Assembly (NCBI GenBank): GCA_951406725.2
Contig: OX597829.1
Span: 2,604,001 to 2,668,000 of the forward strand
Reading direction: 5' to 3'
DNA: 64,000 bases
Origin: Octopus vulgaris
Lineage: Eukaryota
The stretch's first letter is position 1, and every line of letters begins with the position of its first letter. The translations under genes were made by a program, and so were the position numbers. Below the pieces are notes generated by a model. The model had not been told where the DNA came from. It searched no databases and was given only the letters and a program-made list of their open reading frames with translations. Below are positions 1-64,000 of the stretch, one piece after another.

Positions 1-395
1 TAGCATCCACCCTTAGGGGTTAGCCATATTTAAATGGCAAATATACGTCACGATGTGTTGCAGCTACTGTTTATAACTCGCTCTAAGATTTATTATTGCT
101 CAAATCTAATATTCTTTTTATAAAAACTTCTCTTTTCTCAGATCGCTATTTTAGTATTTCCTAATCACCATCGTACCGTTTACACTGGTGACACCAAATT
201 GAAATGAATCTTCAAGTTCCTAAATAGAACTGAACACTCTCGAATAGAATTGTCCATATTGGTAACCGTTTGACCAACGAAATATTCGTTTAGAGAAATT
301 TTCTTAGGCGCTATACTGCGACATACAACCCAAAATGACCTAAAACCATTAAAAACATCTCTTGACAATGTTTTTACCCTTTTTTGAAAAGCAAC

Positions 396-396
<1 letters not shown>

Positions 397-477
<81 letters not shown>

Positions 478-480
478 CAA
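397..480. repeat. (AAT)n microsatellite
   Basis: Direct reading of the sequence. Confidence 0.98.
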
Positions 481-1289
481 CGCTGAACATATTACGTCTA
501 CAGGTGTAAAGCCTATCTTCTCTCAAGTCTGGAATATCGATTCCGCACTAACATCGTTATTTCCTGCTATGTATCGATCAATTGGTACACAGTTTCTTCT
601 TGTAACCTATTCTTCTTTTTCTTTTGCAGCATTAATTATTGATTAATTTCAATGAAATCTGTGTTGGGACAGCTCTTCTTTGTCCGTTTATATTTCGTTA
701 ATTTCCTCTGCCAGATGAACAATGTATATTTCTCTTTCCTGAATTTTTTTTATTCATTATTCAAACATTTTCTCCATTTTCGAAATGAATCTGCTCGGTT
801 TCCGCTCAGTAACTTACATCTGTTTCTTGCTTTCGTTTTTATTTTCCTTCAAGATATTCGCCTTTTACTTTGTTTTGCAGAAAAGGTGTATTCATTTACA
901 TGCACGCATGGACAAACTGTTTTGTGCATACACTCATATAAAGATAGGTAGATAACTAGATGCATAGGTCGATAGATACACAGATAGACAGATAAACACA
1001 TAAATAGATAGGCAGTCAGACAGACATATCATATATATCTCAGCATCCATTTTTTATTTTGATTTTTTGTCTCTTGTTTTTGTTTGTTTTGCAGTCTTTG
1101 CCCTAAATTTTGCATTATTGATACACCAAGTTGATATAGTCACTTTGACAAAAGTATTGATTTATACGTGTAAACGGCATGGCACGGCTGTTTGTTGTGG
1201 TACCAAAACTTTACCAGTTATGGTCTGATGTGTTATATCAGAGGCGATAGAGTTTATTTGAAAGGTTGGGTTGATTACCACAATGTTGG

Positions 1290-2970
1290 CTGTCGACCGA
1301 TTGAAAGTACCAAAAGATCTTTACATTTTCTCCCTCTGTTACAGCCACAGGGTGGTGCTGGTATCATTTTGTTGTTTGTTTATATTCCGGTTCAACACAT
1401 TGAAACTTTAAATAACAACTGGAACTGCTAAGGAATTTATAGCTAACACCTTGTTACGTGCATTTAACTCGGATTTTAGGACTGCTCGAACTCTCCTGGT
1501 CTTCTTTTTCATGATTGTATACTGAATGCCAGAGTCTTCATTTATTCCGAAAAATTTGCAAGTTTATTCCTGCTCAAGTTCTTCTATAACTGTGTCAACA
1601 TGTAACACCACCGAATGGGAGCTCTTCAGTTTCCCTTTCTGGAAAATGTCCTTGACACATTTACCATCATCAAATTCCACCCCGATGTCATCACTGAATA
1701 CTCTCACTGTGCGTAAAAGACCTTCAAGCTCATTATCGTCTTTGCCATAAGGTTTTAAGTCATCCATATAAAAGAGATGACTTAATTTCTTGAAGCCAAT
1801 CTTATACCCATACCCTGTTCTGTCAAGTTCACTTGTAAGAGGTGTTAGGGCTATGCAAAACATTAGAGATGAAAGTGAGTCATCTTTGAAAATTACACAA
1901 TTAATATTGTTTGTAGTCAGTATTCCATGTTATGATTCAGGAAGTTTGAAATCACAGGAAAAATTTTGAAGATATCCAGTGATTTCAAGATCCATGAATG
2001 TGATATACTATCAAAGGCCTTCTTATAATCCATGCGGAACTGAGATTTCTGCGTTTGTTATGACAGTTTTAAAGGATCATTCGATTGATTAAGAGTTGGT
2101 CTTTGCATCCATTATGAACTTCGTTTGCGCCCTTTTTGTTCAGTGGGGAAAATATCGTTCTGTTCCATAAGTTTCTATGTTTTCTCTACAAGAATGGATG
2201 TTAAAATTTTATACGTAGTAGAAAGACATGTAATGGGCCGATAGTTTTGATGAAATTTGGTTTCATTATTATTCGGGAGTCGGTAAGTAATACCGCTTGC
2301 TAATCAGTCAAGGGTTTTCTTAGGATCTCTCATTGATCCTTTCATTGAATAACAACTAATTTTCGTGTTCGCACGGGAGCGATGCGAGCCAGAAATTTGG
2401 TACTCTATCATTACCAGTGGATTCCCACTTATGAGCCTTCGTGAGTGTCATCCTTAGGTCTGCTATTGTGATGTCTTCCCATGCTTGTTCAGGTAAATTG
2501 TACGTATAATCCAGTCTGCAGTTTCATTGTCTGTCTTTTCATCACTCCAAATATTTTTCCAGAAGTTTTCAACTTCTTCCATTGGAGTGGGGTCTTCAAC
2601 GGTTATTTTCACCTTCCCTACTTCTCTGCAGAATGTTTTCGCATTGGATGCGAACACGTTCTAAAGCTTCTAAAACTTGTTTCTCTTCTCAAATCTTCCT
2701 ATTCTTTGAGCTTGGAGTTTTTGTTGCAGTGTTTCTTTTGTTGAAAGCAGTTCTTCTCTTGGTGAGAATCTATATTTTCTCTTCATCTTTCTTCCTTTTC
2801 TGCATCTTACATCGTTTCCACAGACTATCTAATTTAATATTGATATATCACCTCTCATTATTTCAATTTCTTTTTCAATTTTACATCTCCAATTTGGAAT
2901 TCTTCCCAGGTTTTTATTTCTTTTTTTCGAAGGCATACAACTGGTTTCAATTGTCTAAGCAGCTGCGTAA
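1290..2970 (-). mobile_element. Decayed R4/Dong-like non-LTR retrotransposon (N-terminal region and RT domain)
   Basis: Minus-strand frames give RT motifs 'DSLSSLMFCIALTPL', 'HLFYMDDLK', 'YRPITCLST', 'EEVENFWKNIWS' and 'KEIEIMRGDISIL', with many stops and frameshifts. Confidence 0.85.
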
Positions 2971-3039
2971 ATAATAATGACAACAACAACAACGACGACG
3001 ACGACGACGAAGATGACAACGACGATGATGATGCTAATG

Positions 3040-3350
3040 ATTGGAAATACCATCCACTGCAGGACGAGATAGGAAAGTAATGGGGCATGAGGAAAGTAAT
3101 GGTGATACCGGTGGTAATTGGAGCATTAGGAGCAGTTCCCAAGAGCTTTGAAAAACATATTAAGAATATTGGAGCTGCTGTCAGGCTCGAAGTGATCCAG
3201 AAGACAGAATTGTTGGGTGGTACAGAACGCATTCTATGGAGAGTATTGACTCTTTCAGTCACAGGAGAAGGCACCACTTGAAACCTTTGGTTATTGACTG
3301 TTTTCAAGTAAAGAATAACCGGTAATTAAAAACTATTGGAGAGTCTTTCG
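3040..3350 (+). mobile_element. 3' end of an R4/Dong-like LINE (C-terminus of the restriction-like endonuclease region) running into a (TAA)n tail
   Basis: ORF 3087-3281 'VIPVVIGALGAVPK...IQKTELLGGTERILWRVL' is the typical C-terminus of REL-endonuclease LINEs, followed directly by (TAA)n. Confidence 0.8.
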
Positions 3351-3351
3351 G

Positions 3352-5040
<1,689 letters not shown>

Positions 5041-5136
5041 TTGCCTCTCTTCAAGTCAAACAAAATGTGACCGCGTGTGTACCGTTCGTGATTTTTTTCC
5101 TCCGTCTTCCCTTCTCTGGATCTTCCCTTCTCCTAT

Positions 5137-5171
5137 GTTTCCGATGAAGAGCTCCGCCCGAAACGTTAAAC
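5137..5171 (+). ncRNA. Minimal hammerhead-ribozyme-like motif (U4C core) in a Penelope-like pLTR fragment at ~5050-5290
   Basis: GUUU-CCGAUGA-A-GAGC-ucc-GCCC-GAAA-CG-UU-AAAC: stem I, core, stem II with one mismatch, palindromic stem III. Confidence 0.6.
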
Positions 5172-5299
5172 CCTCCTTCTTCCCTTCCTTCCTGAGCGTC
5201 CAATAATACTATATTTGTTCCACGTCCTCGCGTTGTTGTGTTTTTTTGTGCTTTCATATTTGGATTAACTTTATATATATATATATATACTACCACTAA

Positions 5300-5495
5300 G
5301 GTGGCTGCTGGCCAAATGTTTAGCACGCCGAGCGAAATGCTTAGCGGAATTTCGTCTGTCGCTATGTTCAAATTCCGCCGTCTTTGCCTTTCATCCTTTC
5401 AGGGTCGATAAATTTAGTACCAGAGAAATACTGGGGTCGATGTAATCGACTCATCCCCTCCTCCAAAATGGCTGCCTTTGAGGCAAAATTGTAAA
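5300..5495 (+). mobile_element. tRNA-derived SINE, family A (degenerate copy)
   Basis: B-box GTTCAAATTCC and central domain 'gcctttcatcctttcagggtcgataaa' shared with many copies in the window. Confidence 0.85.
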
Positions 5496-5499
5496 CCAT

Positions 5500-5564
5500 T
5501 ATTATTATTGTGGTTGTTATTGTTGTCGTCGTTGTCGTTGTCATCATCATCATCATCATCATCA

Positions 5565-5638
<74 letters not shown>

Positions 5639-5660
5639 TTATTATTATTATTATTATTAT
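5500..5660. repeat. Compound (TTG/TCG/TCA/TTA)n microsatellite
   Basis: Direct reading of the sequence. Confidence 0.95.
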
Positions 5661-6410
<750 letters not shown>

Positions 6411-6414
6411 ACAT

Positions 6415-8550
6415 CTAACATAGCTTATTACGACAGATGTAATTACTGAACCAGCTGTTCACTCCCCGAGAACTAAGGTGGTACTTTATTTTCAGATCTC
6501 GAGAACTTTGCGGAGATTTCTTGCATTGTCAAGCAATGCTGTTTGTCTGGATATTTTCATTCCTAACATTTCCAACCAATCTTTAATTTTTTTTACTCCT
6601 TTTTTTCCTAAGGCACCCACATTTATTGGAACGTTATACACCGTTTTCATTGGCCGCAGCTTCTTTATTTTTCTCCTCACAGTTTCATATCGCTGTCAGT
6701 TTTTCTCCTTTTTCGATGACTCTGCTGTCACTAGTGCAGACATGACTTTTCTTCCTTGACCACCAGCACAATATCCAGTTTCCGCTTGATCATGAAGTTC
6801 CAAAGGATTTCAACCCTGTCATTTTCTACCGAACGCTTCGCCTCATGTTCATACCATTTTCTTGTTCTTCCCAGTCTAAACTTGTTACATATGAAACTAG
6901 CTTGATGTGAGTATCTGATCTTGTACTTTCGGGGTACAAGAAAGCAATCACTCACTAGCCGTTGCTTTAATAATCCAGAATTCTACCAGTCAGAAACAAC
7001 AAGACGCAGACGTAAAATATATATATACTACTTTATTCTCTTTCTTGGTAACAATAACAATAAGTGTGTTATCTGATGTCCTTGGTTCGGGGCGCGCAAG
7101 GCTGAAAGTTAATCGATTGTAATATTTACAATGTTCAGCCGCTAAACCAGAAAGGGGTCAAGATGGCGTCGAACAGGGAAGTTGAATGTGGTCGGCAACA
7201 ATTTGGTTAAAGGCATTCGGCCGACTGCTGCTATCAACCGGAGAGAAAATATATCGTGACCGCCGCCTTCAATCGCTGGGTCCCAAGTCCCCGATGACTG
7301 GTGCTAGTGGTCAAACGTTCTACGACCCCCTTGCCTCGCTAACTACCACGATAGGCAAGCGGGTCGTGCTTCCGGTGGTTCGCGCATGCGCGAGAGGGCC
7401 CTTCCTTTCTCTGCCTTGGTAAAGGCACCAACACGCGCGAAATACAAATGGACGGTGCGCGAGCGCGCGCCGTTGTAGGATCACTACACATATTTCTTCC
7501 AGTGGACCATTCTGGCGACATTATCATGCCTCCTCTTGTATTCCTTCGGGGGTCAATTTGAAGCATTCACTTAAACTATCCCTGTCTCTCCAGTTTCACC
7601 GCACATTCTGTAGTTGTCTGATTCTATTGACTGATCGATTTTGTGCTTGTTGTAATTAGTTCTTAATGCTCGCTTTTGTGCTCTACATATCAAGATCTCC
7701 ATTTCAGATCTCAGATCGCTCTTTTGTAATTACAACTATCTTTTATCTGAGTATATGTCCTCTGATATCTCTCAAGATCTGATCATGAATCTTCTTATCT
7801 TTCCAGTTGTTTTTCCTATTCGCCTCTGTCTCTTTTGTAATTCATCTTCTCCTGGCTGTTTTTTTCTTTCTTTTCTGTGTAATAGTCTTGCCTCGCTTAC
7901 TTGTACGACTAATGATTCTTTTGCATTCTTTATATACCAAACAATATTGTTTTCCTCTGTCTGAATACAATCCTTAGAAAATACAATCCTTACAACATAT
8001 CAATCCTCGCTTTCCTTTCTTTTTAATTATGTGTAGCCTGTCAACATCACTTTTCAGAAGGAATGCACAGAGTATTGTTTCCTTGATTTCTGATCCAAGG
8101 ATTGTAGTTCCTCTCTTCTGCCATCGTATCGCTTTTGCTCCATACCTCGAGAGAGCCCATGATTTTATTGCTCGGAGCTTATTCAATTTAATTTTCAGAA
8201 TTAATTTCAACCTTCAGTAATGCTCTTGAGAGAATATCTTCTACATTTGGCTTTCCCTTAATTCGCCTACTTCCAATATAGTCAGACAACTTGTATCCTT
8301 TCTTGTCTATTCTCTTCATTACTTCTCTCGGAGGCAACTTCACACCATTCATTTTTTGAACTTTTCCTCGTTTGAGAATCACCACTTCGCCATTTTTCAC
8401 TTCAATCTAGTGTCCGTGCTAAAGCAATGCACTGTTTGAATCAGTGAATTCAGTTGGTTCGCATCTTTCCCGTAGAGTTTCAGGTCATCTATGAAAAGGA
8501 GGTGATTGATCTTCTCTTTTCTTTCCTTGAACTCTTAACCCAACTTTCGC
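6415..8550 (-). mobile_element. Decayed R4/Dong-like LINE (RT to REL endonuclease), interrupted by a solo LTR
   Basis: Motifs 'FIDDLKLYGKD' (~8490), 'KKGKRGLI', 'EYKRRHDNVARMVHW', 'KWYEHE', 'KLDIVLV' and 'VPINVGALG'. Confidence 0.85.
6892..7488 (-). mobile_element. Solo LTR (597 bp), probably Ty3/Gypsy-type
   Basis: TG...CA termini and a 4-bp TSD CATA (6888-6891 / 7489-7492); AATAAA on the minus strand at ~7035. Removing it rejoins the host LINE (HWK..NKF..KWYEH). Confidence 0.8.
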
Positions 8551-8886
8551 GTTTCTCAATATCAAAATTAGCAGAATCATATAAAGATTTATATAAATCA
8601 TATATAAAGCAACTTTGTCAAGCTATCTTCTTAAAAGATTTCACGTCTGATATTGACAAAGCCGAAGCTTTGCCCCCCAGACTTGGGTTCATTTGTCAAT
8701 CCAGAATCCACGAATGAAGAACCACATGTACGCTTTCTGGTTCATTCTGTTCACTTTTCCTGTTTGCTACGTCAATTTCCATTGACCTCTTTCTTAAAAT
8801 CAAATATCACTCCAAAATTCGTCTTCCTTACTCACACTACTACTCGACGCACAATTCCTACTCCATCGGTAATGGATTTGTCAGTT

Positions 8887-9120
8887 ACCTATTTCTTTAC
8901 TACTCACAAGGGGCTACACACAGAGGGGACGAACAAGGACAGACAAACGGATTAAATCGATTATATCGACCCCAGTGCGTTAATGGTACTTATTTAATCG
9001 ACCCCGAAAGGATGAAAGGCAAAGTCGATTTCGGCGGAATTTGAACTCAGAACGTAGCGACAGACGAAATACCGCTAAGCATTTCGCCCGGCGTGCTAAC
9101 GATTCTGCCAGCTCGCCGCC
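8887..9120 (-). mobile_element. Full-length SINE family A
   Basis: Head GGCGGCGAGCTGGCAG, B-box, tail ...GAAATAGGT; flanking direct repeat tgtcagttacc. Confidence 0.92.
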
Positions 9121-9499
9121 TTGTGGACATGTCAGTTACCATCGATATCTCGATGGAGCAGCTGTAATGGTTTCCGGCCAGCTCTTCGTTATGAGCAATG
9201 TTACTTTCTTCTGCATTGTTGTCGTATTCGTATACACTTCATTGAATCATTTCCTTTCTTTCTCACCATTCTGTCCTGGTCGCTTCCCTGTTGCTATGTT
9301 GTTTCAAATATTCCTCGTTGTTGCCATTCTCGGAACATCCTTTTTCTCTGTCCTCTTAACGGAACTCCCAATTCATCTATGGTTTGCCTCCTGTAGTAGG
9401 ATGATATTGTAGAAATAACCGATAATAGAAGAATGCCTGATAGTCTCGCAAACCTAACCAGGTAGTTCCAAGCGCCTGAATGGTACCTAATGAGCATTA

Positions 9500-10290
9500 C
9501 AAATGCGCCAATGCGGACTAAGAGAAATTGCATCGAATCTTCAAAGTTGTAAGCCTACAGAGTATTTATAAGCTCAGCAGATTCAGTTAGTGCTGTACGT
9601 CCGCAGTTTCTGTGCTGTCGATCAAAATATACTGCAGAGGCGGAGATCCAGCCGCTGGAAGTTAAACTTATCGTTTCTGGCTCGGAAAAACTACTGACAT
9701 CGGAGTAGTAAATAAATTTAATGTTAGCTGAGAGAGACGATCATCAACAAGTGAGGTTGGATATGTTAGAGTAAAATTGAGATTTTAAACGAAAAGAAAC
9801 AGCGATAAAAACCAGTTGATGACAACATGAACTAGTCAATAGAATGCAAGAGTTAATTAGAAATGCATCGTAACCGAAAATGGTCCACATCCTTTTCTTT
9901 GACGCGAAGCACGAAAGCTATGCTAACATAGCTATGGTTAAAATCTAAGAGACTGTTTTGAACGAATGTCATTCTCCTATTCCGAGTAGAAGAGATGAAC
10001 GTAGTAACAAAGATGCAATTAAGTCATTGACGGATCACAAATAGTGAGTTGATTCCAGGTAGATGTGCTCAGTTTTTCTGCAGAATTTTCTGGTGTTTAT
10101 TTGGGGTAGAGGAGGACTGGAAACAACAAAATTTAGCGTTTACATTGACAGCCTGACCACGGCTCGCTGAAGAAAAGGAAGAACGTTGCGAAGAGCTAAA
10201 TATGACATCTTCAAGAGGGTTAGCAGTGAGCCTAGTTGGAAATGTCCTCACAAGTTGTAGGGATACACACCAGACTTATTTACCCCTTTT
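9500..10290 (+). pseudogene. Possible highly decayed Gypsy gag-like sequence
   Basis: Weak residual motifs only (e.g. 'QVVGI' resembling gag 'DxIVxGI'); no open frame. Confidence 0.25.
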
Positions 10291-10302
10291 CTTTTGACAG
10301 AC

Positions 10303-12384
10303 ACCTATTTCTTTACTACCCACAAGGGGCTAAACACAGAGGAGACAAACAAGGACAGACAAACGGGTTAAGTCGATTATATCGGCCCCCAGTGCATAAC
10401 TGGTACTTATTTAATCGACCCCGGGAGGATGAAAGGCAAAGTCGACCTCGGCGGAATTTGAACTCAGAACGTAACGGCAGACGAAATACCTATTTCTTTA
10501 CTACCCACAAGGGGCTAAACACAGAGGAGACAAACAAGGACAGACAAACGGGTTAAGTCGATTATATCGGCCCCCAGTGCATAACTGGTACTTATTTAAT
10601 CGACCCCGGGAGGATGAAAGGCAAAGTCGACCTCGGCGGAATTTGAACTCAGAACGTAACGGCAGACGAAATACCTATTTCTTTACTACCCACAAGGGGC
10701 TAAACACAGAGGAGACAAACATGGACAGACAAACGGGTTAAGTCGATTATATCGACCCCAGTGCATAACTGGTACTTATTTAATCGACCCCGGGAGGATG
10801 AAAGGCAAAGTCGACCTCGGCGGAATTTGAACTCAGAACGTAACGGCAGACGAAATAACTATTTCTTTACTACCCACAAGGGGCTAAACACAGAGGAGAC
10901 AAACATGGACAGACAAACGGGTTAAGTCGATTATATCGACCCCAGTGCATAACTGGTACTTATTTAATCGACCCCGGGAGGATGAAAGGCAAAGTCGACC
11001 TCGGCGGAATTTGAACTCAGAACGTAACGGCAGACGAAATACCTATTTCTTTACTACCCACAAGGGGCTAAACACAGAGGAGACAAACATGGACAGACAA
11101 ACGGGTTAAGTCGATTATATCGGCCCCCAGTGCATAACTGGTACTTATTTAATCGACCCCGGGAGGATGAAAGACAAAGTCGACCTCGGCGGAATTTGAA
11201 CTCAGAACGTAACGGCAGACGAAATACCTATTTCTTTACTACCCACAAGGGACTAAACACAGAGGAGACAAACAAGGACAGACAAACGGGTTAAGTCGAT
11301 TATATCGGCCCCCAGTGCATAACTGGTACTTATTTAATCGACCCCGGGAGGATGAAAGGCAAAGTCGACCTCGGCGGAATTTGAACTCAGAACGTAACGG
11401 CAGACGAAATACCTATTTCTTTACTACCCACAAGGGGCTAAACACAGAGGAGACAAACAAGGACAGACAAACGGGTTAAGTCGATTATATCGGCCCCCAG
11501 TGCATAACTGGTACTTATTTAATCGACCCCGGGAGGATGAAAGGCAAAGTCGACCTCGGCGGAATTTGAACTCAGAACGTAACGGCAGACGAAATACCTA
11601 TTTCTTTACTACCCACAAGGGACTAAACACAGAGGAGACAAACAAGGACAGACAAACGGGTTAAGTCGATTATATCGGCCCCCAGTGCATAACTGGTACT
11701 TATTTAATCGACCCCGGGAGGATGAAATGCAAAGTCGACCTCGGCGGCATTTGAACTCAGAACGTAACGGCAGACGAAATACCTATTTCTTTACTACCCA
11801 CAAGGGGCTAAACACAGAGGAGACAAACAAGGACAGACAAACGGGTTAAGTCGATTATATCGGCCCCCAGTGCATAACTGGTACTTATTTAATCGACCCC
11901 GGGAGGATGAAAGGCAAAGTCGACCTCGGCGGAATTTGAACTCAGAACGTAACGGCAGACGAAATACCTATTTCTTTACTACCCACAAGGGGCTAAACAC
12001 AGAGGAGACAAACAAGGACAGACAAACGGGTTAAGTCGATTATATCGGCCCCCAGTGCATAACTGGTACTTATTTAATCGACCCCGGGAGGATGAAAGGC
12101 AAAGTCGACCTCGGCGGAATTTGAACTCAGAACGTAACGGCAGACGAAATACCTACTTCTTTACTACCCACAAGGGACTAAACACAGAGGGGACAAACAA
12201 GGACAGACATAGGTATTAAGTCGATTACATCGACCCCAGTGCGTAACTGGTACTTATTTAATCAACCCCGGGAGGATGAAAGGCAAAGTCGACCTCGGCG
12301 GAATTTGAACTCAGAACGTAACGGCAGACGAAATACTGCTAAGCAATTCGCCCGGCGTGCTAACGATTCTGCCAACTCGCCGCC
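10303..12384 (-). repeat. Tandem array of 11 SINE-A units (184-185-bp period) capped by a single SINE head
   Basis: Units start at 10303, 10488, 10673, 10857, 11041, 11226, 11411, 11596, 11781, 11966 and 12151. The whole array is bounded by cttttga(c/g)agacacctat (10291-10308 / 12399-12416). Confidence 0.97.
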
Positions 12385-12639
12385 TTTTGTCTTTGTGTCT
12401 TTTGAGAGACACCTATCGCAACTGACAGAAGATTGGTAATATTCTTAGCTACATCAGCCTGGAAGTGCTGGCACTGTCGATGAAAGGTGGCGAACTAACA
12501 CGGTCTTCAAAGATAGTTTCCTTGACATAACTATAATAAATTCAGTGTTGAAACTTCTCAGTGCTATAAATATTTATTGGTCTCTCTATCAATTTTGGTT
12601 TTTCGTATGTATCCTCTTTGTATCTACATATGTATTTAT

Positions 12640-12827
12640 TTGGTGCATATGTATATATGTGTGTACGTGTCTGTGTATGTGTATATATGTACGTACATTT
12701 ATGAATGTATACACATACTTATGAATTTCGTGCACCTATATATATATATATATGTATACACGCGCAAACGCACACACACACATACGTATGTGTGTGTGTG
12801 TCTGCGCGTGTGCCTGTGTGTGTGTGT

Positions 12828-12884
<57 letters not shown>

Positions 12885-13434
12885 TGTATGTATGTAACTC
12901 TAAGTGAGAATGTAAATGTAGCTACAATTAGCAATATTTAGAGTGTGAATATTTATTGGAAGCAGGTGTTCAATAAATGTAATTAATACGTCACGATTAA
13001 ACGATGCAGAAATTGATTACAGGTGACTCAATAAATACAAATAGATGGCTTTACAATCGCAAAGGTAAATACTTAGCAATAAGTTTACAAAATGAGAGGA
13101 AATTAATTCGTTCGAATAGTAAAAAGCATCTAATTGCATTTTTTATGTAATATTATAAATTCGACAACTTGTGTCCTATGAATATATATGTGTGTGTGTA
13201 TGTATGTATGTATGTATGTATGTATATGTATGTATGTGTGTATGTATGTATGTACACTTGTATGTATGTATGTATGTATATATGTATGTATGTATATATA
13301 AAGATATATATATTTACATGTATGTGTGCATATTGCATGTATGTGTACAACATATATATATATATATATATGTGTATATGCATGTATATGTACGTGTCCA
13401 TAAACCCACATTCACACACCTATATGTATATGTG

Positions 13435-13466
<32 letters not shown>

Positions 13467-13730
13467 TGTATGTATGTATGTATGTATGTATGTAGGTATG
13501 TATGTATGTATGAATACATGTATGTATATATATATATATGTATATATATACATATATATATATATATACACACACATATATATGCATATATATATGTATG
13601 CATGTATATATATGTATGTATATATATACAAACACGCACACACACACACACACATATATATGCGTATGTGTGTGTGTGTGTGTCAGTGTATGTAATCGTC
13701 ATGTATATGTGTGTATGTATTTCTATGTAT
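12640..13730. repeat. Mixed (TG)n/(TATG)n/(TA)n microsatellites with a unique spacer at ~12900-13180
   Basis: Direct reading of the sequence. Confidence 0.9.
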
Positions 13731-14080
13731 GTTTCTTCCTTCTTATAATTATTAGAAAATTCCCAAGAAAATAAAAGCTGTATTTTAACCAAAAAATAAA
13801 AGCTCCGTTATTGGAATTTAGATAACAGCAAAGATAACTGTTAGATATCGAACTTTAAGAAAGTCTTTCAAATTTTTACTGTTCCACTGACAGATTTTAT
13901 TTCTAAAGTTTGTGTTGTATGAGCTCACACTTTGGCCAAAAGAAAAAATAACTTCGTTGTACAATATTGTTACTTCGACCTTTAGTAATATAACCAAGTG
14001 CACTAATAATTATTTGTCTGAATGTAAACTTATAATCAAGGTAGAAAAGTTACACGTTTCGAAGCAAATATTTATAACTA

Positions 14081-14135
<55 letters not shown>

Positions 14136-14149
14136 GATTTTCGAAGTAA

Positions 14150-14490
14150 TGTTTACAAATGCAGGTCAAATGATCTCCAAGGCGGTACTTGATTGTGCTT
14201 TTCTCTCCTAAATATGTACATCAATCCTATTATGTTTGCACTTGATAGAAACTTTAATGGGACAAGTTTTCCAATATTGTATGTGTTGATATCTATCAAT
14301 GCATTCGATACCAGCGGTCTTGTATCCCGAGGCAGTCTTTCCTCCGAATGACTCTGTATGTTGTCTAAACAACATCATGTCTAAACACAGGAAATATTTT
14401 GGTGTCAGTATGGTGTCTTTTACTGTAAATGACCAAAGGTTCCAACACGTAAACGAGAAGAGGATCATCATCGAATTCAGGGGACGACAA
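14150..14490 (-). pseudogene. Possible decayed Penelope-like linker / GIY-YIG endonuclease fragment
   Basis: Frameshifted 'TKIFPVFR', 'KTCP....IKC' and 'LMYI-GEKSTIKYRLGDHL' resemble the YIGET.R.L..R..EH motif. Confidence 0.35.
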
Positions 14491-14519
14491 TAAACACGAA
14501 TGTATATATGGGTGTATAC

Positions 14520-15142
14520 GAATGTATATATGTATGTATGTATGTATGTATGTAAGTATGTATGTATGTATGTATGTATGTATGTATGTATGCATGTATG
14601 TATGTATGTATGTACGTATGTACGTATGTATGTATGTATGTATGTATGTACGTACGTACGTATGTATGTATGTACGTATGTATGTATGTATGTATGTATG
14701 TATGTGTGTATGTATGTATGTATGTATATATGTATGCATGTATGTATGTATGTATGTGTGTATGTATGTATGTATGTATATATGTATGTATGTATGTATG
14801 TATGTACGTACGTACGTACGTATGTATGTACGTATGTATGTATGTATGTATGTATGTATGTATGTATGTATGTATGTGTGTGTCTATGTATGTATATACG
14901 TACGTATGTATGTATGTATGTATGTATGTATATATGTGTGTGTCTATGTATGTATGTATGTATATATGTATGTATGTATGTGTGTATGTATGTATGTGTG
15001 TATGTATGTATGTATGTATGTATGTATGTGTGTATGTATTATGTATGTATGTATTATGTATGTATGTGTGTATGTATGTGTGTATGTATGTATGTATGTA
15101 TGTATGTGTAAATACATGTATGCATGCATGTCTGTATGTATG
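14520..15142. repeat. (TATG)n microsatellite
   Basis: Direct reading of the sequence. Confidence 0.97.
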
Positions 15143-15189
15143 AGTGGAATCGAACTTTGGAAGTCATGATCTGGAAGTTAACTTCTTAA

Positions 15190-16388
15190 AAATTCGGTCA
15201 TACCTATTTCATTACTACCCACAAGGGGCTAAACAAATTCGGTCATACCTGCCTTCCCTTACTACCCACAAGGGGCCAAACAAATTCGGTCATACCTGCC
15301 TTCCCTTACTACCCACAAGGGGCCAAACAAATTCGGTCATACCTGCCTTCCCTTACTACCCACAAGGGGCTAAACAAATTCGGTCATACCTGCCTTCCCT
15401 TACTACCCACAAGGGGCCAAACAAATTCGGTCATACCTGCCTTCCCTTACTACCCACAAGGGGCTAAACAAATTCGGTCATACCTGCCTTCCCTTACTAC
15501 CCACAAGGGGCCAAACAAATTCGGTCATACCTGCCTTCCCTTACTACCCACAAGGGGCCAAACAAATTCGGTCATACCTGCCTTCCCTTACTACCCACAA
15601 GGAGCCAAACAAATTCGGTCATACCTGCCTTCCCTTACTACCCACAAGGGGCCAAACAAATTCGGTTATACCTGCCTTCCCTTACTACCCACAAGGGGCC
15701 AAACAAATTCGGTCATACCTGCCTTCCCTTACTACCCACAAGGAGCCAAACAAATTCGGTCATACCTGCCTTCCCTTACTACCCACAAGGGGCCAAACAA
15801 ATTCGGTCATACCTGCCTTCCCTTACTACCCACAAGGGGCTAAACAAATTCGGTCATACCTGCCTTCCCTTACTACCCACAAGGGGCTAAACAAATTCGG
15901 TCATACCTGCCTTCCCTTACTACCCACAAGGGGCCAAACAAATTCGGTCATACCTGCCTTCCCTTACTACCCACAAGGGGCCAAACAAATTCGGTCATAC
16001 CTGCCTTCCCTTACTACCCACAAGGGGCCAAACAAATTCGGTCATACCTGCCTTCCCTTACTACCCACAAGGGGCCAAACAAATTCGGTCATACCTGCCT
16101 TCCCTTACTACCCACAAGGGGCCAAACAAATTCGGTCATACCTGCCTTCCCTTACTACCCACAAGGGGCCAAACAAATTCGGTCATACCTGCCTTCCCTT
16201 ACTACCCACAAGGAGCCAAACAAATTCGGTCATACCTGCCTTCCCTTACTACCCACAAGGGGCCAAACAAATTCGGTCATACCTGGCTTCCCTTACTACC
16301 CACAAGGGGCCAAACAAATTCGGTCATACCTGCCTTCCCTTACTACCCACAAGGGGCCAAACAAATTCGGTCATACCTGCCTTCCCTT
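15190..16388. repeat. 47-bp minisatellite, ~25 copies, derived from the SINE-A 3' tail plus target-site sequence
   Basis: Unit aaattcggtcatacctgccttcccttactacccacaagggg(c/t)caaac-like; the first unit retains the near-native SINE tail acctatttcattactacccacaaggggctaaac. Confidence 0.97.
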
Positions 16389-16522
16389 TATCAACAATTA
16401 TGTAATGTCTCCTTTCCTTTTCTTTTGCTCTTCTACTTTACAGGGGAGCGTAATTTGAGCTACTATTTCTAGCAGTTAGAATGACCCACGTACCTTTCTA
16501 AGTTCACTTGCAATTGCTGTTG

Positions 16523-16554
<32 letters not shown>

Positions 16555-17200
16555 GGTGGTGGTAGTGTCCTTGCTGTTAGTGTTTAATGTTAAGTGTGTA
16601 TGGATGTGTGTCTGTATGTGAATGTATATGTGACTATAGACGTAGGTACATGTGTTACAAGTTGTTTTTCTTATCCGCCTCTATCATTTGTTTTGGTTTG
16701 TGACGAATATGTTGGTTGAGGGAATGTTTCTGACAGGACTGCTGCTATAGTCTTCGATAAAATATTTACAAAGCTGTGAGAAAAAAAAAAAACCAACAAC
16801 AATATTTTCACCCGTGTAAATACTGTTGTTGGCTCTTGCTATATTGAGCAACTATATTGTGTCTCTGAGTGTCTCCGGGAATATTATTATCTAGCGTTTT
16901 GTTGCTGTTTTCTGAACGCATTTGACAGGTAGGTCTGGGTAATATCCTCTAGGCAGCCATTCTATCAGGAATTTTCATAAAACTACTATGAAAAAAAACA
17001 ACAAAAAACAGTGCTGCAAGGCGACGATGATCTTTTCCTTTTATTCAAAACCAGTGTGTATGAAATTGTCATACGGTCAACGATTGAAACACAACTTCTT
17101 AAGGGTTACATCTTTTGTTTTGTCTGTCATTCATTTTCTGACATAGTCAGAACTTTGGGTGGGAACAGTCGATTAAATCAATCTAGTTGTCACTTTATCT

Positions 17201-17933
17201 CAGGAGTGGGGAAACCTTTTAGTGCGGCGGGCAAAAATTTCCAAAGAAAAAGGTCCGCGGCCGGATTACAAGTTCTAACTCTTATATCTGTGTAAATCTT
17301 GCATATATCTATGTATAATTCGATACATATTAATAAAGATAAGTGTAACACATTAAATTAATGTGTAACATCTTCATTAACGCTGCCACTGAATTTAGGA
17401 TGTTTATATTACTTATGAGGTATTCTATATTTTTCATCTAGAGTGTAGTTGGGTCTCAAGGGGGTGGTACAAGCCTAACAATATGTGTTTTATAGTGAAA
17501 ACAAAATGTCTGTTTAAATGACAATTACCGGACGATGTCTGTTCGAGTATAACCGTTTTAAGTCGTATTGGAAACGCAAATAGGCATAAGAATCCTTTCT
17601 ACTCTAGGTACAAGGCCTGAAATTTGGTGGGAGAGGGCCAATCGATTAGATCGATCCCAGTACGCACCTGGTACTTAATTTATCGACCCCGTAAGGATGA
17701 AAGGCAAAGTCGACCTCGGCGGAATTTGAACTCAGATCGTAAAGACAGACGAAATACTGCTAAGCATTTCGTCCAGCGTGCTAACGATTCTGCCAGCTGG
17801 AATATTGTATAAATTTTATGATTGAAAAATTTACTATATTTTGTACATACGAATATACCAGCCTGCGGGCAAAATAAAATGGGCTTGCAGGCGGAATTGC
17901 GCCCCTGTCGGGTGGGGGGGTTCCCCACTCCTG
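17201..17933. mobile_element. Non-autonomous hAT (Charlie/Buster-like) element with a nested SINE-A at ~17590-17800
   Basis: TIRs CAGGAGTGGGGAA / TTCCCCACTCCTG; 8-bp TSD ctttatct / cattatca (6/8 match, central TA). Confidence 0.8.
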
Positions 17934-18800
17934 CATTATCAAATTTGAAGGATGAAAGAGCAAACTGAATCTCGGCCGGATTTAAAGCGAGAGCATAAAC
18001 AGAAGTAACTGAGTACCACCAGTAACTTGGTCGACGCATTTACGATCCCACTTTTAGAAAATTATCCCAAATTTCTCTCCAGATATCCCGATGTCGTTTG
18101 ATGTAGATATTTTCGGTTGTGTTTTCCTGGACGTTTTCTTCTTAAATAGGAGTAGGACCGCAGCCAAATCCTGAAACCTTTTGTACCTGTTCCAAAATTT
18201 CACATGATTTTATTAAAACTTCTGTCATCGTCGTTGACTTCGTTGTCGTAATATCTTGTCTAATGTTGTCATAGACAGGTGTCACGCAGAAAATGCTAGC
18301 TTCCACACCCTGTTTTCTGATTGGGTAAAAAAAATCAAACTTGAAACCTCTGTGATATTTTTATAAGACTTTTCTAGAATAAGTGAATAACAAAATCAAA
18401 TTAGCGTAAAAGATTACATCACTGTACCAAATTTGAAAATTTTCGCTTCATTTTAAAATTTCAAAAACTGTGAGAGAGACAGAAAAGATCCACAATTGCA
18501 ACCGATTTCATTCTTCAACGTAAAGCACGCATTCCGCCGAATTAGACTTTAACTTTCAACATTTTGGGGTCGATAAAATAGGTCCAGTTGTGAGCTGCAA
18601 TCGATATAATCAACTTAGACGCTCCCAAAACTTGCTGGCCTTGTACCAAAAAGTGAAACCAATATGAAGTACGCATGTTTGAATATTAGTGTGTCTGTGT
18701 CTGTGGGTTTGCGTGTATGTGTCTGTGTATGCGTCCGTATGTGTGTCTGTGTCCATGTGCGTGTGTCTCTGTGTGTCTGCGTTTGTGTCTATGCCTATGT

Positions 18801-18846
<46 letters not shown>

Positions 18847-19136
18847 CTATACATCTATATCGAGTATTCAATACGAATTATTTAGGAAAAACAAAAATTA
18901 AACCTCTCCATTTTCTCACCATATCATATAAATGATAACAACAACAGCAACAGCAAAATACTTTTATTGATTCGAGTATTTAAATTTTCATGTCCTACAA
19001 AAATGTTACCATTGTCTAACATCTTAATAAATGCAAAAAAGTAATTAACACAATAAATAAATGCAATTAAATAAATGCAAAAAAACGTAAAGATAAAATA
19101 ACCAGATGATTATTTATTCTTATATATAAACATCCA

Positions 19137-19350
19137 AGGCCAGAGAACTGGTAGAAATCGTTAGCGAATTGGATGAAATGCTTAATGGCGTTTCTTCCGG
19201 TTTTACGCTCCGAGTTCATATTCCGTTGTGGTCGATTTTGTCTTTCATCCTTTCGAGCCCGATAAAGTAAGCATCAGTTGAACAGAGGGTTAGATGTATT
19301 CGACTTACACTCTTCCCACCAAATTTTGGACATTGTGCCTATAGCAGAAA
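19137..19350 (+). mobile_element. Old SINE family A copy
   Basis: Degenerate head, B-box gagttcatattcc and central domain tctttcatcctttcg. Confidence 0.8.
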
Positions 19351-19440
19351 TAGCGATTTTAAGTTTTGGCCCAAGACCAGTAGGATGTGGGGGAAAAGGT
19401 TTAGTCGATTACATTAAACCCTATGTTAAATGCTTGCTTT

Positions 19441-19809
19441 GCGTCCCCAAAGTCCATCCCCTCCTCACCGTGGTGGGGACGCTGGCAACGGGTAGTGTCA
19501 GGACTATGCCGTCGGGAACTTCGGTTCCTGGTAGGGCCACCCAAGGCGGATTGGTCTGACACCGAGTGGTATTAGGGCCACAACCCGGCAGACGGGGCTC
19601 TGGTGAAAATCCTCGGAGTGTCTGCTTCGGCAACTGGCGGCTCCTCGGTCGTTTCTGTCCCTGCGTCTACGGACAATCTGCGGCAAACAGGATGTCTCTA
19701 CATGCGAGATTGTTAGGGACCGCTTGTGAAACCCACATATTTCCACCAAACTTCTTCCATGAAGTAGAAGAAGCCGACTCAACCCGGCCAGGGTGAATGT
19801 TGCCACAAG
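19441..19809 (+). mobile_element. Short bipartite non-autonomous RTE-derived element
   Basis: 14-bp TSD taaatgcttgcttt (19427-19440 / 19810-19823). The 5' part resembles RTE/BovB-Expander 5'UTRs (ctatgccgt...agggccacccaag); the 3' end is acaagt. Confidence 0.8.
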
Positions 19810-20429
19810 TAAATGCTTGCTTTAAACCACACCTGAATCTATAAATTTAAACTTGAAAGCAATAGTAGCCCAACTCATGCTGACAGTGTCTAACATACGC
19901 TGACTATGATCTTTCAGTCATTTTCCAATACAAGTCCCCCACTATACATAATAGTACAAATGAGTAAATGTTAATGATTTAAGTGGTGAGTGACCTCTAT
20001 CAAATTTCAACAAAATATTTGGAGCACATCTGACCTGAAAACAATGCAGACATTTTCGTGTGTGATGACCCAATTACAAACACTAACGTTTTTATCTGTG
20101 TCCTTTCCTTGATTTCGGCCATCCTCGATTCCCTCTTCTGTAGAATGCCTCTCATCCTCTATTCTTTCTCTCACTTCCTCTCTTCTCTTCTTTCTTTCTC
20201 TTCACATTAGTCCTTCTTCGCCATATCCTCATACCTCTCCTCCTTTCCTCTTTATCTCTCTTTCGCTTAACTTACACTGATTCTTATTGCTCCGCGTCGC
20301 TCCCTCCCCTTACCCGTACCATTTCTTTTTAAGTCGTTCAGTTTTTCTCATCCGATCAACGGGCCTATTGAATAAACCTATCAATAACGAGGCTATAATG
20401 ATCACTGGAAACGCCTGCAAGTCATATAT

Positions 20430-20830
20430 ATATATATCTATAAAATAATATGTTACATTACTCGATAGTCAAGATAAAACTCTGAGTTTCAGATGCCGAA
20501 GTGGGAATCCACAACGCCATCTCTTCGGTTATCTGGCTATCTTTTCATAGAATAATCTATGTAATATGCATCCATATTATATTCTTCTGTGTGTAAGAGT
20601 CCTCAACCGATGTTAGGCGATAATCCAAAAAGGCCGTATTAGCTCTTAGTTAAGAATAACGTCGTCCGGGAGGTGATTTATTGGTAAAACGGTAAGATAA
20701 CAAAAGAAAGAAAGAGTTTTATCTTGACTATCGTGTAATGTAACATATTATTTTATAGATAAATTTCCTCTATTTACATAATATTGAGGTCTCTTTCTTT
20801 CTTTTTTTTATCTTACCGTTTTACAAATAT
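20430..20830. mobile_element. (TA)n-flanked Penelope-like module with nested inverted repeats and a minus-strand hammerhead-like motif (20472-20534)
   Basis: 20440-20482 is inverted against 20714-20756, and 20685-20715 against 20790-20824. Same family as 42240-42420. Confidence 0.6.
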
Positions 20831-21092
20831 ATATATATATATATATATAAATTTATATAAATAAGGATAAGATCGTTATTTTAAATACCGACCATATCAA
20901 GTAGCTAGCATGAAAATAAAAACCTCATAGGTAATAATTATTATTATGAATATTTGATGTGGTTTTAGAGCCAAGTTTTGACTGCTATACTAGCATGATG
21001 ATATCTTTTAGGTACCCTTAATCATATATATGAACGGCAACGAGAAACTCAGAGTAACAGATTTTGTTGAATTTTCTGCTGCTTAAAATAAA

Positions 21093-21135
<43 letters not shown>

Positions 21136-21332
21136 TTGAGTTCGTTGCACTGAAGAGCATAGAATGCATATTCTGCATTGATTGCGAAATCACAGGTGAT
21201 ATGCAACTAAATTCTGTTTTTAAATGACTCGCTTGGAAGTTTTGCATTCGGTACAATTTGTTTATTTTAGTAGTTTTGACTGTAAAAGTCCCTCCTAGCG
21301 TGCAACCTATGAATAATAGTACCCGCTATATA

Positions 21333-21418
<86 letters not shown>

Positions 21419-21640
21419 TTTGGTGACTCATATTGTCGTTAAATGTTCGTAATGAGGAGTAGGCAGACAGCTGAAAACTGATGAAAGGTCCTTTCTCTGT
21501 GTTTACTTGTCCTGTTTTCCATTTTTCTCGTTGTTTACGTATTGCATGTTATTTGCACCGTTGGTGACGTCCTGCACCAATATATGCATGTATATATATG
21601 TATATGTATATATATAATATATATATGTATGTATGTATAC

Positions 21641-21713
<73 letters not shown>

Positions 21714-21836
21714 TATATCCACCGTGATCACCGTGACCGACCAGGTAATCAGATGTTGCTACACATCGCTGGTCACAATGTGCTTCGCATTGTTTTAGCC
21801 TTGAAATGACGCCAAACCCCTGACTAAGCGAGCAGG

Positions 21837-21888
<52 letters not shown>

Positions 21889-22389
21889 ATAAGGACAAAA
21901 TCTGTAAAAGATTTATGAAGTAGCCAGCGTGTAAAACCAATTTAGGGAAAAATTAATACAAAGTATGTAATTTTTTTCCTGAAATATAAAATACATTAAT
22001 TTTATTAAGGGCTGTCAGACCTGATACTGTAATGGGCCTCTAAAGTCAAACTACTTCGATAAATATACACAGGGACCAAAAGCGAGAGAATGAACATAGA
22101 AGTTCCTTTTCTGTTTCATTCTCTCGCTTTTTTTTAAAAAAAAACTAATCTTACTAGAAACAGAAAAAGGCGGAATCATTCTGACTCATTTCTATAATAA
22201 ATAGTCCACAGTGATAACAGTATTTATAGGCATTGTTGTTAAGATCTGTCTTTACTTGTTGTTGTTGGTGTTGTTGTTGTTGTTGTTGTTTTTGTAACTT
22301 GAATACACCGATTTGATAGGTAATGCGTTGTTGAAAGCTTCAAGATAAATACATTGGAAACAGGTAAACAGTGATTGATTATGCTATTA

Positions 22390-22743
22390 CTTACCTGTAC
22401 TTGTACTTGTGGCGACATTCACCCTGGGGCGGGTTGAGTCGGCTTCTTCTACTCATGGAAGAAGTGTCGTGGGAATATGTGGATTTCACAAGCGGTCCCC
22501 AACAATCCCGCATGTGGAGACATCCTGTTTGCCGCAGATTGTCCGCAGACACAGGGACAGAACGACCGAGGAGCCGCCGGTTGCCGAAACAGACACTCCG
22601 AGGATTTCCACAAGAGCCCCGTCCGCCGGGTTGTGTCAGACCAATCCGCCTTGGGTGGCCCTACCAGGAACCGAAGTTCCCGACGGCATAGCTCTGACAC
22701 TACCCGTTGCCAGCGTTCCCACTACGGTGAGGACGGGATGGAC
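22390..22743 (-). mobile_element. Second copy of the bipartite RTE-derived element
   Basis: 11-bp TSD ttatgctatta (22379-22389 / 22744-22754); (ACAAGT)n tail; high similarity to 19441-19809. Confidence 0.85.
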
Positions 22744-23304
22744 TTATGCTATTAGAAATACAGTTAAGAACCGTAGAGTTGTAAATAATTGTTTGTTTGT
22801 TTTTTTGGACAATCCTTTTTTGTTTTCGGGTACATTTCTTTTATAAAGGGGTGTTTTTCCACCTTATTCCAAGCATAATGCTTTCTTACGCATTAAGTCT
22901 GGAATATAATTAGTATACGAGAGTATGCTGAAATATCCTTAACTTGTTCTTTAGCTTTCTTGCAAGATCCTCTTCTATATTTCAAGCAGAATGACCCGAA
23001 GACATAAAAATGAGGTTTACAAACAATATACGCTTAACTTGCCATTTAGATTCTTAGCTTTCTTGTTAAATCAGCTTTTGCGTCATTCAAACGATTTCGA
23101 GAAAATAATGTTGATTTTTAAGTTTAAGGAGCATTTTGCTTTTAAATCTACATCGGGCTTTCCCGAAGACTCGTTCGCCTTACGTGAATTCCGTCTAGTT
23201 TACCTGATTGTGTTATCATAAATTGACTGAATATGTAATTCTTTATTATACGAAGAGACGTTTACTCTACTTTCTTCTTTTAGTCTGTTGAATAAATATT
23301 TCGT

Positions 23305-23527
23305 TTTATTCTCTTTTACTCTCTTACCCTTTTATTTGTTTCAGTCATTTGACTGCGGCCATGCTGCAGCACCGCCTTTAGTCGAGCAAATCGACCCCGG
23401 GACTTATTCTTTGTAAGCTCAGTACTTATTCTATTTGTCTCTTTTGCCGAACCGCTAAGTTACGGGGACGTAAACACACCAGCATCGGTTGTCAAGCGAT
23501 GTTGGGGGAATAAACACAAACACACAA

Positions 23528-23594
<67 letters not shown>

Positions 23595-23762
23595 TACGAC
23601 GGGCTTCTTTCAGTTTCCGTCTACCAAATACACTCACAAGGCTTTGGTTGGCCCGAATCTATAGTAGAAGACACTTGCCGAAGGTGCCACGCAGTGGGAC
23701 TGAACTCGGAACCATGTGGTTGGCAAGCAAGCTACTTACCACACAGCCATTCCAACGCCTAT
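23305..23762 (-). mobile_element. tRNA-derived SINE family B (internal TA/TG microsatellite, GTAAAAGA-type tail)
   Basis: Head ggctgtgtggtaag...gagttcagtcccactgcg; homologous copies at 24665, 39228, 43258 and 52250. Confidence 0.9.
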
Positions 23763-24116
23763 ATTTATAATAAATATTTTTTTCACATTCACTTATAGTC
23801 CAATCGGACTTCAGTTTTGAGAGCCTCGCGCATCTCAAGTGTGAAAGAGAACTTCACTGATATTAGATGCTCAGCGATGGTCAACCGCCCCCCCCCCCCA
23901 CTTCTTCTCCAGCGTGTGGTTGACATTGATAAAGAACGACACCTGAAAGGTGAATGTTGCTATTCTGACGAAACCTAACCGCTGAGAAGGATTCTATGAC
24001 TTAGGCTACTGATGGTAATTTCACTCTAGAGGAAACTAAGGCCCGTGAAAATTGTGTTCACAAACAACAAATACTCGGTGCACCACACGCGTGCATACAC
24101 AATTACATATATATTA

Positions 24117-24159
<43 letters not shown>

Positions 24160-24185
24160 CATATATATACATATATATATGTATG

Positions 24186-24247
<62 letters not shown>

Positions 24248-24248
<1 letters not shown>

Positions 24249-24644
24249 TAGCAGTATCGCCCGGCGTTGCTCGGGTTTGTAAGGGAAATAACTATATAAG
24301 CATTTTTAGAGAGTTATAGCCAAAAACTGGCAAAAAAATGCATTAAAAATGGAAAAAAATTATGGTAAATTTATTTTAAAACCGTTGACTCATCGTAGAC
24401 ATTTTTAGAGAGTTACTTTCCTTATATAATAACGAAAAAATGCATTAAAATGGAAAAAAATCATGGTAATTTTTATTTTTAATCGTAGACTCATCGTAGA
24501 CGCGCGCTAATACCCAGAAGGGCTCGATATGAATCACGACTATAAGATACCCGGTTTTGGTTACACTGCACCGCAAAATGTGGGAGTAGTTAGGAATCTA
24601 CATCGTAGGAGACAGACACACAACTTCACTTTTATATATAAAGA
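24248..24644 (-). mobile_element. Non-autonomous Helitron
   Basis: Minus strand starts TC(TTTATATATAAAAG) and ends with the hairpin cccgagcaacgccggg plus CTAG; inserted between A and T with no TSD; internal ~80-bp duplication. Confidence 0.8.
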
Positions 24645-24664
24645 TATGTATGTATATATATATA

Positions 24665-25084
24665 TGGCTGTTTGGTAAGTAGCTTGCTAACCAACCACAT
24701 GGTTCCGGGTTCAGTCCCACTGCGTGGCATCTTGGGCAAGTGTCTTCTGCTATAGTCCCGGGCCGACCAATGCCTTGTGAGTGGATTTGGTAGACGGAAA
24801 CTGAAAGAAGCCTGTCGTATATATGTATATATATATATATATATATAAGTGTGTGTGAATATGTTTGTGTGTCTGTGTTTGTTCCCCTAGCATTGCTTGA
24901 CAACCGATGCTGGTGTGTTTACGTCCCCGTCACTTAGCGGTTCGGCAAAAGAGACCGATAGAATAAGTACTGGGCTTACAAAGAATAAGTCCCGGGGTCG
25001 ATTTGCTCGACTAAAGGCGGTGCTGCAGCATGGCCGCAGTCAAATGACTGAAACAAGTAAAAAAGAGTAAAAAGAGAAAAGAGT
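24665..25084 (+). mobile_element. SINE family B
   Basis: Homologous to 23305-23762 in inverted orientation. Confidence 0.9.
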
Positions 25085-25157
25085 ATATATATATATATAT
25101 ATATATACTTATACAAACACACAGATACACGCACATACACTTCCAACACCCATATTG

Positions 25158-25218
<61 letters not shown>

Positions 25219-25334
25219 TGTATAAATATTATATGTGACAATTAGTTGGTCGTCATAATAAAACGCAGAGTTTCGGATGCCGGGGCTGAAGTCTGCTACG
25301 GCATCTCATAAGTTATGAACACAAACAAAAAAAC

Positions 25335-25393
<59 letters not shown>

Positions 25394-25399
25394 ATCTAG

Positions 25400-25700
25400 T
25401 TTGTTCCTTCTGGAGCCATGTCTGACTCATAAGGGCCGGTTTCCCGGTTTCATTGGCATGTAGGTTCCCCACCTGTATGGGACGCCGGTCCGTGACAGAT
25501 GGGCTGCTAGATGCAGGAGAAGGAAAGAGTGAGAGGAAGTTGTGGCGAAAGAGTCAGCAGAAGTTCGCCATTACCTTCTGCCGGAGTCGTGTGGAGCTCA
25601 GGTGTTTCACTCATAGACACACACATCATCCGCTCTGAGATTCTAACACGCGATCCCTCGACCGTGAGTTCGCTGCTCTAACCACTAGGCCATGTGCCCC
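25400..25700 (-). mobile_element. tRNA-derived SINE family C variant
   Basis: Head catggcctagtggttagagcagcg (A-box) related to the SINE at 40396-40777. Confidence 0.8.
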
Positions 25701-25708
25701 ATCCCTCA

Positions 25709-25774
<66 letters not shown>

Positions 25775-26057
25775 TTGTATATAAACATATATATTATTAC
25801 ATTGTTTACAATTAACGCATATTTGTCCTCATCTTGATTGTTGTTAACACTTCTTCGGCTACTATACCCTCCAGCCTTCATCAGGTGTCTGGGGGAAATA
25901 TCGAACCTGGGTCCTCATTCCTAAGGTATTTTTCGATGTTTGTTGTTAATATTGTGGTTGTTGTTGTTCTTGTTATTCAGGTCACTGTCAGGAATCGAAA
26001 TGGGTATCTTGAGGTTAGTAATCCGCGCTCTTACCCACTACGCCATATGCCCGTATG

Positions 26058-26913
26058 CATACATACATACATAGATACATACATACATACATACATACAT
26101 ACATACATACATACATACATACATACATACATACATACATACATACATACATACATACATACATACATACATACATACATACATACATACACACATACAT
26201 ACACACATACCTACATACACACATACATACATACATACATGCATACATACATACATACATACATACATACATACATACACACATACATACATACACACAT
26301 ACATACATACATACACACATACATACATACATATATACATACACACACATACATACATACACACATACATAGATACATACATACATATATACATACACAC
26401 ATACATACATACATACATACATACATACATACATACATACATACATACACACATACATACACATACATACATACACACATGTACATACATACATACACAC
26501 AGATACATAGATTCATACACACACACATACATACATACTTACATACATATACATATATATACATACATACACATATACATACATTCATATATACATACAC
26601 ACACATACATACATACATACATACATACATACATACATACACGCACGCACATACATACATACATGCATACATACATACATACATACATACACACACATAC
26701 ATATATACATGCACATACATACATACATACATACATACATACATACATACATACATAATACATACATACATACACACACACATAAATACATACATGCATG
26801 CATACATACATACATACATACATACATGCATACATACATACATACATACATACACACATAGGAAAAAAACTACATACACACATACATACATACATATACA
26901 CATACATACATAC

Positions 26914-26960
<47 letters not shown>

Positions 26961-27433
26961 CATGCATACATACATACACACACACATATACATACATACA
27001 TAGATACACATATACATACATATATACATGCATACATACATACACACACACATATACATTAAGACACACACATACATACATTCATATATACAAACATACA
27101 CACACATACTTACATGTTGAAGAGCGTAAGCTCGAAACGTAAAAGACTTGTTTTATTTATATTCCTGAGCGCCATACTAATACAATTGTTTGTTTGTATT
27201 CCACCTGCCTTCGTCTTTTGTTTATTTTCATAAAGCTTCCCGTTACATACATACATACACATACATACATACACACATACATACATACATACATACATAC
27301 ATACATACATACATACATACATACATACATACATACACATACACACATACATACATACACATACATACATACACATATACTTACATACATATATACATGC
27401 ATACATACATACATACATACATACATACATACA

Positions 27434-27467
<34 letters not shown>

Positions 27468-28791
27468 CATACATACAAACATACATACATACATACATTC
27501 ATACATACACACATACATACATACATACATATATATATATATACATACATACACATATACATACATACATACATATATACATACATACATACACACACAT
27601 ATATACATAGATACACACACATACATATATGCATACATACATACATACATACATACACACACATACATAAATACATGCACATACAGACATACATACATAC
27701 ATACACACATACATACACACATACATACATACATATATACATACATACATACACACACACACATACATACACATACATACATACATACACACATACATAC
27801 ATACATACATATATACATACATACATACACATATACATACATATATACATACATTCATATATACATACATACATATATATATATATACATACATACACAT
27901 ATACATACATACATACATATATACATACATACATACAAACACACATACATACATACATGCATACATACATACATACACACACATACATACATACACACAC
28001 ATACATACATACATACCTACATACATACATAATACATACATACATAATACATACATGCATACATACATACATTCATACATGCATACATACATACATACAT
28101 ACATACATACGTACGTACGTACATACATACATACATACATACGTACATACATACATACATGCATGCATGCATACATACATACATACGTACATACATACAT
28201 ACATACATACATACATACATACATGCATGCATACATACATACATACATACTTACATACATACATACGTACGTACGTCCATACATACATGCATGCATGTAT
28301 ACATACATACATACATGCATACATACACACATACATACATACATACATACATACATGCATGCATGCATACATACATACATACATGCATGCATACATACAT
28401 ACATACATACATACACACATACACATACATGCATGCATACATACATACATACATACATACATGCATACATACATACATACATACATACATGCATACATAC
28501 ATACATTCATATATACATACATACATTCATACATACATACACACACATACATACATACATACGTACGTACGTACATACATACATACATAAGTACATACAT
28601 ACATGCATGCATACATACACACATACATACATACATACATACATACATACATACATACATACATACATACATACATACATGCATGCATACATACATACAT
28701 ACATACTTACATACATACATACGTACGTACGTACATACATGCATGCATGCATGCATACATACATACATACATACATGCATGCATACACACA

Positions 28792-28825
<34 letters not shown>

Positions 28826-29186
28826 CATGCATGCATGCATGCATACATACATACATACATACATACATGCATGCATACATACATATATACATACATACAT
28901 ACATACATACATACATACATACATACATACATACATACATACATACATACATACATACATACATACATACATACATACATACATACATACATACATAAAT
29001 ACTTACATAGATGCATGCACACATACATACATACATACATACATACATACATACATACATACATACATACATACATAAATACTTACATAGATGCATGCAT
29101 ACATACATACATACATACATACATACATACATACATACATACATACATACATACATACATACATACATACATACATACATACATAC

Positions 29187-29217
<31 letters not shown>

Positions 29218-29290
29218 CATACATACATACATACATAAATACTTACATAGATGCATGCATACATACATACATACATACATACATACATAC

Positions 29291-29321
<31 letters not shown>

Positions 29322-29391
29322 CATACATAAATACTTACATAGATGCATGCATACATACATACATACATACATACATACACACACACATACA

Positions 29392-29423
<32 letters not shown>

Positions 29424-29706
29424 CATACATACATACATACATAAATACATACATACATACATACTTACATACATACATATATACATACATACATACACAC
29501 ATACATACACACACACATACATGCATACATACATACATACATACATACATACATACATGCATACTTACATACATACATACATACACACATACATACATAC
29601 ATACATACATACATACATACACACATACATACACACACACATACATACATACATACATATATACATACATACATACATACATACATACATACATACATAC
29701 ATACAT
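26058..29706. repeat. ~3.6-kb degenerate (CATA)n tract, interrupted at ~27113-27244 by a Penelope-like pLTR fragment
   Basis: Direct reading; the insert contains tgttgaagagcgtaagctcgaaacgta. Confidence 0.95.
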
Positions 29707-29707
29707 G

Positions 29708-30413
29708 CAGGGTATTTCCTGAAGAAATTTTTGCTTTCTACTTGGTAGTATTGAAAGGGTGTTTTGTCTTTTACGATCTTCTTCCCACTGGATAGGACCA
29801 TCAATTCGCATGTGTATTACGACCAGTTGGACAAATCAAACGCAGCCGTCCAAAAGCATTCAGCGCTTGCTAATCGTGAGGACACTGTCTTTCATTACTA
29901 CAATGCAAGACCGCGCACTTCTTTGCTGACATGATAGAAGTTAATGGGGATTGACTGAGGAGTTTTGCCAGACCTTCCATATTTGCCCCATCTTGCGCTT
30001 TCATATTTTCACCTGTTTTGGTCTCTTCAAATTTCAATGGCAGGCTACACATTCAACTCTGAAGAGGATGTAAAAATTCATCTGGAAAAGTTTTTCGCCA
30101 GTAAAGACTGGAAATTTCCTCTGAGTGGGGAATAATGGATCTGCCCACACTATGGCAGAATATATTGGAACGAAACAGTAATTACGGAGATGTACTTGCA
30201 CAGAGAGTGACTCGATCTGAGATCGTGTGCTGGAACGAAAACAATTGCAGCGTGGAAGCCTTCAACATTTAAATTCAATTTGTCAAAATATTTTCCTCGC
30301 TTTCAGACCGCGACCTCTTCACTCACAAAATTCCGTTCTGCATCTCAGTAATTGTTTAAGACTTATTTTCGCTTAAAAACAAAAATGAACGATATCTTTG
30401 GCCGACCTAATAT
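29708..30413 (+). mobile_element. Decayed mariner transposon 3' half with TIR, interrupted at ~30190-30360
   Basis: 'FHYYNARPRTS' (HDNARPH) and 'PYLPHLALSYFHLFWSLQ' (YSPDLAPSDFHLF); right TIR ...tttggccgacctaata. Confidence 0.85.
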
Positions 30414-31254
30414 TTAAGCTCACACACACACACACACACACACACACGAATGTATATGCGCTTGTGTGTGTATATACTATAGTTTTTATTTCCAGAATAT
30501 TTGATATATTTTCACAGTTCAAAAGCAACTTGTAATAAATTTACATGACATACCCGTCCACACCCCAAAGCTATTATCGTGATAACACTTACGTACAGCT
30601 GATTATGATCTAGACTGTGGCTTTGGTATCAACACCACATAGTTTACTGCCATATCTAGATATTAGCATTCCTATCACTTCTCTGCTTCAGAGATTTTGT
30701 TATTTTTATTATTTTCTCCAATTTCCGATTTGCAAAAGTCATTCAGAGTGCGATTTAATATATCGGAGTTTTTTTTCCGGTTAGACTACGTTGGTTTCTA
30801 TTCCTGACGTTCGGAAAATTTTCCATGACATAAGTAATTTGCTCCGATGTTTTGTTGCGCTCGACAACTTTCTTGGATGTATATTGTTAATAAAAACGAA
30901 TATTCAAAGAATTACATTCCGAGGAACTTCAATCCAATTTCCATAACTTTTCATGTAGGCAGACTTATTGCCATGGACGTTCTTCATTGTGTCATTGCGA
31001 GTAGGTTCTACTTGAATAATACGACATTAAAAGGTTGTTGGAATCTATATTAACTCTCTGCCTTCTTATTTTTGTTCTATGAACGGCCGTTCAAAATCAC
31101 TTTTGATGAGGAAATGTTATTGAGGTAGTGCTTAAAAGATATCAACTCGTGTCTATTTGAATGGCCAAAAAGATGTATTACAACTGATTTCGAGTTCTAA
31201 CATATATTATTAATAATATTATAAGTCACTGATCTATAAAATGCGCTTTACGTG

Positions 31255-32011
31255 AAGTGTACTCATTCCGATCGCGGGGCCTCGACAGAGTCCCGCGTCG
31301 TTATTTTTCGTCACTACCTCCCCGTGCCGGGAGTGGGTAATTTGCGCGCCTGCTGCCTTCCTTGGATGTGGTAGCCGTTTCGCATGCTCCCTCTCCGGAA
31401 TCGAACCCTGATTCCCCGTTACCCGTTGCCACCACGGTCGGCACTGACCGGGCCGTCGACAGTTGATAGGGCGGACTCGCGGGGGACCCGTCGCGCGAAG
31501 GCTAGTGCGATACTAGCCCGTGCGATCGTACTGACAGTTATCCAGAGTCACCAAAATCGAAGGACGTGAAGCCGCCGCACGCCTAAGACCCGCGCGCGGA
31601 AGGCGCGGCGGCTGCTGCGACGGCCCGTACGCGTCGGTCTCAGTCTAATATTTGCGCCGCGACCAATGCGGAAGGCCGACCGTATCGTCGCGACCGGGAG
31701 GGACGGGCGCGGATGCGCCGCCCCAGGTCCGGCCGAGCGGACGCCGGCGGCGAACGACGGCGACGGCTGCCGAACGCCGTTTTCGAGCCCGACGCCCGGG
31801 TGCGACCTGCGATCGCGGCTTCGGTTGCATGTATTAGCTCTAGAATTGCCACAGTTATCCACTCTCCTCGCGGTGGAAGAATACGGTCCCGAGGATTAGG
31901 TCCGGTTCCTGAGCCATTCGCGGTTTCACCATTCGTTTACGGCATGAACTTACACTTGCATGGCTTAAGCTTTGAGACAAGCATATGACTACTGGCAGGA
32001 TCAACCAGGTA
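31255..32011 (-). rRNA. 18S rRNA: 18S rRNA 5' fragment (orphan/pseudogenic, 3'-truncated) with a GC-rich expanded V2 region
   Basis: Starts TACCTGGTTGATCCTGCCAGTAG at 32011; contains the universal motifs CTACCACATCCAAGGAAGGCAGCAGGCGCGCAAATTACCCA and GGAATGAGTACAC. Confidence 0.97.
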
Positions 32012-34400
32012 TCACCGACGTTACGTTTCGAGAGAACGAAGCGCGCGCGGCGGCGGCGGAAGCCCGGGAAGCAGCCGCCCGCCGCCGACGATCGGAAACG
32101 AGAGCGAAAGGAATCGGAGGGGCCGAAAACAGGGGGCGCGAGGGCGCTCGCGAGTTCGGCCGCCGTTCGTATACGCGCGCGCCAGCTCCTCCTCCTCCTC
32201 GTCCCGGAGGAGGAGAAGAAGGCGAAAACGACACGGGTCGACGCGCGAAGAAGCGTTCGCGATACAAAAAACGGTTTGCGATCCGACTGCCGCACACCGG
32301 GGCCGCTGCGGACGGGCTCCGGTGCGGGTCGTTTTGAAGTGGGGGCCGGTTCCGGGCGGAAGAGGGAAGAGGAGAAGGCGAAGAAGGCCAGCGACTAGGT
32401 CGGCAGACGAGAGGGGCAGCGGCGATTGGCGCGGGCCCGCTGCAGCTTTTAGACTCGCCCGGCGCCCTACGCGTCGGTGGTGGTCGTCGTCGCTTCCTCC
32501 ACCCGATCCTTTCGAAACGGCTGCGGCGAACTGCGTCCGGACTGCGGTCAACGAGCGAGTGCCATGACGGTGGTCGCCACGAAAACGACGCGCGCCAAGG
32601 CGGGGTGATGCCGGGAAGGAGAAGAAAAAGCTGCGGAAACGCTACGAGGCAGCGAAACCCGGAGTTGAAGCCACGGTTCCGTCCAGGGAAGAAGGGACGG
32701 ACACGGCACCGCTCTCTTTCGGAGACGCCGCGTCGCCTGTGGCGGAACGGGAAGCGACGGCTAGCCCGTCCGCCGCGCCGGCGCCGACGCGACACGAGGT
32801 CAGCGGCGTAACCTGACCGGGTCCTCGGCGGCGAAGACGAGGCCGGGGGTCGGAAGGAAGAAAAGAAAAAAAAGAAAACGCGGTAACGAGAAGCGGTTCG
32901 ATTGCGGGAGGACGAACCGGCGAGCGTGAAGAGGCGGGCAGACGCGGGCGTCGAGGGAGCGCGTCTAAAAGGCGGGCGGTGTGGCGACGGCGGCAGACAT
33001 TCGAGGACGCGCCAGCCGTGTAGAGTCGACCTTGCACCGGCAATAAGGGAGCTAACCGTTGGCAGAAAGGAGCGCCGACAACATCCCTTCCAGGCGGTCC
33101 ACCTATGCCGTTCGGCCACGACCCTACGTAAGGAGCGCTTGTGCGGCGGTTGCCGGCGGGCGAGCGAGGAAAGGCGGGCAAACGCGTGCGTCGAAAGGGT
33201 CGGGCGAACGCAGCGGCGTCTGAAAGGCGGGCGAAGGCGTGCGTCGAAAGATGCGGGTAGAACGCAGCGTCTAATAGGCGGGCGTGAAGAAGCGGACGTC
33301 CAGAGGCGGGCGAAGGCGGGCGAAGGCGGGCGAAGGCGAGCTTCAAAAGGCGGGCAAACGCGGGCGTCAACGGGCGGGCGAACGCAGCGTCTGAAAGGCG
33401 GGCGGTTCGGCGGCGGAAATTCGAGGACGCACCGGCCGTGTAGAATCGATCTTGCACCGGCAAACGGGGAGCTAACCGTCATCAGAAAAGGAGCTACGAG
33501 GACATCCTTCCGAGACGCTAACCTATGCCGATCAACCACAACCCTACATATTAGTCTGGACCCCCTCGGGGTGCGACGGTCACCTAGAGGCGTGACTATC
33601 CAGCCGGGGCCGATCCGTTTGCTTACGGTCCGAGCACCTCCTTGCTCACGGGTCGGACCACGTCGCTGTTTTTACCCGGTGCACATCGCCACGCACTCCC
33701 GGCGACTGACGGCATCGATCGCGCCTACGTCCACGTGTACGTGGGCGAGAGCGCGAGTTTCGCTTAAGTCCCAATCGAGCCTCGCGGTAGCGCGGCGGAG
33801 CTGCGGGCGAAGGCGGTAGAAAGCGGGCGAATGCCCGCCGCAATCGGCCGTTGCCTGCACCGGCCTCACTTTGTCATCTTTCGGGAATTTACGGGACGGA
33901 CCGCGTCACCGCATCGAACGCCCGCACGTCGCGACATCGGTCGCGGCTACGTCCACGCGTACGCGGGCGAGACCGCACGCTCAAGTTCGTGCTTCCGATT
34001 TCACGCACGGTAGGGCGGCGGAGACGCGGGCGACCGGCGCACGCCTTCCGCCGCTACCTCGTGCTAGCCGCAGTTTGTCATCTTTCGGGATTTTTACGGG
34101 ACGGACCACGTACTCCTATCGAGCGCCGGTATCTCGTGAACGCCTTCCGGCACCGGTGGCGGCTACGTCCACGCGTACGGGGGTCGAACCGCGAGCTTAG
34201 GTTCGTTCTTTCGATTTCGGGCACGTCAGGGCGGCGGAGCAACGGGCTACCGTGCTAGCCGCAGTTTGCCATCTTTCGTGTTTTTACGGGACGGACCACG
34301 TCGCCGTATCGACGGCGTGCATCTCGTGAACGCCTTCCGGCGCCCGGCGGCGCGACGCCGAGCGAACGGCGACGCGGCCGCGCGGGAGCGAGGCGACACA
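32012..34400 (-). other. rDNA 5'ETS and intergenic-spacer segment with subrepeats
   Basis: Very GC-rich and contiguous with the 18S 5' end. Contains a 420-bp-period duplication (33001 / 33421), (GGCGGGCGAA)n, and three ~200-bp repeats containing tttg(t/c)catctttcg..tttacgggacggacc. Confidence 0.8.
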
Positions 34401-35591
34401 CAGGCCCGACCGACCCGGTCCTCGGAGCCAATCCTTCTTCTGAAGGTACGGATCCATTTTGCCGACTTCCCTTACCTACATTGGCGCTATCGACGAGAGG
34501 CTGTACACCTTGGAGACCTGCTGCGGATGGTGGGTACGGACCGACTCGAGAGCTGCGATTCGTTACGGACCCGGATTTTCCAGGGCCGCCGAGAGCGCAC
34601 CGGACGCCGCCCGAGACGCGGCGCTCTACAGGTACCATATCCGTATCTCCGGACGAGCCGATTCCACGGACGCGGTCCTTTACGAAGAAGAGAGAACTCT
34701 TCCCGGGGCTCCCGGCAACGTCTCCGGGCTCGCTTGCGTTGCCGCTGCTTCGCCCGGCCGCCGGCTTCGACGACGGACGCGCTGCTAGGAAGAGCACGCC
34801 GCGTTCCCGCCGACGGACGGGCACTCTCCGAGTTCGGGTTAGGGAATATTAACCCGATTCCCTTTCGATGCGAGGCCGGCCGCGTAAATCGATATCGAAC
34901 CGCGCGAGAGCAGTTCTTTTCTTTCTAAACGACGGATCCGGCGCCTTTCGTGGAAGCTTTCGCCCGCTTCTTAGGACCGACTGACCCGTGCTCGACCGCC
35001 GTTGGCACGGAACCCTTCTCCACTTCGGTCTTCGAAGGTCTCGTTCGAATATTTGCTACTACCACCGAGATCTGCACCCGCGGTCGGCTTCACCCGGGCT
35101 CGCGCCCGCGGCTTCCATGCACGCCGCGGCGCCCTCCTACTCGACCGGGCATCGGAAAGTCGCCTCGCCGGCGATCGCGCAACCTGTCGCCCGGCCGGTC
35201 CGGCATCGGTCGCTCGCTCCAGCGCCATCCATTTTCGGGGCCGGTCGATTCGGCAGGTAAGTTGTTACACACTCCTGAGCGGATTCCGACTTCCGTGGCC
35301 ACCGTCCTGCTGTCTATATCGACCGACACCCTTTCGGGGATCTAATGGGCGAAGCGTAGGGCACCTTAGCCGGACGTTCGGTTCATCCCACATCACCAGT
35401 TCTGCTTACCAAAAGTGGCCCACTTGGCACCGTGCATTCGTCGTCGCATAACGGCGGCCGCCTCCGATCGGGAGAGGAGCGGCCCGTTTCGCCCGTTCCG
35501 AGTTCGAGAGTAGATCGAGGCCGTCAACGTCCCCGGGGCCTCCAGTCGTTTGCTTTACCGGACGGAATTGCGTGTCGTTCTCCCGCTGGCG

Positions 35592-35634
<43 letters not shown>

Positions 35635-36222
35635 CGGCTCGATTGGTCTTTCGCCCCTACACCCGGTTCCGACGATCGATTTGCACGTCAGAGGCGCTTC
35701 GGACTTCCACCAGAGTTTCCTCTGGCTTCGTCCCGACCGGGCGTGGATCGCCATCTTTCGGGTCCCCGGCCGCCTGCTACACCTGAGTCGGAGCGGGAAC
35801 GCCGGACGCGAACGTCGCGGCGAACGCGCGGACCCGACCCGGGAACGATGCTTCGAAGCGCCGTCCCGCCGAAGCGAGACGGCGACGTCGTGTCACGTTC
35901 TCGCTTTCGCTGTGCCGTCGGAGTTCGCGAAGTGAAAGGCTCCAACGACTCGCAGTCGACTGGGACTCCTCGGTCCGTGTTTCAAGACGGGTCGGGTAGG
36001 TTGCCGATGCTCGTCGCTGACCGGCGGCAGCGGGCGGCTTTTCGGGCGGAAGGTGTCCCGCGACCGCAACGCGCGTCGCCCCCTTGCGAGGGTTTCCGCG
36101 CAGTCGCGGCGCGCGGGCGGCCGCGTCGCTCGCGACCTCCGGAAAGAGGCCGCGCGCGACTCGCTGCGTCGTTCGTGCTAAGGGCGAGGTGCGTTTGCCC
36201 GTCTCCGTCGGTTAGCCGTGCC
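34400..36222 (-). rRNA. 28S rRNA: 28S rRNA internal fragment (within D2 to the start of D8), truncated at both ends
   Basis: Conserved blocks GACCCGTCTTGAAACACGGACC, CCGAAGTTTCCCTCAGGATAGC, CCACTTTTGGTAAGCAGAACTGG, CGAAAGGGAATCGGGTTAATATTCC and GTAAGGGAAGTCGGCAAAATGGATCCGTA. Confidence 0.97.
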
Positions 36223-36569
36223 TGCGCTTTACGTTCTATAAAATGTTTTCGTTCGGATGAGATATACTTTGGTTACGTGTTCTTTGTCATATGTTCCATC
36301 AATGTACATGTCCGGCCATTGATAGAGATGTTCGCTCGGTTTATAGCCTCATTTCTTACAAAACCAGAGAGGGATATTTTTCTTGGCAAAACTGTAGTCC
36401 TACATCCTTTAAAAGTATCAGATATTGGACATCTAATTTCAGGTTGTTGATGAAAAGGCTATGTTAGGATGATTTTCCCGTCTTCTAGTAATCCTTCAGA
36501 TTTCCTCAATAAGAAGGAAAGAGGGTTCAGTGCTAGCGTCATTGAGGGATTGTCTGGTTTTTCCTACCA

Positions 36570-38110
36570 GCTACACTTCTAGGTATTCTCGTTTTGTGGC
36601 CTGTCGAGAGCAAGAGGCGATATAGCAGTTTTATTCAGAAAATCTTTGGGTCTCAAAGTAAGGGCAATCTTCTCGGACCCGAACGCTAGGTTGGTGGTCC
36701 TAGATGTGAATGGCGGTGAAGGTGGCACCTTTGGATTGGTGGCTGTGTATGTTCCGACAGGGGCTGGGAGGCCAGATTTCATCAGGCATCTAGAAATGGT
36801 CTCGGGAATGACTCGCACTTTACTACTAGTGGGGGACTGGAATAGTATTTTGGACGCGCGGAAAGACTGTGTGGGTCTTGTACATAGAAAAAGTGGGTTT
36901 AAAAGCATCGGAAACCTGCTTAGAAACTTCCAACTGTTTAACAGGTATAGACTGGATTTCCCCGGTGTGCCAGTGTGGTCATGGAGCAATAGGTCATTCA
37001 GATAGTATCTAGATAGAATATTTGTTTGGTCAGCGGATAAGGATCGTCTGGGTGTACATTATTCAAATTTTGGGGCTACACGAGTCGATTTAGATAGGAT
37101 TCGTAGATAGGGACCCGGTTAATGGAAGTTTAATGCATACTTTCCGGAGAGCAAAGACTACAGGGACCGGATTAATGAACTAGTTAAGCGGCAGTTGAGT
37201 GATGCAATCGTCAACAGTCGGTGGTGGATTACCCTGAAGAGGGCAATTAGAACAGAATCGATAGAGTTCAGCAAAGATTAGCAATAGAAAGAAACAGATT
37301 AGAACTAGTGGGCGAACTAGAAGAGGCGATTAGTAAAGGCATCGCGACTGACGTGCTAGCGGCAAGAATGGCTCTTGACCATTTCTTTGAGGCGAAACAC
37401 GAAGGTTGCATTGCCAATGCTAAGACCCGTGCTCTAAAACATGAGAGAACTAAAGCCGTCCGATGGGTTCGAACGGTGGAGACGCGACGTGGAAATAAAA
37501 CCACGATCGGGTCTTTGATGGATCAGGACGGGCGCGTGCTACATGGTTCTGAGCAAATGTGTATAGCCTTACAGCAGCACTTCGCGCAGTTGTTTGGAGG
37601 GGGCGTGGGTCGACGATGGTAACGTACTTTAGTTCGTACTTCGATGGCCTGCCGCGGCTCTCGGCAGCGGACGCGAGGTTCTGCGAAAAGCCGATAACGG
37701 CCACTGAAATACGAGAGGCGGTGAGCGATTGCACAAGTCGCAAATCGCCAGGTTTAGATGGTCTGCCCTATGAATTCTATATATTTATACCAGATATGTT
37801 TGGCGAATCCTTGGCAGACGTTTACCGCAACTAGCAACGGAACGGGAGAACTCCTAGTGCTGTTAGTCGGGGTGTGGTGACACTGCTAAAGAAGGATGCC
37901 AAGAGTGGGGACATACTAAGGGATTTTCGGTCCATAATTCTGCTAAACACAGAGCTTAAGACTATAGCCTAGGTGTTAGCTAAAAGGTTGGTGATGGTCG
38001 TTGGTAGTCAAGTAGAGGAAGCACAAAGGTGCGCAATCCCAAATAGGTCCATCCACGACGACCTCCACCTTATTCGGGACATCATAGAGAGGAATGGGAC
38101 TAATGCTTTG
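36570..38110 (+). mobile_element. Decayed L1/Tx1-clade LINE ORF2 (APE endonuclease to start of RT)
   Basis: Motifs 'VAVYVP', 'LLLVGDWNSILD', 'YLDRIF', 'WKFN', 'KSPGLDGLPYEFY' and 'AIPNRSIHDDLHLIRDII', with stops and frameshifts. Confidence 0.9.
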
Positions 38111-39170
38111 TGGCTGTTCTAGGTCTTTTAGCAAATCACTTCTAATTGCAAACGCAACACCACCTTCTCTTTTCTCTGCCTTCGGTTTCCAACCCAGAAT
38201 AATGTGAAACCTGCCAGTCTTTTGACAAGAGGATCTTCATCTGAACATCTTGTTTCAGAAAGAGCTGCAATATCAACATTAAGATGCCTTAGCACCTTAG
38301 TTACTAGAGCTGTTCTTCTTTCAGGCCCATCTGCTCGATTTAAAAGGGTTCTCACATTCCAACAGGCCAGGTTGAGAGAAACCTTATTCCTTGCATACTT
38401 GTTATCGTTGTTTATATCAATTCTTTGTCCATTCCTTCTAAATTGAACCACCGTTCGCCGCAGTAAACTAACCAGAAGAGAGAGGACAGACAATTTTTAT
38501 TGCACCTTTTCTAGCACCTTCCCAGTATATCCAGGTGAGCAGTGTTCTCCTTAAAAGGGCTGCTCAGACACAGGATTCTCCACTGTAAACAGTTCCTGTC
38601 CAAGAAAACATTTTAGCAATGTTAAGATAAGAACCCTGCCGCCTTATGTTCAAATTTGTAATTGTACGCTTCCAACCGGTCAAGTCTGCATCCGTCGCCA
38701 TGCCTCTATCGCCATTAGACTTTTTGAAAAGTGATAATTGTACGATGATGGTGTTTTGTCGGGGACATCTGCACTTCACTGGATTTCAGTGACAAATGCT
38801 CGTACAACACTTCTGCCACTCTCTGGGTCAGAATAGTAGATTCCAGGGACAAGCAAGATGACTAGTACTAAAGTTGACTGCAGGTTTTATACCGGAGTAC
38901 CTTTTCCTAGGCCTTTCCTCAGAAGAATTCTGCAAGCCAGCAGTGGTAAGTCAATTTGAATTCAGAGCTTTATTCTCCTATCCTCGTTGTCCTAATCACG
39001 GCTCCGTTTCAAAACAGAAGTCCAGTTTTCCCCCCATCAGCAGTCATCGCTTTGACAAGGCAGCCAGTTAAGGGACTGTCATTACTATGACCTTGTTTTA
39101 TGTCAGAGTGTCCCTCTCCTGGAAGAGTTGCCTTCATCACGGCTAATGAGCCTCATCTGCCCCACCACAC
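38111..39170 (-). mobile_element. RTE-clade LINE 5' fragment (5'UTR and N-terminal APE endonuclease)
   Basis: 'LNLACWNVRTLL...RPERRTAL'-type motif and 'VDIAALSETR...GFTLFWVG'. Confidence 0.88.
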
Positions 39171-39227
39171 ACAAACAGGAAAAACATAAGTACTCATTAA
39201 AAAAATAACACGAATATATATATATAC

Positions 39228-39445
39228 TCTTTATTCTCTTTTACTATTTTACTTGTTTCAGTCATTTGACTGTGGCCATGCTGGAGCACCGCCTTTAATC
39301 GAGCAACTCGACCCCGGGACTTATTCTATTGTAAGCCCAGTACTTATTCTATCGGTCTCTTTTGCCGAACCGCTAAGTAACGGGTACATAAACACACCAG
39401 CATCGGTTGTCAAGCAATGCTAGGGTGACTAAGACAGATACACAA

Positions 39446-39480
<35 letters not shown>

Positions 39481-39640
39481 CATATATACGGCGGGCTTCT
39501 TTCAGTTTCCGTCTACCAAATCCACTCACAATAGCCCGAGGCTATTGTAGAAGACACTTGACCAAGGTACCACGCAATGGGACTGAACCCGGAACCATGT
39601 GGTCGGTAAACAAGCTACTTACCACATAGCCACTCCTGTG

Positions 39641-39643
<3 letters not shown>
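39228..39643 (-). mobile_element. SINE family B
   Basis: Homologous to the 23305 and 24665 copies. Confidence 0.9.
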
Positions 39644-39683
<40 letters not shown>

Positions 39684-39944
39684 TGCAATTTTTACAAAAT
39701 GTTTTTTATTTATTTATAAAAATATATAAATACATAGATAAATAAATAAATTCACAATTAAAACTATAAGTAAAATAAAATAAAAATGAAGAGATATAAA
39801 TATATATAAATATATAAAATATGTATAAATATATATAAAACATATAAAAAGATATATAAAAAAATATATATAAAAGGTATATAAAAAAAATTAAATATAC
39901 ATATAGTAATATACACACACAAACACACCCACCATGTATACATA

Positions 39945-40130
39945 ATGCTGGATGGCCGTTGACTACACACGAGTTCTTCCGCCCTTTGACAGGTCTTACT
40001 TTTAATCCGGCAGGGTGTCCAACAACCACCCCCTGCACCAGGTAAGCTTGGTGGCGTTGCCAGTTTAGTCGCCAACGACTCTACCATGCAAACGTTTGTA
40101 CTGGGTCACCAGTAGCGGTCAAGGGCGATA
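39945..40130 (-). mobile_element. Hairpin-rich repeat fragment, probably an RTE-like 5'UTR
   Basis: GC-richer island with several stems (cgccctttgac / gtcaagggcg, tactgg / ccagta). The assignment is by resemblance only. Confidence 0.35.
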
Positions 40131-40395
40131 TAAATATATCGTTGCTATTATGTAAAAGTGTCGTAAGTATGAGACGTTGCCTTTTTTTTTTTTTTTTTTT
40201 TTTGCCTGAGAACGAAAAAATAGTTTCACCACTCCATAGCAAAAACCATTGTACTACACTTTGATACTTTTCGATATCTTGGCATCTGAAGCAGCTGGAG
40301 ATGCGATAGACTGACCATAAGAACCGGTTGTTGCAAGTGAAAATAATTATTAAAAAACAAAAACAAAAAAAAACCGCATTTGGCCATATTTGGAT

Positions 40396-40777
40396 GGAAG
40401 CACTCCGTCGGTTACGACGACGAGGGTCCCGGTTAATCCGAATCAACGGAACAGCCTGCTCGTGAAATTAACGTGTAAGTGGCTGAGCACTCCACAGACA
40501 CGTGCACCCTTAACGTAGTTCTCGGGGATATTCAGCGTGACACAGAGAATGACAAGGCCGGCCCTTTGAAATACAGGTACAACAGAAACAGGAAGTAAGA
40601 GTGAGAGAAAGTTGTGGTGAAAGAGTACAGCTGGGATCACCACCATCCCTGCCGGAGCCTCGTGGAGCTTTAGGTGTTTTCGCTTAATAAACACTCACAA
40701 CGCCTGGTCTGGGAATCGAAACCGCGATCCTATGACCGCGAGTCCGCTGCCCTAACCACTGGGCCATTGCGCCTCCA
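40396..40777 (-). mobile_element. Full-length tRNA-derived SINE family C
   Basis: A-box TGGCCCAGTGG and B-box-like GGTTTCGATTCC; 11-bp TSD catatttggat (40385-40395 / 40778-40788). Confidence 0.92.
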
Positions 40778-40874
40778 CATATTTGGATATACGACAGTTT
40801 AATATAACAGCAACAATGTTTGTGTGGGTGTGCGCGCGCGCGTGTAGTAGTGAAGGTATGTATTAGAGCGATGA

Positions 40875-41293
40875 GGGCGGCGAGCTGGCAGAGTGGTTAG
40901 CACGCCGGGCGAAATGCTTAGCAGTATTTCGTTTGTCGTTACGTTCTCAGTTCAAATTCTACCGAGGTCGACTTTGCCTTTCATCCTTTCGGGGTCGATT
41001 AAATAAGTACCAGCTACGCACTGGGGTCAATATAATCGACTTAATACCTATGTCTGTCCTTGTTTGTCCTCTCTGTGTTTAGCCCCTTGTGGGTAGTAAA
41101 GAAATAGGTATTTCATCTGCCTCTACGTTCTGAGTTCAAATTCCGCCGAGGTCGACTTTGCCTTTCATCCTTTCGGGGTCGATTAAATAAGTACCAGTTA
41201 CGCACTGGGGTCGATATAATCGCCTTAATCTGTATGTCTGTCTTTGTTTCTCCCCCCTGTGTTTAGCCCTTTGTGGGTAGTAAAGAAATAGGT
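40875..41293 (+). mobile_element. SINE-A dimer (full unit plus headless unit)
   Basis: Junction gaaataggt|atttc at ~41109; single TSD tattagagcgatga (40861-40874 / 41297-41310). Confidence 0.92.
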
Positions 41294-41993
41294 ATATATT
41301 AGAGCGATGAAGTGGTTTATAAAGAACTTCCCCTTTTAATAATCCTTTCTACTGAAGTTACCAGGCCTGAAATATGTGGGGATGGGAAATCGATCACATG
41401 AACCTCAGTATGTAACTGGTACTTAATGTATCGTGCTGGAAGAATGAAAGGCAAAGTTGACCTCGGCAGAATTTGAAATCGGAGCGTAAGTTTTCCTTTG
41501 TAAATAATACTTTCCAATTTTAATACGGTAGAGATGGCAGAAACGTTAACATGCCGAACAAAATATTTTGCGGCATTTCGTCCGTCTTCCCGTTCTGAGT
41601 TTATATTCCGACGAGATCAGCCTTACAGTTTATCCTTTCGGGGCCTTATAAAATGAATACCAATCGAACCCCTACCCTAAATACAAGCCTTCTGCAAAAA
41701 TTAGAAGCCGATATATTAAGTAAACGGGTGTGATTCAAAAATACAAATGAAAAGCAATAACAATAACGACAACAAAAAAAAAACTCAGTGTTTATATCTC
41801 TGTTACTTGCATTTTTATTTCCTCCTCCCACCACCACAAAAAAACGCACTGGATGAAAAAACAAATTAAATACAGTTGTCTCCCTTGTCTAAGAGAAGTT
41901 GTTTCCCTTATTCTATGAAAATCAATCATCTGTAATCCGGTATATATACACAACGCACACACAAATATACATACATACCTACAATATGTATAA

Positions 41994-42024
<31 letters not shown>

Positions 42025-42119
42025 TATTGTGATGAGTGGTCAGTCTACATCTATCCAACACTACGGGTTTATAGCTTTAAGTTTATAGTGTGTATGTGCG
42101 TGCATATACACACACATAC

Positions 42120-42150
<31 letters not shown>

Positions 42151-42156
42151 CATACA

Positions 42157-42228
<72 letters not shown>

Positions 42229-42336
42229 TATTGGTAAAAATATATTATGTAAATAGAGGAAATTTATTTATAAAATAATATGTTACATTACACGATAGTC
42301 AAGATAAAACTCTGAGATAAGCGTTTTCAAGTAGCC

Positions 42337-42399
42337 AGATAACCGAAGAGATGGTGTCGTGGATTCCCACTTCGGCATCTGAAACTCAGAGTTTTATCT
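42337..42399 (+). ncRNA. Hammerhead-like motif with CCGAAGA core in a Penelope-like inverted-repeat module (42240-42420)
   Basis: AGAUAA-CCGAAGA-GAUG...CAUC-U-GAAA-CUC-a-GAG-UU-UUAUCU. Confidence 0.55.
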
Positions 42400-42417
42400 C
42401 GACTATCGTGTAATGTA

Positions 42418-42589
<172 letters not shown>

Positions 42590-42686
42590 TGATAGATAGA
42601 TATAACAATTGCAGTGTGGAAGGTGTTTGTAAGCCATTTAAGAAACACACAAAAACCGTTCGATTCACTTCAACATTTAAGTTTAA

Positions 42687-42736
42687 TTTGTCAAAATATT
42701 TTCGTCGCTAAAATTCGCGACCTGTTCACTGGCAAA
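42687..42736 (-). ncRNA. Hammerhead-like motif with swapped G3-C8 core
   Basis: UUUGCCA-GUGAACA-G-GUCGC-gaauuuua-GCGAC-GAAA-AUAUUU-UGACAAA. Confidence 0.55.
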
Positions 42737-42936
42737 AATCCGTGCTGCATCTGAGAATGTAACAGTTAGTTCGTCATATATATGTACGTATGTATCTGTG
42801 TATGTATGTATACACGCATGTATGCATGCATGTATGTATGTATGTATGTATGTATGTATGTATGTATGTATGTATGTATGTATGTATGTACGTACGTACG
42901 CCTGTGTGTATGTATGTATGTATGTATGTATGTATG

Positions 42937-42967
<31 letters not shown>

Positions 42968-43129
42968 GTATGCGTGTGTATATGCACGCACATACACACT
43001 ATAAACTTAAAGCTATAAACCTGTAGACTGACCACTCATCACAATAATATCAAATTTCAACCTTCCCCGCCGAAACTAGGAAGTGATTTACGACCCTCAC
43101 CTCCATATAGATATATAGATATATGTACG

Positions 43130-43161
<32 letters not shown>

Positions 43162-43257
43162 TGTATTTATGTATGTGTATATCGGTCAATCTCGGCCGGT
43201 GCTTTCGGGCGATGACGGATTCTGTCATACGTACATACACATATATTTTTATTATCA

Positions 43258-44557
43258 TAGGCGCAGGAGTGACTGTGTGATAAGATAACAACCACTTAGT
43301 TCAGGGTTCAGCCCCACTGCTTGACACTTTGGGCAAGTGTGTCTTCTACTATAGCCTCGTGAGTGGATTTGTTAGACCTATATGTATGTGTGTTTATATA
43401 TATATATATATATATATAAGTGTGTGAAGGTGCATGGCTCAGTGGTTAGATCGTGAGGCTGTGAGTTCGAATCCCAGACCGTGCTGCGTGTTGTGTTCTT
43501 GAGCAAGAGACTTTATTTCACATTCCTTCAGTTTACTCAGCTGTAGAAATGTGTTGCGCCGTTACTGGTGCCAAGCTGTATCGGCCCCTTTTGCCTTTCC
43601 CTTGGATAACACTGGTGGCGTGGAGAGGGGAGTCCGGTATGCATGGGTGACTGCTGGTCTTCCATAAACAACCTTGCCCGGACTTGTGCCTCGGAGGCTA
43701 ACTTTGTAGGTGCAATCATATGGACATGCATAACCAAAAGGGGTTTCTTATATGTATGCGTGTGTATATGTTTGTGCGTCTGTGTTTGTCCCCCCAACAT
43801 TGACAACCGATGTTGGTAAGTTTACGTTCCCGTTGCTTAGCGGTCCCGGAAAGACTTCCGCCCGTCCCCATTATTTTGTCCCAAATTTGTTTATTTAAAA
43901 AACTTTTTTTTCCAAAATTCCTTGTTTTCAGATATGGAGGTTCCGGAAAACTGCCAAAATTCAGCATTGTGAAATTTCCACCCAACTTCTTCAATTTTGA
44001 CTTTTTCCCCAACGCTAACCCTAAAACCCTAACCTTAAAGCCCTAACCCTAACCCTAACTCTAAAACCCCAACCCTAACCCTAACACCTTAGCCCTAACT
44101 CTAAAACCCTAACCGTAACCGTAAGTACAGGAATGTTTTGAAATTTTTATGCGAATCATAATGTCCGTATTTTTCTGCATATTTAGAAAACAAAAAGAAA
44201 AATTCATTAAAAAATTTTCCGCATATTTTGAAAAAAAAAAATTTTTTTTTTAAATGAAAAATGAAGGAAATGGGGGTGGGGGGATGGTAATTTAGAAATG
44301 TCGATTTTTGCTAATTTTTTTGCAGATTCGTATTTCCCGTAGCCGAAAAGTGGGGTTTGTGTGAAAAAAAAAAATTTAAGGATGGTTTTCTTTTTTTGGG
44401 GTGGGGGGCGAAGTCTTGCGGCGGTTCAGCAAAAGAGACCGATAGAATAAATACTAAGCTTACAAAGAATAAGTCCTGGGGTTGATTTGTTCGTCTAAAG
44501 GCGGTGCTCCAGCATGGCCGCAGTCACATGACTGAAACAAGTAAAAGAGTAAAAGAA
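43258..44557 (+). mobile_element. SINE family B split by two nested insertions
   Basis: Head at 43258, body resuming at ~43750 and 44421. A nested tRNA-SINE lies at ~43428-43720 (tggctcagtgg...gagttcgaatccc) and a TIR-like element at 43845-44420. Confidence 0.85.
43845..44420. mobile_element. MITE-like insertion carrying degenerate telomeric (CCCTAA)n repeats (~44015-44123)
   Basis: Imperfect TIRs ccggaaagacttccgccc / gggcgaagtcttgcg; duplicated gcggt at the host SINE break. Confidence 0.7.
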
Positions 44558-44777
44558 TATATATACTTTATTATTGAAGCTGCAAAAACAACACAAGGTA
44601 TCACAAAAACTGCTACTCAGAGTTTCATGTTCCTATTCGTCGGACAGTTGTGATTGAGGATGCACTTTTTGGTGATATTTTGTCATGCTTTTTGCAGCAT
44701 TAATAATAAAGCTTACTACTCTACCTCCGTTATTCCCCAGTATTTTCCCACCTTGTTTCACATTTATGTGCTTACAT

Positions 44778-45070
<293 letters not shown>

Positions 45071-45390
45071 ATAATAATAAATATTAGGGAATAAATCCAA
45101 ATTTACAGGGAAAAAAATCAGATTTAGGATTAAATCCAATTTTATAGTAAAATATTATATAATATTAATTAGAGACAAAACCACTATTTTGCAAAACAAA
45201 CAAGGAAAGACTTAATCAATACATAAAATTTTAATAAAAAGTAAAAAATAAAAAGTAAAAAATAAAAAATAAAAAGTAAAAAAAAGTAAAAAATAAAAAG
45301 TAAAAAATAAAAAATAAAAAGTAAAAAAGATTTTATGCATTGATTAAGTCTTTCCTTGTTTGTTTTGCAAAATAGTGGTTTTGTCTCTAA

Positions 45391-45446
<56 letters not shown>

Positions 45447-45554
45447 AATAAAATCAAAAACAGACCACAAAGGATGTCGCGGTACACGTGTTTCAAGCTT
45501 TATAAACGACCTATTCTAACTCTTTGGAGTAACTCTTTGGAATAAACAATGCAT

Positions 45555-45645
45555 GCGGCTGAAGAAAGCTTTAAACCATCCTTCATATCTATTATACACT
45601 GATGTAAGAATATGTCGTTTATAAAGCTTGAAACACGTGTACCGC
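45555..45645 (+). ncRNA. Canonical minimal type-I hammerhead ribozyme in a Penelope-like pLTR with an upstream inverted partial copy
   Basis: Stem I GCGG/CCGC; core CUGAAGA (45559-45565); stem II AAGCUUUA/UAAAGCUU; GAAA (45630-45633); palindromic stem III ACACGUGU; cleavage triplet GUA (after 45641). Confidence 0.85.
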
Positions 45646-45759
45646 GACATCCTTTGTGGTCTGTTTTTGATTTTATTTGATATATATACCTTCTCACCTC
45701 AGCCACTAGCTGGCGTATACAGGTGCTTACACTTATCAAGTGTTCACCCTAATTTTACA

Positions 45760-45823
<64 letters not shown>

Positions 45824-46320
45824 CTCCAAATGTTTTCAAGGATCTAGTTTTTTTTTCATTCGCAAAAAATTTGAAAATCGGCTATAATAATAAAGTTTTC
45901 CAGTTTAACTGCTATGAAGGTATGATGTCGTGGAGAATAAAATTGCAGCAAAAAGTTTCAGGGGTTTAAAAATCGAAAAAAAAAACAAAAAAAAACTGTA
46001 TTTATAGCCAATAACGAGACAGAAATTTTCTGCGTTTTAGCGGAACGGTGTCAACTTTAAGGTGGTACTCTGTGAAATTTATAGTTACGCGTCTGTGAAA
46101 TGACCTGTTCATTGTAGGTTTCTAAATAAAAAAAGAAATACCTAATAAAATCAACATGTATAAATATTACTGTTTCTTCTGTCTCTGCATTGATTGTATG
46201 TTTTTATTATGTTTCTTTTTTCTTAATTTGTAATATTAATATATTTGTCTGCGTGTGTTTACTTCATACGTATTTTAGTATTATGTTTACCTGTCATGTT
46301 TTTCTGTACGTCATTAATAT

Positions 46321-46544
46321 ACCTATTTCTTTATTTGCACCAAGGGGTTAAACACAGAGGGGACAAACAAGGACAGACAAACGGATTAAGTCGATTACAT
46401 CGACCCCAGTGCGTAACTGGTACTTAATTTATCGACCCCGAAAGGATGTCGGCCTCGGCGAAATTTGAACTCAGAACGTAGCGGCAGACGAAATAGGGCT
46501 ACGGATTTCGCCCGGCACGCTAACGTTTCTGATAGCTCGCCGCC
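46321..46544 (-). mobile_element. SINE family A
   Basis: Full head and tail; flanking repeat tac(g/a)tcattaatata. Confidence 0.9.
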
Positions 46545-47209
46545 TTTTACATCATTAATATATAAGTGCATGTGTGTGTGTGTGTATGAAAAGGAGGCGT
46601 CTGTCTCCAAAACGTCAAAGCTGAGTAAGGTTTTCATGCTTGGATTTGTAAACTACGATAAGAATAACATTGGTCAACAAAGAATTTGTCCTAAGAAAAA
46701 GAACACCTGTATCTGATAATGATTTTGCGTGCAGAATTCAAAAATAATGTCAAATTATCTGTACCAAGTTCACATATTCCATTCACCTTCATAATGCCAA
46801 GAAACTGTATAAACATCGCAAACAACTTTTGCTGTATATGAATAATATGTAAAATATTAAGACAATTGACGAAAAATATCTATCAAAATTCAAATTATTA
46901 AATATGAATTTTTATTAAAACAAAACAGGCGGGTGAAGTAAATCTCGTGGTGCGAAGAATCCACAGAAGCGGGTGTAACACAATACAACGTGCGGATGTC
47001 ATGGTAAGAAGGTGTTAATGCCACACTGTCTGTTGATTGGCTAAAATTACCCAAATTTCCCAACTTTAATTCCAAATAACATCAGATTCTGTAATTTACG
47101 AGATAAAGTAATTGGTTGATCGTAATTAAAATTCGGAGTTGCATCGATACACCAAAATTGATAGCAATCTGAGCAAAATTGTGAATGAAAAAGACTAGAT
47201 CCGTTCAAT

Positions 47210-47212
<3 letters not shown>

Positions 47213-47298
<86 letters not shown>

Positions 47299-47627
47299 GT
47301 ATGTATGTATGTATGTATGTATGTATGTATGTATGTATGTATGTATGTATGTATGTATGTATGCATGTATGTATGTATGTATGTATGTATGTATGTATGT
47401 ATGTATGCATGTATGTATGTATGCATGCATGTATGTATGTATGTATGTATGTATGTACATATGTATGTATGTATGTATTTATGTATGTATGTATGTATGT
47501 ATGTATGTATGTATTTATGTATGTATGTATGTATGTATGTATGTATGTATGTATGTATGTATGTATGTATGTATGTATGTATGTATGTATGTATGTATGT
47601 ATGTATGTATGTATATATGTATGTATG

Positions 47628-47661
<34 letters not shown>

Positions 47662-47795
47662 TGTATGTATGTATGTATTTATGTATGTATGTATGTATGT
47701 ATGTATGTATGTATGTATGTATGTATGTATGTATGTATGTATGTATGTATGTATGTATGTATGTATGTATTTATGTATGTATGTATGTATGTATG

Positions 47796-47829
<34 letters not shown>

Positions 47830-48563
47830 TGTATGTATGTATGTATGTATGTATGTATGTATGTATGTATGTATGTATGTATGTATGTATGTATGTATGT
47901 ATGTATGTATGTATGTATGTATGTATGTATGTATGTATGTATGTATGTATGTATGTATGTATGTATGTATGTATGTATGTATGTATGTATGTATGTATGT
48001 ATGTATGTATGTATGTATGTATGTATGTATGTATGTATGTATGTATGTATGTATGTATGTATGTATGTATGTATGTATGTATGTATGTATGTATGTATGT
48101 ATGTATGTATGTATGTATGTATGTATGTATGTATGTATGTATGTATGTATGTATGTATGTATGTATGTATGTATGTATGTATGTATGTATGTATGTATGT
48201 ATGTATGTATGTATGTATGTATGTATGTATGTATGTATGTATGTATGTATGTATGTATGTATGTATGTATGTATGTATGTATGTATGTATGTATGTATGT
48301 ATGTATGTATGTATGTATGTATGTATGTATGTATGTATGTATGTATGTATGTATGTATGTATGTATGTATGTATGTATGTATGTATGTATGTATGTATGT
48401 ATGTATGTATGTATGTATGTATGTACATATGTATGTATGTATGTATTTATGTATGTATGTATGTATGTATGTATGTATGTATGTATGTATGTATGTATGT
48501 ATGTATGTATGTATGTATGTATGTATGTATGTATGTATGTATGTATGTATGTATGTATGTATG

Positions 48564-48595
<32 letters not shown>

Positions 48596-49469
48596 TGTAT
48601 GTATGTATGTATGTATGTATGTATGTATGTATGCATGCATGTATGTATGTATGTATGTATGTATGTATGTATGTATGTATGTATTTATGTATGTATGTAT
48701 GTATGTATGTATGTATGTATGTATGTATGTATGTATGTATGTATGTATGTATGTATGTATGTATGTATGTATGTATGTATGTATGTATGTATGTATGTAT
48801 GTATGTATGTATGTATGTATGTATGTATGTATGTATGTATGTATGTATGTATGTATGTATGTATGTATGTATGTATGTATGTATGTATGTATGTATGTAT
48901 GTATGTATGTATGTATGTATGTATGTATGTATGTATGTATGTATGTATGTATGTATGTATGTATGTATGTATGTATGTATGTATGTATGTATGTATGTAT
49001 GTATGTATGTATGTATGTATGTATGTATGTATGTATGTATGTATGTATGTATGTATGTATGTATGTATGTATGTATGTATGTATGTATGTATGTATGTAT
49101 GTATGTATGTATGTATGTATGTATGTATGTATGTATGTATGTATGTATGTATGTATGTATGTATGTATGTATGTATGTATGTATGTATGTATGTATGTAT
49201 GTATGTATGTATGTATGTATGTATGTATGTATGTATGTATGTATGTATGTATGTATGTATGTATGTATGTATGTATGTATGTATGTATGTATGTATGTAT
49301 GTATGTATGTATGTATGTATGTATGTATGTATGTATGTATGTATGTATGTATGTATGTATGTATGTATGTATGTATGTATGTATGTATGTATGTATGTAT
49401 GTATGTATGTATGTATGTATGTATGTATGTATGTATGTATTTATGTATGTATGTATGTATGTATGTATG

Positions 49470-49531
<62 letters not shown>

Positions 49532-51418
49532 TGTATGTATGTATGTATGTATGTATGTATGTATGTATGTATGTATGTATGTATGTATGTATGTTTGTAT
49601 GTATGTATTTATGTATGTATGTATGTATGTATGTATGTATGTATGTATGTATGTATGTATGTATGTATGTATGTATGTATGTATGTATGTATGTATGTAT
49701 GTATGTATATATGTATGTATGTATGTATGTATTTATGTATGTATGTATATATGTATGTATGTATGTATGTATGTACGTATGTGCGTATGTATGTATGAAT
49801 GTATGAATATATGTATGTATGTGTGTGTGTGCGTATGTATGTATGTATGTATGTATGTATGTATGTATGTATGTATGTATGTATGTATGTATGTATGTAT
49901 GTATGTATGTATGTATGTATGTATGTATGTATGTATGTATGTATGTATGTATGTATGTATGTATGTATGTATGTATGTATGCATGTATGTATGTATGTAT
50001 GTATGCATGTATGTATGTATGCATGTATGTATGTATGTATGTATGTATGTATGTATGTATGTATGTATGTATGTATGTATGTATGTATGTATGTATGTAT
50101 GTATGTATGTATGTATGTATGTATGTATGTATGTATGTATGTATGTATGTATGTATGTATGTATGTATGTATGTATGTATGTATGTATGTATGTATGTAT
50201 GTATGTATGTATGTATGTATGTATGTATGTATGTATGTATGTATGTATGTATGTATGTATGTATGTATGTATGTATGTATGTATGTATGTATGTATGTAT
50301 GTATGTATGTATGTATGTATGTATGTATGTATGTATGTATGTGTGTATGTATGTATGTATGTATGTATGTATGTATGTATGTATGTATGTATGTATGTAT
50401 GTGTGTGTGTATGTATGTATGTATGTATGTATGTATGTATGTATGTATGTATGTATGTATGTATGTATGTATGTATGTATGTATGTATGTATGTATGTAT
50501 GTATGTATGTATGTATGTATGTATGTATGTATGTATGTATGTATGTATGTATGTATGTATGTATGTATGTATGTATGTATGTATGTATGTATGTATGTAT
50601 GTATGTATGTATGTATGTATGTATGTATGTATGTATGTATGTATGTATGTATGTATGTATGTATGTATGTATGTATGTATGTATGTATGTATGTATGTAT
50701 GTATGTATGTGTATGTATGTATGTATGTATGTATGTATGTATGTATGTATGTATGTATGTATGTATGTATGTGTGTATGTATGTATGTATGCATGTATGT
50801 GTGTATGTATGTATGTATGTATGTATGTATGTATGTATTTATGTATGTATGTATGTATGTATGTATGTATGTATGTATGTATGTATGTATGTATGTATGT
50901 ATGTATGTATGTATGTATGTATGTATGTATGTATGTATGTATGTATGTATGTATGTATGTATGTATGTATGTATGTATGTATGTATGTATGTATGTATGT
51001 ATGTATGTATGTATGTATGTATGTATGTATGTATGTATGTATGTATGTATGTATGTGTGTATGTATGTATGTATGTATGTATGTATGTATGTATGTATGT
51101 ATTTATGTATGTATGTATGTATATATGTATATATGTATGTATGTATGAATGTATGTATGTATGCATGTATGTATGTATGCATGTATGCATGTATGTATGT
51201 ATGTATGTATGTATGTGTGTATGTATGTATGTATGTATGTATGTATGTATGTATGTATGTATGTGTGTATGTATGTATGTATGTATGTATGTATGTATGT
51301 ATGTATGTATGTATGTATGTATGTGTGTATGTATGTATGTATGTATGTATGTATGTATGTATGTATGTATGTATGCATGCATGTATGTATGTATATATAT
51401 ATATACATAATACATACA

Positions 51419-51451
<33 letters not shown>

Positions 51452-51470
51452 ATGCATCCATGTATGTATG

Positions 51471-51504
<34 letters not shown>

Positions 51505-51610
51505 TGCATGCATGTAAGTATGAATGTATGTATGTATGTATGTATGTATGTATGTATGTATGTATGTATGTATGTACGTATGTATGTATGAATGTATGAA
51601 TATATGTATG

Positions 51611-51642
<32 letters not shown>

Positions 51643-51770
51643 CATGCATGTAAGTATGAATGTATGAATGTATGTATGTATGTGTGTGTGTGCGTATGTA
51701 TGTATGTATGTATGCATGTATGTATGTATGTATGCATGCATGCATGTATGTGTGTGCGTATGTATGTGTA
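47213..51770. repeat. ~4.5-kb (TATG)n tract preceded by (CA)n(TA)n
   Basis: Direct reading of the sequence. Confidence 0.98.
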
Positions 51771-52151
51771 AGTTTTTTGCTTTTGCTGTTCATTTGTATT
51801 TTTGAATCATACCTGTTTACTTAATACCTGTTTACTTAATACGTCGGCTTCTAATTTTGGCAGAAGGCTTGCATTTAGGGTAGGGGTTCGATTGGTTTTT
51901 ATTTTATAAGGCCCCGAAAGATTAAAATGTAAGACTGACCTCGTCAGAATTTGAACTCAGCGCGTGAAGACGAACGAAATGCCGCAAAACATTTTGTCCG
52001 GCATGTTAACGATTCTGCTAGATCTACATTATACTTGGAATCTATTATGAAGAAGGGAAATAACTCTCATTTTAAAAACTACTCCATCGCCCTGTATGCA
52101 TATATCCATCGTTACACACACACACACTCACACACACATACACACATGCAT

Positions 52152-52239
<88 letters not shown>

Positions 52240-52249
52240 TTTTTATCTT

Positions 52250-52470
52250 TTATCTTTATCTTTTACTTGTTTCAGTCATTAGACTACGGCCATTCTGGGG
52301 CCATGCCTTGAAGAATTCTTAGCCGAATATATCGACTCCAGAACTTTTTTTGTAAAGCCTTCTACTTATTCTATCGATTATTTTGGTCGAACCGCTAGAT
52401 TACGGGGATGTCAACACACCCACATCGGTTGTCAAGTGTGTGGGACTCAAACATCGATACAAAGACGCAC
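52250..52470 (-). mobile_element. 3' part of an old SINE-B
   Basis: Motifs cttgtttcagtcatt...cggccat and catcggttgtcaag. Confidence 0.75.
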
Positions 52471-52851
52471 ACACGCACGCACACACAAACACACACACAC
52501 ACACACACACATATATAATAAATATCGTGTACATTAGAGCACATTAAGAGGCTTCCAAATAGGAAAGCCCTTCTGCTAGAAAGAGCAGTAGAAAACTCAA
52601 ACCACCAATTATGGATAAATTCTCGAAAGGATTGAAAATTAAAAACGTTTACCATCTAATTTTGTTCCTAGGTTTGAGTTTTCTACAGCTCTTTCTAGCA
52701 CAAGGCTTTCCTATTTGGAAGCCTCTTAATGTGTTTTAATCTACACGATATTTTTATATGAATAATATACAGTCTATTGACTAATTTTTTGTGCTAGGCC
52801 ACTGGTAATAATAATTTCTATAATTCTTATTACCCTAATATTATATATATA

Positions 52852-52976
52852 TACGAGGGGGTGCTGAAAGACCCTGGTTTTGGGGAAAAGAAAATACAAG
52901 AGGATCAGTTAAATTATGATTTTATTCAACATATTCCTCTCTCAGATTCACACACCTATCGCAACAGTCCTTCAAT
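52852..52976 (+). mobile_element. Left end of a mariner-like element
   Basis: TA-CGAGGGGGTGCTGAAA TIR-like start followed by 'tttattcaacatattc'. Confidence 0.55.
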
Positions 52977-52997
52977 CCGCGCACACACATACAAAAA

Positions 52998-53157
<160 letters not shown>

Positions 53158-53189
53158 CAGATAAATAGATACCGATTCATCCTGTCAGG

Positions 53190-54020
53190 GAACTGATATA
53201 ATACTAGTGGCTAGAGGTACGTTGATAGATTTTGACGGTAAACTCTGGTGCGTAGTAGATGGAGTTGACGCCTTTGATATAGAGATGGGATCATCCAACC
53301 CCGCATAAGTCTCTGGTTTGGTTGGCGTCTACATCCTATCCCTAATGCAAGCCACACTCCCAGCCTATATAGGAACTATACTTTCTTCTACTTGAACCGC
53401 AACACAAACGTAGACGTAGAATGGCGTAAGAAAAAAACTATTTAAGATATCTAAAAATGTATGACTAACTATCATCAGAAACTGAATGCTGCAGTGTTAA
53501 CTTCCTGGATACCACATTCAACCTTGACACCGGCCTATACAAGTCATTCCACAAACCTAATGCCAGCTTAAAATACATTAATGCCATGTCTAATCATTCA
53601 GCATCCATTACATGGGAGCTAGTAAATAATATTTAGACTAGGATATTCCGATTGTCTGCCAGTGAAGGAATATTCAACTTGCAAGCATCCTATTATAATG
53701 AGGCTTAGCAAGTACAGGATTCGGAGAACGGATTAAGTACATACATGAAAACAACACACAAATATACGACACACACAAAACAACGGTAACCAAGCAAGTA
53801 GAACACATACCTACAGAAATTACATCGGCCCAAAACACCACTACGGTCATATAACAATAATCAAATTACCAACCCTTCTACCGAAAAAAACTCCCACCTG
53901 AACACAACACAGCAATATAGAATACATCAAATACACACAAAAGGAAATAGAAAAATCACACCGTACTCTGGTACAACCCGATCAACGGATCGAATGTTTC
54001 TACGAGGATCACTAAACAGT
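53190..54020 (+). pseudogene. Decayed Penelope-like retroelement reverse transcriptase
   Basis: Motifs 'FDIEMGS...LVGVYILS', 'VNFLDTTFNLDTGLYKSFHKPN...YINAMSNH', 'RLSASEGIFN' and 'LWYNP', with in-frame stops. Confidence 0.85.
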
Positions 54021-55589
54021 TTTTTGCAGTGTCGTGGAAATGAGTGACAACCTGCGAACACTGAGAGTGATGTTCCTTCTTTTACAAGTGAATTACAAAA
54101 TACTAAAAGTTTCGTCCCTTCTGATATTAATTCTTTTACTCGTGTATTTGTACGTAATGATGTCGGTCATCATTAACTGAATTATAAATATACTGGAGCT
54201 TTTAAAGATTTGTCAATGAAAGATATAACTATGACCTTGGATATGCATGGTAAAAAGGAAGTTTTCAGTTTAGACAGAGTTTAAAAGGTTTATTTCGACC
54301 AGTCTTCATATTACGAGAATAAAAATTTGAGCAGCACATTTCAAAATAACTTGAAACAGAACATTTCACAAAACGACGAACTTAAGGTTGAAAAAAAAAA
54401 AGATCCCCCAGCCAATTTTAAAATTACCTACCAGCGGAAAGAAAACTAAAAGTGGTAGAATTGTACATTTTCCCAAAAGACTTTCTCACTTTGTTTGAAT
54501 ATATTACTAATGGACTTTTATATTCCTGAATTTTTTTTTTTAAGATTTATAACTTTTTTCCAGAGAAATTAGATTGAACAGTTTGCTAAGCTTTACAAGA
54601 ACGCTGTATTATTGTGAAACCGTGACGCGCGGTTATTTTCATATGCTTAACATGTGGATACATTTGCTAATTTGTATATTTGGCTTGCTAAAATATTAAT
54701 TCCAACTATGTATTGGAATATATTTGTATTATTAATATTCTTTTTTCGTAAAATTTTAACAATTTTTTCTGGTTGAATGCTTATGTCGCGACGCAAGTCA
54801 TAATAATAAACTTTTATCGGCGGTAATATGGCGTAATGGTCATGTTGCCAGAATAGGTATAATTGTTAGTTTCCAATTGGTTAAAATTACTGCCCATATT
54901 TGAATTCTAAACTTTCGTCAAAGAGAAATTCAGGTATGAGCAGTTATAAAAACCCTGATTTTTGGGAGATTAATTTGTGATCGTTGGCTGTCACTCGACT
55001 CCACGACATTCTCAATCAGTGTCCGTTAGTTGTCACTCATTTCCACGACACTCTTTTAAGATATTGGCTTTTTTATGCCATGTCTGTTACTTAATTCAAC
55101 AAGACTATTTTGAATTGTCTAGTAACTTAGTATGGAAGAATTAGTAATATAAATTTTATGTCGTAACTCTCTACGACAATTTTCTTTGACTTATAAATGC
55201 ACTGTAAATATTAAATGTACGTAAATAAACTAATTTAGTAAATAATTTCTTTTTTCTTTTTCATTTTCTTCAACCCGTTAATGAGACATATTTCTGTAAC
55301 TATGAAACTTATTATAGCGGTGAAAAAGAGCAAGCTTATTTATCTCCAACATACATTTACGCTTCAGCGCCTTGGTGTATATAATTCACCACGAAAGTGG
55401 ATCGAAAGTGATTATTTTGGTTTTGGTATGCTGGAAACTAAGGTTTCAGAGTATCATGTGGCAGCCAGAGAGAAGAGTTTTTCAAGTGAATTGCTATGGA
55501 TGGAGCTAGATTATTTTGTTAATATCAGATCCAGGATTGCTTCATTTTGTCCTGCTAGTTCAAACACTAGTTGGGTTAGGAAAATTATC

Positions 55590-56400
55590 AATGGAGAAGG
55601 CCGAACTGAACTCCAGTCTGATCAACATGCTGAATGCCAATGGGTAGACAAAAATGAAATACGGTTAAAGGAGGGAAAATCTGAACTGGTGCATTTTGGT
55701 AAAAAGACTGCGATCGAACTACCATATTCACTTCCTTCAGGAGAACTATTCACAACATCAGTAATATCTGGAACTTATGAGTGATTGGTGACAGCAATCT
55801 CAGCTGGAATTCCCATATCAACAATAAAGTCGATATATCTTGCAGGATGAGCTCCTGGTCTTTCAGAACTTTCCGGTCCAAAGAGCAAGATGTTATCCTT
55901 CCCCTCCTCTCTTCCTTCGTACGGCTCTCCCCTGTAGTCTCTCCACTTCAAACAAAGCAGCACGAAAATTGTGTCATCTCAGAGAGCATTCGCTAAAAGA
56001 ATTGAGGACATGACTGATCTTGATTATTGGGACCAGCTTAAAACATTGAATCTTTACTCTCTCCAGCGTCGCCGTGAGCGCTACATCATTGCCCAAACGA
56101 CCTTAACATTAAATTCATAATTCATCCAAAGTTGGGACCACGTGCCAGACATCCCCTATACAATTCAGGCTCACTACACACAAGTTCACTGTGACACAAT
56201 TTCTTTTCCTCAACAAGCCCTGGTCTATCTACCATTATTCGAAATCAAAAGAAACAAGAAAATGATCCCATTACCTTGAAACGAAACATGGACAAATTTC
56301 TTTATCAGATAAGCCATTTATACCTGGATACATCTCAGTCAACAACTCCCTACTGGAATGGGCTATGATACCATAAAATTTGACTTAAAACGACTTAACA
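55590..56400 (+). mobile_element. Decayed CR1/L2-group LINE 3' fragment
   Basis: 'LQSD...WVDKNEIRL...KSELVHFG', 'DSNLSWNSHINNK' and 'LKTLNLYSLQRRRERY'. Confidence 0.8.
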
Positions 56401-57036
56401 GAACCAATTATGAGGTGTTATTAAATTAGACATGGCCTGGGTCAATCTTTAACCAAAACGCATCAAAGTTACCTAAGTTATGTGTGTGTGTGTGTGGTGT
56501 GTGTGTCTGTGGTGTGTGTGTGTGTGTGTCTGTGGTGTGTGTGTGTGTATTCAGAATGCGATGAATAAATTGTTGCCATTTTATATTTTTATTTCGCACG
56601 TGCACAGTTTGTTTTTGGTTTTGTTGACTACACAGTATAGTAGGGTCACCGTCTGTAAGAAAAACAGTACCTTATACATACACTGAGATATATACACATA
56701 CATGTACATACACTGAGATATATACACATCTATGTATGTGTATATATATGTATGTGTATATATACACATATATATATATGTATAATAACAATTTAATAAT
56801 TAAAACATATGCATACATACATATATGTACATACCTACATCTATATGTATATATATACATGCATATATGGGTACAGGACACCACAAATAAACGTAGAACA
56901 CAACGAGAAACGAAAACCTAAAATCAAACAAGGAAACGGACTTTCTTCAACCTGTTAATGAGGCTTATTTCTGTAACTATGTTATTATAGCGGTGAAAAA
57001 GAGCAAGTATCCCTTAGACGGTTATTATAACCTCAA

Positions 57037-57270
57037 GGCGGCGATCTGGCAGAATCGTTAGCACGCCGGGTGAAATGCTTAGCGGTATTTCGTCTGCCGC
57101 TACGTTGTGAGTTCAAATTCCGCCGAGGTCGACTTTGCCTTTCATCCTTTCAGGGTCGATTAAATAAGTACCAGTTACGCACTGGGGTCGATGTAATCGA
57201 CTTAATACATATGTCTGTCCTTGTTTGTCCCCTCTGTGTTTAGCCCCTTGTGGGGAGTAAAGAAATAGGT
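57037..57270 (+). mobile_element. Full-length SINE family A
   Basis: TSD ggttattat(a/t)acctc (57020-57034 / 57268-57282) overlaps the SINE's terminal GGT. Confidence 0.93.
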
Positions 57271-57296
57271 TATTATTACCTCTAACTTAACTCACC

Positions 57297-57356
<60 letters not shown>

Positions 57357-58619
57357 CTAACAAATGGTTTAAGTTGCCTTAGTCGTATTATTTTCACCAA
57401 ATAATTGAACTATCGAGTAAGTTTATGAGTAGCACAGCAATCTATGTTTTCGATTAACCTAGGAAGAGAAAACAAAATTGAAGGCTGGTTATTGTTGAGG
57501 TCATTGCACTTTGATGATCATAGAACATAAGTTTGCAAGCGATGCAAAGCAGAGCTACTGAAGTGTTTTTGGGGAGTAGATTACGGATAATGACTACAAA
57601 ATATAGTTGTTTTACATGAAAGTTAAATTTCATGTCAGAAACAGCCACATAAATGGTGTAGGAGATTGAAGGAAGACGGCGAAACATCCCCTCTGCGAGT
57701 TTATTTTATTCAATAATCAAGGGAGCTATTTTTCGGAGAGAGGTATGATTGATACTTTTAAACGTGGTAATATAATACTTACTTGAAGAAGCAGAGTTTA
57801 AGGAATGTATTTGCTACGTGCTTCTAATGTACGACCACTCTGAAACTGACTTTCAGGTAACGAGAAATGAAGGCATGAAGAGTTTGACTTCAATTCACGA
57901 ATACTGCTTTGAATCTTAAGCAGTTCGCTGTGAAAAGATGTCGCGTTCGAAATATCATAATGGATGGGTAAATAAGCATCCTTAAAGTGAAACAACGCAT
58001 TGGTAGGCAAACAAATGTATCAACAAATAGAAGAGAGGGAATGGAACATCACCTTTCAAGTAACTCAGAATGGGTAAAGGTAAGCTTGCCAAAGTTTGAT
58101 GCGGTTTAAATGTGGAGATTAAAATTGTACAGTGTTCCTTGTCAATTTAATCACCGTCGCTGGTGGACCCTCGAAATAAATAAATAGACAAAATCCTTTC
58201 ACTTTTATAATATTCTCTAACCAAGTAATAATACACAATTACAACATATAAATAAATAATAAATCAAAAACATGTGAAAACCACTAAGAATTATTCTCTA
58301 ATGCCAATATACGACTATATATATATTAGAAAAGCATGGAAGACCCTACAAACAAAACAACTGTGAACATACAAAACAACTATGTACATACAACGAATTA
58401 TAGAAAAATCTGTGTCAAACATCATTTTTCCCGGTTTGTCCATTTACGCGGTACTATGGGCAAAATGTTATAGTGCATGACCATCCTTGGCACATAAGTA
58501 ATGTATGTGTAAAGTTTGGTGAAAATTGGTTGAGAATTGTGGAAATGTATGCGTTAATCAATATACACACACATACTGTAATTTATATATACTAGATATA
58601 CATAGATATAGTGAACTTT

Positions 58620-59385
58620 TAAATTCCGTACGTTAATAACGTTGTCAATCTCTCTCCATTTTAATATTTTTCTCTCTTTCCCTCTTTTTCTCTCCTTTTC
58701 CAGCACACCTAAATATAAATCCTTCCTCCTCCACCTTCACTACAACTTCAAAAACCTTCGCCATACTGGACCGTTGAACTCAGCACTTTTTTCTCTCTCC
58801 ATTTTTTAAAAATCTCTCTTCATTTTTTGCCCCTTAATTCTTTCTGTCGAAGAGCGTGGGATCGAAACGTGAAAGACATTTCCATTTTCCTCGAGTGTTA
58901 AACTAATACACCTGCTTGTTGTTCCTACATTTGTATTCGTCTTTTGTTTTTCTGTAAATTTGAACTATACATTATACGCTCACGTGGTTATCCCAGTTTG
59001 ATCCTTCCTGACTGAACATCCTACTCTTATGAACTTCCATCATAACTACTTCCTCATCCACATAACCAGTATTCCACCGGATCTTCGTACACTTTCGGAA
59101 TCTATCTCCACTGACCTCACTGGCAATTTTCGTTGATGTAAATCGCTTTAATCTACCACGATTTTTGAACTTTCTGAACTTGACGTACGTTAATAACTCT
59201 CTCTCCATTTAAACTTTTTTCTCTCTCTTTCTCTTTTTTTTTCTGTTTTTCCTTTCTGGCATGCCTAACTATAAATCCTTCCTCTTCCACCTTCACCACC
59301 AACTAAAACAAACCCTCACCGTGTTGGACCGTTCACCTCTGCACTTTTTTACTCTCACCATGTTTTTCATTCTCTCTCCTAGTTC
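58620..59385 (+). mobile_element. Penelope-like remnant with partial tandem pLTR and a decayed hammerhead (58839-58876)
   Basis: Direct repeat ~58627-58800 / ~59185-59360; motif UCUUU-CUGUCGA-A-GAGC..GAUC-GAAACGUG-AAAGA. Confidence 0.55.
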
Positions 59386-59437
59386 ATACAACAAGCAATA
59401 AAACGAGTAGATTATAATTGACGTATGAATGTGTGAG

Positions 59438-59485
<48 letters not shown>

Positions 59486-60572
59486 CATGTATGTAAGTAC
59501 GAATGAATAGAAACAGAAACAGTTTAACAAAAAAGTTTAAATTTGTTTTTTCAGCGCATAACTGAACAATGACCCTCAAATTAAATGCTCGTGCACGCGC
59601 GCACACACACACGTACGCACACACACACACACACATACACACACACACACCGACGCACACATACACATACATATACTGGCACTTTTAAACTTCATTATTT
59701 TTATGAGGCATTGAAAAGTGGTCTTACTTTATGAACGAACAAGAAATGTTCTCAAATGTAAATTTTGAATTTAGCTTTCGTTATAAAATTACATCTAACA
59801 AAAGCTAAAAGCGATTTTTTTTTTTTGCTTTAGAATTATTACATATATTCTCAAATGTTTTTTCATTAAATCGAACTTTTTTCTTTCTTTTGTCTATATT
59901 TTTCGTCATTTTGTACTATTCCAAATCATCAATCATCCGAAATTTCCATAAATGGTGGGGCAAAATAAGTAATTTCTGATTTCTTGTCATTCTATTTGCT
60001 TGAAAATGTTATTTTGCAAGTATTACAACATTTGTTCTGTTGCATCATCTTTGGGAGTAAAAATTGATCAGCATAGTTGTTGCTGAAGTTGCGAGAGTTT
60101 TAAAACAGTCATGTAACAGGTACTTTTCTTTCAAGAAATATCTCAACTTCGACCCGATTGCAATTGAGGTTGATAATTTTTGGTGTTTAACAATTAATAT
60201 CCTTTGCTTTTTTGGGTTCCATGTCAATTTTTCCTACACTAATGTCTAATTATATAATTTTCCATTCTCAAAAAATGATGTCTAAATTGGGGCAAAATGA
60301 GTAATGGCAAATTTCAATATTGGCAGTATTTCAGATCAGAACACCCACATGTTAGATTTTCTCCGTTTTTACGGTGATTTTTTCCAATTTCTTTTTCACC
60401 ACAGTCTAATTTTAGCATTCTTTGGTATACTCACCAGGACTGTCAAAATTTGATCAAATCGGACTATATGATTGTTCGTTAATTTCCGTAAAAATTTTTT
60501 ATTCATTTCCTTTTGTTTTAAAGTGAAAGAGGAGACAGTAAAAGATGTATGTACGTGTATATGAAATGGACT

Positions 60573-60611
<39 letters not shown>

Positions 60612-60774
60612 AAGAGAATGAAGAGTTGTGTTGTCGTGTAAATGTAAATACATAAATACATATGCATACATCTTTTTGTATATGTGCGTGCATGTGTGTG
60701 TGTGTATGTGTGTGTGTGTGTGTCAGAAAGACAGAGAGAGAGAGAGAGTGTGCCACTTAGACACACCCCTTCAC

Positions 60775-60813
<39 letters not shown>

Positions 60814-60948
60814 TGCATACAAAAAAGAGATGTATGCATATGTATTTATGTATGTACGTGTATATGAACGATAATGTAAGAGAGCGAATGAGTGAGTACC
60901 ACTTACACATATATGCAAAAAGTACATACATGATAACAAACACTTTCA

Positions 60949-61000
<52 letters not shown>

Positions 61001-61814
61001 TACACACACACACACACAAAAACGTCCATTTCATATACACGTCTTTCACTTTCTCCTCTCTTTCACTTTCTGTCCTCAGGGGTATACTGAAAAAATATCC
61101 TAATTTTTTCTCACTACCATTTCTTCCCTTCCTTAACCCCACCCGGACCGATTTTGGTCATTTTCTTTGTGTGTGTGTGTGTGTGTGTGTGTGGTACACA
61201 CACTCACCAAGAAACGAGAAAACGAGCAACTTTATAGGGTTTCGTGGAGGTGCATGCATATATTAGAAAGAGAGATAACTGGTATATATAGCTTTGAGTG
61301 TGTGTGCGTATATGTGTATGAGTGTATGCGTGCGCGTACATGTTCGTTTGTTCATTAAAAGTGTTTATTTACATTTTATATGCAATTAAAGGCATGAAAC
61401 GATTGAATTCATAATTATTGGTGATAATCAAAATAATTCGGTCAGAGAGGAAGGAGAAAAAGGAGAGAAGGAAGCGGTGCAGGAGAAAGAGACAAAGAGC
61501 GACAGAGACAGAGGTTGGTCTTGCATTGCTCGGGTAATTTATTACTAAAAGGTTTCGTTATCTCTGTTGTATTTTTAGGTTGAGTTTTGAAAGTAAACAC
61601 GGCCAGACAGGGACTACGAGAAACAAAATAATTTAACAACTATATACAAATAATATTGATTGTGTTCTTTCAAAGAACATGACAATAGTGACACTAGGGT
61701 AACAGTTGAGGTGGTAGCAGCTGGATGGTTGTTCTGTGATGTTTTTTACCCCTTTCTTTTCATTCTATATGGTCTAAAAGTTGTCTAAATAGACTGAAGG
61801 TCCTCAGATCTGGA

Positions 61815-62015
61815 GTGATATACATATACACACGAACATATATAGATACATACACATACACATACAGATATGTTTGTATATATAGACACATGTATATATA
61901 CACACATGCATACATACACACATGCAATACATACATATATACATACATACATACACATACATGTGTGTGTATATGTATGTATGTATGTATGTATGTGTGT
62001 GTGTATGTATGTATG

Positions 62016-62046
<31 letters not shown>

Positions 62047-62225
62047 GTATGTATGTGTGTGTGTATGTATGTATGTATGTTTGTATGTGTGTGTGTATGT
62101 ATGTATGTTTGTATGTATGTATGTATGTATGTATGTGTGTGTATGTATGTATGTATGTATGTATGTATGTATGTATGCATGTATGTATGTATGTGTGTGT
62201 GTATGTATGTATGTATGTATGTATG

Positions 62226-62256
<31 letters not shown>

Positions 62257-62525
62257 GTATGTATGTGTGTGTGTATGTATGTATGTATGTATGTATGTGT
62301 GTGTGTATGTATGTATGTATGTATGTATGTATGTATGTATGTATGCATGGATGGATGGATGGATGGATGGATGGTTGGATGCATGTTTGTATGTATCTAT
62401 ATATACAAACATATCCGTATGTGTGTATGTATGTATCTATATATGTTTGTGTGTATGCGTGTATGTATGTACGTGTATGTATGTATGTTTGTATGTATGT
62501 ATGTATATATGTATGCATGTATGTG
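61815..62525. repeat. Mixed (CATA)/(TATG)/(GATG) microsatellite
   Basis: Direct reading of the sequence. Confidence 0.95.
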
Positions 62526-63815
62526 GCATCGTCCGTTTTTTTGTCCCTGTTTCGTATACATTCGATCCTTTTTTCCAAGAAATCTAATGCTCGTAGCTTA
62601 GTTTTTCCTTGGGGCTGGCCAGATCGGAGCAATCTCAAGATTAATTAGCCGAAATTGCGAGGATGATCCGGTTCTTTACTGAAGATTAGAGGCTTCGAAT
62701 GACCCGTCCGTTTTTTGTGTTGTCTATTTGAATATTTTGCGTTCTTGTCCCATTTTGTATTTTTATATATATTTTTTATATATAAATTATTGCTGCGTAA
62801 CGTACACCTTGTTCTCTTATATGCATGTATGTATACAAGATTGGCCAAAAGTCACCTAACAGTAAATCAAAACCCATTTAATTCCAAGATTAAAACAAAA
62901 AATTATTTTATATGAGACTTCGCTAATAAAAAGACAAATGTTGAAAACGAAAAATGGTGATTTTAACTCAAAGAATTCATAATTGGAATGAATAAATACA
63001 ATTCCATTTTGACTATTCATGGAATTTTTATTTACTGTTGGGCGGCTTTTGGCCTACCCTGTATGTATATAAGTGGTTTTCGTCACCGTTTACAATTATC
63101 TTTTAAAATTTTTCATATGTATCCTATAAATATAATTTTTGACGCTGGATCCAGATTTGTTATTCATTTGTTCCAGAAAAATTTTGCAAAAATGTTACAG
63201 GTGTTCAAAGCTTGATAATTTTTTAGAATTTTTAGCCAATCAAACATTTTAAGCGCATTCGCTACCTTTTTCATCATCAGGGAAAAACGTTACTACTTCC
63301 CTTGTACACGCACACACATACACACATATACTCACACAGAGTTGAAACACTGTTTGATTTTTTCTTTTCAGCGTTGAATGTTCACCATACAACTTCCATT
63401 GCACACACGCACACACACAAACACACGCACAAACATTTACGTACCTCCCGTTTACATACACACACATATACTCACAGAGAGTCGAAACGCACCTAACACA
63501 AGTTTGCCATCACCCCTTCCTTCCTTATTCGTCTATCACCCTTTCCTTTCTCATTCGTATGTTCTGACGGAGAAAAACACAAGAGTATTAGAGTAAGAAG
63601 ATTATCTTTCTTGTATCTCCTTTTTTTTCCTTGTGCGCGTGCGCAGCTTCTTTGGGTACAATGGAAAGAGAGCTTTTCGCCACGGTGATGTGCAAAATAT
63701 TCGCTTCTGATTGGCTAAAATACCCAAAGTTTGCAATTTTTAGAGGCTAATAACTTTTTAAGTATGAATTTATATCGAAAATTAATTTGTAATCAGTGAC
63801 GAAAACCACAAAGAT

Positions 63816-63816
<1 letters not shown>

Positions 63817-63876
<60 letters not shown>

Positions 63877-63913
63877 CTCTCTAGTTTCAGCTCAGAGCTG
63901 CGGCCATGCTGAT

Positions 63914-63993
<80 letters not shown>

Positions 63994-64000
63994 GATAAAT
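63817..64000. repeat. (TA)n, a SINE-tail remnant and (GATA)n
   Basis: Direct reading of the sequence. Confidence 0.9.

What the first reader, a model, noticed from the sequence alone, without database searches (positions are those of the whole stretch)
31233..36245. Orphan rDNA block in permuted order, bracketed by nested A-B...B-A direct repeats
Seen: on the minus strand the order is partial 28S, spacer repeats, 5'ETS, partial 18S. It therefore spans the boundary of two tandem units, with the 28S 3' third and probably much of the IGS deleted (fusion near 34340-34400). The left flank reads TCTATAAAATG (31233-31243) overlapping TGCGCTTTACGT (31242-31253); the right flank reads TGCGCTTTACGT (36223-36234) then TCTATAAAATG (36235-36245). 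Inference: an 11-bp TSD plus a 12-bp terminal redundancy of the insert. This fits integration of an extrachromosomal rDNA circle or retroposition of a spacer-spanning transcript, not a normal pre-rRNA retrocopy.
Basis: partly seen in the sequence, partly recalled or inferred. Interest (0 to 1): 0.75.

Follow-up and report, generated by a model that had tools for sequence, protein, structure and literature searches.

The report
Ribosomal DNA patch with crossed fillers
A 5-kb rearranged piece of ribosomal DNA sits inside a dead jumping gene and is missing in other individuals; the short repeats at its ends are likely repair fillers, each copied from the opposite end while a DNA break was patched, not the target duplication of a jumping gene, so this is likely a known kind of scar that only mimics one.

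Summary
The block is real: both repeats lie where stated, the order is 28S-spacer-ETS-18S on the minus strand (27), the 12-mer is native 28S (11), and the 28S/spacer fusion has a 7-bp microhomology (12). One run bridges the right junction; three other runs hold what look like empty alleles (17). The 'target-site duplication' probably is not one: empty-allele contigs match only from 36244, their lengths fit about 22 extra bases (17, 60), and 27 of 30 paralogs of the host LINE put 22 bases there, 0 of 30 fit a simple duplication (54). Best reading: a break lost about 22 bp and captured a linear rDNA piece; the left break end copied 10 nt of the insert's far end, that end copied 9 nt of the left break end, three of four joins using TG. 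Such fillers are described for polymerase-theta capture of T-DNA (PMC10923293). Whether the donor was a circle, a deleted unit or two fragments is open. Boundary-spanning orphans recur here; the nested fillers were seen in 0 of 34 others. The scan noted another rDNA repair patch in this genome. Ordinary kind, unusually clean example.

The parts
30950..31243 (-). Left flank: old, decayed non-LTR retrotransposon remnant (host of the insertion)
   Evidence: 64-73% identity to paralogs; register with 30 paralogs
31233..31243 (+). Left break end (motif A, TCTATAAAATG); ancestral position of this motif; template of the right filler
   Evidence: aligns to paralogs 22 nt before the right-hand TG in 27 of 30
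31244..31253 (+). Filler 1: 10-nt direct copy of the insert's 28S D2 end, entered through TG (31242-43) and left through T/TG (31253-54)
31253..32012 (-). 18S rRNA 5' part (unit 1-777), with one private substitution and a 17-bp deletion at 31759 absent from 8 of 8 native copies aligned
32013..33549 (-). 5' external transcribed spacer (its upstream limit is inferred)
   Evidence: 92-94% to assembled copies
33542..33600 (-). Predicted RNA polymerase I start region; the spacer subrepeats of the native unit begin their match at 33542 (spacer-promoter-like duplicates; start-site motif recalled, not tested)
   Evidence: (repeat matches start at 33542)
33550..34341 (-). Intergenic spacer upstream of the predicted start (about 790 bp)
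   Evidence: up to 98.4% to native spacer
34335..34341 (.). 28S/spacer fusion at a 7-bp exact microhomology (TTCCGGC) with looser likeness beside it; about 8.8 kb of the unit skipped, R2 site included
   Evidence: no second copy of the fused form among 38 scored candidates
34335..36234 (-). 28S rRNA middle part, D2 to about unit 7130; variant type shared with two R2-family-inserted orphans
36223..36234 (+). Motif B, native 28S D2 end of the insert; template of filler 1
   Evidence: 8 of 8 native copies
36235..36243 (+). Filler 2 (inferred): 9-nt direct copy of the left break end, blunt on its left, joined to the right flank through TG (36244-45)
   Evidence: absent from the aligned part of empty-allele contigs in X3, X19, X2
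36244..36420 (-). Right flank: continuation of the same LINE remnant after an inferred loss of about 22 bp

Best explanation
This is a 5-kb rearranged rDNA fragment lying in an old LINE and absent from other individuals, likely captured as DNA at a germline double-strand break by polymerase-theta-type end joining, which likely removed about 22 bp of target and wrote two short fillers, each copied from the opposite junction. Inferred steps: (1) a linear donor with ends in 28S D2 and in 18S, already carrying or acquiring the 28S/spacer fusion at a 7-bp microhomology (circle about 0.4, deleted array unit about 0.35, two fragments joined during capture about 0.25); (2) the left break end primes at TG 12 nt from the donor's D2 end, copies 10 nt to that end, lets go and joins the 18S end through T/TG; (3) the D2 end copies the last 9 nt of the left break end and joins the right break end through TG. 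The A-B...B-A frame is thus two crossed templated insertions that mimic a target duplication plus terminal redundancy. The piece is most likely functionless.
For: Shown: both copies of B end at the same base and native 28S continues differently; three of four joins have TG on both partners (right-hand TG is in the empty-allele contigs); contigs of X3, X19 and X2 match from 36244 only and carry 835-836 further letters, which puts their start inside the CA run at 30430-30431 if 22 nt were lost, but across that run at 30406-30407 under a simple duplication; best register of the left end against 30 paralogs is +22 in 27, +20/+21 in 3, simple duplication in 0. Spacer DNA upstream of the predicted start and no poly(A) favour a DNA donor (sequence; same argument in PMC5381670, passages). 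Other orphans show forward skips with 2-7 bp overlaps or short fillers, two of them from 28S into spacer/ETS (L052, L069), and 33 of 34 lack a long end repeat. [quoted passage not shown] A POLQ/HELQ-type helical domain is in the genome.
Against: The letters of the empty allele left of 36244 were not shown, so the 22-bp loss is inferred; one substitution at 36243 could also clip the alignment there. The paralogs are related to one another and only about half identical to the flank (mean 20.2 of 40 at +22 against 17.2 at the duplication register), so 27 of 30 is not 27 independent votes. The B-to-A join has no microhomology. No sequence feature names the enzyme; PF21099 does not separate POLQ from HELQ. 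The left junction was not seen in reads. The copied-then-jumped strand is the antisense strand, which also suits reverse transcription.
Confidence: 0.66

Rival explanations
1. One replicating strand did it all (MMBIR/FoSTeS): the broken left end invaded rDNA at D2, switched to 18S, to 28S at the 7-bp microhomology, back to its own left flank and then to the right flank.
For: Same junctions and microhomologies; micro-duplications and micro-deletions at circle integration sites have been read as MMBIR (PMC7450558, passages).
Against: Needs five switches and gives no reason why two separate passes stop at the same D2 base unless the donor had a free end there, which is the end-joining model.
Confidence: 0.12
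2. A non-LTR reverse transcriptase (R2 is in this genome) primed on the break, copied 10 nt to the 5' end of an rRNA-sense RNA, jumped end-to-end to its 3' end and copied a read-through transcript that spans spacer and promoter.
For: Polarity fits cDNA; R2 RT jumps between template ends by microhomology (PMC4117753, passages); an R2-type element with an RT domain sits at the 28S R2 site in L033; the skip removes the 28S 3' end and any terminator behind it.
Against: About 790 bp of spacer upstream of the predicted start; no end at a mature rRNA terminus or at the R2 site; no poly(A); inferred target loss; the right filler still needs a DNA template.
Confidence: 0.11
3. One reading: a closed 4,981-bp rDNA circle was opened by a staggered cut and pasted into a staggered target cut, giving an 11-bp target duplication and a 12-bp terminal redundancy.
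For: Permuted order is the mark of circle-mediated duplication (PMC7188851, part 1 of 4 read); target duplications of 1-11 nt occur in 17 of 71 captured mitochondrial fragments (PMC2567098, passages); a first gapped alignment could be drawn without a gap at the site.
Against: Opening exactly at a closure join has a chance near 0.002-0.003; empty alleles match only from 36244; 0 of 30 paralogs prefer the duplication register.
Confidence: 0.08
4. Assembly chimera.
For: rDNA pieces are often misplaced in assemblies (own knowledge); the only bridging run may be the source sample.
Against: A 512-nt contig of X1 matches 36205-36716 without a difference at depth 42.7; private substitutions and a private 17-bp deletion; fillers copied across 5 kb are not an assembler's error.
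Confidence: 0.02

Closest known systems
Polymerase-theta capture of T-DNA at Cas9 breaks with templated fillers (PMC10923293; passages seen)
   Same: [quoted passage not shown]
   Different: Here a natural, heritable event in an animal, with endogenous rDNA as cargo and both kinds of filler in one allele; the enzyme is not shown.
Class 2 templated sequence insertion polymorphisms (PMC5110952; passages seen)
   Same: Polymorphic patch from a distant locus, no poly(A), microhomology and (inferred) micro-deletion.
   Different: 5 kb, rearranged, contains spacer DNA; those authors favour an RNA template; flanking repeats here would have scored it as class 1.
Circle-mediated duplications with permuted order (PMC7188851 part 1 of 4; PMC7450558 passages)
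   Same: Permuted order, closure by microhomology, micro-rearrangements at the integration site.
   Different: The donor is a tandem array, so the order needs no circle; about 4.4 kb of the would-be circle (rest of 18S, ITS, 5.8S, 28S 5' end) is absent.
Dispersed rDNA pseudogenes with spacer (PMC5381670; passages) and numt capture (PMC2567098; passages)
   Same: rDNA with spacer outside the arrays; passive capture at breaks, sometimes with short target duplications.
   Different: This copy is young and has crossed fillers rather than simple blunt or microhomology joins.

Membership tests
TPRT retrocopy / class 1 insertion | True target-site duplication (single copy, no loss, in the empty allele) | tested here: not met
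   Empty-allele contigs match from 36244 only; +22 register in 27 of 30 paralogs; letters of the empty allele not seen, so indirect
TPRT retrocopy / class 1 insertion | 3' poly(A) or simple-repeat tail | tested here: not met
   Sense 3' end at 31253 runs straight into the filler and flank
TPRT retrocopy / class 1 insertion | Colinear with a transcript, ends at RNA termini | tested here: not met
   Holds about 790 bp upstream of the predicted start; ends at unit 777 and 5220; start site itself inferred
Pol-theta-type (TMEJ) capture | Short microhomology at joins | tested here: met
   TG at three of four end joins, 7 bp at the internal fusion; one join blunt
Pol-theta-type (TMEJ) capture | Templated fillers of 6 bp or more from nearby or partner ends | tested here: met
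   10-nt copy of the insert's other end; 9-nt copy of the opposing break end (inferred)
Pol-theta-type (TMEJ) capture | Loss of target bases | tested here: inconclusive
   About 22 bp inferred from three indirect lines
Pol-theta-type (TMEJ) capture | Genetic dependence on POLQ | not testable with these tools
   Only a POLQ/HELQ-type domain was found in the genome
eccDNA-mediated duplication | Permuted order with one closure junction | tested here: inconclusive
   Order and 7-bp junction present, but a tandem donor gives the same junction by deletion
eccDNA-mediated duplication | Insert ends adjacent in the donor (circle cut once) | tested here: not met
   Ends are unit 777 and 5220, 4.4 kb apart
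R2-linked relocation of rDNA units | An end at the 28S R2 site or an R2 piece at the end | tested here: not met
   R2 site is at about unit 7830-7840; no end or join of this insert lies there

The most novel reading that the evidence does not exclude
The two fillers are one event: the left break end and the donor's D2 end, which have the same strand polarity, exchanged their terminal strands in a four-way intermediate, so that each was extended to the very end of the other before being joined to its final partner. Such a reciprocal end swap would forge a perfect-looking target duplication plus terminal redundancy over a hidden deletion, so some insertions filed as retroposed or circle-derived because of such repeats would be repair captures; and the cargo would be a circle shed from a now-rare, R2-bearing class of rDNA units.
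Probability: 0.2. Interest if true: 0.55.

Novelty: new member of a known kind. Interest (0 to 1): 0.3.

Why it matters
It is a clean natural germline example of DNA capture with both described kinds of cross-junction filler in one allele, and a warning for annotation: a perfect flanking repeat is not a target-site duplication until the empty allele is read. It is also a presence/absence marker and preserves an rDNA variant that is now rare in the arrays. No function is suggested.

Tried and rejected
Search of the own assembly for an empty haplotype with either flank: only the locus itself and distant paralogs. Search for a second copy of the fusion: none among 38 scored of 225 candidates, which is no proof of absence because arrays are collapsed. 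My first reading (true TSD plus reverse-transcriptase end jump) rested on a gapped alignment with five paralogs that showed no gap at the site; it was dropped after the ungapped offset tests; the two registers were close (33 ranked first in 4 and 9 first in 1 of the 6 tests on three informative paralogs; 33 and 9 tied or nearly so in the rest). The left junction and the letters of the empty allele were not seen in reads; that leaves the size of the target loss open. RNA folding around the ends gave nothing telling. C1b and C2 as direct donors: rejected, C1b lacks the spacer part and C2 lacks ETS and the 18S 5' end in the stretches fetched. Eight paper searches gave no report of reciprocal fillers on an rDNA orphan or of cephalopod rDNA orphans in their listings; the library lacks most subscription papers and no supplements were opened, so this is weak evidence of absence.

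Full report
Setting. The window is G000:C16:2604001-2668000 of a 2.8-Gb animal assembly; earlier notes of the scan call the genome an octopus, which I did not test. A GC-rich block stands out at 31.2-36.2 kb and Rfam finds partial 18S and 28S on the minus strand. A native array lies at C20:23.94-24.08 Mb with units of about 18.3 kb; one unit of 18,291 bp served as reference.

Observation. The insert maps to unit 777->1 (18S), 18291->about 15900 (ETS and spacer) and about 7130->5220 (28S). The fusion sits on an exact 7-bp microhomology at 34335-34341 and skips about 8.8 kb, 2.2 kb of it 28S. The 12-mer is native 28S D2 in 8 of 8 native copies read, and native 28S goes on with GGAGCG. At the left junction the 28S copy and the 18S start share TG, and the target end shares TG with the start of the 12-mer.

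Is it real, and how old? Of 4 runs laid on the right junction, X1 (possibly the source sample) has one exact 512-nt contig across it at depth 42.7, with no break where an empty allele would branch. X3 and X19 (same organism code, other studies) and X2 (another organism code) have contigs that match the right flank and go on for 835-836 letters of something else; these runs hold 0.79-0.80 of the words of the left flank, so I read them as empty alleles. The insert has 1 private substitution in 760 bp of 18S and 3 in about 1,690 bp of 28S compared, and a private 17-bp deletion. It is young and polymorphic.

The 11-mer is probably not a target-site duplication. Three lines. (a) All three empty-allele contigs start matching at 36244, not 36235. 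(b) Their left parts would start at 30430-30431, inside the CA run where a contig is expected to break whatever the run's length, if 22 bases were lost; under a simple duplication they would have to cross that run and start at 30406-30407 in all three (the expectation is my inference). (c) The flanks are an old non-LTR retrotransposon. With the right flank anchored, the last 40 bases of the left flank fit best 22 bases further away in 27 of 30 paralogs, 20-21 in 3, and at the duplication register in 0; the paralogs were the best 30 of 40 listed matches and are related, the means are 20.2 against 17.2 of 40, and a smaller test with 4 paralogs was close, so this is support, not proof. A single substitution at 36243 could explain (a) alone but not (b) and (c).

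Mechanism. With about 22 bp lost, the frame reads: left break end A, a 10-nt copy of the insert's far (D2) end, the insert, a 9-nt copy of A, right break end. Each filler is a direct copy that stops at the physical end of the other molecule. A closed circle opened at random would stop at its own join about once in 400 (12 of 4,981 positions, my arithmetic), so the 28S/18S join was most likely made at the break. [quoted passage not shown] The genome has a POLQ/HELQ-type domain. Shown: the sequences, the microhomologies, the polymorphism. Inferred: the target loss, the order of steps, the enzyme, a DNA rather than RNA donor.

The donor. The 28S/spacer junction arises equally from circularising about 9.5 kb (spacer to mid-28S), from deleting 8.8 kb between two units, or from joining two fragments at the break; sequence cannot tell. 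No second copy of the fusion was found. The 28S part carries a variant block (34888-34922) found only in 2 of 13 other copies compared, C2 and C1b (3 substitutions against 15 or more); both carry an R2-family insert at the R2 site. G at 36142 is shared with the same two, is nearly absent from the summed depth of all 4 runs, and in X1 lies on a contig of depth 116.5, near three times single copy. So the donor was likely an rDNA subtype that is now rare; a link to R2-inserted units is a lead from two cases only.

How special? I tested the ends of 34 other rDNA-bearing loci for exact repeats within 40 bp (14, 20; chosen from the hit lists, not all hits; multi-stretch and R2-interrupted loci L033-36, L040-41, L044, L046, L055-57 left out; 3 of the 34 had one end at the edge of the stretch). 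None has the nested frame; 1 (L070) has a 16-bp direct repeat with an A-rich stretch. Internal skips with 2-7 bp overlaps or 3-15 bp fillers are common in 12 multi-piece loci, and L052 and L069 also run from 28S into spacer or ETS across the unit boundary. So the permuted order is a recurring product of rDNA fragment capture here, and only the crossed fillers are unusual.

Rivals. Serial template switching by one strand (0.12), reverse-transcriptase end jumping on a read-through RNA (0.11; R2 RT does jump, PMC4117753 passages), the opened circle with a true duplication (0.08; even then a short duplication would not imply retroposition, PMC2567098 passages), and misassembly (0.02).

Comparison and verdict. 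It fails the tests for a TPRT retrocopy, for a once-cut circle and for R2-linked relocation. Dispersed rDNA with spacer is known (PMC5381670 passages). Eight paper searches showed no report of this exact symmetric frame, a weak negative; no supplements were read. New member of a known kind; interest 0.3.

Noticed in passing
L033 2624-7200 (C2:103.40 Mb): Near full-length R2-type element with RT domain at the 28S R2 site of an orphan unit; reading frames split.
   Followed up: partly
L035 7926-9680; L057 681-2428: 1.75-kb insert at the R2 site with the same 5' and 3' ends in several orphans; matches the non-autonomous element noted earlier by the scan.
   Followed up: no
L041, L044, L046, L047, L050, L052, L067: Many orphans end or break at unit 7813-7841, at or next to the R2 site.
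   Followed up: no
L068 2670-3188 (C4:165.63 Mb): A 28S piece at the centre of an inverted duplication: the left flank is the reverse complement of the right flank over the 40 bases printed; fold-back product or assembly artefact.
   Followed up: no
L070 3268-3512 (C11:13.31 Mb): 217-bp sense 28S piece followed by 12 A-rich bases and a 16-bp direct repeat; looks like a true retrocopy.
   Followed up: no
L037 5098-5645 (C2:110.71 Mb): 28S orphan made of two overlapping pieces in opposite orientation.
   Followed up: no
L058 4659-5548: Orphan that starts at the 18S 5' end (unit 1-914), possibly RNA-derived.
   Followed up: no
L022 (C20:24.048 Mb): An array unit with an internal duplication of about 520 bp in the 28S; variant unit or assembly error.
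   Followed up: no
window 36650-38100: A second, younger-looking LINE with endonuclease- and RT-like reading frames on the plus strand, 400 bp right of the insert (family named from recall only).
   Followed up: no
window 29710-30412: Mariner-like transposase remnant ending next to the CA run (likeness recalled, not tested).
   Followed up: no
window 10303-12336 and 15190-16388: Tandem arrays of 185-bp (11 copies) and 47-bp (26 copies) units, 98% alike, related to the dispersed repeat at 40940-41295.
   Followed up: no
window 26058-29706 and 47268-51767: Very long (CATA)n/(TATG)n arrays of 3.6 and 4.5 kb in opposite orientation on either side of the region.
   Followed up: no

What the first reader, a model, noticed from the sequence alone, without database searches (positions are those of the whole stretch)
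45438..45690. Intact hammerhead overlapped by its own antisense arm
Seen: a fully canonical minimal hammerhead (CUGAAGA, 8-bp stem II with a 48-nt loop, GAAA, palindromic ACACGUGU, GUA site). Its 3' half (~45613-45687) is complementary to an upstream inverted copy (~45438-45510). Inference: transcripts starting within the spacer could self-cleave, probably as dimers, whereas read-through transcripts would sequester the ribozyme in a ~70-bp duplex, giving a built-in on/off arrangement. This is the best candidate for a functional RNA in the window.
Basis: partly seen in the sequence, partly recalled or inferred. Interest (0 to 1): 0.7.

Follow-up and report, generated by a model that had tools for sequence, protein, structure and literature searches.

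The report
Penelope retrotransposon stub with hammerhead
The self-cutting RNA motif and its mirror-image arm are really in the sequence, but they are the cut-short end of a Penelope-type jumping gene present in hundreds of copies, and the mirror arm is most likely a routine by-product of how these elements insert rather than a built-in on/off switch.

Summary
Observation confirmed: a type I minimal hammerhead (45554-45646) and a perfect 75-nt inverted arm (45436-45510 against 45614-45688). The unit is larger than reported. It is a 5'-truncated 3' end (pLTR plus a ~72-nt tail, to 45761) of a Penelope-like retrotransposon, joined head to head with a tail-less inverted copy inside a (TA)n repeat. 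The family has at least 324 exact core matches in the genome. Longer copies link this end to an RT + GIY-YIG ORF with Hydra-clade motifs. 19 of 54 sampled loci carry the same inverted arrangement, always with one tail. Breakpoints vary, and 5 of the 19 have no complete ribozyme in either arm. Stems and palindrome covary across sister families, so the ribozyme is under selection in the element lineage. Inserted copies gather private changes at similar rates in core and loop. The layout is textbook for Penelope-like elements, and a published Hydra element already carries an antisense hammerhead copy. The hairpin would block the ribozyme in a read-through RNA, but nothing shows a switch, a promoter or expression. 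Earlier scan notes reached the same reading on other DNA. Ordinary.

The parts
45394..45444 (.). (TA)n microsatellite, left flank and insertion target
   Evidence: sequence
45436..45520 (-). Inverted, 5'-truncated, tail-less copy of the element's 3' end. It holds only the 3' half of the hammerhead (no CUGANGA on the minus strand). Perfect match to the direct arm over 45436-45510
   Evidence: reference copy L007 positions 575-656
45517..45545 (+). Head-to-head junction with a 13-nt near-duplication, likely a re-priming or microhomology scar (inferred)
   Evidence: period 13, 2.2 copies; 8-nt gap between the aligned arms
45529..45688 (+). Direct 5'-truncated pLTR (3' end of the Penelope-like element), 92-96% identical to the best other copies
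45554..45646 (+). Type I minimal hammerhead: stem I 5 bp, CUGAAGA 45559-45565, stem II 8 bp with 48-nt loop, GAAA 45630-45633, palindrome 45633-45640, predicted cut after A45641
45689..45761 (+). Optional 'tail' of about 72 nt, present on one arm only. It is homologous to the sequence between the upstream pLTR and the ORF start in a full-length sister copy (L107)
45761..45821 (.). (TA)n microsatellite, right flank

Best explanation
This is a 5'-truncated insertion of a Penelope-like retrotransposon, likely of the Hydra clade: the hammerhead-bearing 3' end with its tail sits head to head with a shorter inverted copy inside a TA repeat, and the inverted arm is most likely an integration by-product, not an on/off switch. 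Shown: family membership, linkage of this end to an RT + GIY-YIG ORF, the one-tail inverted layout, variable breakpoints, and covariation of the ribozyme across families. Inferred mechanism: the element's GIY-YIG endonuclease cut the (TA)n target. RT started at the two internal start points that define the tailed and tail-less 3' ends (as shown in vitro for PAc, PMC11167929). Both cDNAs stopped early and were joined head to head. The two arms likely came from the same template RNA. In full-length tandem copies the hammerhead would process element RNA as a dimer through its palindrome. In this stub it is likely a passive passenger, silent in any read-through RNA because the hairpin wins.
For: 324 exact matches to a 21-nt core pattern, 0 to the reversed control; 1269 first-look candidates. 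In L081 the same end (90% identical over 217 nt) lies downstream of a broken ORF aligning to residues 234-841 of an intact 842-aa sister ORF, with an inverted truncated copy upstream. L083 and L109/L110 show the same linkage. Motifs: CxCx5C linker, YIG, CxxC and CxH in L081 and L083; DKT, RWA/RWK and YRDD in sister ORFs L106 and L114. These match the Hydra definition in PMC8557442 section 11. 19 of 54 distinct loci are inverted pairs, all 19 with exactly one tail; 3' ends cluster at two points (41 tailed, 32 tail-less, 3 other). Compensatory pairs in all three helices across 6 copies from 3 families: 93.6% of cells paired, 16 cells changed on both sides, slid controls 24-47%. Singleton rates per site and copy: core 0.010, stems 0.015, loop 0.013, flanks 0.021 (34 arms). 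Arms of one insertion disagree at 8 of 97 subfamily-diagnostic sites against about 38% for random pairs (14 pairs). The window's two arms share a variant seen in 2 of 62 arms.
Against: No full-length intact copy of the window's own family was found; the linked ORFs (L081, L083, L109) are broken, and the intact ORFs belong to sister families (about 81% and 57% identical in the RT piece). Pfam gave no RT hit and only a sub-threshold GIY-YIG hit (E 0.03; nothing relevant). The clade call rests on motifs, not on a tree with reference sequences. Loci were ranked by likeness to the window, so the 19-of-54 share and the intactness counts (38 of 44 arms with an intact core, 25 fully intact) are not genome-wide estimates. 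Core singletons are slightly below the flank rate, so weak selection on copies is not excluded. Arm concordance could also come from gene conversion, and in 5 of 14 pairs the arms were not clearly closer to each other than to other copies.
Confidence: 0.93

Rival explanations
1. One reading: a selected on/off device in which transcripts starting in the spacer self-cleave as dimers and read-through transcripts are protected by the antisense arm.
For: The physics works: stems I and II form in the isolated motif (stem I pairs 0.27-0.98, stem II pairs 0.39-0.87) and vanish in the read-through fold. The core of this copy is intact.
Against: Breakpoints are scattered and the four arm configurations occur 5/4/5/5 times. 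35 of 54 loci lack the adjacent inverted arm. Only 33 nt of spacer (45521-45553) lie between the arm and stem I, and the pLTR's upstream part is truncated away. With the natural downstream sequence (45518-45761) stem I is lost even without the arm (probability 0.0). Cleavage would need a second molecule in trans. The same geometry occurs in other families, with or without a detected hammerhead.
Confidence: 0.03
2. A MITE or foldback DNA transposon whose terminal inverted repeats happen to contain a hammerhead.
For: Short, non-coding, perfect inverted ends, TA-flanked.
Against: Unit length is not fixed: 5' ends vary continuously while 3' ends are fixed. Most copies have no second arm. Long copies lead into RT + GIY-YIG coding sequence.
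Confidence: 0.01
3. A non-autonomous retrozyme (tandem hammerhead monomers making circular RNA) derived from the pLTR.
For: Retrozymes are reported to derive from Penelope-like ends (bioRxiv 10.64898/2026.07.22.740005, passages).
Against: No direct tandem of hammerhead monomers at this locus or among loci L001-L060; here one sense hammerhead and one antisense half.
Confidence: 0.03

Closest known systems
Endonuclease-positive Penelope-like insertions with inverted 5'-truncated pLTR and optional tail (PMC3846280; PMC8557442 Fig. 2 legend; tail mechanism in PMC11167929)
   Same: Head-to-head inverted truncated copy, tail on one arm only, variable 5' truncation, N-rich inserts in the ORF of long copies.
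   Different: The tail is about 72 nt here against the 30-40 nt described. The stub has no coding sequence.
Hydra clade of C-terminal-endonuclease Penelope-like elements (PMC8557442 section 11, files S1 and S2), including Hydra-1_Obim and Penelope-13_HM
   Same: (TA)n targeting, hammerhead near the 3' end, CxCx5C linker, DKT, CxxC and CxH, no CCHH. Penelope-13_HM is listed with a 5'-truncated inverted copy, the hammerhead on both strands, a G.U first pair of stem II and a GUA site.
   Different: A different family from Hydra-1_Obim (its listed hammerhead differs). Long loop II (48 nt against 3-10 nt in the listed Hydra hammerheads), even 8-nt palindrome, long 3' UTR (about 1.7 kb in L081), RWA instead of RWK in the nearest intact sister.
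Minimal dimer-dependent hammerheads of metazoan Penelope-like elements (PMC4209133; reviewed in PMC6765202)
   Same: Type I, stem II 7-8 bp, stem I 4-5 bp, palindromic helix III. The paper already notes hammerhead pairs 100-700 bp apart on opposite strands and low activity in vitro.
   Different: A-U, G.U or A.C at 10.1-11.1 rather than G-C. Cleavage was not tested here.

Membership tests
Endonuclease-positive Penelope-like element | 3' end linked to one ORF with RT followed by a GIY-YIG endonuclease | tested here: met
   L081, L083, L109/L110 by blastn and tblastn; broken ORFs in this family, intact in sister families; Pfam support weak
Endonuclease-positive Penelope-like element | pLTR repeated upstream of the ORF in full-length copies | tested here: met
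   Sister copies L107 and L117 carry a ~70% identical pLTR plus tail just before the ORF; L107 and L114 have direct repeats at both ends. Not seen in a copy of the window's own family
Endonuclease-positive Penelope-like element | Inverted 5'-truncated copy with the tail on one end only | tested here: met
   19 of 54 loci, all 19 with one tail
Hydra clade | CxCx5C linker, CxxC and CxH motifs, no CCHH inside the endonuclease core | tested here: met
   L081 and L083 translations, L106 and L114; absence of CCHH judged by eye against figure S2 text
Hydra clade | DKT and RWK motifs | tested here: inconclusive
   DKT in L106 and L114; RWK in L114 but RWA in L106; not read in the window's own family
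Hydra clade | Insertion into (TA)n and a canonical hammerhead | tested here: met
Hydra clade | RT phylogeny with reference elements | not tested
   No reference sequences were on hand as stored proteins; likeness to Hydra-1_Obim RT judged by eye only
Type I minimal hammerhead | CUGANGA, GAAA, NUH site, stems I and II, palindromic helix III | tested here: met
Type I minimal hammerhead | G10.1-C11.1 pair | tested here: not met
   A-U here, G.U in the family; many listed Hydra hammerheads also deviate
Type I minimal hammerhead | Self-cleavage | not testable with these tools
   needs an in vitro assay
MITE / foldback DNA transposon | Fixed unit length with two terminal inverted repeats in most copies | tested here: not met
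Non-LTR retrozyme | Head-to-tail tandem hammerhead monomers | tested here: not met
   none in loci L001-L060

The most novel reading that the evidence does not exclude
The many head-to-head stubs act together as an element-made brake. Read-through transcription gives long perfect hairpins that switch off the hammerhead and feed dsRNA against the pLTR into small-RNA or editing pathways, and both arms are copied from one template in a single reaction.
Probability: 0.08. Interest if true: 0.5.

Novelty: new member of a known kind. Interest (0 to 1): 0.1.

Why it matters
As a single locus it matters little: it is one of hundreds of decaying stubs. Two modest points remain. This genome holds several Hydra-like families with intact ORFs and covarying hammerheads, useful for testing what the ribozyme does. 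The agreement of the two arms at diagnostic sites bears on the open question of how inverted pLTRs form.

Tried and rejected
Rfam: no hammerhead match at gathering or E<=10. The repeat finder was swamped by (TA)n. Pfam on the ORFs: one sub-threshold GIY-YIG hit, nothing relevant for the intact sisters, one GIY-YIG pass among 5 homologues. PDB sequence search: 0 hits. Homologue search: 28 of 114 candidates, only one named, an octopod protein with an uninformative name. Sequencing runs: no RNA holder listed. Laying 4 contig sets showed family-like pieces only and cannot show ends, strand or expression, so it is not used as evidence. Genome search with the neighbouring element returned nothing (the tool skips very common words), although homologues lie in fetched loci. 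The bacterial promoter scan does not apply to an animal genome and was disregarded. Lunse et al. on dimer cleavage was not held and is cited only through the review PMC6765202. I first leaned to the Nematis clade from memory and dropped it. No paper describing an antisense on/off role for inverted pLTRs turned up in the listings; most subscription journals are not covered. Figures of the papers could not be seen.

Full report
Observation. The hammerhead and the inverted arm are in the sequence as described. CUGAAGA lies at 45559, an 8-bp stem II closes a 48-nt loop, GAAA lies at 45630, the palindrome at 45633-45640 and GUA ends at 45641. A perfect 75-nt inverted repeat joins 45436-45510 with 45614-45688. 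The minus strand has no CUGANGA, so the left arm is only the 3' half of the motif. The first pair of stem II is A-U rather than G-C, and helix III has a pair probability of 0.05 in a monomer, while the palindrome gives a -10.3 kcal/mol homoduplex. The unit is flanked on both sides by (TA)n.

It is a repeat family. A search of the own genome (2.8 Gb, 227 contigs; an octopod by inference and from earlier scan notes) gave 1269 candidates, of which 40 were scored. A 21-nt core pattern has 324 exact matches and the reversed control none. Copies have variable 5' ends and two fixed 3' ends: 41 arms end after a ~72-nt tail, 32 end just before it, 3 elsewhere. The window's direct arm carries this tail, so the element ends at 45761, not 45690. 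Of 60 loci duplicates were dropped (5 the same place, 1 segmental duplicate). 19 of the remaining 54 are head-to-head inverted pairs, each with exactly one tail. A complete hammerhead lies in the tailed arm only in 5 (the window among them), in the other arm only in 4, in both in 5 and in neither in 5. These loci were ranked by likeness to the window, so the shares are indicative only.

The parent element. Walking upstream reached L081, where the same end (90% over 217 nt) follows about 1.7 kb of 3' UTR and a broken ORF with RT motifs, an N-rich linker, CxCx5C, YIG, CxxC and CxH. An inverted truncated copy lies at its 5' side. L083 and L109/L110 repeat the linkage. A protein search gave 8123 candidates, 150 scored, including sister families with open frames of 842-980 codons. 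In L107 a pLTR about 70% identical to the window's, followed by the homologue of the tail, runs straight into the ORF start. The tail is therefore the sequence downstream of the upstream pLTR, as reported for PAc (PMC11167929, passages). The motifs fit the Hydra clade (PMC8557442 section 11; supplement parts 2 and 54 and search hits), except RWA for RWK in the nearest intact sister. No tree was built, and Pfam support is weak.

Where selection acts. Across six natural copies from three families, 93.6% of 78 cells pair, with changes on both sides in stem I (3 pairs), stem II (2) and the palindrome (1); slid controls pair at 24-47%. The six rows amount to three lineages and the structure was drawn from them, so this is supportive, not a probability. 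Within the family, singleton changes fall on core, stems and loop at 0.010, 0.015 and 0.013 per site and copy, and on flanks at 0.021. Variants shared by three or more copies occur at 0 of 37 structural columns and 7 times in 94 other columns (34 arms; small numbers). This fits selection on source elements and near-neutral decay after insertion. The window's copy differs from the column majority at 9 sites, one of them the first base of stem II.

How the arm arose. The two arms of the window differ at 1 of 72 compared sites and share a variant found in only 2 of 62 arms. Over 14 pairs with at least 60 nt of overlap, arms disagree at 8 of 97 diagnostic sites, against about 38% expected for random pairs. 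One template, or later gene conversion, explains this; in 5 of the 14 pairs the arms were not clearly closer than random copies. A 13-nt near-duplication at the junction looks like a re-priming scar (inference). An earlier scan note on another locus suggested two parent copies; this family mostly points the other way.

The on/off idea. In a read-through RNA the hairpin forms with probability 1.0 and stems I and II vanish, so sequestration is real physics. It follows from any inverted insertion, though. The spacer leaves 33 nt between the arm and stem I, no start site is known, cleavage needs a partner molecule, and such ribozymes are slow in vitro (PMC4209133, parts 1-2 of 4 read). For PAc, ribozyme mutants did not affect insertion in vitro and no RNA ends were seen at the cut site. 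The neighbouring element at 45061-45408 has the same arm-plus-tail layout, with no hammerhead found by the scan. A second hammerhead family at 21133-21326 also shows a nearby opposite-strand partial or full copy at 10 of its 40 scored places.

What is known. Inverted truncated pLTRs with an optional tail are described as typical (PMC3846280, passages; PMC8557442, passages). Opposite-strand hammerhead pairs 100-700 bp apart were noted in 2014. Penelope-13_HM is listed with its hammerhead on both strands. PMC6765202 (passages) reviews the dimer model. The bioRxiv retrozyme preprint was seen in three passages only; its supplements are closed. I did not check whether this family is in Repbase or Dfam.

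Verdict. A real motif in an ordinary context: a new member of a known kind, interest 0.1. Three earlier scan notes reached the same reading on other DNA; they are not independent evidence.

Noticed in passing
window 21133-21326 (+): A second type I hammerhead (21144-21207; 6-bp stem I, G-C first pair of stem II, palindromic helix III) between two (TA)n runs. It belongs to a younger family (95-97% identity, 2177 candidates) with frequent inverted partners; likely another Penelope-like end.
   Followed up: partly
window 45061-45408: Adjacent element with the same layout: a 74-82 nt inverted repeat around an A-rich spacer, with a tail-like extension on the minus-strand arm. Homologues in L002, L103, L109, L114. 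Parent not identified.
   Followed up: partly
window 53186-53705 (+): Degenerate RT remnant 41-49% identical to the Hydra-like ORF of L106.
   Followed up: no
window 30816-32011 and 34492-35974 (-): Dispersed, partial SSU and LSU rRNA sequence with long GC-rich insertions; probably an orphan rDNA fragment.
   Followed up: no
window 44007-44124: Degenerate interstitial (CCCTAA)n telomere-like array.
   Followed up: no
window 10303-12336 and 15190-16388: Near-perfect tandem arrays (185 nt x 11; 47 nt x 25.6) made from a dispersed repeat also seen near 46330-46550; its SINE identity is recalled, not tested.
   Followed up: no
L106, L107, L116, L117 (842 codons); L114, L115 (976-980 codons): Sister Hydra-like families with long open frames and near-identical copies, suggesting recent activity. 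Their hammerheads have A.C or G.U at the base of stem II.
   Followed up: partly
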